A stretch of 26,181 bases of DNA from a virus. Its lineage: Duplodnaviria; Heunggongvirae; Uroviricota; Caudoviricetes. The position numbers and the translations under genes were made by a program. Positions within the stretch are counted from its first letter, which is position 1. The number at the start of each line of letters is the position of its first letter. Below are positions 1 to 26,181 of the stretch, one piece after another. Below the pieces are notes generated by a model. It was not told the DNA's origin. It ran no database searches and was given only the letters and a program-made list of their open reading frames with translations. The stretch lies in the IMG/VR virus record IMGVR_UViG_2778261575_000004, one strand, 5' to 3'.

Positions 1-1077
<1,077 letters not shown>

Positions 1078-1094
1078 TTACATATTGTTTTCTT

Positions 1095-1114
1095 ATTGTG
1101 ATCAAAAACAACAA
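1095..1114 (-). promoter_or_regulatory. Candidate cAMP-CRP site of the csiD promoter
   Basis: TGTGA-N6-ACAAC (ttgTGTGAtcaaaaACAACaa) about 120 bp upstream of the csiD start codon in a very AT-rich region. csiD is known to be sigmaS- and CRP-dependent; the exact site cannot be verified from sequence alone. Confidence 0.3.
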
Positions 1115-1511
1115 ATTAATAACAAATAATGTGAGGGATAAGAATTGGGTTGAAAGGAAATGAATAATTAAAACAATATATTAAGTGTGCTTATACTCTT
1201 TTTCGAACTGGTGGCATTTGTTTAAATGCTATTTAAACTGCTTTTTCAGAGTTCAACTTACTGAGTTCCGTGTCGACTAATGTGAGTAAGATCAATCGCA
1301 TCCAACCTATGTTACTTGATGGAATCGATAACAATATTAATGAATATACAGATTCCGGGAAGGCTGGCTATGGGGGCAAATTATTCTCTTTCTGGCAACG
1401 GGTAAATAACAGTGACCATTTGTCGAGAAGCTGATACTGAGCTGAGGGATACTGTATATGTCTGGACTGTAATTGGATGAATTCTATTCAGGGCGGGTCA
1501 GGACCAATAAA

Positions 1512-1537
1512 AAAGCCCGCATCAGCGGGCTTTAATG
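1512..1537 (-). terminator. Rho-independent terminator-like hairpin downstream of the tmRNA-like att repeat
   Basis: Stem AGCCCGC / GCGGGCT with 4-nt loop (1514-1531); on the minus strand it is followed by a TTTTTT run. Confidence 0.5.
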
Positions 1538-1640
1538 TCATAGGGAGTCGCGACTCCGTTGCGTATCCTTTTTTGTCTCCTCACCGTCTGGTCGGTGTCC
1601 TGCTGAGACTTATAACTTCCTGTTTTTGTTGGTGTAGTCC

Positions 1641-1686
1641 TTACACCGTCCAATCATGATTGGTGGAGCTGGCGGGAGTTGAACCC
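1641..1686 (-). other. Prophage attachment-site repeat: duplicated 3' end of tmRNA (ssrA), about 46 nt
   Basis: Reverse complement reads ATGTAGGAATTTCGGACGCGGGTTCAACTCCCGCCAGCTCCACCA, the 3'-terminal acceptor/T-arm of enterobacterial tmRNA. Similarity stops abruptly at 1687 and no tmRNA body follows. Lies next to the P2-type integrase. Confidence 0.6.
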
Positions 1687-1798
1687 GCGTCCGAAATTCC
1701 TACATACCATTTTCACTATAACAAAAACATTAACTTGCGTTTAAAATCATCAAGTTAGTATTATCTTATGTTTGTCCGTTTTACTCATTTTTAATGCT

Positions 1799-1818
1799 CT
1801 GTCGCCAATCTGTCGCCA
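1799..1818. repeat. Tandem direct repeat CTGTCGCCA x2 between att core and cargo gene
   Basis: ctgtcgcca at 1799-1807 and again at 1810-1818, about 115 bp from the att core. Possible integrase arm-type or accessory-factor site; not verifiable here. Confidence 0.25.
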
Positions 1819-1820
1819 CA

Positions 1821-2471
1821 TTATCCGCTGCTTGAGTTGAAATCTGTGGGTTTACGGAGATTAGATCTTATGGTTTTTTCAGCGATACGAATAGTCGAAA
1901 ATTTATGCAGGTTCATCAGTGCTATACAAATCCCAAGTGCAAAAAAGTAGCTGGACATTCCTAATCTTTGCATATCAGTAAGTTTATTAATTTTCTCTAA
2001 AATATGTTGGGTTACTAATCCTTCGTATACAAAAGGTATGGAAGTTATAAAACCGCCAATAAAATAGAAAGTTAAGCTTATCAGCTTTATAGATTTTCTA
2101 TATATCCAAAAGCGATATCTTTTTTTTGTCCATTTAAATATTTGTTTTTCACTACTAATAGAAATTAGTTTTTGACACTTGCTATAGTTATCAATGTCAT
2201 TAACTGGATCGTTAACACCTAAAAGAATCTCTCTCTGTTCTGGAGTTAGGTTCTTATCTTTTGTTATTGCAGCAATACCATAATTATATGCAACTTTCTT
2301 GATTTTGGGATCTTCAGTATTCTTATATAGATTGTATGCAAACTCGCTAATGTTTTTGCGCGAGTTGAAAATCTTATCTTTGGGGAAAACCCAGCCGGAT
2401 CTTACCGCGAGCATCTGTATGATCGGGGTAATTATCGCGACAGAATACTTAATTATCTCGTTTATGTTCAT
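1821..2471 (-). CDS. Hypothetical membrane protein, AT-rich cargo gene between att and int
   Basis: 216-aa ORF, visibly much more AT-rich than flanking phage genes. Two strongly hydrophobic segments near the C-terminus (LISLTFYFIGGFITSIPFVY; LGMSSYFFALGICIALMNL) and one near the N-terminus. No recognisable catalytic motif. Confidence 0.55.
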   Translation of the reverse strand: MNINEIIKYSVAIITPIIQMLAVRSGWVFPKDKIFNSRKNISEFAYNLYKNTEDPKIKKVAYNYGIAAITKDKNLTPEQREILLGVNDPVNDIDNYSKCQKLISISSEKQIFKWTKKRYRFWIYRKSIKLISLTFYFIGGFITSIPFVYEGLVTQHILEKINKLTDMQRLGMSSYFFALGICIALMNLHKFSTIRIAEKTIRSNLRKPTDFNSSSG

Positions 2472-2485
2472 GATCCATTGTTTAC

Positions 2486-3502
2486 TTAAATTAAGTTATA
2501 AAGAGGGTTTTTTGTTACTGCATCCTCCAGGTGGTCTGGAGAGAAGTGTGCATAAATCATCGTCATTTTAATATCTGAGTGCCCTAAAATATCACGTAAA
2601 ACGAGTATGTTCCCACCGTTCATCATAAAATGGCTGGCAAATGTATGGCGCAGGACGTGGGTGCATTGGCCTTCCGGTAGTTCAATACCGGCCCGTTTTA
2701 CCGCCCGTTCAAAGGCTTTTCTGCATGGTGTGAATAATTTCCCTCGGTTTTTGGGTAGCTCGTTGTACAGATCCTGAGATATCGGTACGGTACGGTTTTT
2801 TTTACCCTTGGTCTTTGTATAGGTAATCCGGTATTTCGATAGTTGATGGCCCTGCAGGTTTTCAGCTTCACTCCAACGAGCACCGGTTGCTAGGCATATT
2901 TTTGCAATCATTAGCAGACTGGGGCTTTGAGAATCAGCACAGGCATCCAGCAGACGTTTAATTTCCTCCGGGGTTAGGAACGCCAGTTCACCCTCCGTAA
3001 TTTTAAATGTTGGAAGCCCGGCAAGCGGGTTGGGGGCTGACCAGTGGCCCAGCTTTTTCAGTGTACCAAAAACAGATGATAGGTTGCGCTGTTCAAGGTT
3101 TACCGTGCGGGGCTTAACGGGTGACATGAACGAGCCGTCTTCATTTTGGACCTCCCCCTTTAATCTGGCTTCCCGATATTTTGTGAAATCACCTGCTGTC
3201 AGCTCAGAGGCGATGGGATCGCCTAGACCATTACAGATAATTCTAAGTTTCGCCATCAGGCGTTTGGGGTCTGCGAGTGTTTGACCATATAGGGAATACC
3301 ACTGCTCAATCACTTCTGATAATCGCCGCCGATCTTCCTTCTCACCAAGCCATGGCTTTTTGTTTACTTCGTTCATGGTGAAGTTTTCGAATGCTATGGC
3401 TTCGCCTTTCGTGGCAAATTGCTTACGCACGCGCTTGCCATTGCGTCCATTGGGATAGCACTCACACAACCATTTTCCGTTCGGCTGTTTTCTGATGGTC
3501 AT
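2486..3502 (-). CDS. int: Tyrosine integrase, P2/186 Int family
   Basis: 338-aa ORF. N-terminal GRNGKR motif and C-terminal catalytic region (LATGARWSEA...HVLRHTFASHFMMNGGNILVLRDILGHSDIKMTMIYAH) typical of P2-type integrases. Adjacent to the att repeat and to the cI stop codon. Confidence 0.95.
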   Translation of the reverse strand: MTIRKQPNGKWLCECYPNGRNGKRVRKQFATKGEAIAFENFTMNEVNKKPWLGEKEDRRRLSEVIEQWYSLYGQTLADPKRLMAKLRIICNGLGDPIASELTAGDFTKYREARLKGEVQNEDGSFMSPVKPRTVNLEQRNLSSVFGTLKKLGHWSAPNPLAGLPTFKITEGELAFLTPEEIKRLLDACADSQSPSLLMIAKICLATGARWSEAENLQGHQLSKYRITYTKTKGKKNRTVPISQDLYNELPKNRGKLFTPCRKAFERAVKRAGIELPEGQCTHVLRHTFASHFMMNGGNILVLRDILGHSDIKMTMIYAHFSPDHLEDAVTKNPLYNLI

Positions 3503-3503
3503 A

Positions 3504-4136
3504 TCAAAGGCTCTTAATGATTTTCAGTGCACGGCCTACTACCTCAATGTCATCCAGGCCACACTCAAACGATGAATCATCCTGATGCACTACTAATCTG
3601 TTTCCCGGGAGTCGAGTCAATTTAACAATGCTTTTTATCCCGTCGATATCGACTAACCACATACCATTCACTGGTGGTGTTTGGTTGCGATCTATTAAAT
3701 AAGAATCACCAGAAGTAGTCACCAGCAGTAGGTTGCTTGAGTCTGAGGGGAGTATGCTGCTATCAATGATTGCTTTTCCAGCATCGACCAATAAACCACC
3801 GTTGAGAGTCGCCTTGTCAATTTCAGGAGATACTAGTTCAGAAAGAGGTACAACCTTGCTGGAGTTCACGGAATTGATATTTTTTTTGGGTTCAATGTTT
3901 GGACCTGGCTCCCCCTGTCCGGTGGTTAGCCACAGTAAAGAAACTCCTGTTTCCAAGGCGCACTGAATCACCCACTCTGCAGGAAAACTATCTCTTAAGT
4001 ATCTGTTTGCCATGGTGCTTTTTGATGCGCCTAAGTGATCGCAAAGTTGCTGTCTGGACTTGAAATCATAGGCTGCCATTAGTCTATGGATAGCTTCTCT
4101 TCCCCCTGTATTCTCTCCAGCCTTTACCTGTATCAT
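3504..4136 (-). CDS. cI: CI-type immunity repressor (186 CI-like, N-terminal HTH)
   Basis: 210-aa ORF immediately upstream of int on the same strand (stop at 3504, int start at 3502). Position and divergent arrangement with the apl/cII operon match the 186 lysogenic operon. Confidence 0.8.
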   Translation of the reverse strand: MIQVKAGENTGGREAIHRLMAAYDFKSRQQLCDHLGASKSTMANRYLRDSFPAEWVIQCALETGVSLLWLTTGQGEPGPNIEPKKNINSVNSSKVVPLSELVSPEIDKATLNGGLLVDAGKAIIDSSILPSDSSNLLLVTTSGDSYLIDRNQTPPVNGMWLVDIDGIKSIVKLTRLPGNRLVVHQDDSSFECGLDDIEVVGRALKIIKSL

Positions 4137-4148
4137 TTTTTAATCCTG

Positions 4149-4177
4149 TTGACGTATCAAATATTGGATCGTAGTAT
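4149..4177 (+). promoter_or_regulatory. Candidate rightward early lytic promoter (pR-like)
   Basis: TTGACG (4149-4154), 17-bp spacer, TAGTAT (4172-4177), about 80 bp upstream of the apl start; overlapped by the operator-like repeats. Confidence 0.5.
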
Positions 4178-4200
4178 CTCGATGTATCAAATATTGAATC
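4154..4200. repeat. Operator-like 17-bp direct repeats in the cI-apl intergenic region
   Basis: GTATCAAATATTGGATC (4154-4170) and GTATCAAATATTGAATC (4184-4200), one mismatch, each with internal near-dyad symmetry; straddle the candidate -10 element. Confidence 0.45.
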
Positions 4201-4255
4201 AATTAAAACGAGATAAAACGACGTAAACCAAACCTTAATCGGGAGATACTGCACT

Positions 4256-4498
4256 ATGAGCACTGATATTTCAATTCGTGTACCAAAAGAGATGGCTACG
4301 CCTGCAGAGTTCGCGGAATGGGAAGGTATCTCCCGCGGCTCCGTGTATCAAAAAATTCACCATGGTCAGCTTGCTAAATACATGGTCAAGAAAGAAAAAA
4401 ATAAAGGCCGCGTAAACCTTCGTTATCTGATGTACAAAACTGATCAGGTCCGTGAATCCCTCGGTCATTCCAACTTCCGCGTCATTGTTGGTAAGTAA
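4256..4498 (+). CDS. apl: Apl/Cox-like small HTH excisionase and lytic regulator
   Basis: 80-aa ORF, first gene of the rightward operon opposite cI; size and position match 186 Apl. Confidence 0.7.
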   Translation: MSTDISIRVPKEMATPAEFAEWEGISRGSVYQKIHHGQLAKYMVKKEKNKGRVNLRYLMYKTDQVRESLGHSNFRVIVGK

Positions 4499-4530
4499 GT
4501 TCAATTATGGGAACTTTCTAAGGGGGCACC

Positions 4531-5040
4531 ATGTTTGATTACAAGATTTCCAAACATCCGCATTTCGATGAAGCCTGTAGGGCTTTTGCACTGCGTCACA
4601 ACCTGGTGCAACTGGCAGAACGTGCAGGCATGAATGTACAGATTCTGCGGAACAAGCTGAACCCAGCTCAGCCTCATTTATTAACCGCACCAGAAATCTG
4701 GCTGCTTACCGATCTGACTGAAGATTCAACGCTGGTAGATGGTTTTCTGGCACAGATTCATTGTCTGCCATGTGTACCGATTAATGAGGTGGCAAAAGAG
4801 AAACTGCCACATTACGTCATGAGTGCAACCGCAGAGATCGGGCGTGTTGCTGCAGGTGCGGTATCTGGCGATGTAAAAACCTGTGCCGGTCGTCGTGATG
4901 CTATCAGCAGCATTAACTCTGTAACACGACTGATGGCGCTGGCGGCTGTTTCATTGCAGGCCCGTTTACAGGCTAATCCTGCGATGGCGAGTGCAGTTGA
5001 TACCGTGACTGGCCTCGGTGCTTCATTCGGTTTGCTGTGA
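4531..5040 (+). CDS. cII: CII-like lysogeny establishment regulator
   Basis: 169-aa ORF with strong RBS (AAGGGGG), second gene of the early operon; size and position match 186 CII. Confidence 0.65.
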
Positions 5041-5047
5041 GGTGCTT

Positions 5048-5344
5048 ATGCTGACGAAAGAACCATCATTTGCATCGCTGCTGGTAAAACAAAGCCCGGC
5101 AATGCACTACGGTCACGGCTGGATCATGGGTGAGGATGGTAAACGCTGGCATCCGTGCCGTTCACAAGATGAATTGCTGTCTGAATTGACCACGGGGAAA
5201 CGGAGAAAGTCAAAATGTATGCAGCGGAAAGTGAAGTGGTTTATCAGTTTCGTTACAGAGGGGAGAGTTATTCAGTACCTGAAGATGATTTGCTCTGTTG
5301 TTATCCGTCGTTGTCGGGCGATGGCAGTTACTTTTTCACGCTAA
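5048..5344 (+). CDS. Hypothetical early protein (Fil-like position); 3' end uncertain
   Basis: ORF starting at ATG 5048 after GAGGTG. Its last ~130 nt overlap, in another frame, the better-supported ORF starting at 5215, so the true C-terminus or the reading frame is uncertain. Confidence 0.35.
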   Translation: MLTKEPSFASLLVKQSPAMHYGHGWIMGEDGKRWHPCRSQDELLSELTTGKRRKSKCMQRKVKWFISFVTEGRVIQYLKMICSVVIRRCRAMAVTFSR

Positions 5345-5439
5345 AGGATGGGACGTTTTTACGGGGAGAGCAGGTTAAAGAAACGATACGAAAAAATGTA
5401 TCTCCTCTCGAACGTTACCGTAAGAACAAAGAACAATAG
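5215..5439 (+). CDS. Hypothetical small early protein
   Basis: 74-aa ORF with good RBS (ACGGAGAAAGTCAAAATG) in the early operon. Confidence 0.5.
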   Translation: MYAAESEVVYQFRYRGESYSVPEDDLLCCYPSLSGDGSYFFTLKDGTFLRGEQVKETIRKNVSPLERYRKNKEQ

Positions 5440-5461
5440 TTGCGTTTTGGGGATATGAATT

Positions 5462-5803
5462 ATGGCAATTAATGGCGCTGCAGCGACTGTTCCATTAAGC
5501 CCCGGTGAACGCCTGAATGGACTTAATCATATTGCGGAGTTAAGGGCGAAAGTATTTGGCCTTAATATTGAGTCAGAGCTTGAGCGGTTTATTAAAGATA
5601 TGCGTGATCCACGGGATATCAATAATGAACAAAATAAACGGGCACTGGCTGCCATATTCTTTATGGCAAAAATTCCAGCTGAACGTCATAGCATCAGCAT
5701 TAATGAGCTGACCACTGACGAAAAGCGGGAGTTGATTAAAGCAATGAATCATTTTCGTGCAGTGGTGAGCTTATTTCCCAGACGGCTAACCATGCCGAAT
5801 TAA
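5462..5803 (+). CDS. Hypothetical early protein
   Basis: 113-aa ORF in operon context. Confidence 0.55.
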   Translation: MAINGAAATVPLSPGERLNGLNHIAELRAKVFGLNIESELERFIKDMRDPRDINNEQNKRALAAIFFMAKIPAERHSISINELTTDEKRELIKAMNHFRAVVSLFPRRLTMPN

Positions 5804-5870
5804 CCAACTAATGAAATTAATGGCGTAAACCCGCCGGGCATCCCTTTATCTAAATTCAGGAGAATTGATT

Positions 5871-6104
5871 ATGCGTAATATTGAAACCCTCTCGACTAAA
5901 ACCGGACCGGATGACGCAGGGCTTAATATTTTACTGACAGAGGCTCGTCTGGAAGAACGCCGGGCAAGGGCTGAAGCAATGGCAGCTCGCCTTGATAGCC
6001 TGGCGTGTCATATCACATCCCGCCAGCTAAACCACGTCGAAGCGGCAGAACTGCTGCGTGTAACTGCTGAAGCAATCCAGAACGAAGCGCAGGAGATCCA
6101 CTAA
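5871..6104 (+). CDS. Hypothetical small early protein
   Basis: ATG at 5871 preceded by CAGGAG at 8-nt spacing (the ORF track begins at an in-frame TTG at 5865); stop overlaps the start of the next gene. Confidence 0.55.
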   Translation: MRNIETLSTKTGPDDAGLNILLTEARLEERRARAEAMAARLDSLACHITSRQLNHVEAAELLRVTAEAIQNEAQEIH

Positions 6105-6331
6105 TGGCTGATGCAATGGATCTCGTACAGCAGCGCGTTGAAGAAGAACGCCAGCGCCATATTCGTGCTGCCCGTGCCAAAACACCGGGCGTGTCTCGCG
6201 TGCTTTGTATTGAATGTGAAGCGCCAATTCCGCCAGCACGACGCCGCGCCATTCCGGGAGTGCAGCTTTGCATTACCTGCCAGGAAATCGTAGAGCTGAA
6301 AGGCAAACATTACAACGGAGGTGCTGTATGA
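6104..6331 (+). CDS. TraR/DksA-family C4 zinc-finger protein (P2 orf82-like)
   Basis: 75 aa with CIECEAP-x17-CITCQ (CxxC-N17-CxxC), the TraR/DksA zinc-finger arrangement; located in the early operon before A. Confidence 0.8.
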
Positions 6332-6630
6332 CAGGGGCTGTGCGTATCCATCAATTAAAAATTGCACCTAAGTATTTCAATGCTGTGGTTGCAGGTCAAA
6401 AGACGGTTGAACTTCGTAAAGACGATCGTGGCTATAAAGTTGGTGATGTTCTTTCTCTTTGCGAATGGAAGCATGGCGTATTTACGGGTAGGGAATGGGC
6501 CGCGGTTATCTCTCATGTGCTTCCGGTTAATGACGTCATGGCAGTTTCAGAACAATGGGTGATGCTATCAATTCGCTCATTAACCCCATTAGAAGCTTTA
6601 GGATATGTTATTGCAGGAGGTGCTGTATGA
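6328..6630 (+). CDS. ASCH/PUA-like DUF3850-family protein
   Basis: 100-aa ORF from ATG 6328 (RBS GGAGG); N-terminal [34 protein letters not shown] matches my recollection of the DUF3850 signature; translationally coupled (ATGA overlaps) on both sides. Confidence 0.65.
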
Positions 6631-7484
6631 GCACCATCCTGAAATGGGCGGGAAATAAAACCGCAATTATGTCTGAACTGAAAAAACACCTTCCTGCTGG
6701 CCCGCGACTGGTTGAACCTTTCGCGGGTTCCTGTGCTGTGATGATGGAGACGGATTATCCAAGCTATCTGGTTGCGGATATTAATCCTGATTTAATCAAC
6801 CTCTATAAAAAGGTTGCCGCTGATTGTGAATCGTTTATATCTCGCGCCAGAGTTTTATTTAAGGAAGCAAACAGGGAGGTGGCTTATTACAACATAAGGC
6901 AGGAGTTTAATTACTCAAATGAAATTACTGATTTCATGAAAGCGGTATATTTCCTGTATCTCAATCGTCACGGTTACCGTGGTTTATGTCGCTATAACAA
7001 GAGCGGGCATTTCAACATTCCCTACGGTAATTATAAAAATCCGTATTTCCCAGAAAAAGAAATTCGCGCATTTGCAGAAAAAGCCCAGCGGGCAACGTTT
7101 ATCTGCGCCAGCTTTGATGAAACGCTGGCGATGTTGAAGGCGGGGGATGTGGTGTATTGCGATCCGCCGTATGACGGCACGTTTTCCGGTTATCACACTG
7201 ACGGCTTCACTGAAGATGACCAGTATCACCTGGCATCCGTTCTTGAACATCGGTCATCAGAAGGACATCCGGTCATTGTTTCTAACAGTGACACATCCCT
7301 GATCCGTTCGCTGTATCGCAATTTTACTCACCACTACATCAAGGCAAAACGCAGCATCGGTGTGGCAGCTGGCGAGGGTAAATCAGCAACAGAAATCATT
7401 GCTGTTTCCGGGCCGCGCTGCTGGGTGGGATTTGATTATTCGCGTGGCGTGGATAGTTCTGCCGTGTACGGAGTACGTGCATGA
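6627..7484 (+). CDS. dam: DNA adenine methyltransferase (Dam-type, GATC-class N6-adenine MTase)
   Basis: Start ATG 6627 after AGGAGG. N-terminal KWAGNK and FAGSCAV motifs (AdoMet binding) and a DPPY catalytic motif (VYCDPPY). Confidence 0.9.
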
Positions 7485-9895
7485 GTCATGCCGATATGAA
7501 CAACTGCTGCGGCTTTAACGAAGCTGCCGCATCGTTCTCATGGAACAGCCCGAAAAAGGCCATTAACCCTTATCTGGACCCGGCGGAAGTTGCGCCGGTT
7601 TCTACGCTTTCAAACCTGATCACTCTGTACGCTGCCGATAACGAGCAGGAACAGCTGCGCCGTGAGGCGCTGAGTGATCAGGTCTGGGAGCGTTATTTCT
7701 TTAATGAATCCCGTGATCCTGTCCAGCGCGAAATGGAGCAGGATAAGCTCATTAGTCGGGCAAAGCTGGCGCATGAGCAGCAGCGTTTTAACCCGGACAT
7801 GGTCATTCTGGCAGACGTCAGCGCCCAGCCCTCCCATATCAGCAAGCCGCTGATGCAACGTATTGAATACTTCAGCAGCCTTGGCAGGCCAAAGGCTTAT
7901 TCCCGCTATTTGCGTGAGACGATTAAGCCATGTCTGGAACGGCTGGAGCATGTACGCGACAGTCAGCTATCCACATCTTTTCGCTTTATGGCAAGCCATG
8001 AAGGGCTGGACGGCCTGCTGATTCTGCCTGAAATGAGTCAGGATCAGGTGAAACGCCTGTCCACCCTTGTTGCTGCGCATATGAGCATGTGCCTTGATGC
8101 AGCTTGTGGCGATTTGTATGCCACCGATGACGTTAAGCCAGAAGAAATCCGCAAGACATGGGAAAAGGTGGCAGCAGAAACCCTGCGACTGGATGTCATA
8201 CCGCCTGCGTTTGAGCAACTCCGCCGGAAAAGAAACCGCCGTAAACCCGTGCCATATGAACTCATTCCGGGTTCGCTGGCGCGTATGTTGTGCGCCGATT
8301 GGTGGTACCGGAAATTATGGAAGATGCGTTGCGAATGGCGGGAAGAGCAGTTGCGTGCTGTTTGCCTGGTCAGCAAAAAAGCATCTCCCTATGTCAGCTA
8401 TGAAGCCGTGATGCATAAACGTGAGCAGCGCCGTAAGTCGCTGGAGTTTTTCCGTTCTCATGAACTGGTGAACGAAGACGGCGACACGCTGGACATGGAG
8501 GATGTGGTAAACGCCAGCAGCAGCAACCCTGCGCATCGCCGCAATGAGATGATGGCCTGTGTTAAAGGTCTGGAGCTTATCGCGGAAATGCGCGGTGACT
8601 GCGCCGTTTTCTACACCATCACCTGTCCGTCACGTTTCCATTCCACGCTAAATAACGGCAGGCCCAACCCGACCTGGACAAATACGACGGTAAGACAAAG
8701 CAGTGATTATCTGGTCGGCATGTTTGCTGCATTTCGTAAGGCGATGCACAAAGCCGGATTGCGCTGGTATGGCGTGCGGGTGGCTGAGCCGCATCATGAC
8801 GGTACAGTTCACTGGCACCTGTTGTGTTTTATGCGCAAAAAAGATCGCCGCACCATTACTGCTTTGTTGCGTAAGTTTGCCATTCGTGAAGACCGCGAGG
8901 AGCTGGGTAATAACACGGGACCACGCTTTAAGTCTGAGCTGATAAACCCGCGCAAAGGTACGCCAACAAGCTACATCGCGAAATACATCAGTAAGAACAT
9001 TGACGGGCGTGGTCTGGCTGGCGAGATCAGCAAGGAAACGGGTAAATCCCTGCGTGATAACGCTGAATACGTTAATGCCTGGGCGTCTCTGCATCGTGTT
9101 CAGCAATTCCGCTTCTTTGGCATTCCGGGGCGTCAGGCTTACCGTGAACTGCGATTGCTGGCTGGTCAGGCGGCAAGGCAACAGGGGGACAAAAAAGCAG
9201 GTGCGCCGGTACTGGATAACCCGCGCCTTGATGCAATCCTGGCTGCTGCTGATGCTGGTTGTTTTGCCACCTACATCATGAAGCAGGGCGGCGTACTGGT
9301 TCCCCGCAAATATCACCTCATCAGAACTGCTTATGAAATCAACGAAGAACCGACCGCATATGGCGATCACGGTATTCGTATTTATGGCATCTGGTCACCC
9401 ATTGCAGAGGGCAAGATCTGCACTCATGCGGTGAAGTGGAAAATGGTTCGTAAGGCCGTTGACGTTCAGGAGGCGGCAGCCGACCAGGGCGCTTGCGCCC
9501 CTTGGACTCGTGGCAATAACTGTCCCCTTGCTGAAAATTTGCACCAACAAGGGAAAGACAAATCAACTGATGGGGATACCAGAACGGATATCACCCGTAT
9601 GAATGACAAGGAGTTGCACGATTACCTGCACAGTATGAGCAAAAAAGAGCGCCGGGAACTGACAGCAAGATTACGCCTGGTGAAACCGAAACGGCGTAAA
9701 GACTACAAACAGCGAATTACAGAGTATCAGCGTCAGCAGCTTGTCTATGAACTGAAGTCCAGAGGATTTGATGGCAGCGAGAAAGAAGTCGATTTGCTCC
9801 TTCGCGGTGGCAGTATTCCATCAGGAGCAGGCCTGCGTATCTTCTATCGGAACCAGCGTCTGAAGGAAGATGATAAGTGGCGGAACCTGTATTAA
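7481..9895 (+). CDS. A: Replication initiation endonuclease, P2 gpA family (rolling-circle initiator)
   Basis: 804-aa ORF, ATGA-coupled to dam; contains the HxH metal-binding motif (TVHWHLLCF) and the conserved tyrosine-containing region ([14 protein letters not shown]) typical of gpA-type nickases. Confidence 0.9.
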
Positions 9896-9987
9896 TTACG
9901 CGGGTTAACAATTCGTGCTCTTAATAATACCAGGCATATCAGGCTGATGAACGTAAAAAAACGTTTTACATCAGTAATATTATTATA

Positions 9988-10007
9988 TACTGCAAATATA
10001 AACAGTG
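9988..10007 (+). promoter_or_regulatory. LexA box (SOS operator) upstream of the tum-like gene
   Basis: TACTGCAAATATAAACAGTG matches the CTG-N10-CAG LexA consensus (taCTGTatatatatACAGta). A second, weaker overlapping box lies at 10003-10022 (CAGTGATTATATATACAGTG). About 40 bp upstream of ATG 10048. Confidence 0.6.
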
Positions 10008-10047
10008 ATTATATATACAGTGTTGCTTTGGTGTCATAGGAGGAAAG

Positions 10048-10236
10048 ATGCAGGACTATTTTTTGGAGTCTTTGAAGCTCCAGCGCATTGATTTTTTTCT
10101 TAAGCTTGTAGCGGCTAGTGAGTGTAGTGATGAAGAGAAGGGGCTGGCCCTGCAGTGGGTTTCTGAACTGACAGATGAACTCATGGCAAAAATCAGAACC
10201 CACGAATACAACCGCTCAATGGATGTCATCAGTTGA
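10048..10236 (+). CDS. Tum-like antirepressor, N-terminal portion (possibly one gene with the next ORF)
   Basis: 62-aa ORF with RBS GGAGGAAAG directly downstream of the LexA box. Overlaps, in a different frame, the 5' extension of the following DinI-like ORF. Confidence 0.45.
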   Translation: MQDYFLESLKLQRIDFFLKLVAASECSDEEKGLALQWVSELTDELMAKIRTHEYNRSMDVIS

Positions 10237-10246
10237 GGTGGCTTTT

Positions 10247-10480
10247 ATGCGCATTGAAATAATGATCGATAAAGAGCAGAAGATTAGCCAGTCTACCCTG
10301 GACGCCCTTGAATCCGAGCTTTACCGCAATCTGCGCCCCCTGTATCCCAAAACGGTAATTCGTATCCGCAAAGGTAGCTCTAACGGTGTGGAACTGACCG
10401 GACTGCAACTGGACGAAGAAAGAAAACAAGTGATGAAAATTATGCAGAAGGTGTGGGAAGACGACAGCTGGCTGCATTAG
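10247..10480 (+). CDS. DinI-family protein (Tum C-terminal domain-like)
   Basis: 77 aa beginning MRIEIMIDKEQ...RIRKGSSNGVELTGLQLDEERKQVMKIMQKVWEDDSWLH, which resembles DinI (MRIEVTIAKT...ETWESADDWF). Confidence 0.75.
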   Translation: MRIEIMIDKEQKISQSTLDALESELYRNLRPLYPKTVIRIRKGSSNGVELTGLQLDEERKQVMKIMQKVWEDDSWLH

Positions 10481-10549
10481 AGAACGTTGCGGATGATAAA
10501 ACTAGCTTTTACCATCTGCAAGGCTGAACAACGATTGTAGCGAGGTGTT

Positions 10550-10599
10550 AGGTGGTTCAAAAGTAAAGCGGTTATTTTGCCCGTAAAAGTGAACCACCT
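10550..10599. repeat. Perfect 10-bp inverted repeat (AGGTGGTTCA ... TGAACCACCT) with 30-nt spacer between convergent genes
   Basis: Arms at 10550-10559 and 10590-10599, followed by a T-rich stretch; lies between the DinI-like gene (+) and the 246-aa hotspot gene (-). Confidence 0.4.
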
Positions 10600-10608
10600 G
10601 TATCTTGA

Positions 10609-11349
10609 TCAGTTTTCTTTGAATTTTTCACTTAATCGTTTCGTCAATACTTCGACAGATTCTTTGCGACCGGAGAACAAGTCATTGACGACGTACTCCA
10701 TAATCTCAAAAGCATCCTCAATGTCTTTGACTTTTACTTCATCGTAGGTATGGCTTCCGGCATTTCCTAAAAATTTAATTGCCATAAGAGGTCTTGAAAA
10801 CGATCCGTATAATTCAGGTAGCATCCCTAAACGGTGGTGTAGAGTTATGCGTTTGCCATTATCATTACGTTCAGCTACATCCATAGCGGTTAGCATTCTT
10901 TCAACTGAAATTCGAATTAGGTTTGCTGCTGCGCCAGGCTGTATTAGGAAAATGGAAAATGAGGCTTCAAGCGGTTCGGTAATTTCTTCTGGGCATTTTT
11001 CAGGTATTTCGAAAGGATGCAGTGATGGGTAAAAGGTGAAAGGTCTGTGCCATTGATAGTACTCAATATCATTTCTTTCTTCATCCCAACCTTGTTCCCA
11101 TCCACTCTTACCAGTACAGGCCACAACTTCACCACATTGCATTCTTGAACAGCGGGCCATGCAACTGAAAATAGATGAATCCATTTCTAGTTCAAACCAA
11201 TCTTCACTGCGGAATTTTCGGGTATCATGTGTGTCATACGAGACGAAACTTTCTTTAATGATCTGTAGGGTTTTCTGATTGCAGTTAGGGCAGGGCCACT
11301 CAACCTGCATATCGTGGAAAAACGCACCAGAGAGCTTGTGCACAGTCAT
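10609..11349 (-). CDS. Hypothetical protein: N-terminal Cys-rich zinc-ribbon-like region plus C-terminal DUF4145-like helical domain; candidate defence/exclusion gene at the P2 tin/old position
   Basis: 246-aa ORF with RBS GAGGAA, AT-rich. Cys pairs CPNC (20-23) and C63/C67/C72/C78. C-terminal LIRISVERMLTAM...AIKFLGNAGSHT...VKDIEDAFEIMEYVVNDLF resembles, from memory, the GN.a.H-containing DUF4145 domain. Sits between A/tum and cos, where P2 carries tin and old. Confidence 0.6.
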   Translation of the reverse strand: MTVHKLSGAFFHDMQVEWPCPNCNQKTLQIIKESFVSYDTHDTRKFRSEDWFELEMDSSIFSCMARCSRMQCGEVVACTGKSGWEQGWDEERNDIEYYQWHRPFTFYPSLHPFEIPEKCPEEITEPLEASFSIFLIQPGAAANLIRISVERMLTAMDVAERNDNGKRITLHHRLGMLPELYGSFSRPLMAIKFLGNAGSHTYDEVKVKDIEDAFEIMEYVVNDLFSGRKESVEVLTKRLSEKFKEN

Positions 11350-11550
11350 TCTTTGTGTTCCTCATTTTTATGATTGGTAGGGATTGTATCTTCATACACG
11401 ATTACAGTTGCATTAAAGATAAGCCATAGCAAGCTACTGGAAAAGAGACGAAACAGTTGGGCATATCAGATGTTTTTTCTTAAGGTAAGTTGTTGTGCAT
11501 GCCTATACTGCATGAGATTGCATGATCGTTTGAGGATCGTTATTGCTAAG

Positions 11551-11575
11551 GCCCACCAGAACTGGCGGGCTTTTG
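11551..11575 (+). other. Imperfect hairpin followed by TTTTG in the cos-proximal region
   Basis: GCCCACC-agaac-TGGCGGGC then TTTTGCG; one mismatch in the stem. Could be a terminator or a packaging-related structure. Confidence 0.25.
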
Positions 11576-11619
11576 CGTAGAGCATGCAGGTGCATGAAAA
11601 CCACTACATAAAGCGGGCA

Positions 11620-11638
11620 GGCGTGGCGGGGATACGAG
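11620..11638. other. cos-like site (P2/186-type cohesive end sequence)
   Basis: GGCGTGGCGGGGA matches the first 13 nt of the 19-nt cohesive end as I recall it for 186 (GGCGTGGCGGGGAAAGCAT) and P2 (GGCGAGGCGGGGAAAGCAC); followed by a GCGCGC-rich segment. Lies between the A-side hotspot and portal gene Q, as expected for a P2-like prophage. Confidence 0.4.
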
Positions 11639-11910
11639 CGCGCGCCGCGGGTTGAAATAGTAAAATTCACTTAGCCTCAGGCCCGCTGATGGTTTTCTTC
11701 TGAAAGGGAGGGCGCGTTTTTGTGCAATCTTGTTTGAAGGGATTTAAATAAATGTTGAATGTGTTCCGGAGTTGGCTGTAGATTTAGTGTTCTGTCACAA
11801 GTTGCAGTGATAGGTAGCAAACCTTTAAAAGGTTCTGCTATTGTTTCATTAAAGATTTATAGTCTTTGTCCGAAAATGACATTAAAGTAGTCGCCTTTAA
11901 TGTCGTAAGC

Positions 11911-12465
11911 ATGAAGGACAGAGAATTGAACTTAGAGCAGATTGCCAGTCAAAGTATAAGTAACCTTCAGTTTCTCCTCGATACTTTGAAGATGCCGTTG
12001 GCTGTTGGTCCAATCAGTGATGAAGACTATGTGATCCTGACCACAGGATACGCTCAGCTAGAATGGGATTATGGTTTTTCTCGGTTTGGCAATCGAAGTG
12101 ATAAGTTTGAATTTTGTTTGAAGCTCCTTGCGGGGCCACTTAGGCATATCCCTTCTGGCGCAGCTATGTGCACCTTTGACGAGGACGCTGGAGTCATAGA
12201 GATCCATTTTGTGGAATCTTTTGTGAAAGATGATGACGTAGAGCACCCTCTTTACGGCAACATGTTCATGGTTACATTGTGGGCGGTATATCTTTTTGGT
12301 AGCGCGGTTGGGTGTCAAGAGATTCGGATCCCTGAAGCCCTGAATCAAAAAGTTGCTGACCACTATAAAAAATTTGGTTTTAAAGGTGATATAAGCTTGC
12401 TTTCGGCACCTTTTGCTACAATAACTGATGTAGTAAGACGCTACATTACTTCTAAGAAACAGTAG
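11911..12465 (+). CDS. Hypothetical protein, cargo between cos and Q (possible degenerate GNAT-like C-terminus)
   Basis: 184 aa from ATG 11911 (the ORF track gives 199 aa from TTG 11866). C-terminal ...ALNQKVADHYKKFGFKGD is reminiscent of the GNAT motif-B signature, but no clear motif A is seen; assignment weak. Confidence 0.5.
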   Translation: MKDRELNLEQIASQSISNLQFLLDTLKMPLAVGPISDEDYVILTTGYAQLEWDYGFSRFGNRSDKFEFCLKLLAGPLRHIPSGAAMCTFDEDAGVIEIHFVESFVKDDDVEHPLYGNMFMVTLWAVYLFGSAVGCQEIRIPEALNQKVADHYKKFGFKGDISLLSAPFATITDVVRRYITSKKQ

Positions 12466-12544
12466 ATAAATTTTTGCGCAGTGCTACAATGCTGCGCCAA
12501 ACATCCACCACCGGATGATGAGGCTTGACCTCTAAGAGGAAATC

Positions 12545-12724
12545 ATGACTATGACGCATAGTGACAAGAAAGCTCAGAAGCATTACTCAGTATCTGATGT
12601 TTTCAGCCGTATGGGCGTCGCGATGGAAGAACTACTTCAAGCGGCCCCACATATGATGCAGGACTGCAAATTTGAAGGAAATGAGCTGCATGGTAAGCTC
12701 AAAGAAAAGCAGAAAGCTGCTTAA
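12545..12724 (+). CDS. Small hypothetical protein (59 aa)
   Basis: Hand-translated ORF not in the supplied track: ATG 12545 preceded by AAGAGGA at 7 nt, stop TAA 12722-12724, immediately followed by a strong terminator. Confidence 0.35.
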   Translation: MTMTHSDKKAQKHYSVSDVFSRMGVAMEELLQAAPHMMQDCKFEGNELHGKLKEKQKAA

Positions 12725-12747
12725 TTCCATGAAATGCGTTTTGCATG

Positions 12748-12775
12748 AAGCCCGGTAATACCGGGCTTTTTTATG
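12748..12775 (+). terminator. Rho-independent terminator
   Basis: Perfect palindrome AAGCCCGGTA-A-TACCGGGCTT followed by TTTTTTAT; lies between the small ORF and the 3' end of Q. Confidence 0.7.
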
Positions 12776-12779
12776 CTTG

Positions 12780-13817
12780 CTAGTCAGTATTAAGCTCATA
12801 TGGATTGAATCGGACTACCTCTTCACCAAGCCATTCATTTAGCTCCAGCAATCGCTTTTGTAACGGTACTATTTCGTTTCTTGTGAAGACGCGACTGGCC
12901 TTTTCCACATCCCCAAAACCGCCGGTATTGTTGGGAATGATACCCATCATTTGCGGCGGCACACGATGCGCCGCCATCATGTCGTCCCGGCTCACGTTCT
13001 TGATATTCAGGAACTCATCCTTCGCCGCCACTTCTGACAACGGGATAATCTGAAGCCCATCCTTTTTGCCGTTAGGCGAGTACATAAACAGGTTACGGAA
13101 GTTACCAGGACCTTTGGCACTTTTCATTGCGTTGCGGAGGTTGTTCACATCCTCCTGGTTCTGCGCGGCGTCGGTCATGTACATGATGAAGCCCGCATGG
13201 CTGCCGTTAATGTAATACTTCCGGCGGAACAGCGTGGCGGACTCGTTGAGCAGGGCTGACGGAATGGCAGAAAGATAACCGGGCAGGCCGTAGATCTCCT
13301 GGTTGATGTCCGGCTCCATCAGATGAAAAATGCTGCCTTTCGTGAACTGATACGGCTGGGTTGTCATACTGTATTGCACAAACCAGTAGGTATCCAGGTC
13401 TAACCCGCGTCGGGTGTATTTTGCCAGAGCAGGCTCAAGGGCTATAACTTCACCGAAGCGGTTCGTGCGTTTCTCCAGGTAGGCGTTACCAAAAACCAGA
13501 AAGTCCTGTACAAAACGCGAAAAAGCCTGCTGGCTGAGCAGCGGGTGAGGGATGTAGGTGCTGGTCAGAATGTTGCACTTCACTGCAATCGGTGAGCTAT
13601 GATGTATGGCGGCGCGGAAGGTTCGCGCCAGTCCGTCGAAACTCACAGGCAGCTCATACCAACGATCCATCTGTACGCATTCCACATAGTCCAGCAGTTC
13701 GCGGCGGTCCAGAACAGGAACGGGATCACCGAAGCTGAATGCTTCGGCTGAAGTCTGGCTTTTATGCTGGATCTGTTTCGTCGACGCAGCGCGGTTCTTC
13801 TTACTCTTTCCCATCAA
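12780..13817 (-). CDS. Q: Portal protein (P2 gpQ family)
   Basis: 345-aa ORF, first of the leftward Q-P late operon; size and position as in P2; 4-nt overlap with P. Confidence 0.88.
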   Translation of the reverse strand: MMGKSKKNRAASTKQIQHKSQTSAEAFSFGDPVPVLDRRELLDYVECVQMDRWYELPVSFDGLARTFRAAIHHSSPIAVKCNILTSTYIPHPLLSQQAFSRFVQDFLVFGNAYLEKRTNRFGEVIALEPALAKYTRRGLDLDTYWFVQYSMTTQPYQFTKGSIFHLMEPDINQEIYGLPGYLSAIPSALLNESATLFRRKYYINGSHAGFIMYMTDAAQNQEDVNNLRNAMKSAKGPGNFRNLFMYSPNGKKDGLQIIPLSEVAAKDEFLNIKNVSRDDMMAAHRVPPQMMGIIPNNTGGFGDVEKASRVFTRNEIVPLQKRLLELNEWLGEEVVRFNPYELNTD

Positions 13818-15580
13818 AAAATCTCCACAATATTGCTGGTATTGGCGGACTCGCCCTGCAGCGGTTCGTTAAACAGTGCGTGCATTGTTGCCCAGGCCAG
13901 ATCGGCATGGCTGGCTTCTTCGCTGCGGCTGGCTTCATAGGTCGGGCGGTTGCCACTGGCAGTGGTAGCGCGACGGATTGCCATAAATGACTGCGCAATG
14001 TCGGTGTGCCCGGCGTCAAACTCCAGGCGGCGGTGGCTGATAATGTCGTAGGCCTTGAGTACCAGGGCGTTTTTAACGTTGGGGTTGTAGACAAACTCCC
14101 GGACGGCAGGAAAAAACGCTTTCACGTTCTCGTAAACCCCGTGACCGACGCCGGTCGAGTCGATGCCGATATAGGTCACGTTATACTGTTCGGTCAGTTT
14201 TTTGATGGCGTCAGCCTGGGCGCGAAAGTCCATTCCGCGCCACTGGTGACGCTCAAGAATGCGGAACTTGCCGCCCGGCACGGCTGGCGGAGCCACCACC
14301 ACGCATCCGGCGCTGTCGCCGTTTTGCGTACCTTTTGCCGGGTCATAACCGATCCACACTTCGCGCCAGCCAAACGGGCGCAGCGCCAGTGCATGAAAGT
14401 CGGTCCAGACTTCCCAGCTGTCCACCATGCACGCCTGCAGCTCGCTGAGCGGGAACACGGACGCGAGATCGTCCACGAACTCACACATCAGCAGGTTCTG
14501 GTATTCGTCCGGGCTGTACTCCATGCGCAACTGGTCGAGGTCGAACAGGTTACAGCCGCCGCGCACCGCATCTTCCACAGTGACTATCTGGCGGTACTGC
14601 CCGTCTGCGCACAGCAGGCCGGGGGCCAGATTGCTGTGGGACAGGTCGATGTCCACCTTATCGGCTTTGTTGCGCCCTCGGTTGAACAGCGCACCGGACC
14701 AGAACGGATAAGCACTGTGTGTCAGGCTGGATGGCGTGGAAAAATAGGTTTGTCGCCATTTTTTGTGAATAGCCATACCGGAAGCCACTTTGCGCAGCTC
14801 CTGGAATTTCGGTATCCAGAAATATTCATCCAGATACAGGTTGCCGTGGTAACTCTGGGCCGTGCGGGCATTGGTGCCGAGGAAGTACAGCGTGGCCCCG
14901 TTAGGAAGCACCATCGGATCGCCTTTCAGCTCCACCTCCACTTCTTTGGCGAAGTCGATGATGTACTGCTTAAAGACGTGGGCCTGAGCCTTGCTGGCGG
15001 AAAGGAAAATCTGGTTACGCCCGGTTAGCAGGGCGTCAATCAGGGCTTCACGGGCAAAATAGAAGGTCGCGCCGATCTGGCGTGACTTCAGCAGGTTGCG
15101 GATGCGGTTGGTTTTTCCGGCTTCCCACCAGTGGCGCTGGTAGTTGAACATGGAGGAATGGAAGATTTCTTCCAGCTTCTCAATCTGTTCATCGGTGAAA
15201 ACGTTCTTTTCCGGCTGACGGCGCGGGCCTTTGTTGCGGTTGGCGACGTTAGGGTTTAAGTCGGCTTCGTTGCCGCCATTGTTAAACTTGCCGATCCGCG
15301 CATGGCGCTCCGACTGGCGCGCCAGCAGGTCAATCTCTTTGAAATCTTTCCCTTCTTTGTGCTCCTTCATAATGAGCTGGCAGTAGCGTGCGGCGGTGGT
15401 GAGCTGCATCTGATCCAGCGGCCCATAGTCACCCCACTTGTCGCGTTTTTTCCAGCTGTGAACGGTTGCAACTTTCTCGCCCAGCATTTCAGCAATGCGG
15501 GCGACGCGGTATCCCTGAAAGTACAGCAGCATGGCCTGCCGACGGGGATCGAGATCTGCGGGTGTCAGTGTGGTGTTCAT
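13814..15580 (-). CDS. P: Terminase large (ATPase) subunit (P2 gpP family)
   Basis: 588-aa ORF divergent from O-N-M-L; Walker-A-like NLLKSRQIGATFYF and a C-terminal nuclease region. Confidence 0.9.
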   Translation of the reverse strand: MNTTLTPADLDPRRQAMLLYFQGYRVARIAEMLGEKVATVHSWKKRDKWGDYGPLDQMQLTTAARYCQLIMKEHKEGKDFKEIDLLARQSERHARIGKFNNGGNEADLNPNVANRNKGPRRQPEKNVFTDEQIEKLEEIFHSSMFNYQRHWWEAGKTNRIRNLLKSRQIGATFYFAREALIDALLTGRNQIFLSASKAQAHVFKQYIIDFAKEVEVELKGDPMVLPNGATLYFLGTNARTAQSYHGNLYLDEYFWIPKFQELRKVASGMAIHKKWRQTYFSTPSSLTHSAYPFWSGALFNRGRNKADKVDIDLSHSNLAPGLLCADGQYRQIVTVEDAVRGGCNLFDLDQLRMEYSPDEYQNLLMCEFVDDLASVFPLSELQACMVDSWEVWTDFHALALRPFGWREVWIGYDPAKGTQNGDSAGCVVVAPPAVPGGKFRILERHQWRGMDFRAQADAIKKLTEQYNVTYIGIDSTGVGHGVYENVKAFFPAVREFVYNPNVKNALVLKAYDIISHRRLEFDAGHTDIAQSFMAIRRATTASGNRPTYEASRSEEASHADLAWATMHALFNEPLQGESANTSNIVEIF

Positions 15581-15626
15581 GGCACAAACCTACAGCCTTG
15601 AATGAAGGCTTTCCCCGCCTGCGGTT

Positions 15627-15644
15627 TGTGTGGTTGTCGGTACA
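15627..15644. promoter_or_regulatory. Late-promoter activator site (Ogr/B-type TGT-N12-ACA dyad) in the P/O divergent region
   Basis: TGTgtggttgtcggtACA in the 142-bp intergenic region between divergent late operons P-Q and O-N-M-L. Confidence 0.45.
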
Positions 15645-15722
15645 AATACCGCGCATTGTTTCACTGCCCCCATCACCGCAACCATAAGGCTCCAGTAAGT
15701 TTTTTCTAACGGAGCACGGCTC

Positions 15723-16556
15723 ATGACAGTGAAAGCAAAGCGTTTTCGCATCGGGGTGGAAGGTGCCACCACCGACGGACGCGAAATCCAGCGTGAATGG
15801 CTGGAACAGATGGCAGCCAGCTACAACCCGGCGGTGTATACCGCTCTGATTAACCTTGAGCACATCAAGTCTTATCTGCCGGACAGCACCTTTAACCGCT
15901 ACGGCAAGGTGACGGCGCTGTTTGCTGAAGAAATCACGGAAGGTCCGCTGGCGGGCAAGATGGCGCTGTATGCCGACGTTGAGCCAACGGAATCCCTGGT
16001 GGAGCTGGTGAAAAAAGGCCAGAAATTATTCACCTCTATGGAAGTCAGCCCGAAGTTTGCTGATACGGGCAAAGCCTACCTGGTCGGCCTGGCTGCCACT
16101 GATGACCCTGCCAGTCTGGGCACTGAAATGCTGACATTCAGCGCCAGTGCGGCCCATAACCCGCTGGCAAACCGCAAGCAGAATCCTGCCAATCTCTTTA
16201 CCGCTGCAGAGGAAACGGTGATCGAACTGGAAGAAATCCAGGATGACAAACCGTCCCTGTTTGCCCGTGTCACGGCGCTGTTCACCAAAAAAGAGCAGTC
16301 CGATGACGCCCGATTCTCTGATGTGCATAAGGCCGTGGAGCTGGTCGCCACTGAGCAGCAGAACCTGAGCGCACGCACCGAAAAATCCCTGTCTGAGCAG
16401 GAAGAACGCCTGTCTGAGCTGGAGATTGCTCTGCAGGCACAGCAGACCGCCTTTAACGAACTGGTGGACAAGCTGAGCCATGAAGACAGCCGCCAGGACT
16501 ACCGACAGCGTGCAACAGGCGGTAACGCCCCCGCTGACACTCTGACCAATTGCTGA
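15723..16556 (+). CDS. O: Capsid scaffolding protein (P2 gpO family)
   Basis: 277 aa; N-terminal KRFRIGVEGATTDGREIQ...INLEH resembles my recollection of P2 gpO (FRIGVEGDTCDGR...INLEH). Confidence 0.85.
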   Translation: MTVKAKRFRIGVEGATTDGREIQREWLEQMAASYNPAVYTALINLEHIKSYLPDSTFNRYGKVTALFAEEITEGPLAGKMALYADVEPTESLVELVKKGQKLFTSMEVSPKFADTGKAYLVGLAATDDPASLGTEMLTFSASAAHNPLANRKQNPANLFTAAEETVIELEEIQDDKPSLFARVTALFTKKEQSDDARFSDVHKAVELVATEQQNLSARTEKSLSEQEERLSELEIALQAQQTAFNELVDKLSHEDSRQDYRQRATGGNAPADTLTNC

Positions 16557-16572
16557 TGGAGCACAAAACCTG

Positions 16573-17628
16573 ATGAAGAAGAATACCCGCTTTGCTTTTA
16601 ACGCTTACCTGCAGCAGCTGGCGCGTCTGAACGGTGTGGCAGTTGAAGAACTGTCCAGCAAGTTTACTGTAGAGCCGTCTGTGCAGCAGACGCTGGAAGA
16701 CCAGATCCAGCAGTCCGCCGCATTCCTGACGCTGATTAACGTCACGCCAGTGACTGAGCAGTCTGGTCAGTTGCTGGGGCTGGGTGTTGGCAGCACCATT
16801 GCCGGAACCACTGATACCACCGCAAAAGAGCGTGAGCCTGTCGATCCGACGCTGATGGTCGATGTGGAATATAAATGCGAGCAGACCAACTTTGACACGG
16901 TGCTGACCTACGCGAAGCTGGACCTGTGGGCGAAGTTTCAGGATTTCCAGGTGCGTATCCGTGACGCCATCGTGAAACGTCAGGCACTGGACCGCATCAT
17001 GATCGGCTTTAACGGCGTGAAGCGAGCGAAAACCTCCAACCGCAGCGAAAACCCGCTGCTGCAGGATGTGAATAAAGGCTGGCTACAGAAAATCCGTGAG
17101 GATGCACCGGATCACGTCATGGGCAGCACCACCACGGGCGGTGAAACCACACCGGGCGCGGTGAAAGTCGGTAAAGGTGGCGAATATGCCAACCTGGACG
17201 CCGTGGTGATGGATGCGGTCAATGAGCTTATCGACGTGGTCTACCAGGACGATGACGATCTGGTGGTGATTTGCGGTCGTGAACTGTTGTCTGATAAGTA
17301 TTTCCCGCTGGTCAACAAAGAGCAGGAAAACAGTGAAAAACTGGCTGCCGATATGATCATCAGCCAGAAACGCATGGGTGGCCTGCAGGCCGTGCGTGCG
17401 CCGTTCTTCCCGCCGAATGCGCTGCTGATCACCCGTCTGGATAACCTGTCCATCTACTGGCAGGAAGACACCCGCCGCCGTTCAGTTATCGACAACCCGA
17501 AACGTGACCGGATTGAAAACTTTGAATCCGTTAACGAAGCCTATGTGGTTGAGGACTACCGCTGCGCAGCACTGGTGGAAAACATCCAGATTGGCGACTT
17601 CAGCGTCGCCGTAGAAGCCGGAGCATAA
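16573..17628 (+). CDS. N: Major capsid protein (P2 gpN family)
   Basis: 351 aa; TRFAFNAYLQQLARLNG...KFTVEPSVQQTL...LDLWAKFQDFQVRIRDAIVKRQALDRIMIGFNGVKRA aligns by eye to P2 gpN. Confidence 0.9.
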   Translation: MKKNTRFAFNAYLQQLARLNGVAVEELSSKFTVEPSVQQTLEDQIQQSAAFLTLINVTPVTEQSGQLLGLGVGSTIAGTTDTTAKEREPVDPTLMVDVEYKCEQTNFDTVLTYAKLDLWAKFQDFQVRIRDAIVKRQALDRIMIGFNGVKRAKTSNRSENPLLQDVNKGWLQKIREDAPDHVMGSTTTGGETTPGAVKVGKGGEYANLDAVVMDAVNELIDVVYQDDDDLVVICGRELLSDKYFPLVNKEQENSEKLAADMIISQKRMGGLQAVRAPFFPPNALLITRLDNLSIYWQEDTRRRSVIDNPKRDRIENFESVNEAYVVEDYRCAALVENIQIGDFSVAVEAGA

Positions 17629-17631
17629 ACC

Positions 17632-18282
17632 ATGAGCCTGAGTCCCGCACGGCAGCATCGCCTGCGCGTTCAGGCTGAACAGGCCGCCCGTGAGGGCGGC
17701 AGTGTTCGCCACGCGTCGGGCTATGACCTGATGCTGCTGCAACTGGCAGAAGACCGCCGCCGTCTCAAGGGCGTTCAGTCCACGGTGAAAAAAGCGGAAA
17801 TCAAGGTGGAGCTGCTGCCGAAATATGCCGCCTGGGCGGAGGGCGTCCTGGCTGGCGGAGGCGCTCAACAGGATGACGTGCTGATGTACGTGATGCTGTG
17901 GCGCATTGATGCCGGAGATTATGCCGGGGCGCTGAAGATTGGGCGTCATGCCCTGCGTCATGGCTGGGTGATGCCGCTGGGTAACCGCAACGTGCAGACC
18001 GTGCTGGCAGAGGAAATGGCAGATGCAGCGCAGAGCGCAATGCTTGCCGCCACCGGCTTTGATGCCGATCTGTTGCTGCAGACGCTGGAGCTGACAGACG
18101 GTCTGGATATGCCGGACCAGTCACGGGCGCGTCTGCATAAAGCGATTGGCGCTGTCCTGAGTGAAAGCAATCCGGCTTCCGCCCTTAATCATCTCAACCA
18201 TGCGTTACAGCTCGATCCCCGCTGTGGCGTGAAAAAAGACAAACAGCAGCTGGAGCGCAGACTGCGCAATGACAGCCGCTGA
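17632..18282 (+). CDS. M: Terminase small/endonuclease subunit (P2 gpM family)
   Basis: 216 aa; LMYVMLWRIDAGDYAGALKIGRHAL and TLELTDGLDMPDQSRARLHK resemble P2 gpM. Confidence 0.85.
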   Translation: MSLSPARQHRLRVQAEQAAREGGSVRHASGYDLMLLQLAEDRRRLKGVQSTVKKAEIKVELLPKYAAWAEGVLAGGGAQQDDVLMYVMLWRIDAGDYAGALKIGRHALRHGWVMPLGNRNVQTVLAEEMADAAQSAMLAATGFDADLLLQTLELTDGLDMPDQSRARLHKAIGAVLSESNPASALNHLNHALQLDPRCGVKKDKQQLERRLRNDSR

Positions 18283-18377
18283 CAGAACGTGCCCCCGCGC
18301 ACGGGCGGCACGGGGTGGCGAAAGGCACAGCCACATCAAAACCCCGTCCACCGCCCTTTATTTCAGGAGAAAGCAGC

Positions 18378-18842
18378 ATGAAGTTTGTTGCGCCAGAACA
18401 GGCACCGGAACAGGCGGAAATCATCAGAAATACGCCGTTCTGGCCTGATGTGGACTTGTCGGAGTTTCGCAGTGTCATGCGCACTGACGGCACGGTGACG
18501 CAGCCGCGTTTAAAGCAGGTTGCGCTGTCGGCAATTTCGGAGGTCAACGCAGAGCTGTATGAGTTTCGCAGACGTCAGCAGATGCTGGGGTATGCGTCGC
18601 TGGCTGAGGTGCCGGCGGAACAGCTGGACGGCAAAAGTGAGCGCATTCATCACTATTTCAACGCGGTTTACTGCTGGGCACGCGCCATGCTCAATGAGCG
18701 TTATCAGGACTATGACGCCACGGCGTCCGGTGTGAAGCGGGGCGAGGAACAGGCGGAAGCAAGCGGTGATTTGTGGCGTGACGCCCGCTGGGCCATCAGC
18801 CGGGTACAGGATGCGCCGCATTGCACAGTGGAGCTTATCTGA
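18378..18842 (+). CDS. L: Head completion/stabilisation protein (P2 gpL family)
   Basis: Start ATG 18378 after CAGGAGAAAGC (the ORF track begins at an upstream in-frame ATG at 18315); stop overlaps the X start. Confidence 0.8.
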   Translation: MKFVAPEQAPEQAEIIRNTPFWPDVDLSEFRSVMRTDGTVTQPRLKQVALSAISEVNAELYEFRRRQQMLGYASLAEVPAEQLDGKSERIHHYFNAVYCWARAMLNERYQDYDATASGVKRGEEQAEASGDLWRDARWAISRVQDAPHCTVELI

Positions 18843-19045
18843 TGAAAGTGCGTGCGCATCAGTATGACACGGTGGACGCGCTTTGCTGGCGTCATTACGG
18901 GCGCACGCAGGGTGTCACGGAGCAGGTACTGAAGGCAAATCCGGGGCTTGCCGAATACGGCCCCTTTTTACCTCACGGGCTGCAGGTGGAGCTGCCGGAC
19001 ATTCCGACAACCACCACCGTGCAGACCGTCCAGCTATGGGACTGA
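18842..19045 (+). CDS. X: Tail protein X (P2 gpX family)
   Basis: 67 aa from ATG 18842 (overlaps the L stop); the ORF track begins at an upstream ATG at 18821. Confidence 0.78.
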   Translation: MKVRAHQYDTVDALCWRHYGRTQGVTEQVLKANPGLAEYGPFLPHGLQVELPDIPTTTTVQTVQLWD

Positions 19046-19048
19046 ATT

Positions 19049-19264
19049 ATGACGCTTGAGCGAATCAGCGCCTTTATCACGTATTGCATCGCCGTCGTGC
19101 TGGCCTGGCTGGGCGATTTGTCCATCAAGGATGCCTCAACGCTGGGCGGCCTGATGATTGGTGTGCTGATGCTGGCTATCAACTGGTACTACAAACACAA
19201 AGCCTACCAGCTTCTGCGCGACGGGCAGATCTCGCGGGAGGACTATGAATCCATCAATCGTTAA
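19049..19264 (+). CDS. Small holin, probably pinholin-type (two TMDs)
   Basis: 71 aa with two hydrophobic helices (ISAFITYCIAVVLAWLG; LGGLMIGVLMLAINWYY) and a charged C-terminus; directly upstream of a SAR-type endolysin. Confidence 0.6.
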   Translation: MTLERISAFITYCIAVVLAWLGDLSIKDASTLGGLMIGVLMLAINWYYKHKAYQLLRDGQISREDYESINR

Positions 19265-19757
19265 ACGCTGTCTTGTCGGGGTCGTGCTGGCTATTGCTGC
19301 CACGCTGCCGGGTTTTCAGCAGCTTCACACCTCCGTGGAGGGACTGAAACTGATTGCCGATTACGAAGGCTGTCGTCTGCAGCCGTATCAGTGCAGCGCG
19401 GGTGTCTGGACCGACGGCATTGGTAATACATCGGGCGTCATTCCCGGCAAAACAATCACGGAACGACAGGCAGCAGAAGGGCTGATCTCCAACGTGCTGC
19501 GTGTGGAGCGGGCACTGGAAAGGTGTGTGAAGCAACAGCCACCACAGAAGGTGTATGACGCTACGGTGTCGTTTGCCTTCAACGTGGGGACGGGCAATGC
19601 CTGTAGTTCCACGCTGGTGAAATTGCTCAATCAGCGGCGCTGGGCGGATGCGTGCCGACAGTTGCCGCGCTGGGTTTATGTAAAAGGTGTGTTTAATCAG
19701 GGGCTGGATAACCGCCGTGCGCGGGAGATGGCCTGGTGTTTACAGGGAGCAAACTGA
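19245..19757 (+). CDS. SAR endolysin (lysozyme, T4-lysozyme/GH24-like with N-terminal signal-anchor-release domain)
   Basis: 170 aa; N-terminal weakly hydrophobic Gly/Ala-rich segment (LVGVVLAIAATLPG) then EGLKLIADYEGCRLQPYQC...GVWTDGIGNT, the E-D-T catalytic-triad region of phage lysozymes. Confidence 0.85.
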   Translation: MNPSIVKRCLVGVVLAIAATLPGFQQLHTSVEGLKLIADYEGCRLQPYQCSAGVWTDGIGNTSGVIPGKTITERQAAEGLISNVLRVERALERCVKQQPPQKVYDATVSFAFNVGTGNACSSTLVKLLNQRRWADACRQLPRWVYVKGVFNQGLDNRRAREMAWCLQGAN

Positions 19758-19758
19758 A

Positions 19759-20136
19759 ATGAAAAAGAAATTAATCAGCGGACTGTTTCTGATGTTATGG
19801 ATGGCGCTGTTAATCGCAGCAATGGTGTATCCGCAGGGGATCTTTCCGGTACTGGCAGCGTCCGGCGTTTGGGTAGCCTGTTTGCTGACATGGGCGGTAA
19901 TTCCGGTAGCACTGGCTGCGTTAATTCAGAATGGCCCGCTCTGGCAGGAGTTAAGGGCATCTTTGCTGAAGACAATTACCCGAAAAGAAAACGTATTTAT
20001 CAGTTGGGTGATGCGATTGCTGATTGTTGTAAGTCTCGCATGGACGGGGTGGGCTATTACCCTGGTCTTTTATCTACTGACCGTTATTGCCTTCTGGATC
20101 ACCCGTAATCAGATGGCGCAACAGGTAGCAGCATGA
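19759..20136 (+). CDS. lysA: LysA-like lysis accessory membrane protein
   Basis: 125 aa from ATG 19759, several predicted TM helices, positioned between endolysin and spanins as in P2. Confidence 0.6.
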   Translation: MKKKLISGLFLMLWMALLIAAMVYPQGIFPVLAASGVWVACLLTWAVIPVALAALIQNGPLWQELRASLLKTITRKENVFISWVMRLLIVVSLAWTGWAITLVFYLLTVIAFWITRNQMAQQVAA

Positions 20137-20561
20137 ACCGGTTGCTGCTGGTTGTGCTGGCGTTATTACTGGCGGCGCTGGGCTGGCAGACGTGGCGGCT
20201 GGCTGATGCCAGCCAGACCATCAGCACGCAGGCAAACGAGCTGCAGAGCAAAAGCCAGGCACTGGCAAAGAGCAACAGCCAGCTTATCAGCCTGTCCATT
20301 CTGAATGAAACCAATAACCGGGAGCAGGCGCGGCTCTATGCCGAAGCAGAACAGACCAGCGCACAGCTGAGACAACGACAACGCCGGATCGAGGAACTGA
20401 AACGTGAGAACGAGGATTTACGCCACTGGGCTGATACTCCTTTGCCTGCTGACATTATCCGGCTGCGGGAACGTCCGGTACTCACCGGAGGTGCAGCTTA
20501 CCGTCAGTGGTTGTCCGAGAGTGACGCCGTGTCGGCTGGAGCAGGCAGCACCGCGCACTAA
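20133..20561 (+). CDS. lysB: i-spanin (LysB/Rz-like)
   Basis: 142 aa, N-terminal TM anchor (LLLVVLALLLAALGW) followed by a coiled-coil-rich periplasmic region. Confidence 0.7.
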   Translation: MNRLLLVVLALLLAALGWQTWRLADASQTISTQANELQSKSQALAKSNSQLISLSILNETNNREQARLYAEAEQTSAQLRQRQRRIEELKRENEDLRHWADTPLPADIIRLRERPVLTGGAAYRQWLSESDAVSAGAGSTAH

Positions 20562-20694
20562 CGGTGATCTGAATGCGTTGCTGGATGAAACGGAGGCCGC
20601 CTGGGCGATCTGTGCAGACAAAGTGGACATGATTATTGCGTGTCAGGAGCGAAACAGTGAACAAACCACAATCCCTGCGCCACGCCCTCAATAA
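20404..20694 (+). CDS. lysC: o-spanin (LysC/Rz1-like lipoprotein), overlapping lysB in the +1 frame
   Basis: 96 aa, signal peptide with lipobox LTLSGC, Pro-rich mature region; starts inside lysB and extends past its stop (overlapped architecture). Confidence 0.65.
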   Translation: MRTRIYATGLILLCLLTLSGCGNVRYSPEVQLTVSGCPRVTPCRLEQAAPRTNGDLNALLDETEAAWAICADKVDMIIACQERNSEQTTIPAPRPQ

Positions 20695-21088
20695 AGCGGT
20701 GCCTTATGTCCGAAATAACCCGGACAAACTGCATCTGTTTGTGGATAACGGTTCGCTGGTTGCCACGGGGGCCAGCTCCATGTCATGGGAGTACCGCTAC
20801 ACCCTGAACGTGGTGATTGAGGATTTCAGCGGCGACCAGAATCTGCTGATGGCCCCGGTTTTGCTGTGGCTGCGTGATAACCAGCCCGATGCCATCAATA
20901 ACCCGGCGTTACGGGAAAAGCTATTCACCTTTGAGGTGGATATTCTGCGCAACGATGTCTGTGATATCAGCCTCAACCTGCAACTGACGGAGCGTGTGCT
21001 GGTCAGCACTGACGGCAGTGTGTCGAGCGTTGAAGCTATAGCGGAACCTGATGAACCTGAAGAAATGTGGACGGTGAAACGTGGCTGA
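20636..21088 (+). CDS. R: Tail completion protein R (P2 gpR family)
   Basis: 150-aa ORF; an alternative GTG start at 20657 has the better RBS (AGGAG). Confidence 0.8.
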   Translation: MRVRSETVNKPQSLRHALNKAVPYVRNNPDKLHLFVDNGSLVATGASSMSWEYRYTLNVVIEDFSGDQNLLMAPVLLWLRDNQPDAINNPALREKLFTFEVDILRNDVCDISLNLQLTERVLVSTDGSVSSVEAIAEPDEPEEMWTVKRG

Positions 21089-21527
21089 ACTGCAGAAAGT
21101 GGACGACTGGCTGAGTGCCTTGCTGGCGAATCTGGAGCCAGCCGCAAGAAGCCGCATGATGCGCCAGCTGGCGCAGGAACTACGCCGGACACAGCAGCAA
21201 AATATCAGAATGCAGCGCAATCCAGATGGCAGCAGTTATGAACCGCGACGGGTAACAGCACGCAGTAAAAAAGGCCGTATCAAACGTCAGATGTTTGCAA
21301 AGCTGCGCACCACAAAATACCTGAAAACTTCCGCCAGCGCCGACTCTGCCAGCGTGCAGTTTGAAGGCAAGGTACAGCGCATTGCCCGTGTTCATCACTA
21401 CGGCTTACGTGATCGCGTCAGCCGCAAAGGACCGGAGGTCCGTTACGCAGAGCGTCGCCTTCTGGGTGTAAATGATGATGTTGAGGCAATGACCCGCGAC
21501 ATGATTCTGCAATGGCTGGCGGGGTGA
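21081..21527 (+). CDS. S: Tail completion protein S (P2 gpS family)
   Basis: 148 aa, GTG start overlapping the R stop. Confidence 0.8.
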   Translation: MAELQKVDDWLSALLANLEPAARSRMMRQLAQELRRTQQQNIRMQRNPDGSSYEPRRVTARSKKGRIKRQMFAKLRTTKYLKTSASADSASVQFEGKVQRIARVHHYGLRDRVSRKGPEVRYAERRLLGVNDDVEAMTRDMILQWLAG

Positions 21528-21531
21528 TTTT

Positions 21532-21549
21532 TGTATCAGTACTGATACA
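21532..21549 (+). promoter_or_regulatory. Late-promoter activator site (Ogr/B-type) upstream of V
   Basis: Perfect dyad TGTATCAGTACTGATACA (TGT-N12-ACA) about 50 bp upstream of the V start in the S-V intergenic region. Confidence 0.55.
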
Positions 21550-21595
21550 AGTTGCAGCACTGCCGCCTTTCTTCCCCTGATGGCAACCTTTCCCT

Positions 21596-22174
21596 ATGAA
21601 CGCACAATTAACCGAAATCATGCGCCTTATCACCAACCTGATCCGCACTGGGGTAGTCACCGAAGTGGACAGGACAAACTGGCTTTGCCGGGTGAAAACG
21701 GGCGACCTTGAAACCAACTGGATCAGCTGGCTGACGCTGCGTGCCGGGAATGCCCGGACATGGTGGCGACCATCGGAAGGTGAGCAGGTGGTGCTGCTGA
21801 GTATGGGCGGTAATCTGGAAACAGCTTTTGCGCTGCCCGCCATCTATTCGAATCAGTTCGCACCACCGTCGACGTCGGCGGACGCCTGCGTGACAGAACA
21901 TCCTGACGGTGGCTGGTTTGAATACGAACCTGCCACCGGGCGCTGGTATGTCAGGGGCATCAAATCCATGGTCATTGAGGCTGCCGATAACATCACCCTG
22001 AAAACCAGTGAGTTTGTGCTGGAGGCTGAGTGCACGCGTATTAACAGCGAAGTGGTGGTCAATGGTGGCGTTACTCAGGGCGGCGGAGCGATGAGTTCTA
22101 ACGGGATCGTGGTTGATGCGCATCAGCATACTGGCGTCCTGAAAGGCGGCGATACAACCGGAGGCCCGGTATGA
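21596..22174 (+). CDS. V: Baseplate spike/assembly protein V (P2 gpV family)
   Basis: 192 aa, Gly-rich C-terminus. Confidence 0.85.
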   Translation: MNAQLTEIMRLITNLIRTGVVTEVDRTNWLCRVKTGDLETNWISWLTLRAGNARTWWRPSEGEQVVLLSMGGNLETAFALPAIYSNQFAPPSTSADACVTEHPDGGWFEYEPATGRWYVRGIKSMVIEAADNITLKTSEFVLEAECTRINSEVVVNGGVTQGGGAMSSNGIVVDAHQHTGVLKGGDTTGGPV

Positions 22175-22530
22175 CGCTTTATAGCGGGATGAACAATACC
22201 AGCGGTAAAGCCATTACTGATATTGACCATCTGCGCCAGTCGGTGCGGGACATTTTGCTGACGCCGCAGGGTAGCCGCATTGCCCGTCGGGAATATGGTT
22301 CCCTGCTGTCGGCACTGATAGACCAGCCACAAAATCCGGCATTACGCCTGCAGGTCATGTCGGCAGTGTATGTGGCGCTGAGTCGCTGGGAGCCACGGCT
22401 GACGCTGGATTCCATCACCATTAACAGCAATTTTGACGGTTCAATGGTGGTGGAGCTGACCGGGCGGCGTAATAACGGTGTGCCTGTTTCCCTTTCCGTA
22501 TCAACAGGAGCAGAGAATGGCAGTGATTGA
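22171..22530 (+). CDS. W: Baseplate protein W (gp25/GPW lysozyme-like family)
   Basis: 119 aa, ATGA-coupled to V; P2 gene order. Confidence 0.85.
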   Translation: MTLYSGMNNTSGKAITDIDHLRQSVRDILLTPQGSRIARREYGSLLSALIDQPQNPALRLQVMSAVYVALSRWEPRLTLDSITINSNFDGSMVVELTGRRNNGVPVSLSVSTGAENGSD

Positions 22531-23425
22531 CCTTTCGCAGTTGCCTGCGCCGCAGATTGTGGATGTGCCGGACTTTGAGACGCTGCTTGCCGAACGCAAG
22601 GCCGAATTTGTTGCGCTTCATCCGAAAGATGAGCAGGAAGCAGTGATCCGCACGCTGGAACTGGAATCTGAACCCGTCACCAAATTGCTTCAGGAGAACG
22701 CTTACCGTGAGTTGCTTCTGCGCCAGCGCATTAACGAAGCCGCGCATGCTGTGATGGTGGCTTACGCGATGGGCGGCGATCTTGACCAGCTCGCTGCCAA
22801 CTACAACGTGAAACGCCTGACGGTGACGCCTGCTGATAATGACGCTGTGCCACCCGTTGCGGCTGTGATGGAAAGCGATGAAGCGTTACGCCTGCGTGTG
22901 CCTGCAGCCTTTGAAGGGCTTTCTGTTGCGGGGCCAACTGCAGCTTATGAATTTCATGCCCGAAGCGCCGACGGTCGGGTGGCGGATGCCAGTGCAACCA
23001 GCCCGGCACCTGCAGAGGTGGTGCTGACTGTCCTTAGCCGCGAAGGCGATGGAACTGCAGAAAAAGACCTGCTGGACGTGGTGGAAAAAGCTCTGAACAG
23101 TGAGAACGTCCGCCCGGTGGCTGACCGTCTGACGGTTCGCAGCGCAGAAATCATCCCGTATCGCGTGGAAGCCACTATTTTTCTCTATCCGGGACCGGAA
23201 GCAGAGCCGGTAATGGCAGCGGCAAAAGCCAGCCTGCAGAAGTACATCGCCAGTCAGACGCGTCTTGGTCGGGATATTCGCCGTAGCGCCATCTTTGCCG
23301 CCCTGCATGTTGAGGGGGTGCAGCGTGTGGAGCTGGCTTCTCCTCTGGCGGATGTGGTCCTGAACAAAACACAGGCGGCATCATGTACGCAGTGGAGCGT
23401 AACCAACGGAGGAACGGATGAATAG
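22517..23425 (+). CDS. J: Baseplate protein J (P2 gpJ family)
   Basis: 302 aa from ATG 22517 (the ORF track begins at an upstream ATG at 22478). Confidence 0.88.
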   Translation: MAVIDLSQLPAPQIVDVPDFETLLAERKAEFVALHPKDEQEAVIRTLELESEPVTKLLQENAYRELLLRQRINEAAHAVMVAYAMGGDLDQLAANYNVKRLTVTPADNDAVPPVAAVMESDEALRLRVPAAFEGLSVAGPTAAYEFHARSADGRVADASATSPAPAEVVLTVLSREGDGTAEKDLLDVVEKALNSENVRPVADRLTVRSAEIIPYRVEATIFLYPGPEAEPVMAAAKASLQKYIASQTRLGRDIRRSAIFAALHVEGVQRVELASPLADVVLNKTQAASCTQWSVTNGGTDE

Positions 23426-24023
23426 TCTGCTGCCACCGGGTTCAACGCCACTGGAGCGCCGACTGGCGCAAACCTGCAGCGGGATTTCTGATCTGCAGGT
23501 GCCGCTGCGTGACTTGTGGAATCCGGCAACCTGTCCGGTCAGTTTCCTGCCTTATCTCGCCTGGGCGTTCTCTGTGGATCGCTGGGACGAGGGCTGGACA
23601 GAAAGCGTCAAACGCCAGGTAGTGAAGGATGCTTTTTATATTCATCAGCATAAAGGGACCACCAGTGCCGTGCGGCGGGTGGTGGAGCCGTTCGGCTTTC
23701 TGATCCGCATTATTGAGTGGTGGCAGACCGGAGAGGCACCGGGCACGTTTCGCCTGGATATCGGCGTGCAGGACCAGGGCATCACTGAAGATACCTATCT
23801 GGAACTTGAGCGACTGATAAGCGATGCCAAACCATGTAGCCGTCACATGATCGGCATGTCCATCAATCTACAGACCAGCGGCCCGCATTGGGTGGGGGCC
23901 GCCAGCTATCTTGGCGAAGAAATCACGATCTATCCGTATATCAACGAAACAATTATTTCTGGCGGCACCGCGCATGAAGGCGGAGCGGTCCATGTTATTG
24001 ACACAATGAGAGTGAATCCATGA
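23418..24023 (+). CDS. I: Baseplate protein I (P2 gpI family)
   Basis: 201 aa, overlaps the J stop; P2 gene order. Confidence 0.85.
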   Translation: MNSLLPPGSTPLERRLAQTCSGISDLQVPLRDLWNPATCPVSFLPYLAWAFSVDRWDEGWTESVKRQVVKDAFYIHQHKGTTSAVRRVVEPFGFLIRIIEWWQTGEAPGTFRLDIGVQDQGITEDTYLELERLISDAKPCSRHMIGMSINLQTSGPHWVGAASYLGEEITIYPYINETIISGGTAHEGGAVHVIDTMRVNP

Positions 24024-25579
24024 GCATAAAATTTTATACCCTGCTGACGGATATTGGCGCGGCGAAACTTGCCAGCGCCGCCGCGCTCGGTGTGCCTTTA
24101 AAAATTACCCATATGGCGGTCGGCGATGGCGGCGGAACATTGCCAACGCCGGACGCAAAGCAGACAGCACTGGTAAATGAGAAACGCCGGGCTGCGCTGA
24201 ATATGCTCTATATCGACCCGCAGAACAGCAGCCAGATTATTGCTGAACAGGTGATCCCTGAAAACGAGGGCGGTTGGTGGATACGTGAAGTGGGCCTGTT
24301 TGATGAGTCCGGGGCATTGATTGCCGTGGGCAACTGCCCGGAAAGCTATAAGCCACAACTGGCTGAAGGCAGCGGGCGCACCCAGACCGTGCGCATGGTG
24401 CTGATTACCAGCAGTACGGACAATATCACCCTGAAAATCGACCCTGCTGTAGTGCTGGCAACCCGTAAATACGTGGATGATAAAGTCCTGGAATTAAAGC
24501 TGTATGTGGATGACCAGATGAGAAACCACATTGCCGCACAAGATCCTCATACCCAGTATGCGCAGAAACATAATCCGACATTTACCGGAGAACCAAAAGC
24601 GCCGACGCCTGCAGCAGGAAATAACACCACTCGGATTGCGACCACAGAGTTTGTTCAGGCCGCTATTACTGCTCTGATTAACGGTGCGCCAGCCACGCTG
24701 GACACACTGAAAGAAATTGCCGCAGCCATTAACAATGACCCGAAATTCAGTACCACTATTAATAATGCGCTGGCACTGAAAGCGCCGCTGTCGAGTCCGG
24801 CACTTACCGGAACGCCAACAGCACCTACTGCGGCACAGTCGGTCAACAATACACAGATTGCCACTACGGCTTTTGTGAAATCGGCGATTGCAGGAATGGT
24901 GGGTTCTGCACCTGCGGCACTGGATACATTGAACGAACTGGCGGCGGCGCTGGGGAATGACCCGAACTTTGCCACGACAATGCTTAATGCGTTGGCAGGT
25001 AAACAACCGCTGGACAATACGCTGACTAATTTGAGTGGAAAGGATGTAGCTGGTCTTCTCGCATACCTTGGTTTGGGAGAAGGCTCTGCATTACCTGTTG
25101 GGGTGCCTGTTCCGTGGCCCTCAGCCACTCCGCCAACAGGCTGGCTGAAATGCAACGGAGCAGCTTTTTCTGCTGAAGAATACCCGGAACTGGCAAAGGC
25201 TTACCCGACAAATAAATTGCCTGATTTACGCGGTGAATTTATTCGTGGCTGGGATGATGGGCGTAGTGCGGATGCGGGGAGAACAATATTATCCGCTCAG
25301 GGCGATGCCATACGTAATATCTATGGTGAGTTCAAGACTGTAAACACCGAAAATTATTCAATATGGGAATCAGTAGGCTCATTTAAGGGGGCAGTGGTGC
25401 CTTTGAACCCCTCAACGAACAATAGTTATTTCTCCTTAGTCAGAAGTATGGTGACAGAAAGGTCCGAGGGCGGTGTTTACCCAAAAGTGATTGGCCTTGA
25501 TGCTTCAAGAATTGTTCCAACTGCAAACGAAAATCGACCCCGTAACATTGCCTTTAATTATATCGTGAGGGCTGCCTGA
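24020..25579 (+). CDS. H: Tail fibre protein H (mosaic: P2 gpH-like N-terminus, lambda Stf-like C-terminal region)
   Basis: 519 aa. N-terminal MSIKFYTLLTDIGAAKLA...MAVGDGGG matches P2 gpH; internal tail-fibre repeats (TGEPKAPTPAAGNNTTRIATTEFV / TGTPTAPTAAQSVNNTQIATTAFV; AAALGNDPNFATTM); C-terminus ends NIAFNYIVRAA, as lambda Stf does. Confidence 0.88.
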   Translation: MSIKFYTLLTDIGAAKLASAAALGVPLKITHMAVGDGGGTLPTPDAKQTALVNEKRRAALNMLYIDPQNSSQIIAEQVIPENEGGWWIREVGLFDESGALIAVGNCPESYKPQLAEGSGRTQTVRMVLITSSTDNITLKIDPAVVLATRKYVDDKVLELKLYVDDQMRNHIAAQDPHTQYAQKHNPTFTGEPKAPTPAAGNNTTRIATTEFVQAAITALINGAPATLDTLKEIAAAINNDPKFSTTINNALALKAPLSSPALTGTPTAPTAAQSVNNTQIATTAFVKSAIAGMVGSAPAALDTLNELAAALGNDPNFATTMLNALAGKQPLDNTLTNLSGKDVAGLLAYLGLGEGSALPVGVPVPWPSATPPTGWLKCNGAAFSAEEYPELAKAYPTNKLPDLRGEFIRGWDDGRSADAGRTILSAQGDAIRNIYGEFKTVNTENYSIWESVGSFKGAVVPLNPSTNNSYFSLVRSMVTERSEGGVYPKVIGLDASRIVPTANENRPRNIAFNYIVRAA

Positions 25580-26181
25580 TGGATAAAGCTATATTAAATA
25601 AGGAACTCATCGCCACAAAGGCGGGAGATATTACCGTTTATAATTATGATGGTGAAACACGAGAATATATTTCCACATCAACCGAATATCTTGCTGTGGG
25701 TGTCGGTATCCCGGCATGTTCCTGTTTAGATGCTCCTGGCTCATATAAAGCTGGTTATGCAATTTGCCGTTCTGCAGATTTTAACTCATGGGAATATGTG
25801 CCAGACCATCGCGGTGAAACGGTATATAGCACCGAAACAGGAGAATCAAAAGAAATCACAGCTCCGGGTGATTACCCTGAAAAGACAACCACTATCGCCC
25901 CGTTAACGCCATACGATAAATGGGATGGTGAGAAATGGGTGACGGATACCGAGGCACAGCATAGAGCAGCAGTAGACATGGCAGAAACACAGCGGCAGTC
26001 GCTGATTGATGCTGCAATGGTTTCCATTAGTCTGATTCAACTGAAATTGCAGGCCGGGCGGAAGCTGACGCAGACAGAAAACACCCGACTTAACGCTGTG
26101 CTGGATTACATTGACGCGGTGACGGCAACAGATACCAGCACAGCGCCGGACGTCATCTGGCCTGAACTGCCGGAGGCGTAG
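25579..26181 (+). CDS. G: Tail fibre assembly chaperone (P2 gpG / lambda Tfa family)
   Basis: 200 aa, ATGA-coupled to H; DHRGETVY, KWDGEKWVTDTEA and TSTAPDVIWPELP resemble lambda Tfa motifs; stop TAG at 26179-26181. Confidence 0.82.
   Translation: MDKAILNKELIATKAGDITVYNYDGETREYISTSTEYLAVGVGIPACSCLDAPGSYKAGYAICRSADFNSWEYVPDHRGETVYSTETGESKEITAPGDYPEKTTTIAPLTPYDKWDGEKWVTDTEAQHRAAVDMAETQRQSLIDAAMVSISLIQLKLQAGRKLTQTENTRLNAVLDYIDAVTATDTSTAPDVIWPELPEA

Follow-up and report, generated by a model that had tools for sequence, protein, structure and literature searches.

Introduction

Elements that integrate into tRNA and tmRNA genes leave a recognisable pair of marks: integration splits the target gene, DNA carried by the island restores it, and the regenerated gene and a displaced fragment then mark the two ends of the element (PMC4383910). 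Among known integration targets, the tmRNA gene (ssrA) shows the strongest enrichment (PMC4383910). Coliphage 186 and other P2-like phages that integrate into tRNA genes carry the 3' end of their target gene and in this way keep the gene intact (PMC3448106), and a passage of the same paper, citing Pelludat et al. 2003, gives ssrA as the integration site of the Salmonella phages SopEPhi and Fels-2. In E. coli, the phage Cartapus is prophage 4 of the AIEC strain LF82 (OV696611.1; Peduoviridae, Elveevirus; PMC9928086). It is spontaneously induced in that strain, and its boundaries in the LF82 chromosome were placed at 2,735,987-2,769,354 from virome and attP sequencing (PMC9928086).

Here we compare these systems with a viral DNA of 26,181 nt (IMG/VR record IMGVR_UViG_2778261575_000004), the whole of which we call the window. 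An earlier note on this DNA had read its left part as the boundary of a prophage inserted into ssrA. Our analysis supports this interpretation overall and corrects only the coordinates of the tmRNA fragment and its distance from csiD. The features discussed below are collected in Table 1.

Table 1. Coordinates of features in the window, with strand and the evidence or remark attached to each.
Feature	Position	Strand	Basis or remark
glaH (csiD), glutarate dioxygenase	1-978	-	ORF; annotated glaH in matching genomes
Native ssrA-glaH intergenic spacer, bacterial flank B' of attR	979-1659	.	Identity to empty-site genomes
Intrinsic-terminator-like hairpin	1503-1533	-	Terminator scan: 9-bp stem, loop of 4, T-run
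attR core	1660-1705	-	46-bp block: ssrA 3' 45 nt (1661-1705) plus one A after CCA (1660)
Phage P arm of attR	1706-1820	.	Match to int-proximal arm of Cartapus and Fels-2 attP over 1706-1830
Left 24.5 kb of ~33.9-kb prophage, P2-like (186/Fels-2) type	1706-26181	.	ORF map, Pfam
Two direct repeats TCTGTCGCCA, 11 nt apart (TGGCGACA in ssrA sense)	1798-1818	+	Conserved alignment columns
216-aa cargo gene (phrog_21256)	1821-2471	-	Variable slot between int and attR
Tyrosine integrase, 338 aa	2486-3502	-	Pfam Int_N and Phage_integrase (PF00589, PF24624)
186-type CI repressor	3504-4136	-	Pfam Phage_CI_repr and Phage_CI_C
Apl-type protein	4256-4498	+	99% identity to protein annotated Apl in Fels-2 record
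cII	4531-5040	+	CP76
gpA	7481-9895	+	Phage_GPA
DinI-like gene	10175-10480		In gpA-Q variable region
DUF4145 protein	10609-11349		Weak PADLOC PD-T7-4 match, 1.6e-05
phrog_4350 protein	11866-12465		In gpA-Q variable region
Q, P, O, N, M, onward to tail fibre	from 12780		ORF map; Pfam on contig L005

Results

A tmRNA 3' end in the window

The 3'-terminal 45 nt of E. coli tmRNA (ATGTAGGAATTTCGGACGCGGGTTCAACTCCCGCCAGCTCCACCA) matched the minus strand of the window at 1661-1705 with 45 of 45 positions identical, and the terminal 45 nt of the annotated 363-nt ssrA of NGF1 are the same 45 nt. The match occurs once in the window, even when up to three mismatches are allowed, and it was found in none of 100 dinucleotide-preserving shuffles, even at three mismatches. 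The earlier note had placed this tmRNA 3' end at 1641-1686. The fragment is real, and its strand and its length of about 46 nt had been read correctly, but its true place is 1661-1705; the coordinates were off by 20 nt, and the end assigned to the finding (1690) falls inside the core. The alignment to the ssrA 3' terminus that had been proposed as a check is thus exact at the corrected position. The distance to csiD, given as about 650 bp, measured 682 bp to the csiD/glaH start codon (978).

The absence of a tmRNA body behind the fragment, also claimed from the letters, was borne out by the gene-finding programs. ARAGORN called no tmRNA gene in the window and no tmRNA passed there at the Rfam gathering thresholds, the fragment scoring 43.8 bits against a gathering score of 47. 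Within the Rfam alignment, high posterior probability was confined to the ∼45 3' nt, and the positions upstream were low-probability filler. A functional tmRNA gene has a complete tRNA-like domain with both the 5' and the 3' acceptor strand, a tag reading frame and pseudoknots, and the fragment does not supply this set. A lenient Rfam search does return a hit over 240 nt (E = 3.2e-16), which might be taken to indicate a degenerate second tmRNA gene. However, the sequence upstream of the core in the ssrA sense is arm DNA common to phage genomes, the confident part of the alignment is restricted to the last ∼45 nt, and a two-piece or degenerate tmRNA was rejected on the ARAGORN and Rfam results; the shuffles argue in the same way against a chance similarity. 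We give these two readings together a practically negligible probability. The block at 1660-1705 is a displaced, non-functional ssrA fragment.

The chromosomal flank and the empty site

To the left of the fragment, the window reads as ordinary E. coli chromosome. Over positions 900-1705, many complete E. coli genomes with an empty site have the sequence of the window at 100% identity. This identity ends exactly at 1705, beyond which the empty-site genomes continue into the body of ssrA. In NGF1 the empty locus has the order glaH, 682 bp, ssrA, smpB, and in the window no extra DNA separates the core from this native flank. When a 205-nt junction probe was run against 5,426 complete E. coli genomes, the empty junction, i.e. 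the native flank directly on an intact ssrA, was present in 2,535 of them; the type of occupied attR junction seen in the window was present in 85 complete genomes. The comparison with genomes lacking the prophage, which had been proposed as a way to define the empty site, therefore agrees with an element that fills the ssrA-csiD interval. It shows the phage to be inserted into a previously unoccupied ssrA. Of the marks used by Islander (PMC4383910), the element has the displaced 3' part of a tDNA, here ssrA, at one end and a tyrosine integrase gene inside it on the minus strand, and related genomes have an unoccupied site whose sequence breaks off from the window exactly at the repeat.

The native flank also contains the terminator-like hairpin listed in Table 1. 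The same hairpin is found downstream of the intact ssrA in the empty site. It is probably the gene's own terminator, which integration has left behind the displaced fragment.

Attachment sites and phage arm

The att sites were aligned in the ssrA sense, using the attR of the window, the attB of NGF1, the attR and attL of H22 and the attP of Cartapus. On the downstream side of the core the window is the same as attB, and on the upstream side it is the same as the P arm of attP. In H22 attL the upstream side is the ssrA body and the downstream side is the P' arm of attP. The sequence common to all five sites is the 45 nt plus the A that follows CCA, which makes 46 bp (window 1660-1705), and the alignment as a whole has the POB'/BOP' pattern of site-specific integration, in keeping with the integration footprint that had been suspected. 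The left boundary of the prophage can thus be set exactly: the bacterial sequence runs to 1659 and the phage sequence starts at 1706, with the repeat (1660-1705) between them.

That the phage itself bears a copy of the ssrA 3' end, as the earlier note had supposed, can be seen in the genomes of two relatives. The attP of Cartapus has the exact 45-nt core between the int-side and the ogr-side cargo genes, and the Fels-2 record (NC_010463) is split within the same 45-nt core, with the same proximal arms at its two ends. The window shares with this ssrA-specific group of Fels-2, SopEPhi and Cartapus an attP core that is the ssrA 3' end, together with conserved arms.

Because several types of island use ssrA and tandem arrays occur at the locus, it could be argued that the fragment is a scar left by an earlier island, since lost, and that the P2-like prophage merely lies beside it. 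This is very improbable given the structure of the junction: the fragment runs directly into the P arm, in exactly the arrangement that attP has in the free phages Cartapus and Fels-2, the unit of P arm plus core travels with the phage into other contexts, and on its other side the core sits directly on the native flank with nothing between.

The Cartapus attP contains four copies of TGGCG(A/G)CA in the same sense, two per arm with a spacing of 11 nt, and the pair of direct repeats in the P arm of the window corresponds to one of these pairs. For the motif TGNCGCCA by itself, the window has 11 matches where 5.2 are expected, and since 3 of 100 shuffles also reach 11, this excess is not significant. 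We propose the repeats at 1798-1818 as candidate arm-type Int-binding sites because of the 11-nt-spaced pair and its conservation in attP, and not because of the motif count.

The far end of the element

The window ends (26181) inside the tail-fibre region, before ogr and attL. The far end was followed in L005, a contig of assembly GCA_002971415.1 that encodes the tail-fibre protein of the window and differs from the window at 1 position in 12,162 nt. Beyond ogr, this contig has a cargo gene for a 160-aa protein, then the P' arm, and then the core again, without mismatch, at 21516-21560; the locus as read stops exactly at the inner edge of this second copy. The second copy is equivalent to window positions 35535-35579, in the same orientation as the first copy and 33,874 bp from it, so that attL is predicted to lie ∼9.4 kb beyond the end of the window. 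A second core copy at the other prophage end had been predicted from the window, and the 46-bp block is indeed present at both ends.

The intact ssrA that was expected beyond the far end is seen, at its full 363 nt, in three relatives, in each case in DNA that corresponds to positions past the window. In H22 the far end has the order ogr, cargo, intact ssrA, smpB; in 13P477T a complete 363-nt ssrA adjoins the P' arm, which has 98.8% identity to the L005 arm, and leads on to smpB; and in LF82 the arrangement is the same, with an intact 363-nt ssrA adjoining smpB. In these relatives the regenerated tDNA that Islander looks for at the other end of an element is present in full. This type of attL, with an annotated ssrA under the match, was found in 176 complete genomes. 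A hairpin borne by the phage, its 12-bp stem followed by a T-run, starts 8 nt past the CCA end in L005 (21507-21480).

In LF82 the core copy maps to 2,769,309-2,769,353, ssrA ends at 2,735,985 and glaH starts at 2,770,036. The published boundaries of Cartapus therefore fall on the edges of the 46-bp blocks, and its site is that of the prophage in the window.

With the flank and the arms taken into account, we consider it very likely that 1660-1705 is the attR core of a P2-like prophage of the 186/Fels-2 type that entered the 3' end of ssrA, a reading that draws on the match of attR, attB, attL and attP across these genomes.

Prophage genes and cargo

The genes to the right of the P arm have the module order of P2 (cII, A, Q, P, O, N, M and then on to the tail fibre) together with the 186-type CI, Apl and cII that define the 186/Fels-2 type of the Peduoviridae; Phage_GPO, cap_P2 and related families were found in L005. 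The integrase is 94% identical to the Int proteins of both Fels-2 and Cartapus, and the next-closest integrases in the phage collection are at ∼55% identity or less. The ICTV rule for genera uses a threshold of 70% whole-genome nucleotide identity; compared with Klebsiella and E. coli P2-like phage records, the window, in which the prophage is partial, gave 76-84% coverage at ∼95% identity. On gene content and sequence identity, the prophage is a 186/Fels-2-type P2-like member of the family Peduoviridae, with Escherichia phage Cartapus as its closest named relative. The integrase would catalyse the recombination of attP with ssrA, as judged from its identity to the Fels-2 and Cartapus enzymes and the published excision and attP data for Cartapus, and the Apl-type protein is presumed to be the excision directionality factor, a role taken from phage 186.

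The 216-aa cargo protein next to attR contains hydrophobic stretches and is indexed in 1,356 blocks of a public assembly collection; searches of it with Pfam and PADLOC returned no match. Elsewhere, the slot between int and attR holds a 222-aa protein (H22), a 309-aa protein (FDAARGOS_1287) or a 401-aa RES-domain protein (LF82/Cartapus), and this comparison marks it as a place where the cargo varies. Gene content also varies in a second region, from gpA to the portal gene Q (window 9895-12780). In related prophages, the annotations outside the core genes include P-loop NTPase, DUF262, AIPR, HEPN, NACHT or anti-phage dCTP deaminase genes. Cargo is also present between ogr and attL, where L005 (20910-21392, minus strand) and LF82 (2736109-2736591) each encode a protein of 160 aa with a match to phrog_2561, a phage family that carries the annotation 'DNA ligase', and with weak BRCT similarity. 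Two Cartapus genes are reported to rise well above the expression background of the prophage, and the LF82 copy of this gene is among them (PMC9928086).

Arrays, decay and possible rearrangements at related loci

Several related loci combine the same junction with other DNA. In five of them, L010 (SCU-172) and L007 (PCJD01000001.1), locus 4652-5072, together with L008, L009 and L014, the P arm and the 45-nt core are identical to those of the window, and directly after CCA there are islands with a P4-type integrase (∼400 aa, Arm-DNA-bind_3) instead of the glaH spacer. These loci are tandem arrays of different elements at ssrA, which bears out the description of the interval as island-rich.

The displaced core itself varies among relatives. 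In H22 the attR core, at about 13563-13601, is without 6 nt (TGGAGC) of the acceptor-stem part, and in ERZ15610543 it is without 1 nt (AGC-CCACCA). In LR-33 (AP027523.1), a truncated cII adjoins smpB and the ogr-side cargo gene (160 aa), and after it come CI, int and the same 216-aa cargo gene as in the window.

These losses bear on the possibility that the window contains a true attR whose prophage has become fixed and is no longer excisable, the fragment being a fossil. Displaced fragments do decay, as the H22 and ERZ15610543 copies demonstrate, and LR-33 carries a deleted remnant of this same prophage. However, in the window the core is intact at all 45 positions, as are the P arm and its repeats, every P2-type gene seen is a full-length ORF, L005, which is nearly identical, has an intact second core, and spontaneous induction is known for the sister phage Cartapus at this site (PMC9928086). 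We regard a cryptic prophage as unlikely, and retain the attR of a prophage that is potentially still excisable as the preferred reading.

Other relatives may have been rearranged in or near the tail-fibre region. The attR junction closest to that of the window (98%) is in FDAARGOS_1287. In this locus (about 26290-42001) the tail-fibre assembly genes are followed by baseplate, tail and head genes of a different prophage, which stand in place of the stretch from the sheath gene through ogr to ssrA. The arrangement points to a rearrangement in the tail-fibre region between the two prophages. We dropped FDAARGOS_1287 as a witness for attL, its prophage being joined to another one there. The contig NLMS01000011.1 ends 16 nt past the end of the window, at the tail-fibre assembly genes (window 25579-26181), and in L005 (12134-13616) the tail-fibre assembly genes are followed by inverted copies of tail-fibre genes and a resolvase-type invertase. 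These features fit an invertible tail-fibre segment that breaks assemblies.

The record of 'plasmid p13P477T-2' (NZ_CP019275.1; also NZ_CP019274.1), which is 37 kb long and is also found in the phage collection, has ssrA, smpB, ratA, bamE and recN adjoining P2-like tail genes. We rejected it as an excised phage circle with attP, since it carries smpB, ratA, bamE and recN, and it is probably a chromosomal piece mis-assigned as a plasmid; as such it still serves to illustrate attL.

Discussion

We read the integration of this phage as follows. In its attP, 46 bp identical to the end of ssrA are flanked by arms bearing the TGGCG(A/G)CA repeats, and the tyrosine integrase, presumably bound at the core and at the arm sites, recombined attP with ssrA within the 46 bp. 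Because the phage and host cores are identical, the sequence narrows the crossover to this block and not to a point within it. The body of ssrA was thereby joined to a 3' end and a putative terminator from the phage; this hybrid gene lies outside the window, beside smpB at the ogr end. The 3' end that ssrA had before, together with its own spacer and probable terminator, was displaced by ∼33.9 kb and now lies beside glaH, where it abuts the int-proximal arm. The only likely role of the displaced fragment would then be as a substrate for excision by Int and Apl. The stranded native hairpin would stop transcription of int and cargo before the csiD promoter.

The working ssrA of the lysogen would end in phage-derived sequence with the 12-bp-stem hairpin shortly after it. 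Integration swaps the 3' flank of the working gene: in empty-site strains the first terminator-like hairpin (window 1533-1512) is ∼128 nt beyond the CCA end, compared with 8 nt in the lysogen. If the new flank changed the maturation or abundance of tmRNA, the phage would tune host trans-translation and ssrA would be more than a neutral landing pad, and the stranded native hairpin would in addition shield csiD/glaH from transcription out of int and cargo; we consider this reading distinctly improbable.

Of the described phages, Cartapus is most like the prophage in the window. It occupies the same chromosomal site (smpB, ssrA, prophage, glaH) and agrees with the window in its 46-bp core, in the layout of its arms with their TGGCG(A/G)CA repeats and in gene order; its genome is ∼33.4 kb. 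It differs in the cargo beside int, a RES-domain gene in Cartapus and the phrog_21256 gene in the window, and in the content of its A-Q hotspot; the junction region is ∼93% identical.

Fels-2 and SopEPhi are also P2-like phages with the 186 regulatory type. The core of Fels-2 is identical over 45 nt, its P' arm is nearly identical to that of H22 and its proximal P arm is similar. As in the window type, its int is at the end with the displaced fragment and its ogr at the end with the intact gene. Unlike the prophage in the window it has a Salmonella host, other cargo and a different distal arm sequence, and the ICTV has placed it in the genus Felsduovirus, apart from the genus of Cartapus.

Coliphage 186 and the P2-like phages that integrate into tRNA genes have the same CI/Apl/cII switch and a tyrosine integrase, whereas the targets of 186 are the tRNA-Ile genes ileY/ileX and not ssrA (PMC3448106). 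The islands with P4-type integrases also target ssrA and leave displaced ssrA 3' fragments, but they are not P2-like phages and their ∼400-aa integrases have the domains Arm-DNA-bind_3, Phage_int_M and Phage_integrase. CP4-57 of E. coli K-12 is an example of such an island at ssrA.

The phage type and its insertion site in ssrA have thus already been described, in LF82 and in Salmonella. The present analysis helps with the annotation of such prophages and the location of their cargo slots, and adds no new biology to the known system. The prophage in the window differs from its described relatives in cargo only.

What the first reader, a model, noticed from the sequence alone, without database searches (positions are those of the whole stretch)
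1691..2485. AT-rich membrane-protein cargo gene between att and int
The 216-aa ORF (1821-2471, minus strand) is clearly more AT-rich than the phage backbone and sits at the att-int junction, a classical moron position in P2-like prophages. It has hydrophobic helices at both ends and no recognisable enzymatic motif. Small membrane proteins here are often superinfection-exclusion or abortive-infection effectors, or lysogenic-conversion factors. Tandem CTGTCGCCA repeats (1799-1818) lie just past its stop codon.
Basis: inference. Interest (0 to 1): 0.6.

Follow-up and report, generated by a model that had tools for sequence, protein, structure and literature searches.

The report
Unknown membrane-protein cargo gene beside prophage integrase
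A dispensable, AT-rich gene for a small inner-membrane protein of unknown function sits in a known swap-slot between the integrase and the attachment site of a 186-like E. coli prophage; it is a reasonable but untested candidate for a prophage-encoded protection factor against other phages.

Summary
A 216-aa ORF (1821-2471, minus strand; GC 0.33 against 0.51 for the prophage) lies between the ssrA-derived att core (about 1660-1707) and int (2486-3502) of a 186-type prophage in E. coli.

It is accessory cargo. Among 57 viral contigs with a 92-97% identical integrase, 15 have an empty slot, where the int stop is followed 4 nt later by the arm repeats. The other 42 carry one of several unrelated AT-rich cassettes, one of them a known dCTP-deaminase defence gene. 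Only 2 carry this family.

The CTGTCGCCA repeats do not belong to the gene. They are invariant in all relatives and match the published 186-type Int arm-site consensus.

The protein belongs to a small unnamed family (PHROG 21256; about 90 clusters at 50% identity) and is under purifying selection (dN/dS 0.06). The predicted layout is an N-out helix, a conserved cytoplasmic helical domain of about 100 aa, a two-helix membrane hairpin and a basic tail. Relatives nearly always follow cI-int, or cI alone, in the lysogenic operon.

No Pfam, NCBIfam, PADLOC, PDB or fold match was found, and there is no homology to P22 SieA or SieB. An anti-phage role (entry block or abortive infection) is plausible but only inferred. 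The find is a new member of a known kind, of moderate interest.

The parts
1512..1533 (-). Terminator-like hairpin in host DNA just beyond the att core. It is probably the native ssrA terminator and the likely end of a cI-int-ORF read-through transcript.
   Evidence: The scan finds 9 pairs, 6 of them GC, followed by a T run. Its role is inferred. The host flank 1-1707 is 99.2% identical to E. coli LF82.
1660..1707 (-). att core: the displaced 3' end of ssrA (tmRNA) at the int-proximal prophage junction.
   Evidence: Partial Rfam tmRNA match at 1661-1753(-). Positions 1660-1705 are 100% identical to the real ssrA 3' end in LR-33. No whole tmRNA is found. Homology with SCU-172, which has a different left flank, starts at 1661.
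1708..1818 (.). attP arm, conserved among ssrA-integrating 186-like prophages whatever cargo they carry. Homology between prophages stops abruptly at 1818.
   Evidence: Alignment A3. The distance from arm repeats to core is a constant 118 bp in the loci. Window 1500-1818 matches many E. coli genomes at 88-98%.
1799..1818 (+). Two direct CTGTCGCCA repeats, 11 bp apart: probable 186-type Int arm-binding sites.
   Evidence: They are the only perfect copies in the window and are invariant in all six aligned arms. They are present 4 nt after the int stop in the 15 empty-slot loci. They match the published 186-type arm consensus tgccGCCActt (PMC3448106). Binding was not tested.
1821..2471 (-). Cargo gene: 216-aa predicted three-helix inner-membrane protein with a cytoplasmic helical domain of about 100 aa. 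It belongs to PHROG 21256, function unknown.
   Evidence: The N-terminal helix is conserved in homologues, so the 216-aa start is preferred to the PGAP 197-aa start.
2472..2485 (-). 14-nt spacer between the int stop and the cargo start, with no promoter-like or terminator-like site. This implies co-transcription, and possibly translational coupling, with int.
   Evidence: In other cassettes the cargo gene starts -19 to +14 nt from the int stop.
2486..3502 (-). Tyrosine integrase, 338 aa. Its last codons, after EDAVTKNP, co-vary with the cargo class, so the left border of the cassette lies inside the int 3' end.
   Evidence: Pfam Int_N E 1.4e-28 and Phage_integrase E 5e-25. Junction comparison.
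3504..4136 (-). 186-type CI repressor, 1 nt upstream of int. It is the first gene of the putative cI-int-cargo lysogenic operon.
   Evidence: Pfam Phage_CI_repr E 5.5e-31 and Phage_CI_C E 9e-28. Layout.
4137..4255 (.). Switch region between cI and the apl-like gene (4256-4498). A pR-like site lies at 4149-4177(+). pL was not located with confidence.
   Evidence: The scan finds TTGACG-17-TAGTAT on the + strand. The face-to-face pR/pL arrangement is known for 186 (PMC7498355). Assignment here is by analogy.

Best explanation
**What it is.** The ORF is a dispensable accessory cassette (a moron). It was inserted between the 3' end of int and the Int arm sites of attP in an ssrA-integrating 186-like prophage of E. 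coli.

**The protein.** It is a small inner-membrane protein with this predicted layout:
- N terminus outside;
- TM1 at about 9-25;
- a conserved, basic, all-helical cytoplasmic domain at about 27-127, with a short beta hairpin;
- a TM2-loop-TM3 hairpin at about 128-192, whose short periplasmic loop is the most variable part;
- a conserved basic cytoplasmic tail (STIxIAEKTIKSNR).

**Expression.** It has no promoter of its own and starts 14 nt after int, so it is most likely made in the lysogen as the third cistron of the cI-int operon.

**Favoured function.** I favour prophage-encoded protection against other phages acting at the inner membrane. Within that, a SieA-like block of genome entry is somewhat more likely (about 0.3) than a membrane-damaging abortive-infection effector (about 0.15).

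**Status of each step.**
- Shown: cargo status, gene turnover, family membership, purifying selection.
- Predicted: membrane topology.
- Inferred: lysogenic expression and anti-phage function.
For: **Cargo status.**
- Of 57 IMG/VR loci with an int 92-97% identical, 15 have the arm repeats 4 nt after the int stop. The other 42 carry unrelated cassettes of 0.65-2.7 kb with GC 0.30-0.37. In nearly all of them the cargo gene is co-oriented with int and starts -19 to +14 nt from its stop.
- Four different cargo proteins occur at this slot in six complete E. coli genomes.
- Only 2 of 5,426 complete E. coli genomes have this gene.

**Hotspot.**
- One cassette in this slot is a PADLOC dCTP-deaminase defence gene (model 'dCTPase'), E 2e-146. 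Another is a DCD-like plus ThyX pair.
- The literature lists int-att of P2-like phages as a minor defence hotspot (PMC13586616).

**A real gene.**
- dN/dS is 0.06 against the Cronobacter orthologue.
- The family has about 90 clusters of 200-230 aa.

**Lysogenic operon.**
- Relatives at 51-82% identity follow int directly in the E. coli/Salmonella cluster, Cronobacter and Klebsiella prophages at ssrA.
- A 33% relative follows cI directly, with no int between.
- No terminator-like or promoter-like site lies between cI and the ORF.

**Topology.**
- Three family-conserved hydrophobic segments. K+R density is 0.22-0.31 on the proposed cytoplasmic flanks and 0.07-0.09 on the outside.
- The AF2 model has pLDDT 81.

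**Use to the host without the phage.** Orphan chromosomal copies are fixed in K. quasipneumoniae, on more than 1,000 contigs, with no phage genes or att remnant nearby.
Against: - No match to any PADLOC-DB v2 model, for the ORF or for 40 family members.
- No Pfam or NCBIfam family.
- hhalign against P22 SieA and SieB gives a probability of about 1%.
- Most cassettes in the slot are themselves of unknown function, so guilt by association is weak.
- The bulk of the protein is cytoplasmic and periplasmic exposure is small. This is not what a classical receptor or entry blocker needs, although SieA is similar in this respect.
- Expression from pL was not demonstrated.
- No isolated phage in INPHARED encodes it.
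Confidence: 0.45

Rival explanations
1. Abortive-infection effector. The cytoplasmic domain senses a phage product or an infection cue, and the TM hairpin then oligomerises and depolarises the membrane, killing the cell before progeny are made. This is a sub-case of the anti-phage reading but a different mechanism from an entry block.
For: The conserved part of the protein is the cytoplasmic domain while the TM segments vary, as expected for a sensor joined to a generic membrane effector. Another cassette of the same slot (WP_000344474.1) weakly matches a PADLOC '2TM effector' model, E 8e-5. Rousset et al. note that membrane proteins in known systems are usually taken to be suicide effectors (PMC9122126).
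Against: The ORF and its family have no match to any 2TM/4TM effector model. It is a single small protein with no recognisable sensor or partner gene. Constitutive expression from the lysogenic operon would need tight auto-inhibition.
Confidence: 0.15
2. Lysogenic-conversion or host-fitness factor unrelated to phages. It would be a membrane-anchored protein that modifies envelope physiology, stress tolerance or a host membrane complex.
For: Orphan copies sit between ordinary metabolic genes and are fixed in K. quasipneumoniae and in another enterobacterial contig. This shows a use independent of the prophage. There is no defence signature.
Against: The slot is a swap site whose identifiable cassettes are anti-phage or nucleotide-depletion genes, and it is a described defence hotspot. 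No similarity to any known conversion factor was found.
Confidence: 0.25
3. Phage-lifecycle or satellite-interaction accessory. Examples are modulation of integration or excision, of lysis timing, or of exploitation by P4-like satellites.
For: The gene is physically fused to the int operon and abuts attP. In strain SCU-172 a P4-like satellite is integrated in tandem right next to this prophage end.
Against: Fifteen of 57 related phages lack any gene here and the others carry unrelated genes, so nothing in the slot is needed for the life cycle. A membrane location is odd for a recombination accessory. Orphan chromosomal copies work without a phage.
Confidence: 0.1
4. Spurious or decaying ORF in AT-rich junk DNA.
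For: AT-rich DNA produces long ORFs by chance.
Against: dN/dS is 0.06. The family has about 90 clusters of conserved length and motifs. The PHROG hit has E 2.7e-69. The AF2 pLDDT is 81.
Confidence: 0.02

Closest known systems
P22 SieA (superinfection exclusion, inner membrane)
   Same: A small prophage-expressed inner-membrane protein with three predicted TM helices, no enzymatic domain and a conserved motif on the cytoplasmic side. A single gene is sufficient for exclusion (PMC10883804).
   Different: No sequence relationship: hhalign probability 1.3%. The SieA motif FxRYPxEAxxFNK is absent. This protein has a cytoplasmic domain of about 100 aa between TM1 and TM2. SieA has its own promoter near the ejection-protein genes, not the cI-int operon.
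Lambda RexB / P22 SieB (abortive-infection membrane proteins expressed in the lysogen; RexB with the repressor gene)
   Same: A membrane protein proposed here to be made in the lysogen from the immunity operon. The comparison with RexB rests on my own knowledge.
   Different: RexB needs RexA, and no partner gene is present here. There is no homology to SieB: hhalign probability 0.7%. Architecture and size differ.
P2 morons old, tin and fun(Z), and the gpA-gpQ defence hotspot of P2-like phages
   Same: AT-rich, swappable single-gene or few-gene cassettes in P2-like prophages that protect the lysogen (PMC9122126; PMC13586616).
   Different: A different slot: int-att holds only about 3% of the defence systems found in P2-like phages. 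Here the cassette is fused to the lysogenic cI-int operon. The protein is unrelated to any of these.
dCTP-deaminase defence gene found in the same int-att slot (locus L110)
   Same: Occupies the identical position between the int stop and the arm repeats in a phage with a 93% identical integrase.
   Different: A 585-aa cytoplasmic enzyme on the opposite strand. It is unrelated in sequence and mechanism.
PHROG 21256
   Same: The ORF is a full-length member: E 2.7e-69, residues 5-207 on profile positions 7-209 of 222.
   Different: The PHROG has no annotated function, so membership adds no mechanism.

Membership tests
Accessory cargo (moron) of the int-attP slot in P2/186-like prophages | Lies between the integrase gene and the attP arm and core. 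| tested here: met
   ORF 1821-2471 lies between the arm repeats (1799-1818) and int (2486-3502).
Accessory cargo (moron) of the int-attP slot in P2/186-like prophages | Present or absent, and replaced by unrelated genes, among phages with near-identical flanks. | tested here: met
   Fifteen empty and 42 occupied loci with at least 6 unrelated cassette types, at int identity 92-97%. Four cargo types in six complete E. coli genomes.
Accessory cargo (moron) of the int-attP slot in P2/186-like prophages | Composition deviates from the phage backbone. | tested here: met
   GC 0.33 against 0.51. All cassettes but one have GC 0.30-0.37; the exception (L067, 0.44) carries a transposase-like ORF.
Known anti-phage defence systems (PADLOC-DB v2.0) | Significant match to a defence-protein HMM. 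| tested here: not met
   No family at E up to 10 for the ORF. Among 40 family members there is one chance-level hit, E 0.006.
P22 SieA superinfection-exclusion family | Sequence or profile homology, including the FxRYPxEAxxFNK motif. | tested here: not met
   hhalign probability 1.3%. The motif (PMC10883804) is not in the sequence.
P22 SieA superinfection-exclusion family | Inner-membrane protein that blocks DNA delivery. | not testable with these tools
   Only a predicted three-helix topology is available. Location and phenotype need experiments.
P22 SieB-type abortive infection | Sequence or profile homology. | tested here: not met
   hhalign probability 0.7%.
PHROG 21256 (unknown function) | Full-length HMM match. 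| tested here: met
   E 2.7e-69, 234 bits, residues 5-207.
186-type Int arm-binding sites (for the CTGTCGCCA repeats) | At least two direct repeats flanking the core that match the consensus tgccGCCActt, about one helical turn apart. | tested here: met
   CTGTCGCCA occurs twice, 11 bp apart. Variants CTGCCGCCA/TGTCGCCA occur in relatives. The consensus is from PMC3448106.
186-type Int arm-binding sites (for the CTGTCGCCA repeats) | Bound by the N-terminal domain of Int. | not testable with these tools
   Needs footprinting or EMSA.
Lysogenic (cI-int) operon member | Co-oriented with and adjacent to cI-int, with no intervening promoter or terminator. | tested here: met
   Gaps of 1 nt (cI-int) and 14 nt (int-ORF), with no minus-strand terminator-like site between 4136 and 1821. 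The same arrangement holds in relatives.
Lysogenic (cI-int) operon member | Transcribed from pL in the lysogen. | not testable with these tools
   Needs RNA-seq or 5'RACE of a lysogen.

The most novel reading that the evidence does not exclude
The ORF founds a new single-gene family of inner-membrane anti-phage proteins (exclusion or abortive infection) that is expressed as part of the repressor-integrase operon. The int-att slot of ssrA-integrating 186-like phages would then be a compact cassette site holding at least four large, wholly uncharacterised protein families (about 216, 350, 400 and 510 aa) that are all candidate defence genes.
Probability: 0.4. Interest if true: 0.6.

Novelty: new member of a known kind. 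Interest (0 to 1): 0.4.

Why it matters
If the protein protects lysogens, it would add a new, very small, single-gene membrane defence or exclusion family. It would also show that the little-studied int-att slot of 186-like phages is a cassette site wired directly into the lysogenic operon, so the cargo is on whenever the prophage is repressed.

The slot has sharply defined borders, the int 3' tail on one side and the Int arm sites on the other. It has a natural empty state and several abundant unknown cassette families. This makes it a convenient discovery and engineering site.

If the gene has no anti-phage effect, the orphan copy fixed in K. quasipneumoniae points to an unrecognised membrane function of use to the host.

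Tried and rejected
- ARAGORN found no tmRNA or tRNA. The att core was identified through Rfam and comparison with other genomes instead.
- tblastn against 50,697 isolated phage records found no match.
- The Pfam weak hits EF-G-binding_N (E 0.031, 15 bits against a cut-off of 27) and CT0912-like_C were dismissed as sub-threshold.
- The PDB sequence search with the family profile gave only beta-1 adrenergic receptor TM segments at E about 0.005. I judged these compositional, arising from hydrophobic helices.
- Foldseek against AFDB50 was unavailable.
- The search for related loci with the broad alignment A2 failed because no stretch was conserved enough. With A1, the genome collection gave only one locus, a truncated copy in Buttiauxella.
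- The antisense 90-aa ORF at 2299-2571(+) and the promoter-like site at 2159-2188(+) are treated as chance products of AT-rich DNA. The promoter scan found fewer sites than the shuffles did.
- The minus-strand promoter-like site at 4160-4132 overlaps the cI start codon, so I do not accept it as pL.
- Literature searches for WP_231253729 and phrog_21256 found no paper.
- dS was saturated for all but the closest pair, so region-wise dN/dS could not be used to look for diversifying selection.

Full report
**1. What is in the sequence**

The window begins with the E. coli gene glaH/csiD (1-978, minus strand). Its flank 1-1707 is 99.2% identical to strain LF82.

A displaced 3' fragment of ssrA follows at about 1660-1707, on the minus strand.
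- Rfam gives a partial tmRNA match at 1661-1753, 33.5 bits, below the gathering score of 47.
- ARAGORN finds no whole tmRNA.
- Positions 1660-1705 are identical to the real ssrA 3' end in strain LR-33.

To the right lie the remaining features:
- an AT-rich arm (1708-1818);
- the 216-aa ORF (1821-2471, minus strand);
- a 14-nt spacer;
- a tyrosine integrase (2486-3502);
- a 186-type CI repressor 1 nt upstream of int (3504-4136);
- rightward genes for an apl-like protein, CII/CP76, Fil, DUF5347, DUF2732, TraR, a Dam methylase and gpA, followed by head and tail genes.

So this is the int-proximal end of an ssrA-integrated 186-like prophage. The ORF has GC 0.33 and GC3 0.33, against 0.47 for int, 0.445 for cI and 0.51 for the prophage as a whole.

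**2. The CTGTCGCCA repeats belong to attP, not to the gene**

The two perfect copies (1799-1807 and 1810-1818) are the only perfect ones in the window.

I aligned the arm with five other E. coli prophages at the same site. Similarity runs from the core through the arm and stops exactly after the second repeat. The repeats are invariant even where the rest of the arm has diverged.

In 15 related viral contigs the int stop codon is followed after 4 nt by these same repeats (TGGCGrCA-nnn-TGGCGrCAG on the int strand). The core lies a constant 118 bp further on.

[quoted passage not shown] That fits. The repeats are therefore best read as Int arm-binding sites. Binding itself was not tested.

**3. 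The ORF is swappable cargo**

Only 2 of 5,426 complete E. coli genomes carry it, at 98-100% identity. One copy is in a 3.7-kb prophage remnant and the other in a full prophage 99.5% identical to the window.

Other E. coli prophages with 94-95% identical integrases at the same site carry unrelated hypothetical proteins of 309, 343 or 401 aa in the slot.

I fetched 80 IMG/VR loci with a 92-97% identical int. Both borders could be located in 57 of them:

| Slot content | Loci |
|---|---|
| Empty | 15 |
| Family of about 395-418 aa | 17 |
| TM-rich family of about 343-364 aa | 13 |
| Family of about 506-514 aa | 8 |
| This family | 2 |
| dCTP-deaminase defence gene | 1 |
| dCTP-deaminase-like protein plus ThyX | 1 |

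- The dCTP-deaminase gene matches PADLOC at E 2e-146.
- The DCD-like plus ThyX pair was identified with Pfam.
- Two of the 13 TM-rich loci are composite: one also carries a transposase-like ORF and the other carries fragments of a second family.
- All cassettes but one have GC 0.30-0.37; the composite locus L067, which carries the transposase-like ORF, has 0.44.
- In nearly all loci the cargo gene is co-oriented with int and starts -19 to +14 nt from its stop codon.
- The last few int codons, after EDAVTKNP, differ with the cassette. The left border therefore lies inside the int 3' end.

A 2026 survey lists the int-att interval as a minor defence hotspot holding about 3% of the systems found in P2-like phages (PMC13586616). 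The refutation condition 'core gene in all related phages' is clearly not met.

**4. The protein**

No Pfam, NCBIfam or PADLOC family matches. The ORF is a full-length member of PHROG 21256, function unknown (E 2.7e-69).

Homologues:
- A word-indexed search found 28 homologues in E. coli, Salmonella, Cronobacter and Klebsiella.
- An exhaustive profile search found 90 clusters at 50% identity with E up to 1e-3, and 45 with E up to 1e-10. Nearly all are 200-230 aa.
- All named members are called 'hypothetical protein', and no paper mentions them.

Against the Cronobacter orthologue, dN is 0.089 and dS 1.46, so dN/dS is 0.06. It is a real, constrained gene.

Homologues conserve the N-terminal hydrophobic helix. 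The 216-aa start is therefore preferable to the PGAP 197-aa start at M20.

Family-averaged hydropathy shows three hydrophobic segments, centred on residues 10-20, 134-145 and 174-185. Basic residues cluster at 26-45, 111-127 and 193-206 (0.17-0.31 K+R per residue). They are scarce at 1-8 and 151-170 (0.07-0.09). By the positive-inside rule this gives N-out, domain-in, loop-out, tail-in.

AlphaFold2 (pLDDT 81, pTM 0.63) predicts helices 3-24, 30-51, 55-70, 77-84 and 89-98, a hairpin at 103-114, then long helices 122-152 and 166-203.

Conservation is highest in the cytoplasmic domain and the tail. The recurring motifs are:
- SRKxISEF
- YGIAALTKDxNLTPEQRxILL
- DPVxDIDNYSKC
- FxWxKKRYRFW
- AEKTIKSNR

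Conservation is lowest in the periplasmic loop 151-170. No conserved catalytic-type residue set is evident.

The remaining comparisons gave nothing informative:
- BFVD returned nothing.
- The PDB sequence search gave only compositional TM hits.
- Profile comparison with P22 SieA and SieB was negative.

**5. Context of relatives**

Relatives at 51-82% identity sit directly after int in cI-int operons of ssrA-integrated 186-like prophages of Cronobacter and Klebsiella, and in metagenomic contigs. Their integrases are 93-94% identical, so the cargo is far more diverged than its neighbour.

A 33% relative follows cI directly, with no int between.

Two lineages are orphan single-gene AT-rich islets among metabolic genes, without att or int remnants. 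One of them is fixed in K. quasipneumoniae, on more than 1,000 contigs.

The recurrent theme is placement in the lysogenic transcription unit. No terminator-like or promoter-like site lies between cI and the ORF. A hairpin plus T run follows in host DNA at 1533-1512.

That pL drives cI and int in 186 is established knowledge. The face-to-face pR/pL layout is described in PMC7498355. Its extension to this ORF is inference.

**6. Interpretation**

- Shown: an accessory cassette in a defined, recombination-prone slot that encodes a conserved family.
- Predicted: a three-helix inner-membrane protein with a cytoplasmic helical domain.
- Inferred: production in the lysogen from the cI-int operon.

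I judge the following functions most likely:

| Function | Probability |
|---|---|
| Protection of the lysogen against other phages at the inner membrane | about 0.45 |
| - of which SieA-like block of genome delivery | about 0.3 |
| - of which abortive-infection membrane effector | about 0.15 |
| Phage-unrelated conversion or fitness factor, supported by the orphan copies | about 0.25 |
| Phage-lifecycle or satellite-related accessory | about 0.1 |
| Spurious ORF (effectively excluded) | about 0.02 |

**7. Novelty and score**

The kind of thing is known: a moron in the int-att hotspot of a P2/186-like prophage. The protein family is uncharacterised and unnamed. I classify it as a new member of a known kind.

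Interest is moderate, 0.4. A specialist would not be surprised. The slot's clean architecture, its natural empty state and its several abundant unknown cassette families make it a well-posed experimental target.

Noticed in passing
window 9900-12780: The main gpA-gpQ hotspot of the same prophage is also occupied. It holds a DinI-like gene (10175-10480, Pfam E 1.4e-22), a 246-aa zinc-ribbon plus DUF4145 protein on the minus strand (10609-11349) with a weak PADLOC PD-T7-4 match (E 1.6e-5), and a 199-aa protein with no family (11866-12465). GC is 0.40-0.45 against about 0.55 for the backbone.
   Followed up: partly
L002 (E. coli SCU-172) 552-5816: A P4-like satellite lies directly against the att end of a 99.5% identical prophage. 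It carries an integrase, a NACHT-domain protein in its own hotspot, psu, delta/ogr and a sid-like 'glycoprotein 3'. Satellite and helper are therefore integrated in tandem at ssrA.
   Followed up: no
L001 (E. coli LR-33) 6310-9370: The prophage is reduced to a remnant of about 3.7 kb (cargo ORF, int, cI, apl-like gene, truncated cII) next to ssrA. The cargo ORF, int and cI are still intact and 100% identical in protein.
   Followed up: no
window 2486-2530 and loci L040-L110: The C-terminal tail of Int, after the conserved EDAVTKNP, differs with each cassette class. Cassette exchange therefore appears to recombine inside the int 3' end and at the arm repeats.
   Followed up: partly
loci L040-L115 (IMG/VR): Three abundant, unrelated and uncharacterised cassette families occupy the same slot. 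One is a soluble protein of about 395-418 aa, one is about 343-364 aa with an N-terminal multi-TM region, and one is about 506-514 aa. None has a Pfam or PADLOC match at E up to 0.001, apart from one sub-threshold Pfam hit. WP_000344474.1 (309 aa, strain FDAARGOS_1287) weakly matches a PADLOC '2TM effector' model, E 8e-5.
   Followed up: partly
L072 about 5040-6650: One cassette is a two-gene unit: a dCTP-deaminase/dUTPase-like protein with a C-terminal TM helix, plus a ThyX thymidylate synthase (Pfam E 6e-15 and 3e-48). It may be a nucleotide-pool-manipulating system.
   Followed up: no
window 1821-2471 versus RefSeq annotation: PGAP annotates a 197-aa product (WP_231253729.1) starting at M20. 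The conserved N-terminal hydrophobic helix in all homologues argues for the 216-aa start, so the RefSeq model probably truncates TM1.
   Followed up: yes
L011 and L123, 6001-6624: Orphan chromosomal copies of the family form single-gene AT-rich islets in GC-rich surroundings (GC 0.45 and 0.37 against about 0.6). They have no int, arm or core remnants. The K. quasipneumoniae copy is seen on more than 1,000 contigs.
   Followed up: partly

Follow-up and report, generated by a model that had tools for sequence, protein, structure and literature searches.

The closest described counterparts of the locus reported here are the CP80-CP84 region of phage 186 and the orf80-orf83 region of P2, which share its operon position, its flanks (DUF2732, TraR-type zinc finger, A) and a chain of overlapping stop and start codons. 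The gene order in phage 186 is DUF2732, DksA-type zinc finger, exonuclease, DUF5405, PAPS reductase and A. For P2, the record NC_070904.1 was used, which is one P2 assembly and not the reference entry, and the order therein is TraR, orf83 and A. In the 186 record, these early-operon genes are labeled as 'not essential' and the translation of A is described to require translation through the end of orf84. A second described system is the association of an ASCH-superfamily gene with a gene for an N6-adenine DNA methyltransferase in one operon (Iyer, Zhang and Aravind, 2016; PMC4738411). In this context, ASCH domains were predicted to read m6A by bioinformatics alone, and this role is reported as experimentally unconfirmed (PMC11037411).

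The DNA stretch analyzed here (the window, 26,181 nt) originates from a P2/186-like (Peduoviridae) E. coli prophage. The following features were assigned, in the order of their coordinates:

4149..4177, + strand: candidate early lytic promoter at the pR position, with the CI repressor gene on one side and the rightward operon on the other (consensus scan only; placement analogous to 186 pR)
5871..6104, + strand: DUF2732 gene, equivalent of 186 CP80 (Pfam DUF2732, 3.4e-29; position as in 186)
6104..6331, + strand: TraR/DksA-type C4 zinc-finger gene, 75 aa, equivalent of P2 orf82 and 186 CP81 (Pfam zf-dskA_traR, phrog_54)
6317..6331, no strand: left copy of the 15-bp direct repeat GGAGGTGCTGTATGA, encoding the last TraR residues GGAV and the stop
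6328..6630, + strand: DUF3850/ASCH gene, 100 aa (Pfam DUF3850, 2.3e-24; ASCH, 2.8e-5; AF2 model; Foldseek)
6616..6630, no strand: right copy of the same repeat, encoding the last ASCH residues GGAV and the stop and providing dam with its ribosome-binding site and start
6627..7484, + strand: gene for a D12-class (EcoDam-like) N6-adenine DNA methyltransferase, 285 aa (Pfam MethyltransfD12, 2.7e-77)
7481..9895, + strand: replication gene A, encoding gpA, the rolling-circle initiator endonuclease (Pfam Phage_GPA, 6.8e-127; phrog_91, 1.2e-289)

The open reading frames of TraR, ASCH, Dam and A and their overlaps, as proposed by the sequence-only reading, were borne out by the ORF coordinates, by Pfam and by RefSeq, in which these four genes and that of DUF2732 are also annotated in E. 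coli prophages of 98.5% identity. Likewise, the assignments to a TraR zinc finger, DUF3850/ASCH and Dam were confirmed by HMM search with Pfam. According to the ORF coordinates, the DUF2732 stop and the TraR start overlap as TAATG, and the ATGA overlaps on which the translational coupling of the genes before A had been based are present at all three junctions (TraR/ASCH, ASCH/Dam and Dam/gpA). Antisense ORFs across 6013-6367 were rejected as spurious due to their collision with well-supported + strand genes. The TraR-ASCH-Dam-A order is an ordinary, previously annotated arrangement and not a new system. There is little new in the annotation, as orphan phage Dam, TraR-like and DUF3850 proteins are all routine PGAP calls, and dozens of complete E. 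coli genomes contain TraR, ASCH and Dam in this arrangement.

The DUF2732 gene is a conserved operon member located 5' of TraR. The TraR protein matches Pfam zf-dskA_traR (3.7e-11; 43.3 bits with a cut-off of 24.9) and phrog_54 (1.7e-30), and its four cysteines (CxxC...CxxC) are C35, C38, C56 and C59. Matches were also obtained to E. coli YbiI (2KGO, 6.5e-11) and to the F-plasmid TraR from RNA polymerase complexes (5W1S/6N57, 3.5e-9). The N-terminus is MADAMD, in which D3 and D6 are acidic, presumably as in F TraR. TraR had been counted as part of an insertion before A, which is not so: P2 and 186 have the gene at the equivalent place, and it belongs to the core genes of the early operon without being essential.

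The interval from TraR to A is a variable slot, and its cargo is non-essential and translationally coupled. Of 79 186-like contigs, 27 have an empty slot, and occupied slots contain exonuclease, DUF5405, PAPS reductase, C5 methyltransferase, ASCH or Dam genes in varying combinations. Whereas 186 carries exonuclease, DUF5405 and PAPS reductase and P2 carries orf83 (DUF5405-like), the cargo of this phage consists of ASCH and Dam; the earlier statement that Dam is missing from this place in P2 and 186 agrees with the gene orders of the 186 record and NC_070904.1. The stop/start overlaps are common to all slot cassettes because the translation of A, as annotated for 186 and by analogy here, would depend on the translation of the preceding gene, to which each cassette would thereby be coupled. 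Since every slot cassette has such an ATGA overlap, the coupling holds no information on a functional ASCH-Dam pair and was wrongly taken as a sign of ASCH working with Dam. The GC contents of the dam and ASCH genes (46.6% and 43.7%, respectively) are lower than those of TraR (54.8%) and gpA (52.7%), which fits the earlier view of both genes as accessory. The slot of this phage would hold two independently acquired lower-GC cassettes, dam and ASCH. The reading that we regard as probable is that of a cargo slot in the early lytic operon, containing an independently acquired orphan dam of the GATC type and an optional ASCH cassette.

The ASCH cassette is a clean 299-bp indel bounded by the perfect 15-bp direct repeat GGAGGTGCTGTATGA, which consists of the Shine-Dalgarno sequence, a spacer and the ATGA stop/start overlap. 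Two perfect copies of the repeat at a distance of 299 bp were found in 44 of 45 ASCH-positive loci, and one copy in 72 of 75 ASCH-negative loci. Phage Cartapus and 74 of the 80 closest dam loci are without ASCH, with exact boundaries, and the same dam allele (96-100% identity) is found both with and without it. Among 5,426 complete E. coli genomes, the dam allele is present in 1,232 and ASCH in about 80 (77-81); about 93-94% of the prophages carrying the allele are without ASCH. On a tree of the flanks, which is confounded by phage recombination and biased sampling, the ASCH state changes at least seven times by parsimony. The cassette would be gained or lost precisely at the repeat, that is, at a ribosome-binding site with an ATGA junction. 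Dam and ASCH are separate cassettes, and the sequence-only reading of a single ASCH-Dam module has to be given up, ASCH being an indel of its own that is absent from about 93% of the prophages with this dam allele. A useful result is that the TraR-to-A interval of P2/186-like phages serves as a slot for cassettes, the boundaries of which are set precisely by junction repeats. In addition, near-identical natural E. coli prophages with and without the 299-bp cassette provide a clean genetic handle.

The Dam protein gave 260.4 bits with PF02086 (curated cut-off 22) and covers positions 1-253 of the 253 profile positions. Its match to the E. coli Dam (EcoDam) structures 2G1P/4GOL has an E-value of 2.8e-74 and 48% identity over 258 columns. 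The catalytic motif IV, D179-P-P-Y182, is aligned to D181-Y184 of EcoDam, and six of the seven GATC-reading residues, the roles of which are described for EcoDam (PMC4417163), are identical (K9, Y119, L122, R124, P134 and Y138). The D12-class fold across the full Pfam profile, the DPPY motif, the GATC contacts and the missing partner nuclease are thus shared with EcoDam. In contrast to EcoDam, N120 is Arg and R137 is Asn, the AdoMet motif I (FxGxG) is F32-A-G34-S-C36 instead of F-V-G-A-G, with the third Gly replaced by Cys, a 22-residue C-terminal tail reaches the start of A, and the gene is located within a phage early operon. As the GATC-contact residues of EcoDam and the DPPY motif are kept, the protein probably methylates GATC as an orphan enzyme encoded in the early lytic operon. 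A literature search on Dam of P2-like phages or Fels-2 revealed nothing specific. If made from the early lytic promoter, Dam would hold the fast-replicating phage DNA fully methylated, which would guard it against GATC-cutting restriction and would bypass the hemimethylated state read by the host proteins SeqA and MutH. GATC sites are not avoided in the prophage, with 76 observed and 81 expected.

Dam-class enzymes also serve type II restriction-modification systems such as DpnII (match to 2DPM, 5.9e-34), and prophage cargo often gives host phenotypes. Dam might on these grounds be part of a restriction-modification or defense system, or a lysogenic-conversion gene that reprograms host expression, but this is highly improbable. 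In the ORF list and by Pfam, no restriction or nuclease gene was found next to dam, which is flanked by ASCH and gpA, and the best PADLOC model is that of an orphan methyltransferase (1.3e-111); a type II restriction-modification system was ruled out for these reasons. Furthermore, GATC is already methylated by E. coli, and dam lacks a promoter-like site of its own and is one of the genes within the early lytic operon. In the consensus scan, no promoter-like site was found on the + strand between the pR-position candidate and ASCH/dam, and terminator-like matches occurred at chance level only. Rfam families and tRNAs were not found in the window. By likeness to the 186 pR operon, the operon genes would be expressed in the lytic phase. 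This analogy would argue against an influence on the expression of host genes in the lysogenic state, a function that had been suggested for Dam and that is disfavored in this respect.

The ASCH protein has a full-length match to DUF3850 (PF12961; 85.8 bits with a cut-off of 22.9). Its signature GxKxxExR is G23-Q-K25-T-V-E28-L-R30, and K25, E28 and R30 show no or almost no variation among 26 relatives. The AF2 model (pLDDT 91, pTM 0.81) is a PUA-like beta-barrel. As best structural match, Foldseek reported 3IUW from Enterococcus faecalis (5.5e-9), with a target-normalized TM of 0.90 and an rmsd of 1.7 Å, followed by YqfB and ZmASCH; the ASCH domain of TRIP4 was matched as well. The full-length Pfam match, the signature and a superposable predicted barrel are shared with 3IUW and DUF3850, while the ASCH subfamily differs from other DUF3850 proteins in an additional C-terminal helix (residues about 87-95). 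The dN/dS of the ORF is about 0.08-0.10 in comparison to relatives of 70-80% identity. This strong purifying selection identifies it as a real gene.

YqfB-type amidohydrolases, which act on N4-acetylcytidine, share the fold class, and K25 and R30 of the conserved octapeptide in ASCH align with K21 and R26 of YqfB. However, the Foldseek match is weak (query-normalized TM 0.55, 13% identity), the nucleophile Thr24 of YqfB is replaced by Glu28 and YqfB Glu74 has no aligned equivalent. An ac4C amidohydrolase of the YqfB type (triad Lys21-Thr24-Glu74) was ruled out due to the missing Thr nucleophile and the unalignable Glu74. In the literature, no experimentally demonstrated function was found for any DUF3850 member, and the only related experiment found describes the binding of CTP by a ParB-CTPase-DUF3850 fusion protein (PMC12704722, bioRxiv version). 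ASCH would most likely bind a flipped-out nucleic-acid base, or act on it, in the course of early replication.

Close relatives of ASCH (at least 64% identity) are located directly 5' of dam in 89 of 89 loci and in at least six gene contexts. These comprise 80 of 80 IMG/VR loci, 6 of 6 species-representative genomes, where the tighter ASCH alignment yielded just six loci, and 3 of 3 divergent E. coli copies. The adjacency is therefore conserved beyond this phage. In lineages whose Dam shares about 50% and whose gpA shares about 35% identity with the proteins of the window, ASCH is 68-74% identical. Other cassettes vary on both sides of the ASCH-dam block. The subfamily is narrow and enterobacterial, with just 3 clusters at E<=1e-30 among the 16,775 clusters (50% identity) of the DUF3850 family.

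This fixed position in several architectures speaks for a functional pair, in which ASCH reads m6A at GATC or tunes the activity or specificity of Dam. Such a pair would also agree with a Dam(PF05869)-DUF3850 fusion encoded on an unrelated viral contig, with a separate lineage in which a DUF3850 gene is overlapped at its 5' end by a D12 methyltransferase gene, with the association predicted by Iyer et al. (PMC4738411) and with the conserved polar pocket signature in a PUA-like fold. It is nevertheless rather unlikely. Besides the large majority of same-dam prophages without ASCH, more distant DUF3850 genes adjoin gene A in slots without Dam in 19 of 80 186-like contigs, in 36 of 80 P2-like contigs and in Pantoea prophages, so that a dependence of ASCH on the phage Dam is not supported. 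In Lonsdalea, ASCH and dam are separated by an exonuclease gene. When the wider family was surveyed at 74 distinct viral loci, a DNA methyltransferase was the immediate neighbor in three, plus the one fusion, where distant D12 neighbors were called by Pfam, as phmmer with the Dam of the window as query missed them. The DUF3850 copies of T1-like phages and Webervirus are not adjacent to a methyltransferase, and a general linkage between DUF3850 and methyltransferases is weak. An m6A-reading ASCH, moreover, is still without experimental support (PMC11037411).

Of the suggested ASCH/Dam co-occurrence, the adjacency in all 89 close relatives stands, but mutual dependence does not, dam occurring without ASCH, and DUF3850 genes without Dam in the slot. 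Within the probable cargo-slot reading, the adjacency is to be seen as a conserved block inside one narrow ASCH subfamily that is obligatory for neither gene. The pairing of Iyer et al. likewise has an ASCH-superfamily gene in an operon beside an N6-adenine DNA methyltransferase gene. Unlike in that pairing, both genes turn over independently here, and ASCH relatives commonly have no adjacent methyltransferase. The subfamily, which always directly precedes a phage dam, might conceivably, if improbably, be dedicated to reading or modulating the methylation of GATC adenines; it could, e.g., sense hemi- versus fully methylated phage DNA in rolling-circle replication. Since the hosts are dam+, ASCH may also read host-made m6A. 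If such a reader were confirmed, an ASCH-m6A pair would for the first time be accessible to experiments, with natural isogenic prophages differing only by the cassette. The prediction that ASCH domains read adenine methylation, still unconfirmed after a decade, could be put to the test with the natural allele pair.

Finally, ASCH may be a counter-defense or host-takeover protein that is unrelated to methylation and uses the permissive slot; it could, for instance, hide or process a feature of nucleic acids that host immunity recognizes. The gene is small, optional, early, lower in GC, located in a variable cargo slot and under strong purifying selection, all of which would suit such a role. 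However, PADLOC gave no significant match for ASCH (weakest E 0.004) or TraR, no support was found in the literature and the sequence indicates no specific target, which makes this explanation quite improbable. The size and spread of the family (562 phage records and the 16,775 clusters given above) also fit a counter-defense role, as do the usual neighbors in the wider family, which are typically early, replication or nucleotide-metabolism genes. This very large and phage-rich family recurs beside A in at least four arrangements.

The window contains a P2/186-like prophage whose integration site adjoins the host gene csiD. Its early operon comprises the following genes, which were assigned unambiguously by Pfam and PHROG:

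4531-5040, + strand, CII
5215-5439, + strand, 74-aa ORF between CII and DUF5347 (phrog_4312, no Pfam match)
5462-5803, + strand, DUF5347
5871-6104, + strand, DUF2732
6104-6331, + strand, TraR/DksA zinc finger
6328-6630, + strand, DUF3850/ASCH
6627-7484, + strand, Dam
7481-9895, + strand, replication gene A

The successive junctions from DUF2732 to A are TAATG, ATGA, ATGA and ATGA, and the identical five-gene set is annotated by RefSeq in E. coli prophages with 98.5% sequence identity, in agreement with the gene set and overlaps described in the sequence-only reading. The 74-aa ORF occupies the position of fil and dhr in phage 186; a related E. coli prophage carries a truncated Fil pseudogene there.

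The TraR-like protein, with four cysteines (CxxC...CxxC), is similar to E. coli YbiI and to the F-plasmid TraR of structures determined with RNA polymerase. It had been proposed as part of a TraR/ASCH/Dam insertion, which was not borne out, as TraR belongs to the core in comparisons with phages 186 and P2. The variable part is the slot between TraR and A. In phage 186 it holds an exonuclease, DUF5405 and a PAPS reductase between the DksA-like zinc finger and A, all annotated as 'not essential', and in the P2 record NC_070904.1 TraR is followed by orf83 and then A. TraR abuts A in 27 of 79 186-like viral contigs and lies up to ~1.85 kb from it in the others. Further slot contents are a C5 methyltransferase and proteins of 276 and 201 aa, each without a Pfam match. 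Since the junctions of several lineages share the style 'GGnGGnGC...ATG(A)', the ATGA chain reflects a rule of the slot and is not evidence for an ASCH-Dam complex. According to the phage 186 record, translation of A apparently needs translation through the end of orf84, and a terminator is placed just within A. Richer slots were observed in Kluyvera sichuanensis (L255, 3393-6161; TraR-201aa-ASCH-Dam-C5 cytosine methyltransferase-A) and Lonsdalea (L163, 4001-6772; TraR-ASCH-RNase_T exonuclease-Dam-PAPS reductase-A).

Within this slot, the ASCH gene is a separate 299-bp cassette. The 15-bp sequence GGAGGTGCTGTATGA, which comprises the Shine-Dalgarno sequence, the spacer and the ATGA overlap, is directly repeated without mismatch at 6317-6331 and 6616-6630. 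In phage Cartapus, TraR joins Dam directly via one copy of the 15-mer, a difference of exactly 299 bp. Two perfect copies 299 bp apart were found in 44 of 45 ASCH-positive loci, and one copy in 72 of 75 ASCH-negative loci. Among the best 80 IMG/VR contigs by dam (96-100% identical), a selection in which close relatives are over-sampled, 74 have the empty site and six the cassette. The dam gene of the window is present in 1,232 of 5,426 complete E. coli genomes and the ASCH gene in 77-81. A neighbour-joining tree of the 2.3 kb flanks requires at least seven changes of ASCH state, a count confounded by biased sampling and phage recombination, and suggests that ASCH was repeatedly lost, gained or recombined. 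The G + C content of ASCH (43.7%) and dam (46.6%) is below that of TraR (54.8%) and A (52.7%). The original event may have been an insertion or a deletion; the cassette could be lost through recombination or slippage between the repeats, or alternatively exchanged via homologous recombination in the flanks.

The ASCH protein was assigned to DUF3850 (2.3e-24), and its residues G23, K25, E28 and R30 make up the ASCH signature GxKxxExR. Its AlphaFold2 model is confident (pLDDT 91) and, among solved structures, most similar to 3IUW, a DUF3850 protein (target-normalised TM 0.90), followed by YqfB, ZmASCH and the TRIP4 ASCH domain. A YqfB-type amidohydrolase was ruled out; the nucleophile Thr24 of YqfB corresponds to Glu28. 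The gene is functional as judged by a dN/dS of ~0.08-0.10. DUF3850 is a very large family (16,775 clusters at 50% identity), of which the subfamily of the window is a narrow twig with only three clusters at E<=1e-30.

For this subfamily the adjacency to Dam is conserved. The dam gene lies directly downstream of ASCH (at least 67% identical) in all of the best 80 IMG/VR loci, even in lineages with ~50% identity in Dam and ~35% in the A protein, as well as in 6/6 species-representative genomes and 3/3 divergent E. coli copies. The contexts vary: TraR-ASCH-Dam-A, TraR-exo-78aa-ASCH-Dam-A, DUF2732-exo-ASCH-Dam-A, DUF2732-like-ASCH-Dam, TraR-201aa-ASCH-Dam-C5MTase-A and TraR-ASCH-Dam-PAPS reductase-A. 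Two unrelated viral lineages also link the domains, the first in an order reverse to that of the window genes:

L092 (viral contig IMGVR_UViG_3300010261_000168), 3036-3731, single ORF of 232 aa with two fused domains, a Dam-type N6-adenine methyltransferase (PF05869, residues 8-147) followed by DUF3850 (157-231)
L084, 1614-2626, and L090, 2746-3758, two genes, of which the first, for a D12-class methyltransferase (258 aa), extends ~22 nt into the 5' end of the second, a DUF3850 gene

From such associations ASCH was predicted to be an m6A reader (Iyer et al., 2016; PMC4738411), a prediction still unconfirmed according to PMC11037411. The functional idea of the sequence-only reading thus matches one already in the literature. 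That this ASCH subfamily is a dedicated reader or modulator of GATC methylation is nevertheless improbable. Against a tie between ASCH and Dam, the cassette is missing from ~93% of the prophages with the same dam, the gene order in Pantoea prophages is DUF2732-DUF3850-DUF5405-A without dam, and an exonuclease gene separates ASCH from dam in the Lonsdalea prophage. Another DUF3850 subfamily (35-45% identical to that of the window) lies directly 5' of A in 19 of the best 80 186-like contigs, overlapping the start of A and leaving no space for a methyltransferase gene (e.g., L272, 4217-4498), and an orf91-type DUF3850 directly 3' of A in 36 of the best 80 P2-like contigs. The tblastn search for methyltransferases used two Dam queries and covers only this class, but identified genes fill the whole slot in the 186-like loci. 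The N-terminal half of P2 orf91 (4995-5447 in NC_070904.1) is DUF3850 (44% identical); a BspRI-like C5 methylase is located ~450 bp downstream in this record. T1-like and Webervirus copies do not adjoin a methyltransferase. In the DUF3850 family at large, sampled at 74 distinct loci, DNA methyltransferases are immediate neighbours in only three, versus ParA-type ATPases in 16, based on a simple ORF rule for the adjacent gene on each side. These ATPases adjoin long proteins (~400-500 aa) with a C-terminal DUF3850 domain, some with a detectable ParB N-terminal domain; ParB-CTPase-DUF3850 fusions encoded next to parA have been described (PMC12704722). In Peduoviridae, the recurring neighbour of DUF3850 genes is the gene-A region, not Dam, and the ASCH-Dam block is lineage-specific. 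The proposed single module holds as adjacency in one subfamily, whereas the sequence comparison does not support mutual dependence. The arrangement is real but ordinary.

Dam aligns with E. coli Dam structures (2.8e-74; 48% identity across 258 aligned columns) and retains DPPY. Of the seven GATC-reading residues of EcoDam (PMC4417163), six are kept (K9, Y119, L122, R124, P134, Y138). EcoDam N120 is replaced by Arg and R137 by Asn, and AdoMet motif I reads F-A-G-S-C (residues 32-36) instead of F-V-G-A-G. The changed residues (32-36, 118, 135) may influence how Dam binds its cofactor or contacts base pairs, or its processivity. The top PADLOC model is an orphan methyltransferase, no nuclease gene adjoining dam was found, and the prophage, with 76 GATC sites where 81 are expected, shows no avoidance of this motif. 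In E. coli O19:H7 730V1 (NZ_CP061764.1, 3304248-3305874), an IS1 element interrupts the homologous phage dam.

By analogy to phage 186, ASCH and dam would be transcribed only in lytic growth from a pR-equivalent promoter, for which a candidate is located at 4149-4177; no other promoter-like site was found on the + strand between it and dam. Dam would then methylate GATC on phage DNA during replication, and the ASCH protein may bind or process a flipped base in nucleic acid.

Additional genes were noted outside the early operon:

1-978, - strand, host gene csiD
1821-2471, - strand, 216-aa ORF (phrog_21256, unknown function)
2486-3502, - strand, integrase
10609-11349, - strand, 246-aa DUF4145 protein (Pfam 4.9e-13; phrog_1305)
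11866-12465, + strand, 199-aa protein of unknown function (phrog_4350)

The 216-aa ORF, with a very low G + C content of 33% and no match in Pfam or PADLOC, is probably prophage-end cargo. The last two genes are cargo of ~42% G + C in the P2 tin/old-type hotspot, flanked by a DinI-like gene (10247-10480) on one side and the portal gene on the other. The DUF4145 protein weakly matches PD-T7-4 in PADLOC (1.6e-5), and the pair is possibly an anti-phage defence locus.

Follow-up and report, generated by a model that had tools for sequence, protein, structure and literature searches.

A DinI-family ORF that opens a few bases after a small upstream ORF, in a different reading frame, raises the question of whether the two are fragments of a single antirepressor gene or two genes in their own right, and of whether the prophage that carries them can still be induced by the SOS response. 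We analysed this locus in a 26,181-nt stretch of DNA (the window), which represents a P2/186-like prophage of E. coli; its left flank, glaH, is 99% identical to E. coli genomes, and its prophage genes include integrase, CI repressor, CII, a Dam-like methylase and gpA, followed by late genes. The closest named phages across the module are Fels-2 and many Peduoviridae of Klebsiella, Escherichia and Salmonella. The original prediction described a near-consensus LexA box with an overlapping weaker box, a 62-aa ORF (ORF62), a 10-nt gap and a 77-aa DinI-family ORF, together forming an SOS-controlled Tum/DinI module, and offered four explanations for the split: a frameshifted tum pseudogene, a sequencing error, a translational frameshift or a genuinely two-gene arrangement. 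Both boxes, both ORFs and the gap are present exactly where they had been placed, and SOS control of the module is supported by the evidence below. The interpretation stood only in part, since just one of the four explanations, the two-gene arrangement, was right. We consider it very probable that what we have here is an intact SOS operon of two genes, repressed by LexA and belonging to a Fels-2/186-type (Peduoviridae) prophage that is integrated beside glaH in E. coli. The features on which this reading is built are as follows.

3504–4136, minus strand: 186-type CI immunity repressor, presumed target of Tum, assigned from Pfam domains
9965–9970, plus strand: candidate −35 element of the tum promoter, TTTACA, corresponding to p95 of 186 and assigned by comparison with other phages
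9986–9993, plus strand: candidate −10 region, either TATACT (9986–9991) or TACTGC (9988–9993)
9988–10007, plus strand: predicted distal LexA (SOS) box, TACTGCAAATATAAACAGTG
10003–10022, plus strand: predicted proximal LexA box, weaker, overlapping the distal box by 5 nt, CAGTGATTATATATACAGTG
10038–10044, plus strand: Shine-Dalgarno sequence AGGAGGA of tum, read from the sequence and kept in relatives
10048–10236, plus strand: tum (tumA-type), the 62-aa ORF, with ATG at 10048 and TGA at 10234–10236; predicted LexA-controlled antirepressor
10235–10241, plus strand: Shine-Dalgarno sequence GAGGTGG of the dinI-like gene, read from the sequence and overlapping the tum stop codon
Gap of 10 nt between tum and the dinI-like gene: GGTGGCTTTT
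10247–10480, plus strand: dinI-like gene (tumB-type), 77 aa, with a Pfam DinI match
10487–10599, no strand assigned: structured intergenic region with hairpins at 10487–10521 and 10549–10599, between the convergent dinI-like and DUF4145 genes

The module lies at the end of the early region. A gpA-like P2 replicase ORF of 804 aa (7481–9895) is followed directly by ORF62, and the same order is found in 186, PSP3, Fels-2 and DuoHS. At the other end of the module, the intergenic region downstream of the dinI-like gene has a predicted RNA fold of −41.6 kcal/mol (z = −4.4 relative to shuffled sequences). Neither of its hairpins is followed by a T-run, and a consensus terminator scan made no call there; this region is a possible terminator.

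We examined the operator by searching the window for LexA half-site patterns. The pattern TACTG-N10-CAGT has a single exact occurrence in the window, at 9988–10006, and 12 matches when up to one mismatch is allowed, compared with 3.9 expected. The distal box, which in close relatives reads TACTGTAAATATAAACAGTG, has four mismatches to the 20-nt LexA consensus. The composite pattern CTG-N10-CAGTG-N10-CAG, which spans both boxes, occurs once in the window (9990–10020) against an expectation of 0.02, and the composite double box is found in 84 of the 92 loci that were compared. Where the proximal box varies among relatives, the changes fall at spacer positions and not in the CAGTG or ACAG half-sites. 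From these matches we infer that LexA would bind at both boxes. A heterology index that we calculated for LexA sites departed from the values published for recA, lexA, umuDC and cea; having failed this calibration, the index was set aside, and operators are compared here by mismatch counts. Three differences set the window apart from every close relative, among them KL53, the nearest E. coli genome: the distal box has C in place of T at its position 6, the proximal box has A in place of G at its position 6, and 1 nt is deleted from the leader. These private changes could alter LexA affinity or promoter strength.

A consensus promoter scan of the window did not call a forward tum promoter, and the candidate promoter elements were therefore assigned by comparison with other phages. 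In SopEPhi, ST437phi4.1, YpM_MLG42, ev040, ESSI-2 and 186, the LexA box begins with TACTGT, and a TT(T/C)ACA hexamer precedes it by 17–18 nt. This geometry is kept despite differing spacer sequences, and it is that of the annotated p95 promoter of 186. Two hexamers are candidates for the −10 element: TATACT matches at five of six positions, with a 15-nt spacer, and TACTGC has a 17-nt spacer and occupies the position annotated as −10 in 186, where this element coincides with bases 1–6 of the LexA box. The sequence TATACTGT is kept in all ORF62-type promoters.

The second gene is clearly a member of the DinI family. The 77-aa protein matches Pfam DinI (PF06183) over all profile positions (1–63 of 63) with an E-value of 6.6e-23 and a score of 81.3 bits (cut-off 24.2), and it is 41% identical to residues 71–145 of 186 Tum (E = 3e-24). 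The original prediction had described 186 Tum as a single protein with a DinI-like C-terminus, and this is correct: Tum has 146 aa, of which the C-terminal 76 are DinI-like. Residues 1–75 of the 77-aa protein align to residues 1–77 of E. coli DinI (PDB 1GHH), Met1 to Met1, indicating that nothing is missing and that the second ORF by itself encodes a complete protein. It is identical to PSP3 TumB at 60 of 77 residues, and to the Fels-2 and DuoHS proteins at all 77. Against the NCBIfam equivalog for chromosomal DinI (NF007893) it scores 42.7 bits, below the cut-off of 111. As judged from these scores, the gene is a phage paralog and not the host dinI gene.

The relationship of ORF62 to Tum is more distant. 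Pairwise BLASTP gave no alignment of ORF62 to 186 Tum or PSP3 TumA, no family was found for it in Pfam or NCBIfam, and a PDB sequence search returned no match. An hhalign comparison between a shallow ORF62 alignment (28 sequences, >80% identical) and Tum reached a probability of only 21%. We replaced this shallow alignment with a diverse one built from an exhaustive HMMER search of cluster representatives, which recovered 88 clusters in the ORF62 family, all of them stand-alone proteins of roughly 50–100 aa, with none fused to DinI. The diverse profile matched the 186 Tum N-terminal family in hhalign with a probability of 96.7% (E = 3.2e-10) and in register, residues 2–45 aligning to residues 2–45, and an HMM made from the same alignment scored 186 Tum at 32.8 bits in hmmsearch; PSP3 TumA scored poorly against the ORF62 profile. 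Consistent with this relationship, ORF62 and residues 1–70 of 186 Tum both match PHROG 698 (E = 3.6e-38 and 5.9e-6, respectively), and ORF62 and 186 Tum both match PHROGs 8554 and 1993. The motif common to ORF62 and Tum is, roughly, E-x3-[QE]R[IV]-x-h-h-x-[RK]L-x5-C-x3-[DE][KR]-x-hA-x2-h-x-E. ORF62, 186 Tum and TumA are thus too diverged for pairwise methods, and the homology rests on deeper profiles. An AlphaFold2 model of ORF62 is a two-helix hairpin (pLDDT 89), for which Foldseek found no match in the PDB at E ≤ 0.001; so generic a fold makes this search uninformative.

We judged selection on ORF62 from divergent phage records. The 80 IMG/VR loci that we fetched all carry a 100% identical ORF62, which would make them circular for this purpose; they served instead for variation in the promoter, the junction and the DinI gene. 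When the diverged relatives are compared with the window, substitutions in the ORF62 frame pile up at third codon positions, and they do so within the stretch from 10175 to 10233 as well. Comparison of both ORFs with 186 Tum, which the original prediction had proposed as a check, finds each of them homologous to one part of that protein, ORF62 at the profile level only. By homology, ORF62 represents the N-terminal, antirepressor half of 186 Tum and the 77-aa ORF its C-terminal, DinI-like half. In most phage and genome records ORF62 is annotated as hypothetical, and some databases call it 'levan regulatory protein'.

Published genetic evidence bears directly on the function of the 62-aa gene. 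The Phollow study (2025) deleted tum from DuoHS, a P2-like prophage of E. coli HS; neither this Δtum mutant nor a lexA(Ind−) strain showed lysis or virion foci after addition of mitomycin C (PMC12055606). The primers used for the deletion, NHR24 and NHR28, fuse the ATG directly to the TGA (GGTGACTTTT ATGCGCATTG; PMC12055606). When we mapped these primers on the HS genome, they coincided exactly with the start and stop codons of the 62-aa ORF, leaving the dinI-like gene intact. The HS protein is identical to ORF62 of the window at 61 of 62 residues (T51S). Hence, a requirement for the 62-aa gene in mitomycin C induction has been shown by others, in an ortholog that differs by one residue. The Fels-2 operon also responds to a mutagen: in Salmonella carrying this prophage, treatment with MX induces STM2726-2728, and STM2727, with increases of 5.5- to 14.8-fold, is among the top genes of the LexA regulon (PMC2225428). 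Based on the homology and the published genetic evidence, the 62-aa gene can be named tum (tumA type).

The arrangement of a short ORF, a stop codon, a short gap and a DinI ORF is not particular to the window. We found it in Fels-2, PSP3, SopEPhi, ST437phi4.1, DuoHS and the Yersinia phage YpM_MLG42, the region being covered by 51 of 56 phage records, and it is present in all 80 of the IMG/VR loci and in 1125 of 5426 complete E. coli genomes (about a fifth). Existing annotations treat the two ORFs as separate genes: Fels-2 has STM2728 and a DinI family protein (STM2726.1), and PSP3 has tumA ('similar to 5' end 186 tum; UV induction of prophage') and tumB ('similar to dinI and 3' end of 186 tum'). 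Among the matches listed for E. coli genomes, 40 of 40 read 'hypothetical protein' for the first gene and 'DinI-like family protein' for the second. Two separate genes in homologous phages, named in the original prediction as an observation that would count against it, are what this comparison shows consistently. A split tum of the Fels-2/PSP3 type has already been described in the literature; Lemire et al., 2011 (PMC3121763) refer to tum as divided in two in these phages, crediting Bunny et al., 2002 together with G. E. Christie (personal communication).

The length of the gap varies among relatives, and with it the frame relation of the two genes. A gap of 10 nt, as in the window, Fels-2 and DuoHS, gives a frame offset of +1; the 11-nt gap of SopEPhi and ST437phi4.1 gives +2, and the 12-nt gap of YpM_MLG42 gives 0, with an intervening stop codon. 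A purine-rich, Shine-Dalgarno-like stretch is found at the equivalent site in relatives with each of these gaps, and in the window the overlap of this element with the tum stop codon suggests translational coupling of the second gene to the first. The original prediction had also pointed out that the DinI frame is open upstream to 10175, overlapping ORF62 in another frame. We see the same open stretch, which corresponds to a mechanically called 101-aa ORF beginning at an ATG at 10175, in the +1 frame relative to ORF62. Its extent is not conserved, being 25 codons in phages with a 10-nt gap, 14 in those with an 11-nt gap and 4 in that with a 12-nt gap. ESSI-2 and ev040 carry an ORF62 homolog behind a LexA box and have no dinI at all, indicating that tum and dinI are separable modules. 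On this comparison of sequences, the module exists in three forms: fused (186), adjacent (PSP3, Fels-2 and the window) and tum alone (ESSI-2-type phages).

The resemblance of the two ORFs to the halves of one 146-aa protein, together with the DinI frame that runs back into ORF62, could be read as the trace of a single 186-like tum gene broken by a frameshift, or by a sequencing or assembly indel, into pseudogene halves that may have lost SOS inducibility. We regard this as extremely improbable. The stop, gap and restart are kept in Fels-2, DuoHS, PSP3, SopEPhi, every IMG/VR locus and more than 1000 E. coli genomes, a distribution that contradicts a sequencing error; gaps of three different lengths all leave two genes, each with its own Shine-Dalgarno sequence; the first codon of the DinI ORF falls where DinI has its Met1; and none of the 88 clusters of the ORF62 family is joined to DinI. 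DuoHS, which has the same arrangement, is inducible. The open frame from 10175 through the DinI ORF would also allow ribosomes to make a programmed +1 frameshift towards the end of ORF62, since a shift anywhere within 10175–10233 would produce a Tum-like fusion of ~140 aa beside the two separate products, and there is precedent for several products from one gene in 186, which makes full-length Tum and N-terminally truncated DinI-like forms. Recoding of this kind is almost certainly not used here. With offsets of +1, +2 and 0 among relatives, the frame relation is not conserved, which excludes a frameshift, including a programmed one; the DinI frame reaches only 14 or 4 codons upstream in the relatives with longer gaps; substitutions within 10175–10233 follow the ORF62 frame; and, read by eye, the ORF62 frame has no slippery heptamer of the form X XXY YYZ.

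It could also be argued that ORF62 is an unrelated small protein that happens to precede a LexA-controlled phage dinI gene, with prophage induction triggered in some other way. Its absence from Pfam and NCBIfam, its usual annotation as hypothetical and the lack of a pairwise BLAST match to Tum or TumA are in keeping with this idea, which we nevertheless consider very unlikely, given the in-register profile homology to the N-terminal region of Tum and a position and LexA control that are the same as those of tum and tumA. Moreover, precise deletion of the near-identical DuoHS ortholog abolishes mitomycin C induction while dinI is intact, and ESSI-2 and ev040 keep a LexA-boxed ORF62 homolog without dinI. 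From this comparative evidence, we conclude that the split is a genuine two-gene operon and not a defect. The original prediction held that the nature of the split decides whether the prophage is still SOS-inducible. The arrangement itself gives no reason to doubt inducibility, and induction of DuoHS needs the 62-aa gene: the SOS trigger is structurally intact, and the split is no reason to call the prophage non-inducible. The private operator changes leave the induction threshold uncertain.

The need for an antirepressor is apparent from the repressor of the window. Its CI has a Phage_CI_repr domain (PF07022) and a Phage_CI_C domain (PF16452), and a Pfam search found no S24 peptidase domain in it; a CI protein without a self-cleavage domain requires an antirepressor for its inactivation. 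186 Tum binds CI and prevents it from binding its operators (Shearwin et al., 1998, as cited in PMC3121763). By analogy with 186, we take the window CI to be the probable target of Tum. It is 35% identical to the CI proteins of PSP3 and of 186-like Yersinia phages and just 44% identical to that of DuoHS, and for this reason the pairing of Tum with CI is assumed here. The 62-aa protein (Tum62) is found at 98–100% identity in phages whose CI proteins are just 38–54% identical to the window CI, and more widely an almost unchanged Tum accompanies CI proteins with 36–96% identity to it, suggesting that Tum recognises a conserved CI surface.

Taken together, the two-gene SOS operon would work as follows. 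In undamaged cells LexA, probably as two dimers, would occupy the overlapping boxes at 9988–10022, which span the −10 region and the start of transcription for the promoter located after replication gene A. DNA damage would activate RecA and thereby LexA self-cleavage, allowing the operon to be transcribed as a bicistronic mRNA from which Tum62 and the DinI-like protein would both be made, the latter from its own GAGGTGG Shine-Dalgarno sequence. Tum62, a predicted two-helix protein equivalent to PSP3 TumA, would bind the non-cleavable 186-type CI and keep it off its operators, and this loss of CI activity would lead to lytic transcription and growth. The DinI-like protein probably acts on RecA filaments, tuning the SOS signal. 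The occupancy of the boxes by LexA, the binding of Tum to CI and the role of the DinI-like protein are proposed here from what is known of 186, of colicin operators and of DinI.

The module is very common, already known and under-annotated, and its analysis adds little beyond annotation; in most phage records, and in roughly one in five complete E. coli genomes, the 62-aa gene bears the label 'hypothetical protein'. We put forward, as a tentative suggestion, that some aspects may be undescribed. These are the Fels-2-type double operator, which could tighten and delay induction; the action of Tum on a conserved CI surface, through which it could induce heteroimmune P2-like prophages in trans; and the position-6 changes in both boxes, which might shift the induction threshold.

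Among known systems, Fels-2 and DuoHS are the most similar to the window. In both, the module is sited after a gpA-like replicase, with a double LexA operator and a 10-nt gap, and the encoded pair is nearly the same as that of the window, with 61 of 62 residues identical in Tum and 77 of 77 in DinI. They differ in the gene 3' of dinI, which is a convergent DUF4145 gene in the window and a same-strand ORF in Fels-2 and DuoHS. In PSP3, too, a LexA box precedes a split tum whose antirepressor gene comes before the DinI homolog, whereas the gap between the two genes is 3 nt, and PSP3 TumA belongs to the 186-type N-domain subfamily (PHROG 1993), related to ORF62 at the profile level only. Phage 186 resembles the window in having a LexA-repressed promoter 3' of gene A and a 186-type CI. 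By contrast, 186 Tum carries both parts fused in one polypeptide, with a linker of ~25 residues, where the window has two genes; in addition, internal starts give rise to separate DinI-like products in 186. The p95 operon of 186 runs on into orf97, whereas the gene downstream of dinI in the window is unrelated to Orf97. Chromosomal DinI of E. coli belongs to the same fold family as the DinI-like protein of the window and aligns with it over its full length, and the chromosomal dinI gene is also LexA controlled.

The operator also has a counterpart outside phages of this type. Single LexA boxes are found in 186, PSP3, ESSI-2 and ev040, in contrast to the double boxes of Fels-2-type tum promoters. 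The cea operator of ColE1 (5063–5093) has the same CTG-N10-CAGTG-N10-CAG geometry as the window, with two 20-nt boxes that share 5 nt, and in the ColE1 and phage operators alike the proximal box opens with CAGTG. Of 31 positions compared with ColE1, 28 match in the Fels-2 operator and 25 in that of the window, and the proximal box of Fels-2 is the same 20-mer as in ColE1. Colicin double operators bind two LexA dimers, resulting in very tight repression (PMC2994835). The ColE1 operator controls a toxin, whereas the phage operator controls a prophage antirepressor.

The N-terminal domain of 186-type Tum, which in 186 is joined to a DinI-like C-terminal part, is also widespread as a stand-alone protein of 63–78 aa (P0164, P0179, P0186, P0206 and others). 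These stand-alone domains are 80–90% identical to residues 1–60 of 186 Tum, and carry the NCBI name "Tum protein" in Salmonella, Klebsiella, Kluyvera, Enterobacter and Edwardsiella. Since the 186-type domain also occurs on its own, both fusion and split forms exist within the 186-type subfamily. Other phage records carry homologs of the window's 62-aa Tum:

L090 (ESSI2_ev040), 1501–1713: LexA-boxed homolog of the 62-aa Tum
L091 (Cronobacter ESSI-2), 1501–1725: LexA-boxed homolog of the 62-aa Tum
L086 (Escherichia phage 500465-1), 1501–2031: tum homolog and dinI-like gene, both frameshifted in appearance

The ESSI2_ev040 and ESSI-2 homologs have a GTG start, are 70–74 aa long and are 41–49% identical to the 62-aa Tum. 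Neither has a dinI-like gene downstream, where a regulator gene on the opposite strand and the portal gene come next. In 500465-1, the tum homolog contains an internal ...ERGWLCSG... stretch that looks frameshifted, and the dinI-like gene has a premature stop after MRIE; either this copy is degraded or the record contains sequencing errors. The original prediction had suspected a frameshifted tum in the window; no such defect is present there, and it is the 500465-1 record that looks defective in this way. IS elements lie near the tum/dinI-like region of 500465-1.

The 62-aa Tum is essentially identical (98–100%) in DuoHS (the E. coli HS prophage), Cartapus, 4LV2017, ST15-OXA48phi14.1 and others, where it occurs alongside 186-type CI repressors only 38–54% identical to that of the window. 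Between the window and DuoHS CIs, the best-conserved stretch, FPAEWVIQCALETG..L.WLTTG, lies where the N-terminal domain ends. The co-occurrence of near-identical Tum with diverged CIs in these sequences hints that the 62-aa Tum may be a broad-specificity antirepressor.

The following features lie downstream of the dinI-like gene or towards the left end of the window:

10487–10599: two strong hairpins in the 128-nt spacer between the dinI-like gene and the convergent DUF4145 gene (fold z = -4.4)
10609–11349, minus strand: gene for a 246-aa DUF4145 protein, convergent with the SOS operon
11866–12465, plus strand: 199-aa ORF with a TTG start, in the variable region of the DUF4145 gene
1–978, minus strand: chromosomal glaH (csiD) of E. 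coli, adjoining the prophage
1821–2471, minus strand: 216-aa ORF between glaH and the integrase gene

Neither hairpin is followed by a T-run; the pair may be a bidirectional terminator. The DUF4145 protein matches PHROG 1305, annotated "DNA binding protein"; its match to PD-T7-4, a PADLOC defence model, is weak (E 1.6e-5). Its gene lies between dinI and the portal gene, at a position where the cargo varies among relatives: phage 500465-1 carries a TIR-domain protein there, Fels-2 and DuoHS carry same-strand ORFs, and 186 carries orf97, whose product is unrelated to the DUF4145 protein. The 199-aa ORF has no Pfam or PADLOC match and may not be a real gene. The 216-aa ORF has no Pfam, NCBIfam or PADLOC match.

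Positions of the double LexA operator:

Window, 9990–10020
ColE1 (L092), 5063–5093
Fels-2 (L001), 3110–3140

We compared the operator and leader of the window with those of Fels-2, two further loci (L085 and L093) and 80 IMG/VR loci. Private to the window are a T to C change at position 6 of distal box 1 (9993), a G to A change at position 6 of proximal box 2 (10008) and the absence of one G from the leader at about 10029–10031. Nearly all relatives are without these changes, and the coding regions are 98–100% conserved. With the box 2 substitution the minus strand gains a perfect TATAAT, part of an 11/12 promoter-like site (10037–10008) that does not exceed chance expectation in a promoter scan. 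The colicin E1 operator has the same geometry as that of the window, with CAGTG common to both boxes; 186, PSP3, ESSI-2 and ESSI2_ev040 have only a single LexA box. The Fels-2 double operator matches that of ColE1 at 28 of 31 positions, and their proximal 20-mers are identical.

Follow-up and report, generated by a model that had tools for sequence, protein, structure and literature searches.

A 151-bp cassette in a P2-like prophage that very probably represents a cos site of the Fels-2/SEN8 subtype

We found that a 151-bp segment at positions 11495-11645 of the window, the whole 26,181-nucleotide stretch of viral DNA analysed here, is very probably a cos site of the Fels-2/SEN8 subtype, belonging to a P2-like (Peduoviridae) prophage, as judged by comparison with known cos sequences. 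The homology of this cassette to other cos sites, its boundaries, the conservation of its register and its linkage to a terminase clade were obtained directly, and on these the assignment is built; the exact nick positions in the window are predicted, by analogy with the annotations of the P2 and 186 records. A sequence-only reading of this DNA had proposed a packaging region here, and in this it was probably correct, given that the predicted 19-nt end is identical to the annotated cos of SEN8 and that the upstream repeats lie at distances fixed across the family. The feature is already known, this cos subtype having been annotated before in Salmonella phages Fels-2 and SEN8, and the current picture of P2-family packaging is unchanged by our result.

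When positions 11350-12800 were compared with phage records by megablast, the match between SEN8 and 11350-11619 stopped at the last base of the SEN8 record. That record opens with GGCGTGGCGGGGATACGAG, labelled 'putative cos site', which is the same as the sequence at 11620-11638 (+ strand) that we predict to be a 5'-protruding cohesive end. The genome announcement of SEN8 gives the same 19-mer as cos, assigned by annotation and not by end sequencing (PMC5427200). For P2, 186 and P4, in whose records cohesive ends are annotated, we joined the right end of each record to its left end and aligned the product to the window. It can be seen that the joined ends align without gaps from -29 to +26 relative to the top-strand nick, that is, over a 55-bp core at 11591-11645 (+ strand) which runs from TGCATGAAAACC...AAGCGGGCA through the 19 nt to CGCGCGC and is the counterpart of the block common to P2 and P4. 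Identity to the window over this core is 55/55 for Fels-2, 54/55 for SEN8, 44/55 for 186, 43/55 for P4 and 42/55 for P2, and over the 19-mer it is 19/19 for SEN8, 15/19 for 186 and 14/19 for both P2 and P4. The gap-free block is of the same length as the '55-bp core' that three papers (PMC9594776, PMC5694545 and PMC3931495) attribute to Ziermann and Calendar (1990). The match of 11620-11632 to the P2/186 cohesive end, which had previously been proposed, was borne out base for base, at 42-44/55 in the core with P2, 186 and P4 and in the same orientation toward Q. The sequence concerned, GGCGTGGCGGGGA, has its sole exact match within the window at this place, where it is followed by TAC and then by GAGCGCGCGCCGCGGG at 11636-11651. 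All 13 positions of the conserved 5' part agree with the GC-rich 19-nt end, starting GGCG(A/T)GGCGGGGA, that characterises the P2 family.

Besides this start of the overhang, the window shares with P2, 186 and P4 the motif AAAACC, the sequence AAGCGGGC ahead of the top nick and (T/C)GCGCGC past the bottom nick. It differs from them in the last six bases of the overhang, which are TACGAG in the window versus AAGCAC or AAGCAT, and in the sequence from -23 to -12. The same cos type as in the window is found in SEN8 and Fels-2 (Felsduovirus), RE-2010, SopEPhi and many Klebsiella and Escherichia P2-like prophages. The window is like Fels-2 and SEN8 in the limits of the 151-bp cassette and in having cargo genes between cos and the portal gene, and unlike them in carrying five rare substitutions in the upstream array and in its cargo genes, which are dissimilar on both sides.

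By analogy with P2 and 186, a terminase made up of gpM and gpP would cut the top strand 5' of 11620 and the bottom strand opposite 11638/11639, leaving nicks staggered by 19 nt. Virion DNA would then carry 5'-GGCGTGGCGGGGATACGAG overhangs, which after injection would be re-annealed and then ligated. Reading from the sequences, GCG(G/C)GC stands one base outside each predicted nick in inverted orientation, giving the site a partial two-fold symmetry. The terminase of P2 acts preferentially on monomeric circles, and it requires proheads in order to cut. For annotation purposes, the predicted virion genome ends of the prophage can be placed at 11620/11638.

The limits of the element were determined with IMG/VR loci retrieved by a pattern that covered only -31 to +13 (44 bp), which gave 113 unique contexts whose ungapped identity to the window was scored. 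Identity was 90-100% at nearly all positions of 11495-11645 (+ strand, -125 to +26 relative to the top-strand nick) and about 25%, the random level, just outside on both sides. From this drop we conclude that the element is a sharply bounded cassette of 151 bp. Minimal cos is said to span about 125 bp, a figure that we did not count as evidence. The right edge is formed by CGCGCGC at 11639-11645 (+ strand), just beyond the bottom-strand nick, which is 89-100% conserved in the same contexts, with a fall to 8% at 11646; P2, 186 and P4 have their (T/C)GCGCGC at this very position. Matches of E. coli sequences to either flank likewise both break at the cassette limits. The interval initially assigned to the site, 11496-11720, was therefore well placed on the left and in the centre, as far as 11645, but its remainder, 11646-11720, lacks conservation and is part of a cargo module. 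Similarly, the GC-rich palindromic segment that had been described there is conserved as far as CGCGCGC at 11639-11645, but CGCGGG from 11646 onward is variable. The cassette carries TGCATGAAAACCACTAC...GGCGTGGCGGGGATACGAGCGCGCGC, as expected of the Fels-2/SEN8 subtype, and is linked to a gpP at least 92% identical. The rare substitutions of the window are at 11502, 11507, 11542, 11555 and 11582, with none in a GCATG core or the nick region.

The cassette may be divided into two parts, the core at 11591-11645, which would hold the cut sites, and an upstream array at 11495-11590, which comprises three direct GCATG repeats, a GC-rich inverted repeat and the CATGCA/TGCATG inverted repeat. The direct repeats occupy 11496-11525 (+ strand), with TGCATGC at 11496 and TGCATGA at 11509 and 11519, corresponding to -124, -111 and -101. 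The nick-proximal 6-bp inverted repeat, CATGCA-GG-TGCATG, is at 11583-11596 (+ strand, -37 to -24). Five copies of TGCATG(A) had been listed in the sequence-only reading; four of them are direct copies on the + strand (11496, 11509, 11519 and 11591), but the fifth, listed at 11582, is an inverted copy, CATGCA, that occupies 11583-11588 and pairs with the 11591 copy. The full heptamer TGCATGA is present only three times, at 11509, 11519 and 11591. Two copies are exactly 10 bp apart, as had been stated (11509 and 11519), but the description of the repeats as phased has to be given up, the spacings being 13, 10 and 72 and the repeats keeping a fixed register with the nick instead of a regular phasing. 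TGCATG is depleted across the window (14 observed versus 28.8 in shuffles), and five of the 14 occurrences fall inside 101 bp. A cluster of at least five was seen in 3/300 first-order Markov simulations, which carry about twice the real motif density, so that the test is conservative. Judged from the sequence by itself, such clustering is out of the ordinary without being overwhelming; the matter is decided by the comparative evidence, which is much stronger.

This evidence comes from the positions of the repeats in other phages. TGCAT starts at -124 (-123 in P2), -111, -101 and -29 in the window, P2, 186 and P4, although the DNA between these fixed repeats has diverged past recognition, and the copy at -29 is present in all seven sequences compared. 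The inverted ATGCA at -36 is found in the window, SEN8, Fels-2, the Yersinia phage and 186 and is absent in P2 and P4. We also assembled a second IMG/VR set, with a P2/186/P4-type core, which was cut to 57 representatives less than 85% identical upstream of the core. GCAT was present at -110 in 37/57 and at -100 in 38/57 of these representatives, and ATGC at -36 in 42/57, where about 0.2 of 57 would be expected by chance for each fixed-offset position. Among the 113 Fels-2-type contexts it is GCATG that forms the invariant unit, with cores 97-99% conserved and a variable leading T.

In phage lambda, cos is organised as cosQ-cosN-cosB, with R sites for gpNu1 and a site for IHF. The cassette described here has no sequence similarity to lambda cos, the repeat motif is a different one, and the overhang is 19 nt as against 12 nt; yet, as in the textbook description of lambda, there is a staggered-nick site with partly symmetric flanks and an array of short repeats on one side. 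This likeness suggests a division into a nicking site and a binding site, and we infer from the fixed register that the repeats may be a cosB-like array for terminase recognition and assembly, analogous to lambda cosB. In the literature searched we found no demonstration of terminase binding to GCAT repeats. Transduction of P2 cosmids was increased about 10^4-fold by longer cos flanks (PMC9594776), and an accessory role for the flanks of cos is consistent with this. The 151-bp cassette, with its register-locked GCAT repeats, provides a concrete and testable definition of the packaging signal of Fels-2-type phages, which should be of use in the design of cosmids or transducing particles and in asking which terminase subunit reads the signal.

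Two further elements lie inside the cassette. A direct repeat of GATCGTT, in two copies 11 bp apart that provide two GATC sites, is at 11524-11541 (+ strand). It is specific to the Fels-2-type cassette, where most of its positions are 94-99% conserved (113 contexts), and is absent in P2, 186 and P4. Between the two repeat groups there is a GC-rich inverted repeat, GCCCACCAG-AA-CTGGCGGGC, at 11551-11570, followed by TTTT (11551-11574 in all, + strand), which could be a hairpin resembling a terminator or else a protein site with two-fold symmetry. In 75 distinct cassettes the stem is conserved and variation is mostly in the loop. In the window itself the rare G-to-A change at 11555 introduces an A-C mismatch that weakens the stem. 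Analogues of the central inverted repeat with other sequences are present in 186, P4 and many other cassettes, but P2 is without one; as P2 lacks both this element and the -36 copy, neither can be universally required.

The surroundings of the cassette are those of a P2-like prophage, with an integrase (2486-3502, - strand), a repressor (3504-4136, -), replication gene A (7481-9895, +), a DinI-like gene (10175-10480, +) and an A-side accessory gene for a zinc-ribbon and DUF4145 protein (10609-11349, -) to the left of cos, and to its right the portal gene for gpQ (12780-13817, -; Pfam Phage_portal), the large terminase gene for gpP, which has an N-terminal HTH (13814-15580, -; Pfam Terminase_6N, Terminase_6C and Terminase_5), the capsid genes and, beyond them, the small terminase gene for gpM (17632-18282, +; Pfam PF05944, E = 3.7e-40). 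The ORFs of Q, P and M are complete, and their Pfam matches extend over the full length; both terminase subunits are encoded on the same element as cos. The gene order is that of P2 and 186, with cos between the A-side accessory genes and Q and the GGCG... strand running toward Q. The window ends inside the tail genes and hence does not contain the whole prophage. A PDB sequence search with gpM gave no match. In loci of the same cos type, gpP is 92-100% and gpM 81-100% identical, as against 61-64% and 48-52%, respectively, in P2-type loci. The cos subtype accordingly tracks the terminase clade, a correlation confounded by the fact that the terminase genes lie physically close to cos. A probe for satellites with P4 Psu gave hits in 0/121 Fels-2-type cos loci versus 14/120 P2-type loci, although satellites with a divergent Psu could escape it.

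Between the end of the 19-mer (11638) and the stop codon of Q (12780) there are 1141 bp, in agreement with the earlier figure of about 1.15 kb. The contrast with P2 that had been drawn from it is real, but it reflects a habit of the clade and is no oddity of this element. In P2 and 186 no more than about 170-190 bp separate cos from the adjoining Q, and the A side alone carries cargo. Among 96 loci of the P2/186 type, 83 have cos no more than 270 bp from the Q stop and 13 have cargo between them (median 169 bp); among 87 of the Fels-2 type, window included, only 14 are that close and 73 contain cargo (144-3522 bp, median about 1.5 kb), with a separation above 500 bp in 73/87. Genes between cos and the portal gene are also present in each of SEN8, Fels-2 and Escherichia phage 500465-1. 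The gap of 1141 bp is thus unremarkable in the clade of the window and reflects a slot for cargo genes that is normal there. On the A side, cos lies 203-205 bp past DinI in 49/93 loci, which means that cargo is absent there, and 1140 bp past it in the window. We conclude that Q is 1.1 kb away as a result of the insertion of variable cargo genes on both sides of the cassette.

The module on the Q side, outside cos (11646-12779, + strand), has one ORF for a 184-aa protein (11911-12465) and another for a 59-aa protein (12545-12724), and a terminator scan found a terminator-like hairpin at 12747-12769. The two proteins belong to phrog_4350 and phrog_2741, both of unknown function. Neither ORF had a Pfam or PADLOC hit, and the 184-aa protein had no NCBIfam match and no PDB sequence match. 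The A-side product of 10609-11349 matched Pfam DUF4145 (E = 4.9e-13) and PADLOC PD-T7-4 (E = 1.6e-5) and would, by these matches, be distantly PD-T7-4/RAZR-like; it had no PDB sequence match. Rousset et al. (2022, PMC9122126) and a later paper (NAR 2026, PMC13586616) describe the gpA-gpQ interval of P2-like phages, 'adjacent to cos', as a defence hotspot, and PMC5694545, citing Dodd and Egan (1996) and Nakayama (1999), gives the position between cosL and Q as an insertion hotspot proposed earlier. The window resembles both in having variable accessory genes directly against cos, between A and Q, and differs in being filled on both sides of cos, where its clade usually fills the Q side. Here the accessory region from A to Q is divided by cos into two slots for cargo that are independent of each other, one with the distant PD-T7-4/RAZR-like gene and the other with the two genes of unknown function.

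These observations can be brought together in a wider model, which we consider about as likely to be right as wrong: the GCAT array and the central inverted repeat would be the P2-family equivalent of cosB, the cassette would be an anchor for the swapping of cargo, and in the Fels-2 clade the cargo slot would have moved to the portal side. Either gpM or the HTH domain at the N-terminus of gpP would recognise the putative cosB equivalent, which would be common to helper phages and P4 satellites despite the unrelated DNA that surrounds it. The 151-bp cassette might act as a homologous anchor, or as a recombinogenic site by way of its cut ends, allowing cargo on either side to be swapped independently, and it is the main cargo slot that would have shifted to the portal side of cos in the Fels-2 clade.

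A different explanation for the upstream half (11495-11590), which we regard as unlikely, is that it is conserved for reasons that do not involve terminase, either as an intrinsic terminator at 11551-11574 that ends a rightward DinI/SOS operon and keeps transcription off cos, or as sites for a host architectural protein or regulator. A terminator would account for the T run after the hairpin and for the preference of variation for the loop, the cos of P2 works without the hairpin, and where DinI ends 203-205 bp before cos the hairpin is the first terminator-like element that transcription would meet. However, the equivalent inverted repeats of 186 and P4 have no T tail, the annotated 186 terminator t95b is farther upstream, the gene upstream of cos in the window is on the opposite strand, and the constant distance to the nick would be left unexplained by a terminator. 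P4, moreover, keeps the GCAT repeats in register although cos is reported to be its sole region of homology to P2 (PMC9122126). It is less probable still, in our estimation quite improbable, that the site is a cos homologue that is neither cut nor packaged, a non-functional relic in a defective prophage. Decay of this kind could be read from the five rare substitutions, including the stem-breaking one at 11555, and from a closely related E. coli prophage with the same right flank whose portal gene is truncated by an IS66 element, and the window does not contain the prophage to its end. Nevertheless, the core is indistinguishable from that of Fels-2, the substitutions spare every GCATG core and the nick region, Q, P and M are complete, and a second E. 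coli prophage, whose portal and terminase genes are intact, has this cassette haplotype as well. The residual risk that this copy of cos sits in a defective prophage is smaller than that concerning the ends and the proteins that bind the repeats.

That the real packaging site lies elsewhere, for example at 12470-12780 beside Q, with 11620 a chance match or a duplicated relic, we consider extremely improbable. It would restore the arrangement of P2 and 186, where cos is within about 190 bp of the Q stop, as is kept in 83/96 P2-type loci, but the separation seen in the window is the rule in Fels-2-type loci, and 12470-12780, a part of the cargo module, contains nothing more than a small ORF and the terminator hairpin. 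A search of the whole window for GGCGWGGCGGGGA with up to two mismatches gave a single other match, at 7441 with two mismatches, and a second cos nearer Q was thus rejected. Equally hard to credit is a small protein or non-coding RNA encoded by the conserved block. ORFs of 39-68 aa do overlap the block in the window, and the records of Yersinia and Klebsiella phages annotate hypothetical proteins over it, but the best frame across the cassette is free of stops in only 29/75 distinct cassettes (0-5/75 for the other frames), and the variability of these 75 cassettes does not follow a codon period (0.078, 0.091 and 0.107 in the three phases). Rfam likewise gave no match for the block or its vicinity at E up to 1, and the fold energy of the cassette was no better than that of shuffled sequences (z = -0.19). 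A small protein or structured RNA was rejected on these grounds, and with no conserved frame, no periodicity, no Rfam match and no unusual fold, the annotated hypothetical proteins are most likely spurious.

A cos site flanked by variable cargo remains our preferred reading, and the flanks of the window are themselves mosaic. No complete E. coli genome with both flanks was found; one set of E. coli sequences matches 11494-12800 at 99.4% and has a different left flank, and another matches from 10500 to about 11645-11654 at 99.7-99.9%. The five rare upstream-array substitutions are common to the window and the prophage of APEC IMT5155, which has the same left-hand gene, and from 11583 on the window also matches prophages with the same right-hand module. 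From the flank matches and the pattern of substitutions, we place a junction inside the cos core, at about 11583-11645. Such a junction fits homologous recombination in the cassette, or else recombination at cos ends of the kind suggested by Rousset et al. (PMC9122126).

We found that cargo genes lie between cos and the portal gene Q in 84% of the IMG/VR loci with a Fels-2-type cos (L012-L131), as against 14% of those with a P2/186-type cos (L134-L253), and that the DinI side, to the left of cos, is free of cargo in 53% of the Fels-2-type loci. We conclude that this contrast in cargo placement between the two cos types is a clade-level one.

In the window, the Q side holds two plus-strand genes, at 11911-12465 (184 aa, phrog_4350) and 12545-12724 (59 aa, phrog_2741), and a strong terminator-like hairpin lies 3' of the pair at 12747-12769. 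Neither gene gave a Pfam, PADLOC, NCBIfam or PDB match. Because of its position, we regard the module as a candidate accessory or defence module. It also adjoins cos in several E. coli genomes, with 99.4% identity. The same module is present in E. coli 504239 (locus 3787-5509), where an IS66-family element truncates the portal gene, and that prophage is therefore defective.

The cargo gene on the A side (10609-11349, minus strand) encodes a protein of 246 aa whose N-terminal part carries Cys pairs and whose C-terminal part is a DUF4145 domain by Pfam (E = 4.9e-13). PADLOC returned a weak match of this product to PD-T7-4 (E = 1.6e-5), which has recently been characterised as RAZR, an abortive-infection system with a zinc-finger HEPN RNase (PMC13017515). 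A search of PDB sequences with the protein gave no match, and, judged from sequence comparison, any relationship to PD-T7-4/RAZR would be distant at best.

The left and right modules that flank the window cos are found apart in E. coli genomes, and both flanks together were found in no complete E. coli genome. When window 11494-11654 was compared with the E. coli 504239 locus, which shares the right-hand module, and with the locus of E. coli APEC IMT5155, which shares the left-hand gene, a haplotype switch was seen within the cos core, at approximately 11583-11645.

Within the cos cassette, a GATCGTT direct repeat at 11524-11541, with copies 11 bp apart and two Dam GATC sites, is strongly conserved among Fels-2-type cassettes, whereas the cos regions of P2, 186 and P4 are without it. 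Position 11555 is A in the window and in the IMT5155 prophage and G in 98% of cassettes; with A there, the 9-bp stem formed by the central inverted repeat contains an A-C mismatch. Mechanical calling gave three ORFs of 39-68 aa that overlap the cassette, at 11374-11580 (plus strand), 11466-11585 (minus strand) and 11503-11670 (minus strand), and the homologous block is annotated as hypothetical proteins in some public phage records. These ORFs and hypothetical proteins are probably a mis-annotated cis-acting site.

A homologue of P4 Psu, used as a probe for satellites, was present in 14 of the 120 IMG/VR loci with a P2-type cos and in none of 121 Fels-2-type cos loci (IMG/VR L012-L131). Either P4-like satellites seldom use the Fels-2 subtype, or the Psu that they carry has diverged too far for the probe. 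A single viral contig, IMGVR_UViG_3300011853_000021 (L057), carries the cos core twice in opposite orientation, at 6673-6716 (plus strand) and 3453-3496 (minus strand), approximately 3.2 kb apart and with a Q homologue beyond each; the contig may contain two prophages side by side, or the arrangement may be an artefact of assembly.

Follow-up and report, generated by a model that had tools for sequence, protein, structure and literature searches.

A mobile two-gene cassette encoding a divergent GNAT-fold protein and a small partner in the cos-proximal gpA-gpQ hotspot of a P2-like phage

Background

What is carried by the DNA that separates the packaging site (cos) from the portal gene in a P2-like phage, and what might it do for the phage or its host? 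The question is raised by a 26,181-nucleotide stretch of DNA from a member of the Caudoviricetes (IMG/VR record IMGVR_UViG_2778261575_000004; the whole stretch is hereafter called the window), for which an initial annotation, made from the letters alone, had proposed two cargo genes at this place, i.e., one encoding a protein of 184-199 aa and one encoding a protein of 59 aa, possibly acting as a two-component system. The region from gpA to gpQ beside cos has been published as a hotspot, rich in defence systems according to two experimental studies (PMC9122126, PMC9519451). The 59-aa protein (WP_021523861) and a “hypothetical” partner are present in the raw arrangement Table S5A of the first of these (PMC9122126), but the pair was neither curated, named nor tested there. 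A search of the available literature library by accession and topic found no study of the two cassette proteins.

A self-contained cassette between cos and the portal gene

The segment between cos and the portal gene occupies the portal-side arm of the gpA-gpQ hotspot beside cos, where it constitutes a mobile, self-contained cassette (a “moron”; Table 1). Its limits were set against the “empty”, i.e., cargo-less, P2-like prophage of E. coli APEC O18 (locus L021), to which the backbone is homologous at window positions 9901-10534, 11491-11688 and 12791-13900, and thus 1,102 bp stand where APEC O18 has 133 bp. The GC content is 0.42-0.45 within the cassette and 0.51-0.62 in the portal and terminase genes, so that the roughly 1.1 kb of lower-GC DNA noted earlier between cos and the portal gene is confirmed as a replacement relative to the empty prophage. 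On the left, the cos block (the same block is annotated as a P2-type cos in phage Cartapus) contains the 19-nt cohesive-end sequence GGCGTGGCGGGGATACGAG (11620-11638), whose beginning is placed at 11620 because the linear record of Salmonella phage SEN8 terminates, in the alignment, at window position 11619. On the right, the portal gene is convergent with the cassette, and the cassette terminator ends 5 nt short of the portal stop codon at 12780.

The cassette thus lies between gpA and gpQ beside cos, in a slot between conserved genes that is empty in APEC O18, and it combines a predicted promoter and terminator with low GC and a patchy presence among relatives. Occupation of the cos/portal slot is rare: of 1,276 complete E. 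coli genomes with a cos-block match, 11 have a full-length match to the cassette. Most P2-like prophages lack the cargo, which agrees with its earlier designation as such and led us to reject a conserved P2 morphogenesis or packaging factor.

Table 1 Features of the cassette and its surroundings (window positions)
Feature	Position	Strand	Evidence
Left-arm (gpA-side) cargo, 246-aa DUF4145 protein, outside the cassette	10609..11349	-	Pfam DUF4145 E 4.9e-13; PADLOC PD-T7-4 E 1.6e-5; phrog_1305
cos block of the P2-like backbone, left boundary of the cassette	11491..11688	.	89.5% identity to the corresponding block of the empty APEC O18 prophage
Whole inserted cassette, 1,102 bp	11689..12790	+	Homology breakpoints against the APEC O18 prophage; GC profile
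Candidate -10 hexamer TATAGT for gene 1, weak -35 (tentative)	11858..11863	+	Read from the sequence, 68 nt before TTG 11926
Gene 1, divergent acidic GNAT-fold protein (modelled), 179 aa, phrog_4350	11926..12465	+	PHROG match E 3e-77; AF2 model; start-codon comparison
Predicted internal promoter of gene 2: TAGATA, 16 nt, TG-c-TACAAT (extended -10)	12463..12490	+	Promoter scan
5' leader of gene 2 (tentative)	12502..12541	+	Hairpin CATCC...GGATG 12502-12517; GAGG/CCTC element 12520-12532
Gene 2, 59-aa partner, phrog_2741	12545..12724	+	PHROG match E 1.6e-30; alignments; dN/dS; AF2 model
Intrinsic terminator closing the cassette	12747..12775	+	Terminator scan: 10-bp stem and 3-nt loop (12747-12769), T-run
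Portal gene Q, P2-like backbone, right boundary, outside the cassette	12780..13817	-	ORF list; RefSeq annotation of the identical DNA; 85% identical to the portal gene of APEC O18

Gene 1 encodes a predicted GNAT-fold protein

The length range first given for gene 1 stands only in part. The frame is indeed open from TTG 11866 (199 aa) and from ATG 11911 (184 aa, the RefSeq call), but in a comparison of 17 lineages the conserved start, with a Shine-Dalgarno sequence 6-8 nt upstream, is TTG 11926 (179 aa), the DNA before it being out of frame or missing in relatives. Both longer starts were therefore rejected; 179 aa is already the call in some RefSeq records.

The structural model identifies the product as a divergent GNAT-fold protein with a putative acyltransferase role. 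The AF2 model (pLDDT 82.9, pTM 0.81) has the elements E30-33, H37-44, H52-59, E65-72, E81-90, E95-103, H118-133, E137-141, H146-153 and E158-167, i.e., the GNAT topology beta1-alpha1-alpha2-beta2-beta3-beta4-alpha3-beta5-alpha4-beta6, with extra N- and C-terminal helices. A Foldseek search with this model gave 214 PDB matches at E<=1e-3; among the matches listed, 50 of 50 are GNAT acetyltransferases and the best are the toxins KacT, AtaT and TacT3. Structural matches also include N-terminal acetyltransferases, a lasso-peptide acetyltransferase, SpeG spermidine acetyltransferases, AAC(6') enzymes and a tabtoxin-resistance protein. A viral structure library gave generic GNATs only. What had been described as a weak GNAT-like C-terminal signature is thus a full GNAT fold, and a tyrosine stands at the motif-B position (Y152, in HYKKFGF). 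Close relatives have this residue without exception, and among 60 distant relatives, obtained from a search of 1.84 billion proteins, its conservation is at least 90%; W52 is likewise near-invariant across these 60; going by the motif pattern rather than a superposition, Y152 would be the equivalent of the catalytic general-acid Tyr. The motif-A loop, which in GNATs lies between beta4 and alpha3 and binds the pyrophosphate of CoA, reads H112-P-L-x-G116-x-M118 here; it is invariant in the family and longer than usual, and its central Gly alone fits Q/R-x-x-G-x-G/A, so that use of acetyl-CoA is putative. The gene 1 protein is acidic (pI 4.4-5.5, net charge -4 to -16).

At the sequence level, the gene 1 protein has no match in Pfam (E<=1), PADLOC or NCBIfam, and when the 60 distant relatives were compared with Pfam, Acetyltransf_1 was matched by a single one (E 0.0058). 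Searches of PDB sequences returned chance matches with the single sequence (Plastin-2, E 0.25) and nothing with a profile. The PHROG families of both cassette proteins are annotated “unknown function”. Two UniRef clusters nonetheless carry the name “N-acetyltransferase”.

All promoters given here are consensus matches, i.e., predictions. The consensus scan called no promoter for the GNAT gene in the window, and the -10 hexamer proposed in Table 1 is tentative because the scan left this site uncalled. In most lineages a hexamer resembling a -10 element, frequently TGnTATAAT, lies 36-85 nt before the GNAT start, and in several lineages the terminator of the preceding unit sits just before the cassette.

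Gene 2 encodes a conserved small protein with its own expression signals

Gene 2 begins 79 nt downstream of gene 1, is preceded by the Shine-Dalgarno sequence AAGAGGAA (12534-12541) and shows a dN/dS of 0.07-0.35, which, together with its phrog_2741 match, bears out the earlier call of a 59-aa ORF with a good ribosome-binding site. Its product has no match in Pfam, PADLOC or NCBIfam and no DNA-binding domain. The AF2 model (pLDDT 67) predicts a single amphipathic helix at residues 16-39 and disordered, Lys/Arg-rich tails, in which, according to the alignments, individual Lys positions are not strictly conserved. Virulent Jedunavirus and Peatvirus phages encode an early protein (phrog_11133), one segment of which is homologous to a core of about 35 aa in the gene 2 product. 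This product ends in Ala-Ala in 17 of 17 lineages; strong ClpXP C-terminal degrons need Ala-Ala, though Ala-Ala alone is insufficient (PMC10862746), and the preceding residue is Lys or Gln here whereas strong degrons prefer Leu.

The predicted promoter of gene 2 overlaps the gene 1 stop codon at its start, and, judged by eye, a -10-like hexamer (e.g., TGgTAGAAT, TGgTACAAT, TGcTATACT or TATAAT) can be recognised 15-35 nt past the end of gene 1 in the majority of the 17 lineages. In the tentative leader, the GAGG/CCTC element is predicted to be able to pair with itself or with the Shine-Dalgarno sequence; the fold of 12497-12550 has an energy of -10.5 kcal/mol, which is not significant alone (z = -1.05 versus shuffles). 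Leader hairpins of different sequence are seen at the same place in other lineages. A scan of 11350-12850 against Rfam gave sub-threshold chance matches only, and thus no known RNA antitoxin or riboswitch was found in this interval. At the other end of gene 2, the perfect 10-bp-stem terminator of the initial annotation was recovered as described, and all lineages examined have an equivalent structure behind gene 2, a GC-rich hairpin and a T-run.

The two genes form a strict pair in many accessory slots

The proposal that the two ORFs make up a two-component unit is well matched by the comparative data. Both genes occur together at all loci compared (102 of 102), which represent 17 lineages with identities as low as about 35%, with constant order and strand and a gap of 81-255 bp; sampled from the side of the small protein, the GNAT gene was found upstream in four of four contexts. 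Pairwise identities of the two proteins correlate (r = 0.91), and purifying selection acts on both genes. A scan of species-representative genomes returned four loci. By these comparisons the two genes are inherited as a unit, i.e., as an obligate pair. That they are chance ORFs was rejected given this selection and the conservation to about 35% identity or below.

In all contexts examined the pair is restricted to temperate phages and prophages of Enterobacterales and to one integrative element, so that co-occurrence outside phages, looked for as a check on the initial annotation, was not found. At least six different accessory slots are occupied. Among complete E. coli genomes, O157:H7 included, about 7-10% carry the lambdoid form, and relatives of the module occur in prophages of Salmonella, Klebsiella, Enterobacter, Cronobacter, Pantoea, Pectobacterium and Serratia. 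Two lineages have the cassette directly downstream of an S24 CI repressor gene and codirectional with it; some carry it in the slot between antiterminator Q and holin (once beside a RelA/SpoT-type gene), where in several lambdoid lineages it is codirectional with the late operon; dusA-integrated prophages have it at the att-proximal end; and in other lineages it lies on the strand opposite to the surrounding lytic genes, with its own predicted promoters and terminator. Plasmids account for 4 of the 569 E. coli matches of the lambdoid form and for 8 of the 1,322 places found with the window as query (mostly the cos block). By this distribution, the cassette moves between unrelated accessory slots of temperate enterobacterial phages.

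Possible functions of the cassette

We postulate, at somewhat short of an even chance, that the cassette is a toxin-antitoxin-like exclusion or abortive-infection module with the toxin gene first, consisting of a lysogen-expressed acyltransferase effector and a labile partner. The prophage would express both genes, the acyltransferase acting as effector, while the small protein would be made in excess from its own promoter, bind the enzyme and restrain or direct its activity. This protein is probably short-lived, given its invariant C-terminal Ala-Ala. An infecting phage could then upset the balance, upon which the enzyme would acylate some target of the cell or of the phage, tRNA being a less likely candidate than a basic protein or polycation, and phage growth would be blocked. 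Expression in the lysogen is suggested by the lineages in which the cassette is antisense to lytic genes and has its own promoters and terminator, and the CI-adjacent, Q-holin, att-proximal and gpA-gpQ placements are in keeping with lysogen expression and neighbourhoods of the defence type. Several observations weigh against such a module: motif A is degenerate, no promoter was called for the GNAT gene, the partner is encoded downstream, lacks a DNA-binding domain, has Lys or Gln in front of its Ala-Ala and is modelled with modest confidence, and no PADLOC model matches either protein. The tRNA-binding GNAT toxins are, moreover, unlike the acidic gene 1 protein.

The strict pairing and co-divergence would also fit if the two proteins were enzyme and substrate or enzyme and adaptor, a reading that we regard as unlikely. 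Here the Lys-rich small protein would be no inhibitor but would itself be acylated by the acidic GNAT, as an acetylation switch or a modified peptide, or would act as a specificity adaptor that recruits the real target, with defence or modulation of host physiology as the output. The contrast between an acidic enzyme and the basic, disordered Lys/Arg-rich tails of its partner is in line with this, as are the peptide- and protein-modifying GNATs among the structural matches (N-terminal acetyltransferases and the lasso-peptide acetyltransferase), and the core motif of the partner could serve for recognition, since virulent phages have it as well, within an early protein of 327 aa. However, the cassette has no genes for processing, export or further modification, the tail lysines are not strictly conserved one by one, and a simple substrate model does not predict that the small gene should have a promoter of its own, apparently the stronger one.

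It seems improbable that the cassette serves counter-defence or host takeover, aiding its own phage, e.g., by acetylating and disabling an immunity protein of the host or of a rival. A precedent exists in the GNAT anti-CRISPR AcrVA5, which acetylates and disables Cas12a, and the model of gene 1 agrees with a GNAT fold; anti-defence genes, too, are carried in phage hotspots, and the Q-holin cassettes that are codirectional with the late operon would be read in lytic growth. Yet this reading leaves the obligate small partner unexplained, and it sits poorly with the codirectional placement right after the CI repressor gene and with the antisense cassettes of other lineages, whose own promoters and terminator point to expression in the lysogen.

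The homology with phrog_11133 invites a further proposal, to which we would likewise give little weight, namely a new toxin-first GNAT system in which the small protein (about 58 aa) would be a ClpXP-labile pseudo-substrate or active-site plug, while the phrog_11133 protein would either be what the enzyme naturally targets or is triggered by, or imitate the inhibitor on behalf of the virulent phage and so disarm the enzyme.

Lysogenic conversion by detoxification is also quite doubtful. The substrate of the GNAT would in this case be a small cationic compound, be it a polyamine, aminoglycoside or peptide-nucleotide antibiotic of the kind of processed microcin C, and its acetylation would confer resistance or a gain in fitness on the lysogen. 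GNATs acting on polycations tend to be acidic, as the gene 1 protein is; SpeG, AAC(6') and the tabtoxin-resistance protein are among its structural matches, and the placement is typical of a moron. On the other hand, the matches to these three are no better than those to other GNATs, such enzymes act alone, so that a conserved partner with its own promoter is unexplained, and in the contexts examined the family is confined to accessory slots of Enterobacterales phages rather than to resistance contexts.

Finally, the pair had been joined with the 246-aa gene on the other side of cos into one accessory island split by the packaging site, and this did not hold. The DUF4145 gene lies inside a separate insertion (10535-11490, by the breakpoints against APEC O18), and the gpA-side cargo is different in every pair-carrying P2-like relative, i.e., 141 aa in TW11681, 66+260, 225 or 176 aa in loci L018-L020, and other again in the Pectobacterium, Pantoea and Edwardsiella relatives. 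Because the cargo across cos varies independently, what had been seen as an island split by cos corresponds to the published gpA-gpQ hotspot and not to one system. In favour of a single system, split in the virion and rejoined on circularisation, are the low GC of both insertions beside cos and the weak match of the DUF4145 gene to the PD-T7-4 defence model. Such a system is nevertheless hardly credible and was rejected, since each arm varies independently of the other, lambdoid phages and the integrative element carry the pair without a DUF4145 neighbour (the lambdoid pairs with no cos nearby), and the arms are contiguous anyway in the prophage and in the circular replicating genome.

Significance

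The slot itself is already known, the gpA-gpQ region being a published anti-phage reservoir. What is new is that one unstudied occupant of this hotspot is defined as a discrete, mobile and strictly paired module, and that its enzyme belongs to a family, GNAT-fold by its model, that goes unrecognised by the curated libraries. Considering the frequency of its lambdoid form in E. coli, the module is not rare. Should it act in defence or in the manner of a toxin-antitoxin system, the known repertoire would gain an acyltransferase effector whose small partner is unusual, and the 1.1-kb cassette would offer a concrete, easily cloned test object with clear predictions on toxicity and its rescue, on lability of the partner and on the sensitivity of phages with the homologous motif; if it is not defence, it is still a widespread prophage accessory enzyme. 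If the toxin-first proposal involving phrog_11133 were true, one sequence motif would link a prophage defence module to a virulent-phage counterpart.

Comparison with known systems

Type II GNAT/DUF1778 toxin-antitoxin systems (TacAT, AtaRT, KacAT and ItaRT; PMC9177977) likewise consist of two genes and include a GNAT-fold enzyme of about 170-180 aa; their toxins are the top structural neighbours of the gene 1 protein and share with it a tyrosine at the motif-B position. Growth arrest with acetylation of aminoacyl-tRNA is the mark of these toxins, which their antitoxins neutralise. The antitoxins of TacT and AtaT (matched PDB entries 7ak9 and 6gtq) inhibit via a short C-terminal segment, which the single helix predicted for gene 2 resembles. 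In these systems, however, the adjacent antitoxin is a DUF1778 (RHH) protein, or DUF4065 in one clade (PMC9177977), whereas neither domain was matched among the flanking genes called or scanned in the fetched loci or in the 59-aa partner, which is without DUF1778, RHH, DUF4065 or DNA-binding domain. Their antitoxin gene is upstream in a compact operon, while the partner here is always downstream, after a spacer of 79-255 nt and with its own -10 element. The gene 1 protein also differs from their toxins in that its sequence matches neither Acetyltransf_1 nor a solved toxin, in its degenerate motif A and in its acidity, the latter (pI 4.4-5.5) being unfavourable for acetylation of aminoacyl-tRNA. 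Membership of the GNAT/DUF1778 family was rejected on the antitoxin domain and the gene order. Toxin-first modules, e.g., mqsRA and rnlAB, have a separate promoter for the downstream gene.

A similar design, i.e., an independent promoter-gene(s)-terminator unit among conserved phage genes, is seen in the morons of lambdoid phages and in exclusion operons that prophages express together with their repressor, such as lambda rexAB and sieB, and the two cassette lineages codirectional just after the CI gene have the same repressor-linked placement. There is no sequence or fold relationship with RexA/RexB or SieB, and the effector here has an acyltransferase fold by its model. Mycobacteriophage Phrann gp29/gp30 is a prophage defence pair of a toxic enzyme and a small regulator. 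It resembles the cassette in the order of enzyme and small downstream partner, and a RelA/SpoT-type gene stands beside the cassette in one lineage, but the enzyme class differs and there is no homology, so that the analogy is architectural only.

P2's own old/tin genes are on the gpA side of cos, whereas the cassette is on the portal side; it is also not specific to the P2 hotspot, being found in lambdoid phage slots and in an integrative element as well. With P2-like gpA-gpQ hotspot cargo (the old/tin locus; Rousset et al. 2022, PMC9122126; Vassallo et al. 2022, PMC9519451) it nevertheless shares the slot between A and Q beside cos, and both the hotspot cargo in general and this cassette are low in GC, highly variable and short.

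An accessory insertion between cos and the portal gene

The window is a P2-like prophage in which replication gene A is followed by a 62-aa ORF, a DinI-like gene, a 246-aa gene, cos, the gene pair considered here (gene 1 and gene 2), portal gene Q and terminase gene P. The 62-aa ORF and the DinI-like gene are kept in most of the P2-like relatives examined and, given that they persist even where the hotspot is empty, belong to the backbone and not to the variable cargo. The position of cos is as initially annotated: aligned to the window, the linear record of Salmonella phage SEN8 stops at position 11619, and the same block is annotated as a P2-type cos in phage Cartapus. The bases that follow, GGCGTGGCGGGGATACGAG (11620-11638), we take to resemble the cohesive end of P2/186.

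In a close P2-like prophage of E. coli APEC O18, DinI, cos and Q are directly consecutive. Backbone homology to it covers 9901-10534, the cos block and 12791-13900, which implies two separate insertions in the window, one on the gpA side and one on the portal side (the cassette). The extra DNA between cos and Q, previously regarded as accessory, is thus indeed an insertion with exact boundaries, and its GC content is 0.42-0.45 vs 0.51-0.62 in the structural genes. This gpA-gpQ slot is a published P2 hotspot, rich in defence genes with experimental support (PMC9122126; PMC9519451). The cos block was matched in 1,276 of 5,426 complete E. coli genomes and the full portal-side cargo in only 11. 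In the ETEC strains among these (e.g., TW11681, NZ_CP035855.1, locus positions 5221-8962) the cargo is 99.7% identical to that of the window and the portal gene is disrupted by ISCro1, an element of the IS66 family, so that this prophage is probably defective; the cassette beside the disrupted gene is intact.

Features of the window and of related loci
Feature	Coordinates	Strand	Remarks
Replication gene A	7481-9895	+	backbone
62-aa ORF	within 10048-10480		phrog_698; after gene A; conserved
DinI-like gene	ends 10480, within 10048-10480		PF06183, E 1.4e-22; after gene A
gpA-side insertion	10535-11490		homology gap vs APEC O18
246-aa gene	10609-11349	-	between DinI-like gene and cos region
cos block	11491-11688		
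Portal-side insertion	11689-12790		1,102 bp vs 133 bp in empty relative
Upstream ORF, gene 1 leader	11874-11888		ATG ACA TTA AAG TAG
Gene 1	from 11926		179 aa, beginning M-N-L-E-Q
Predicted gene 2 promoter	12463-12490		consensus scan; TAGATA, 16 nt, TG-c-TACAAT; begins at gene 1 stop codon
Gene 2 leader	12497-12550		possible CATCC/GGATG and GAGG/CCTC hairpins
Gene 2	12545-12724		59 aa, behind AAGAGGAA
Terminator	12747-12769 plus T-run		10-bp stem; closes cassette, 5 nt from portal stop
Portal Q	12780-13817	-	
Terminase P	13814-15580	-	
phrog_11133 gene, Klebsiella phage KpV52 (L010)	2333-3316		gp59
phrog_11133 gene, phage locus L011	2354-3328		
phrog_11133 gene, phage locus L012	2315-3409		

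Two genes that travel as a pair

Judged from sequence comparison, gene 1 and gene 2 are real genes, with dN/dS of 0.08-0.13 and 0.07-0.35, respectively, in comparisons with unsaturated dS; their PHROG families, phrog_4350 and phrog_2741, respectively, have no assigned function. The frame of gene 1 is open from TTG 11866 (199 aa) and the RefSeq start is ATG 11911 (184 aa). The open frame of 184-199 aa initially described therefore stands, and its start is to be moved: a single start position (TTG/GTG/ATG, with an AGGGA/GGAGA-type Shine-Dalgarno 6-8 nt upstream) is common to all 17 lineages, i.e., clusters of gene 1 relatives at 80% identity, and corresponds to TTG 11926 in the window. Relatives have unrelated or out-of-frame sequence ahead of this site, and RefSeq already gives the shorter protein for part of its 90% cluster. 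In Pectobacterium (L004) the short upstream ORF, starting from the same ATG, has 8 codons, and in Pantoea and other relatives that ATG is in frame with the GNAT gene and continuous with it, which accounts for the inconsistent database gene calls of 190-199 aa.

All 102 examined loci with a gene 1 relative, down to about 35-39% identity to the window protein, carry a gene 2 relative downstream on the same strand at a distance of 81-255 nt; as IMG/VR loci are redundant, we count 17 lineages and not 102 independent events. Searching from the small protein yielded 93 clusters, all from Enterobacterales, with a GNAT gene just upstream in 4/4 sampled contexts. Over 136 lineage pairs, the identities of the one protein track those of the other (r = 0.91); partners were thus not swapped between lineages, and the two ORFs, first proposed as a pair, form a true unit.

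A GNAT-fold enzyme

Gene 1 has few relatives: 5.8 billion proteins yielded 29 clusters at 90% identity, and a set of 1.84 billion yielded 77 representatives at E<=1e-3. Its protein has no match in Pfam, PADLOC or NCBIfam, nor among PDB sequences, profile search included. An AF2 model built from 25 sequences (pLDDT 82.9, pTM 0.81) shows the canonical GNAT strand-helix order with extra terminal helices, and the best 50 of its 214 Foldseek matches in the PDB at E<=1e-3 are all GNAT acetyltransferases. The weak GNAT-like signature noticed at first is thus borne out by the model: by predicted fold and motif-B tyrosine, and not by curated sequence models, the protein is a GNAT at the superfamily level. 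As to motifs A and B, the latter is present (Y152 in 'HYKKFGF', near-invariant together with W52 even in 60 distant family members) and the former, the CoA-pyrophosphate motif, is degenerate across the family (HPLxGxM vs Q/RxxGxG/A). KacT, AtaT and TacT3, toxins that acetylate tRNA, head the list of matches (E about 5e-6 to 1e-5), in which scores are flat. A simple tRNA-toxin reading of gene 1 is disfavoured by the acidic surface of the enzyme (a pI of 4.4-5.5 and a net charge of -4 to -16 throughout the family), by the degenerate CoA motif, and by a partner that is encoded downstream and has no DNA-binding domain.

The small partner and its expression

The model of the gene 2 protein, of modest confidence (pLDDT 67), has one helix, at residues 16-39, flanked by disordered tails rich in Lys and Arg. 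The last two residues of the protein are Ala-Ala in 17/17 lineages, mostly preceded by a basic residue; in strong ClpXP C-terminal degrons of E. coli, a terminal Ala-Ala is necessary and not sufficient (PMC10862746). The core of the gene 2 protein (about residues 19-56) shows homology to about residues 58-92 of a 327-aa early protein (phrog_11133) found in virulent Klebsiella, Acinetobacter and Pectobacterium phages, Jedunavirus and Peatvirus-type, next to HNH, exonuclease and Gp2.5-like SSB genes; at the three phage loci tabulated, it has no GNAT gene beside it. The common core motif reads 'A.EEL.QAAP.M.Q...FEG.ELHGK.KE'.

Promoters and terminators were called by match to a consensus. The strong terminator initially reported behind the 59-aa ORF was recovered, and a GC-rich hairpin with a T-run ends the cassette in every lineage. 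Besides the predicted gene 2 promoter, a -10-like hexamer was read by eye at the equivalent site after gene 1 in most other lineages. Most lineages also have one upstream of gene 1, in several with the preceding unit's terminator just before it; in the window the sole candidate there is TATAGT at 11858, not called by the scan. The leader CCTC might pair instead with the Shine-Dalgarno GAGG and so gate gene 2 translation, the leader fold being not significant against shuffles (z = -1.05). Hairpins of differing sequence lie at the same places in other lineages.

One unit in many slots

From sequence comparison, the gene pair is one mobile unit that occupies differing accessory slots. It lies between cos and Q in P2-likes of Escherichia, Pectobacterium, Pantoea, Edwardsiella, Lonsdalea and Mixta; between the antiterminator Q and the holin/lysis genes of lambdoid prophages, on either strand; directly 3' of the S24 CI repressor gene and in its orientation; between int and xis of phage mEp460 (L002 2561-5257) and in a tail-gene region, both on the opposite strand; and, in Klebsiella, beside the integrase gene of a small fis-adjacent element that encodes a DUF5906 primase. 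In dusA/zur-site prophages of E. coli O157:H7 (L106 2798-4281) and Salmonella, the cassette sits at the att-proximal end, abutting the host junction. This position, together with the int-xis slot of mEp460, implies an attP site between int and the cassette, so that integration would bring the cassette to the prophage extremity. Of the 5,426 complete E. coli genomes, 358 match the mEp460-type cassette over its full length and 562 match it to any extent.

In a lambdoid Hafnia metagenome contig (L107 1650-2609), the cassette lies between Q and holin, directly after a 319-aa RelA/SpoT-domain gene. Enzymes of this type are known from toxic alarmone-synthetase defence modules, and the arrangement suggests, by analogy, a small defence cluster in a late-operon slot.

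A possible role in exclusion

These comparisons show that the cassette is accessory, independent and mobile, and that its two genes encode a GNAT-fold enzyme and the obligate small partner of this enzyme; the placement of the cassette is typical of prophage-expressed genes. Our tentative reading, somewhat short of an even chance, is an effector with a labile partner, expressed in the lysogen and acting in exclusion. The small protein would be made from its own promoter on top of read-through, would probably be short-lived and would restrain or direct the acyltransferase, until infection by another phage unleashed the enzyme. The exclusion model fits because the slots are defence-rich, the gpA-gpQ hotspot included (PMC9122126; PMC9519451), because the cassette adjoins CI, because of the closest structural neighbours of the gene 1 protein, and because short segments of antitoxins act as plugs in GNAT toxins (PDB 7ak9, 6gtq).

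An enzyme-substrate or adaptor relation between the two proteins we regard as unlikely; a counter-defence role is quite improbable, and small-molecule detoxification ranks after it as a poor prospect. A single system split by cos, as initially proposed for this already known hotspot, is very improbable, since every P2-like relative with the gene pair has different gpA-side cargo (in ETEC TW11681 and similar strains with the full portal-side cargo, a 141-aa gene) and the two arms are thus independent of each other. The 246-aa protein of the gpA side (DUF4145, E 4.9e-13; weak PADLOC match to PD-T7-4, E 1.6e-5; phrog_1305) is likely an independent single-gene defence candidate.

Relation to known systems

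Rousset et al. (PMC9122126) list the 59-aa protein (WP_021523861) beside a partner labelled 'hypothetical' in their raw table of arrangements, the pair being neither curated nor tested there, and no mention of the accessions of either protein was found in the literature searched. Membership in the GNAT/DUF1778 (or DUF4065) toxin-antitoxin family (PMC9177977) is ruled out by partner domain, gene order and sequence: the cassette has no such partner domain, its small partner gene comes second instead of first, after a spacer and with a predicted promoter of its own, and a sequence-level relationship is absent. It may work in a similar way, and we hypothesize a defence or toxin-antitoxin function. 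Being widespread and simple to clone, the cassette is a reasonable candidate for experiments, as an uncharacterised variant in a known kind of locus.
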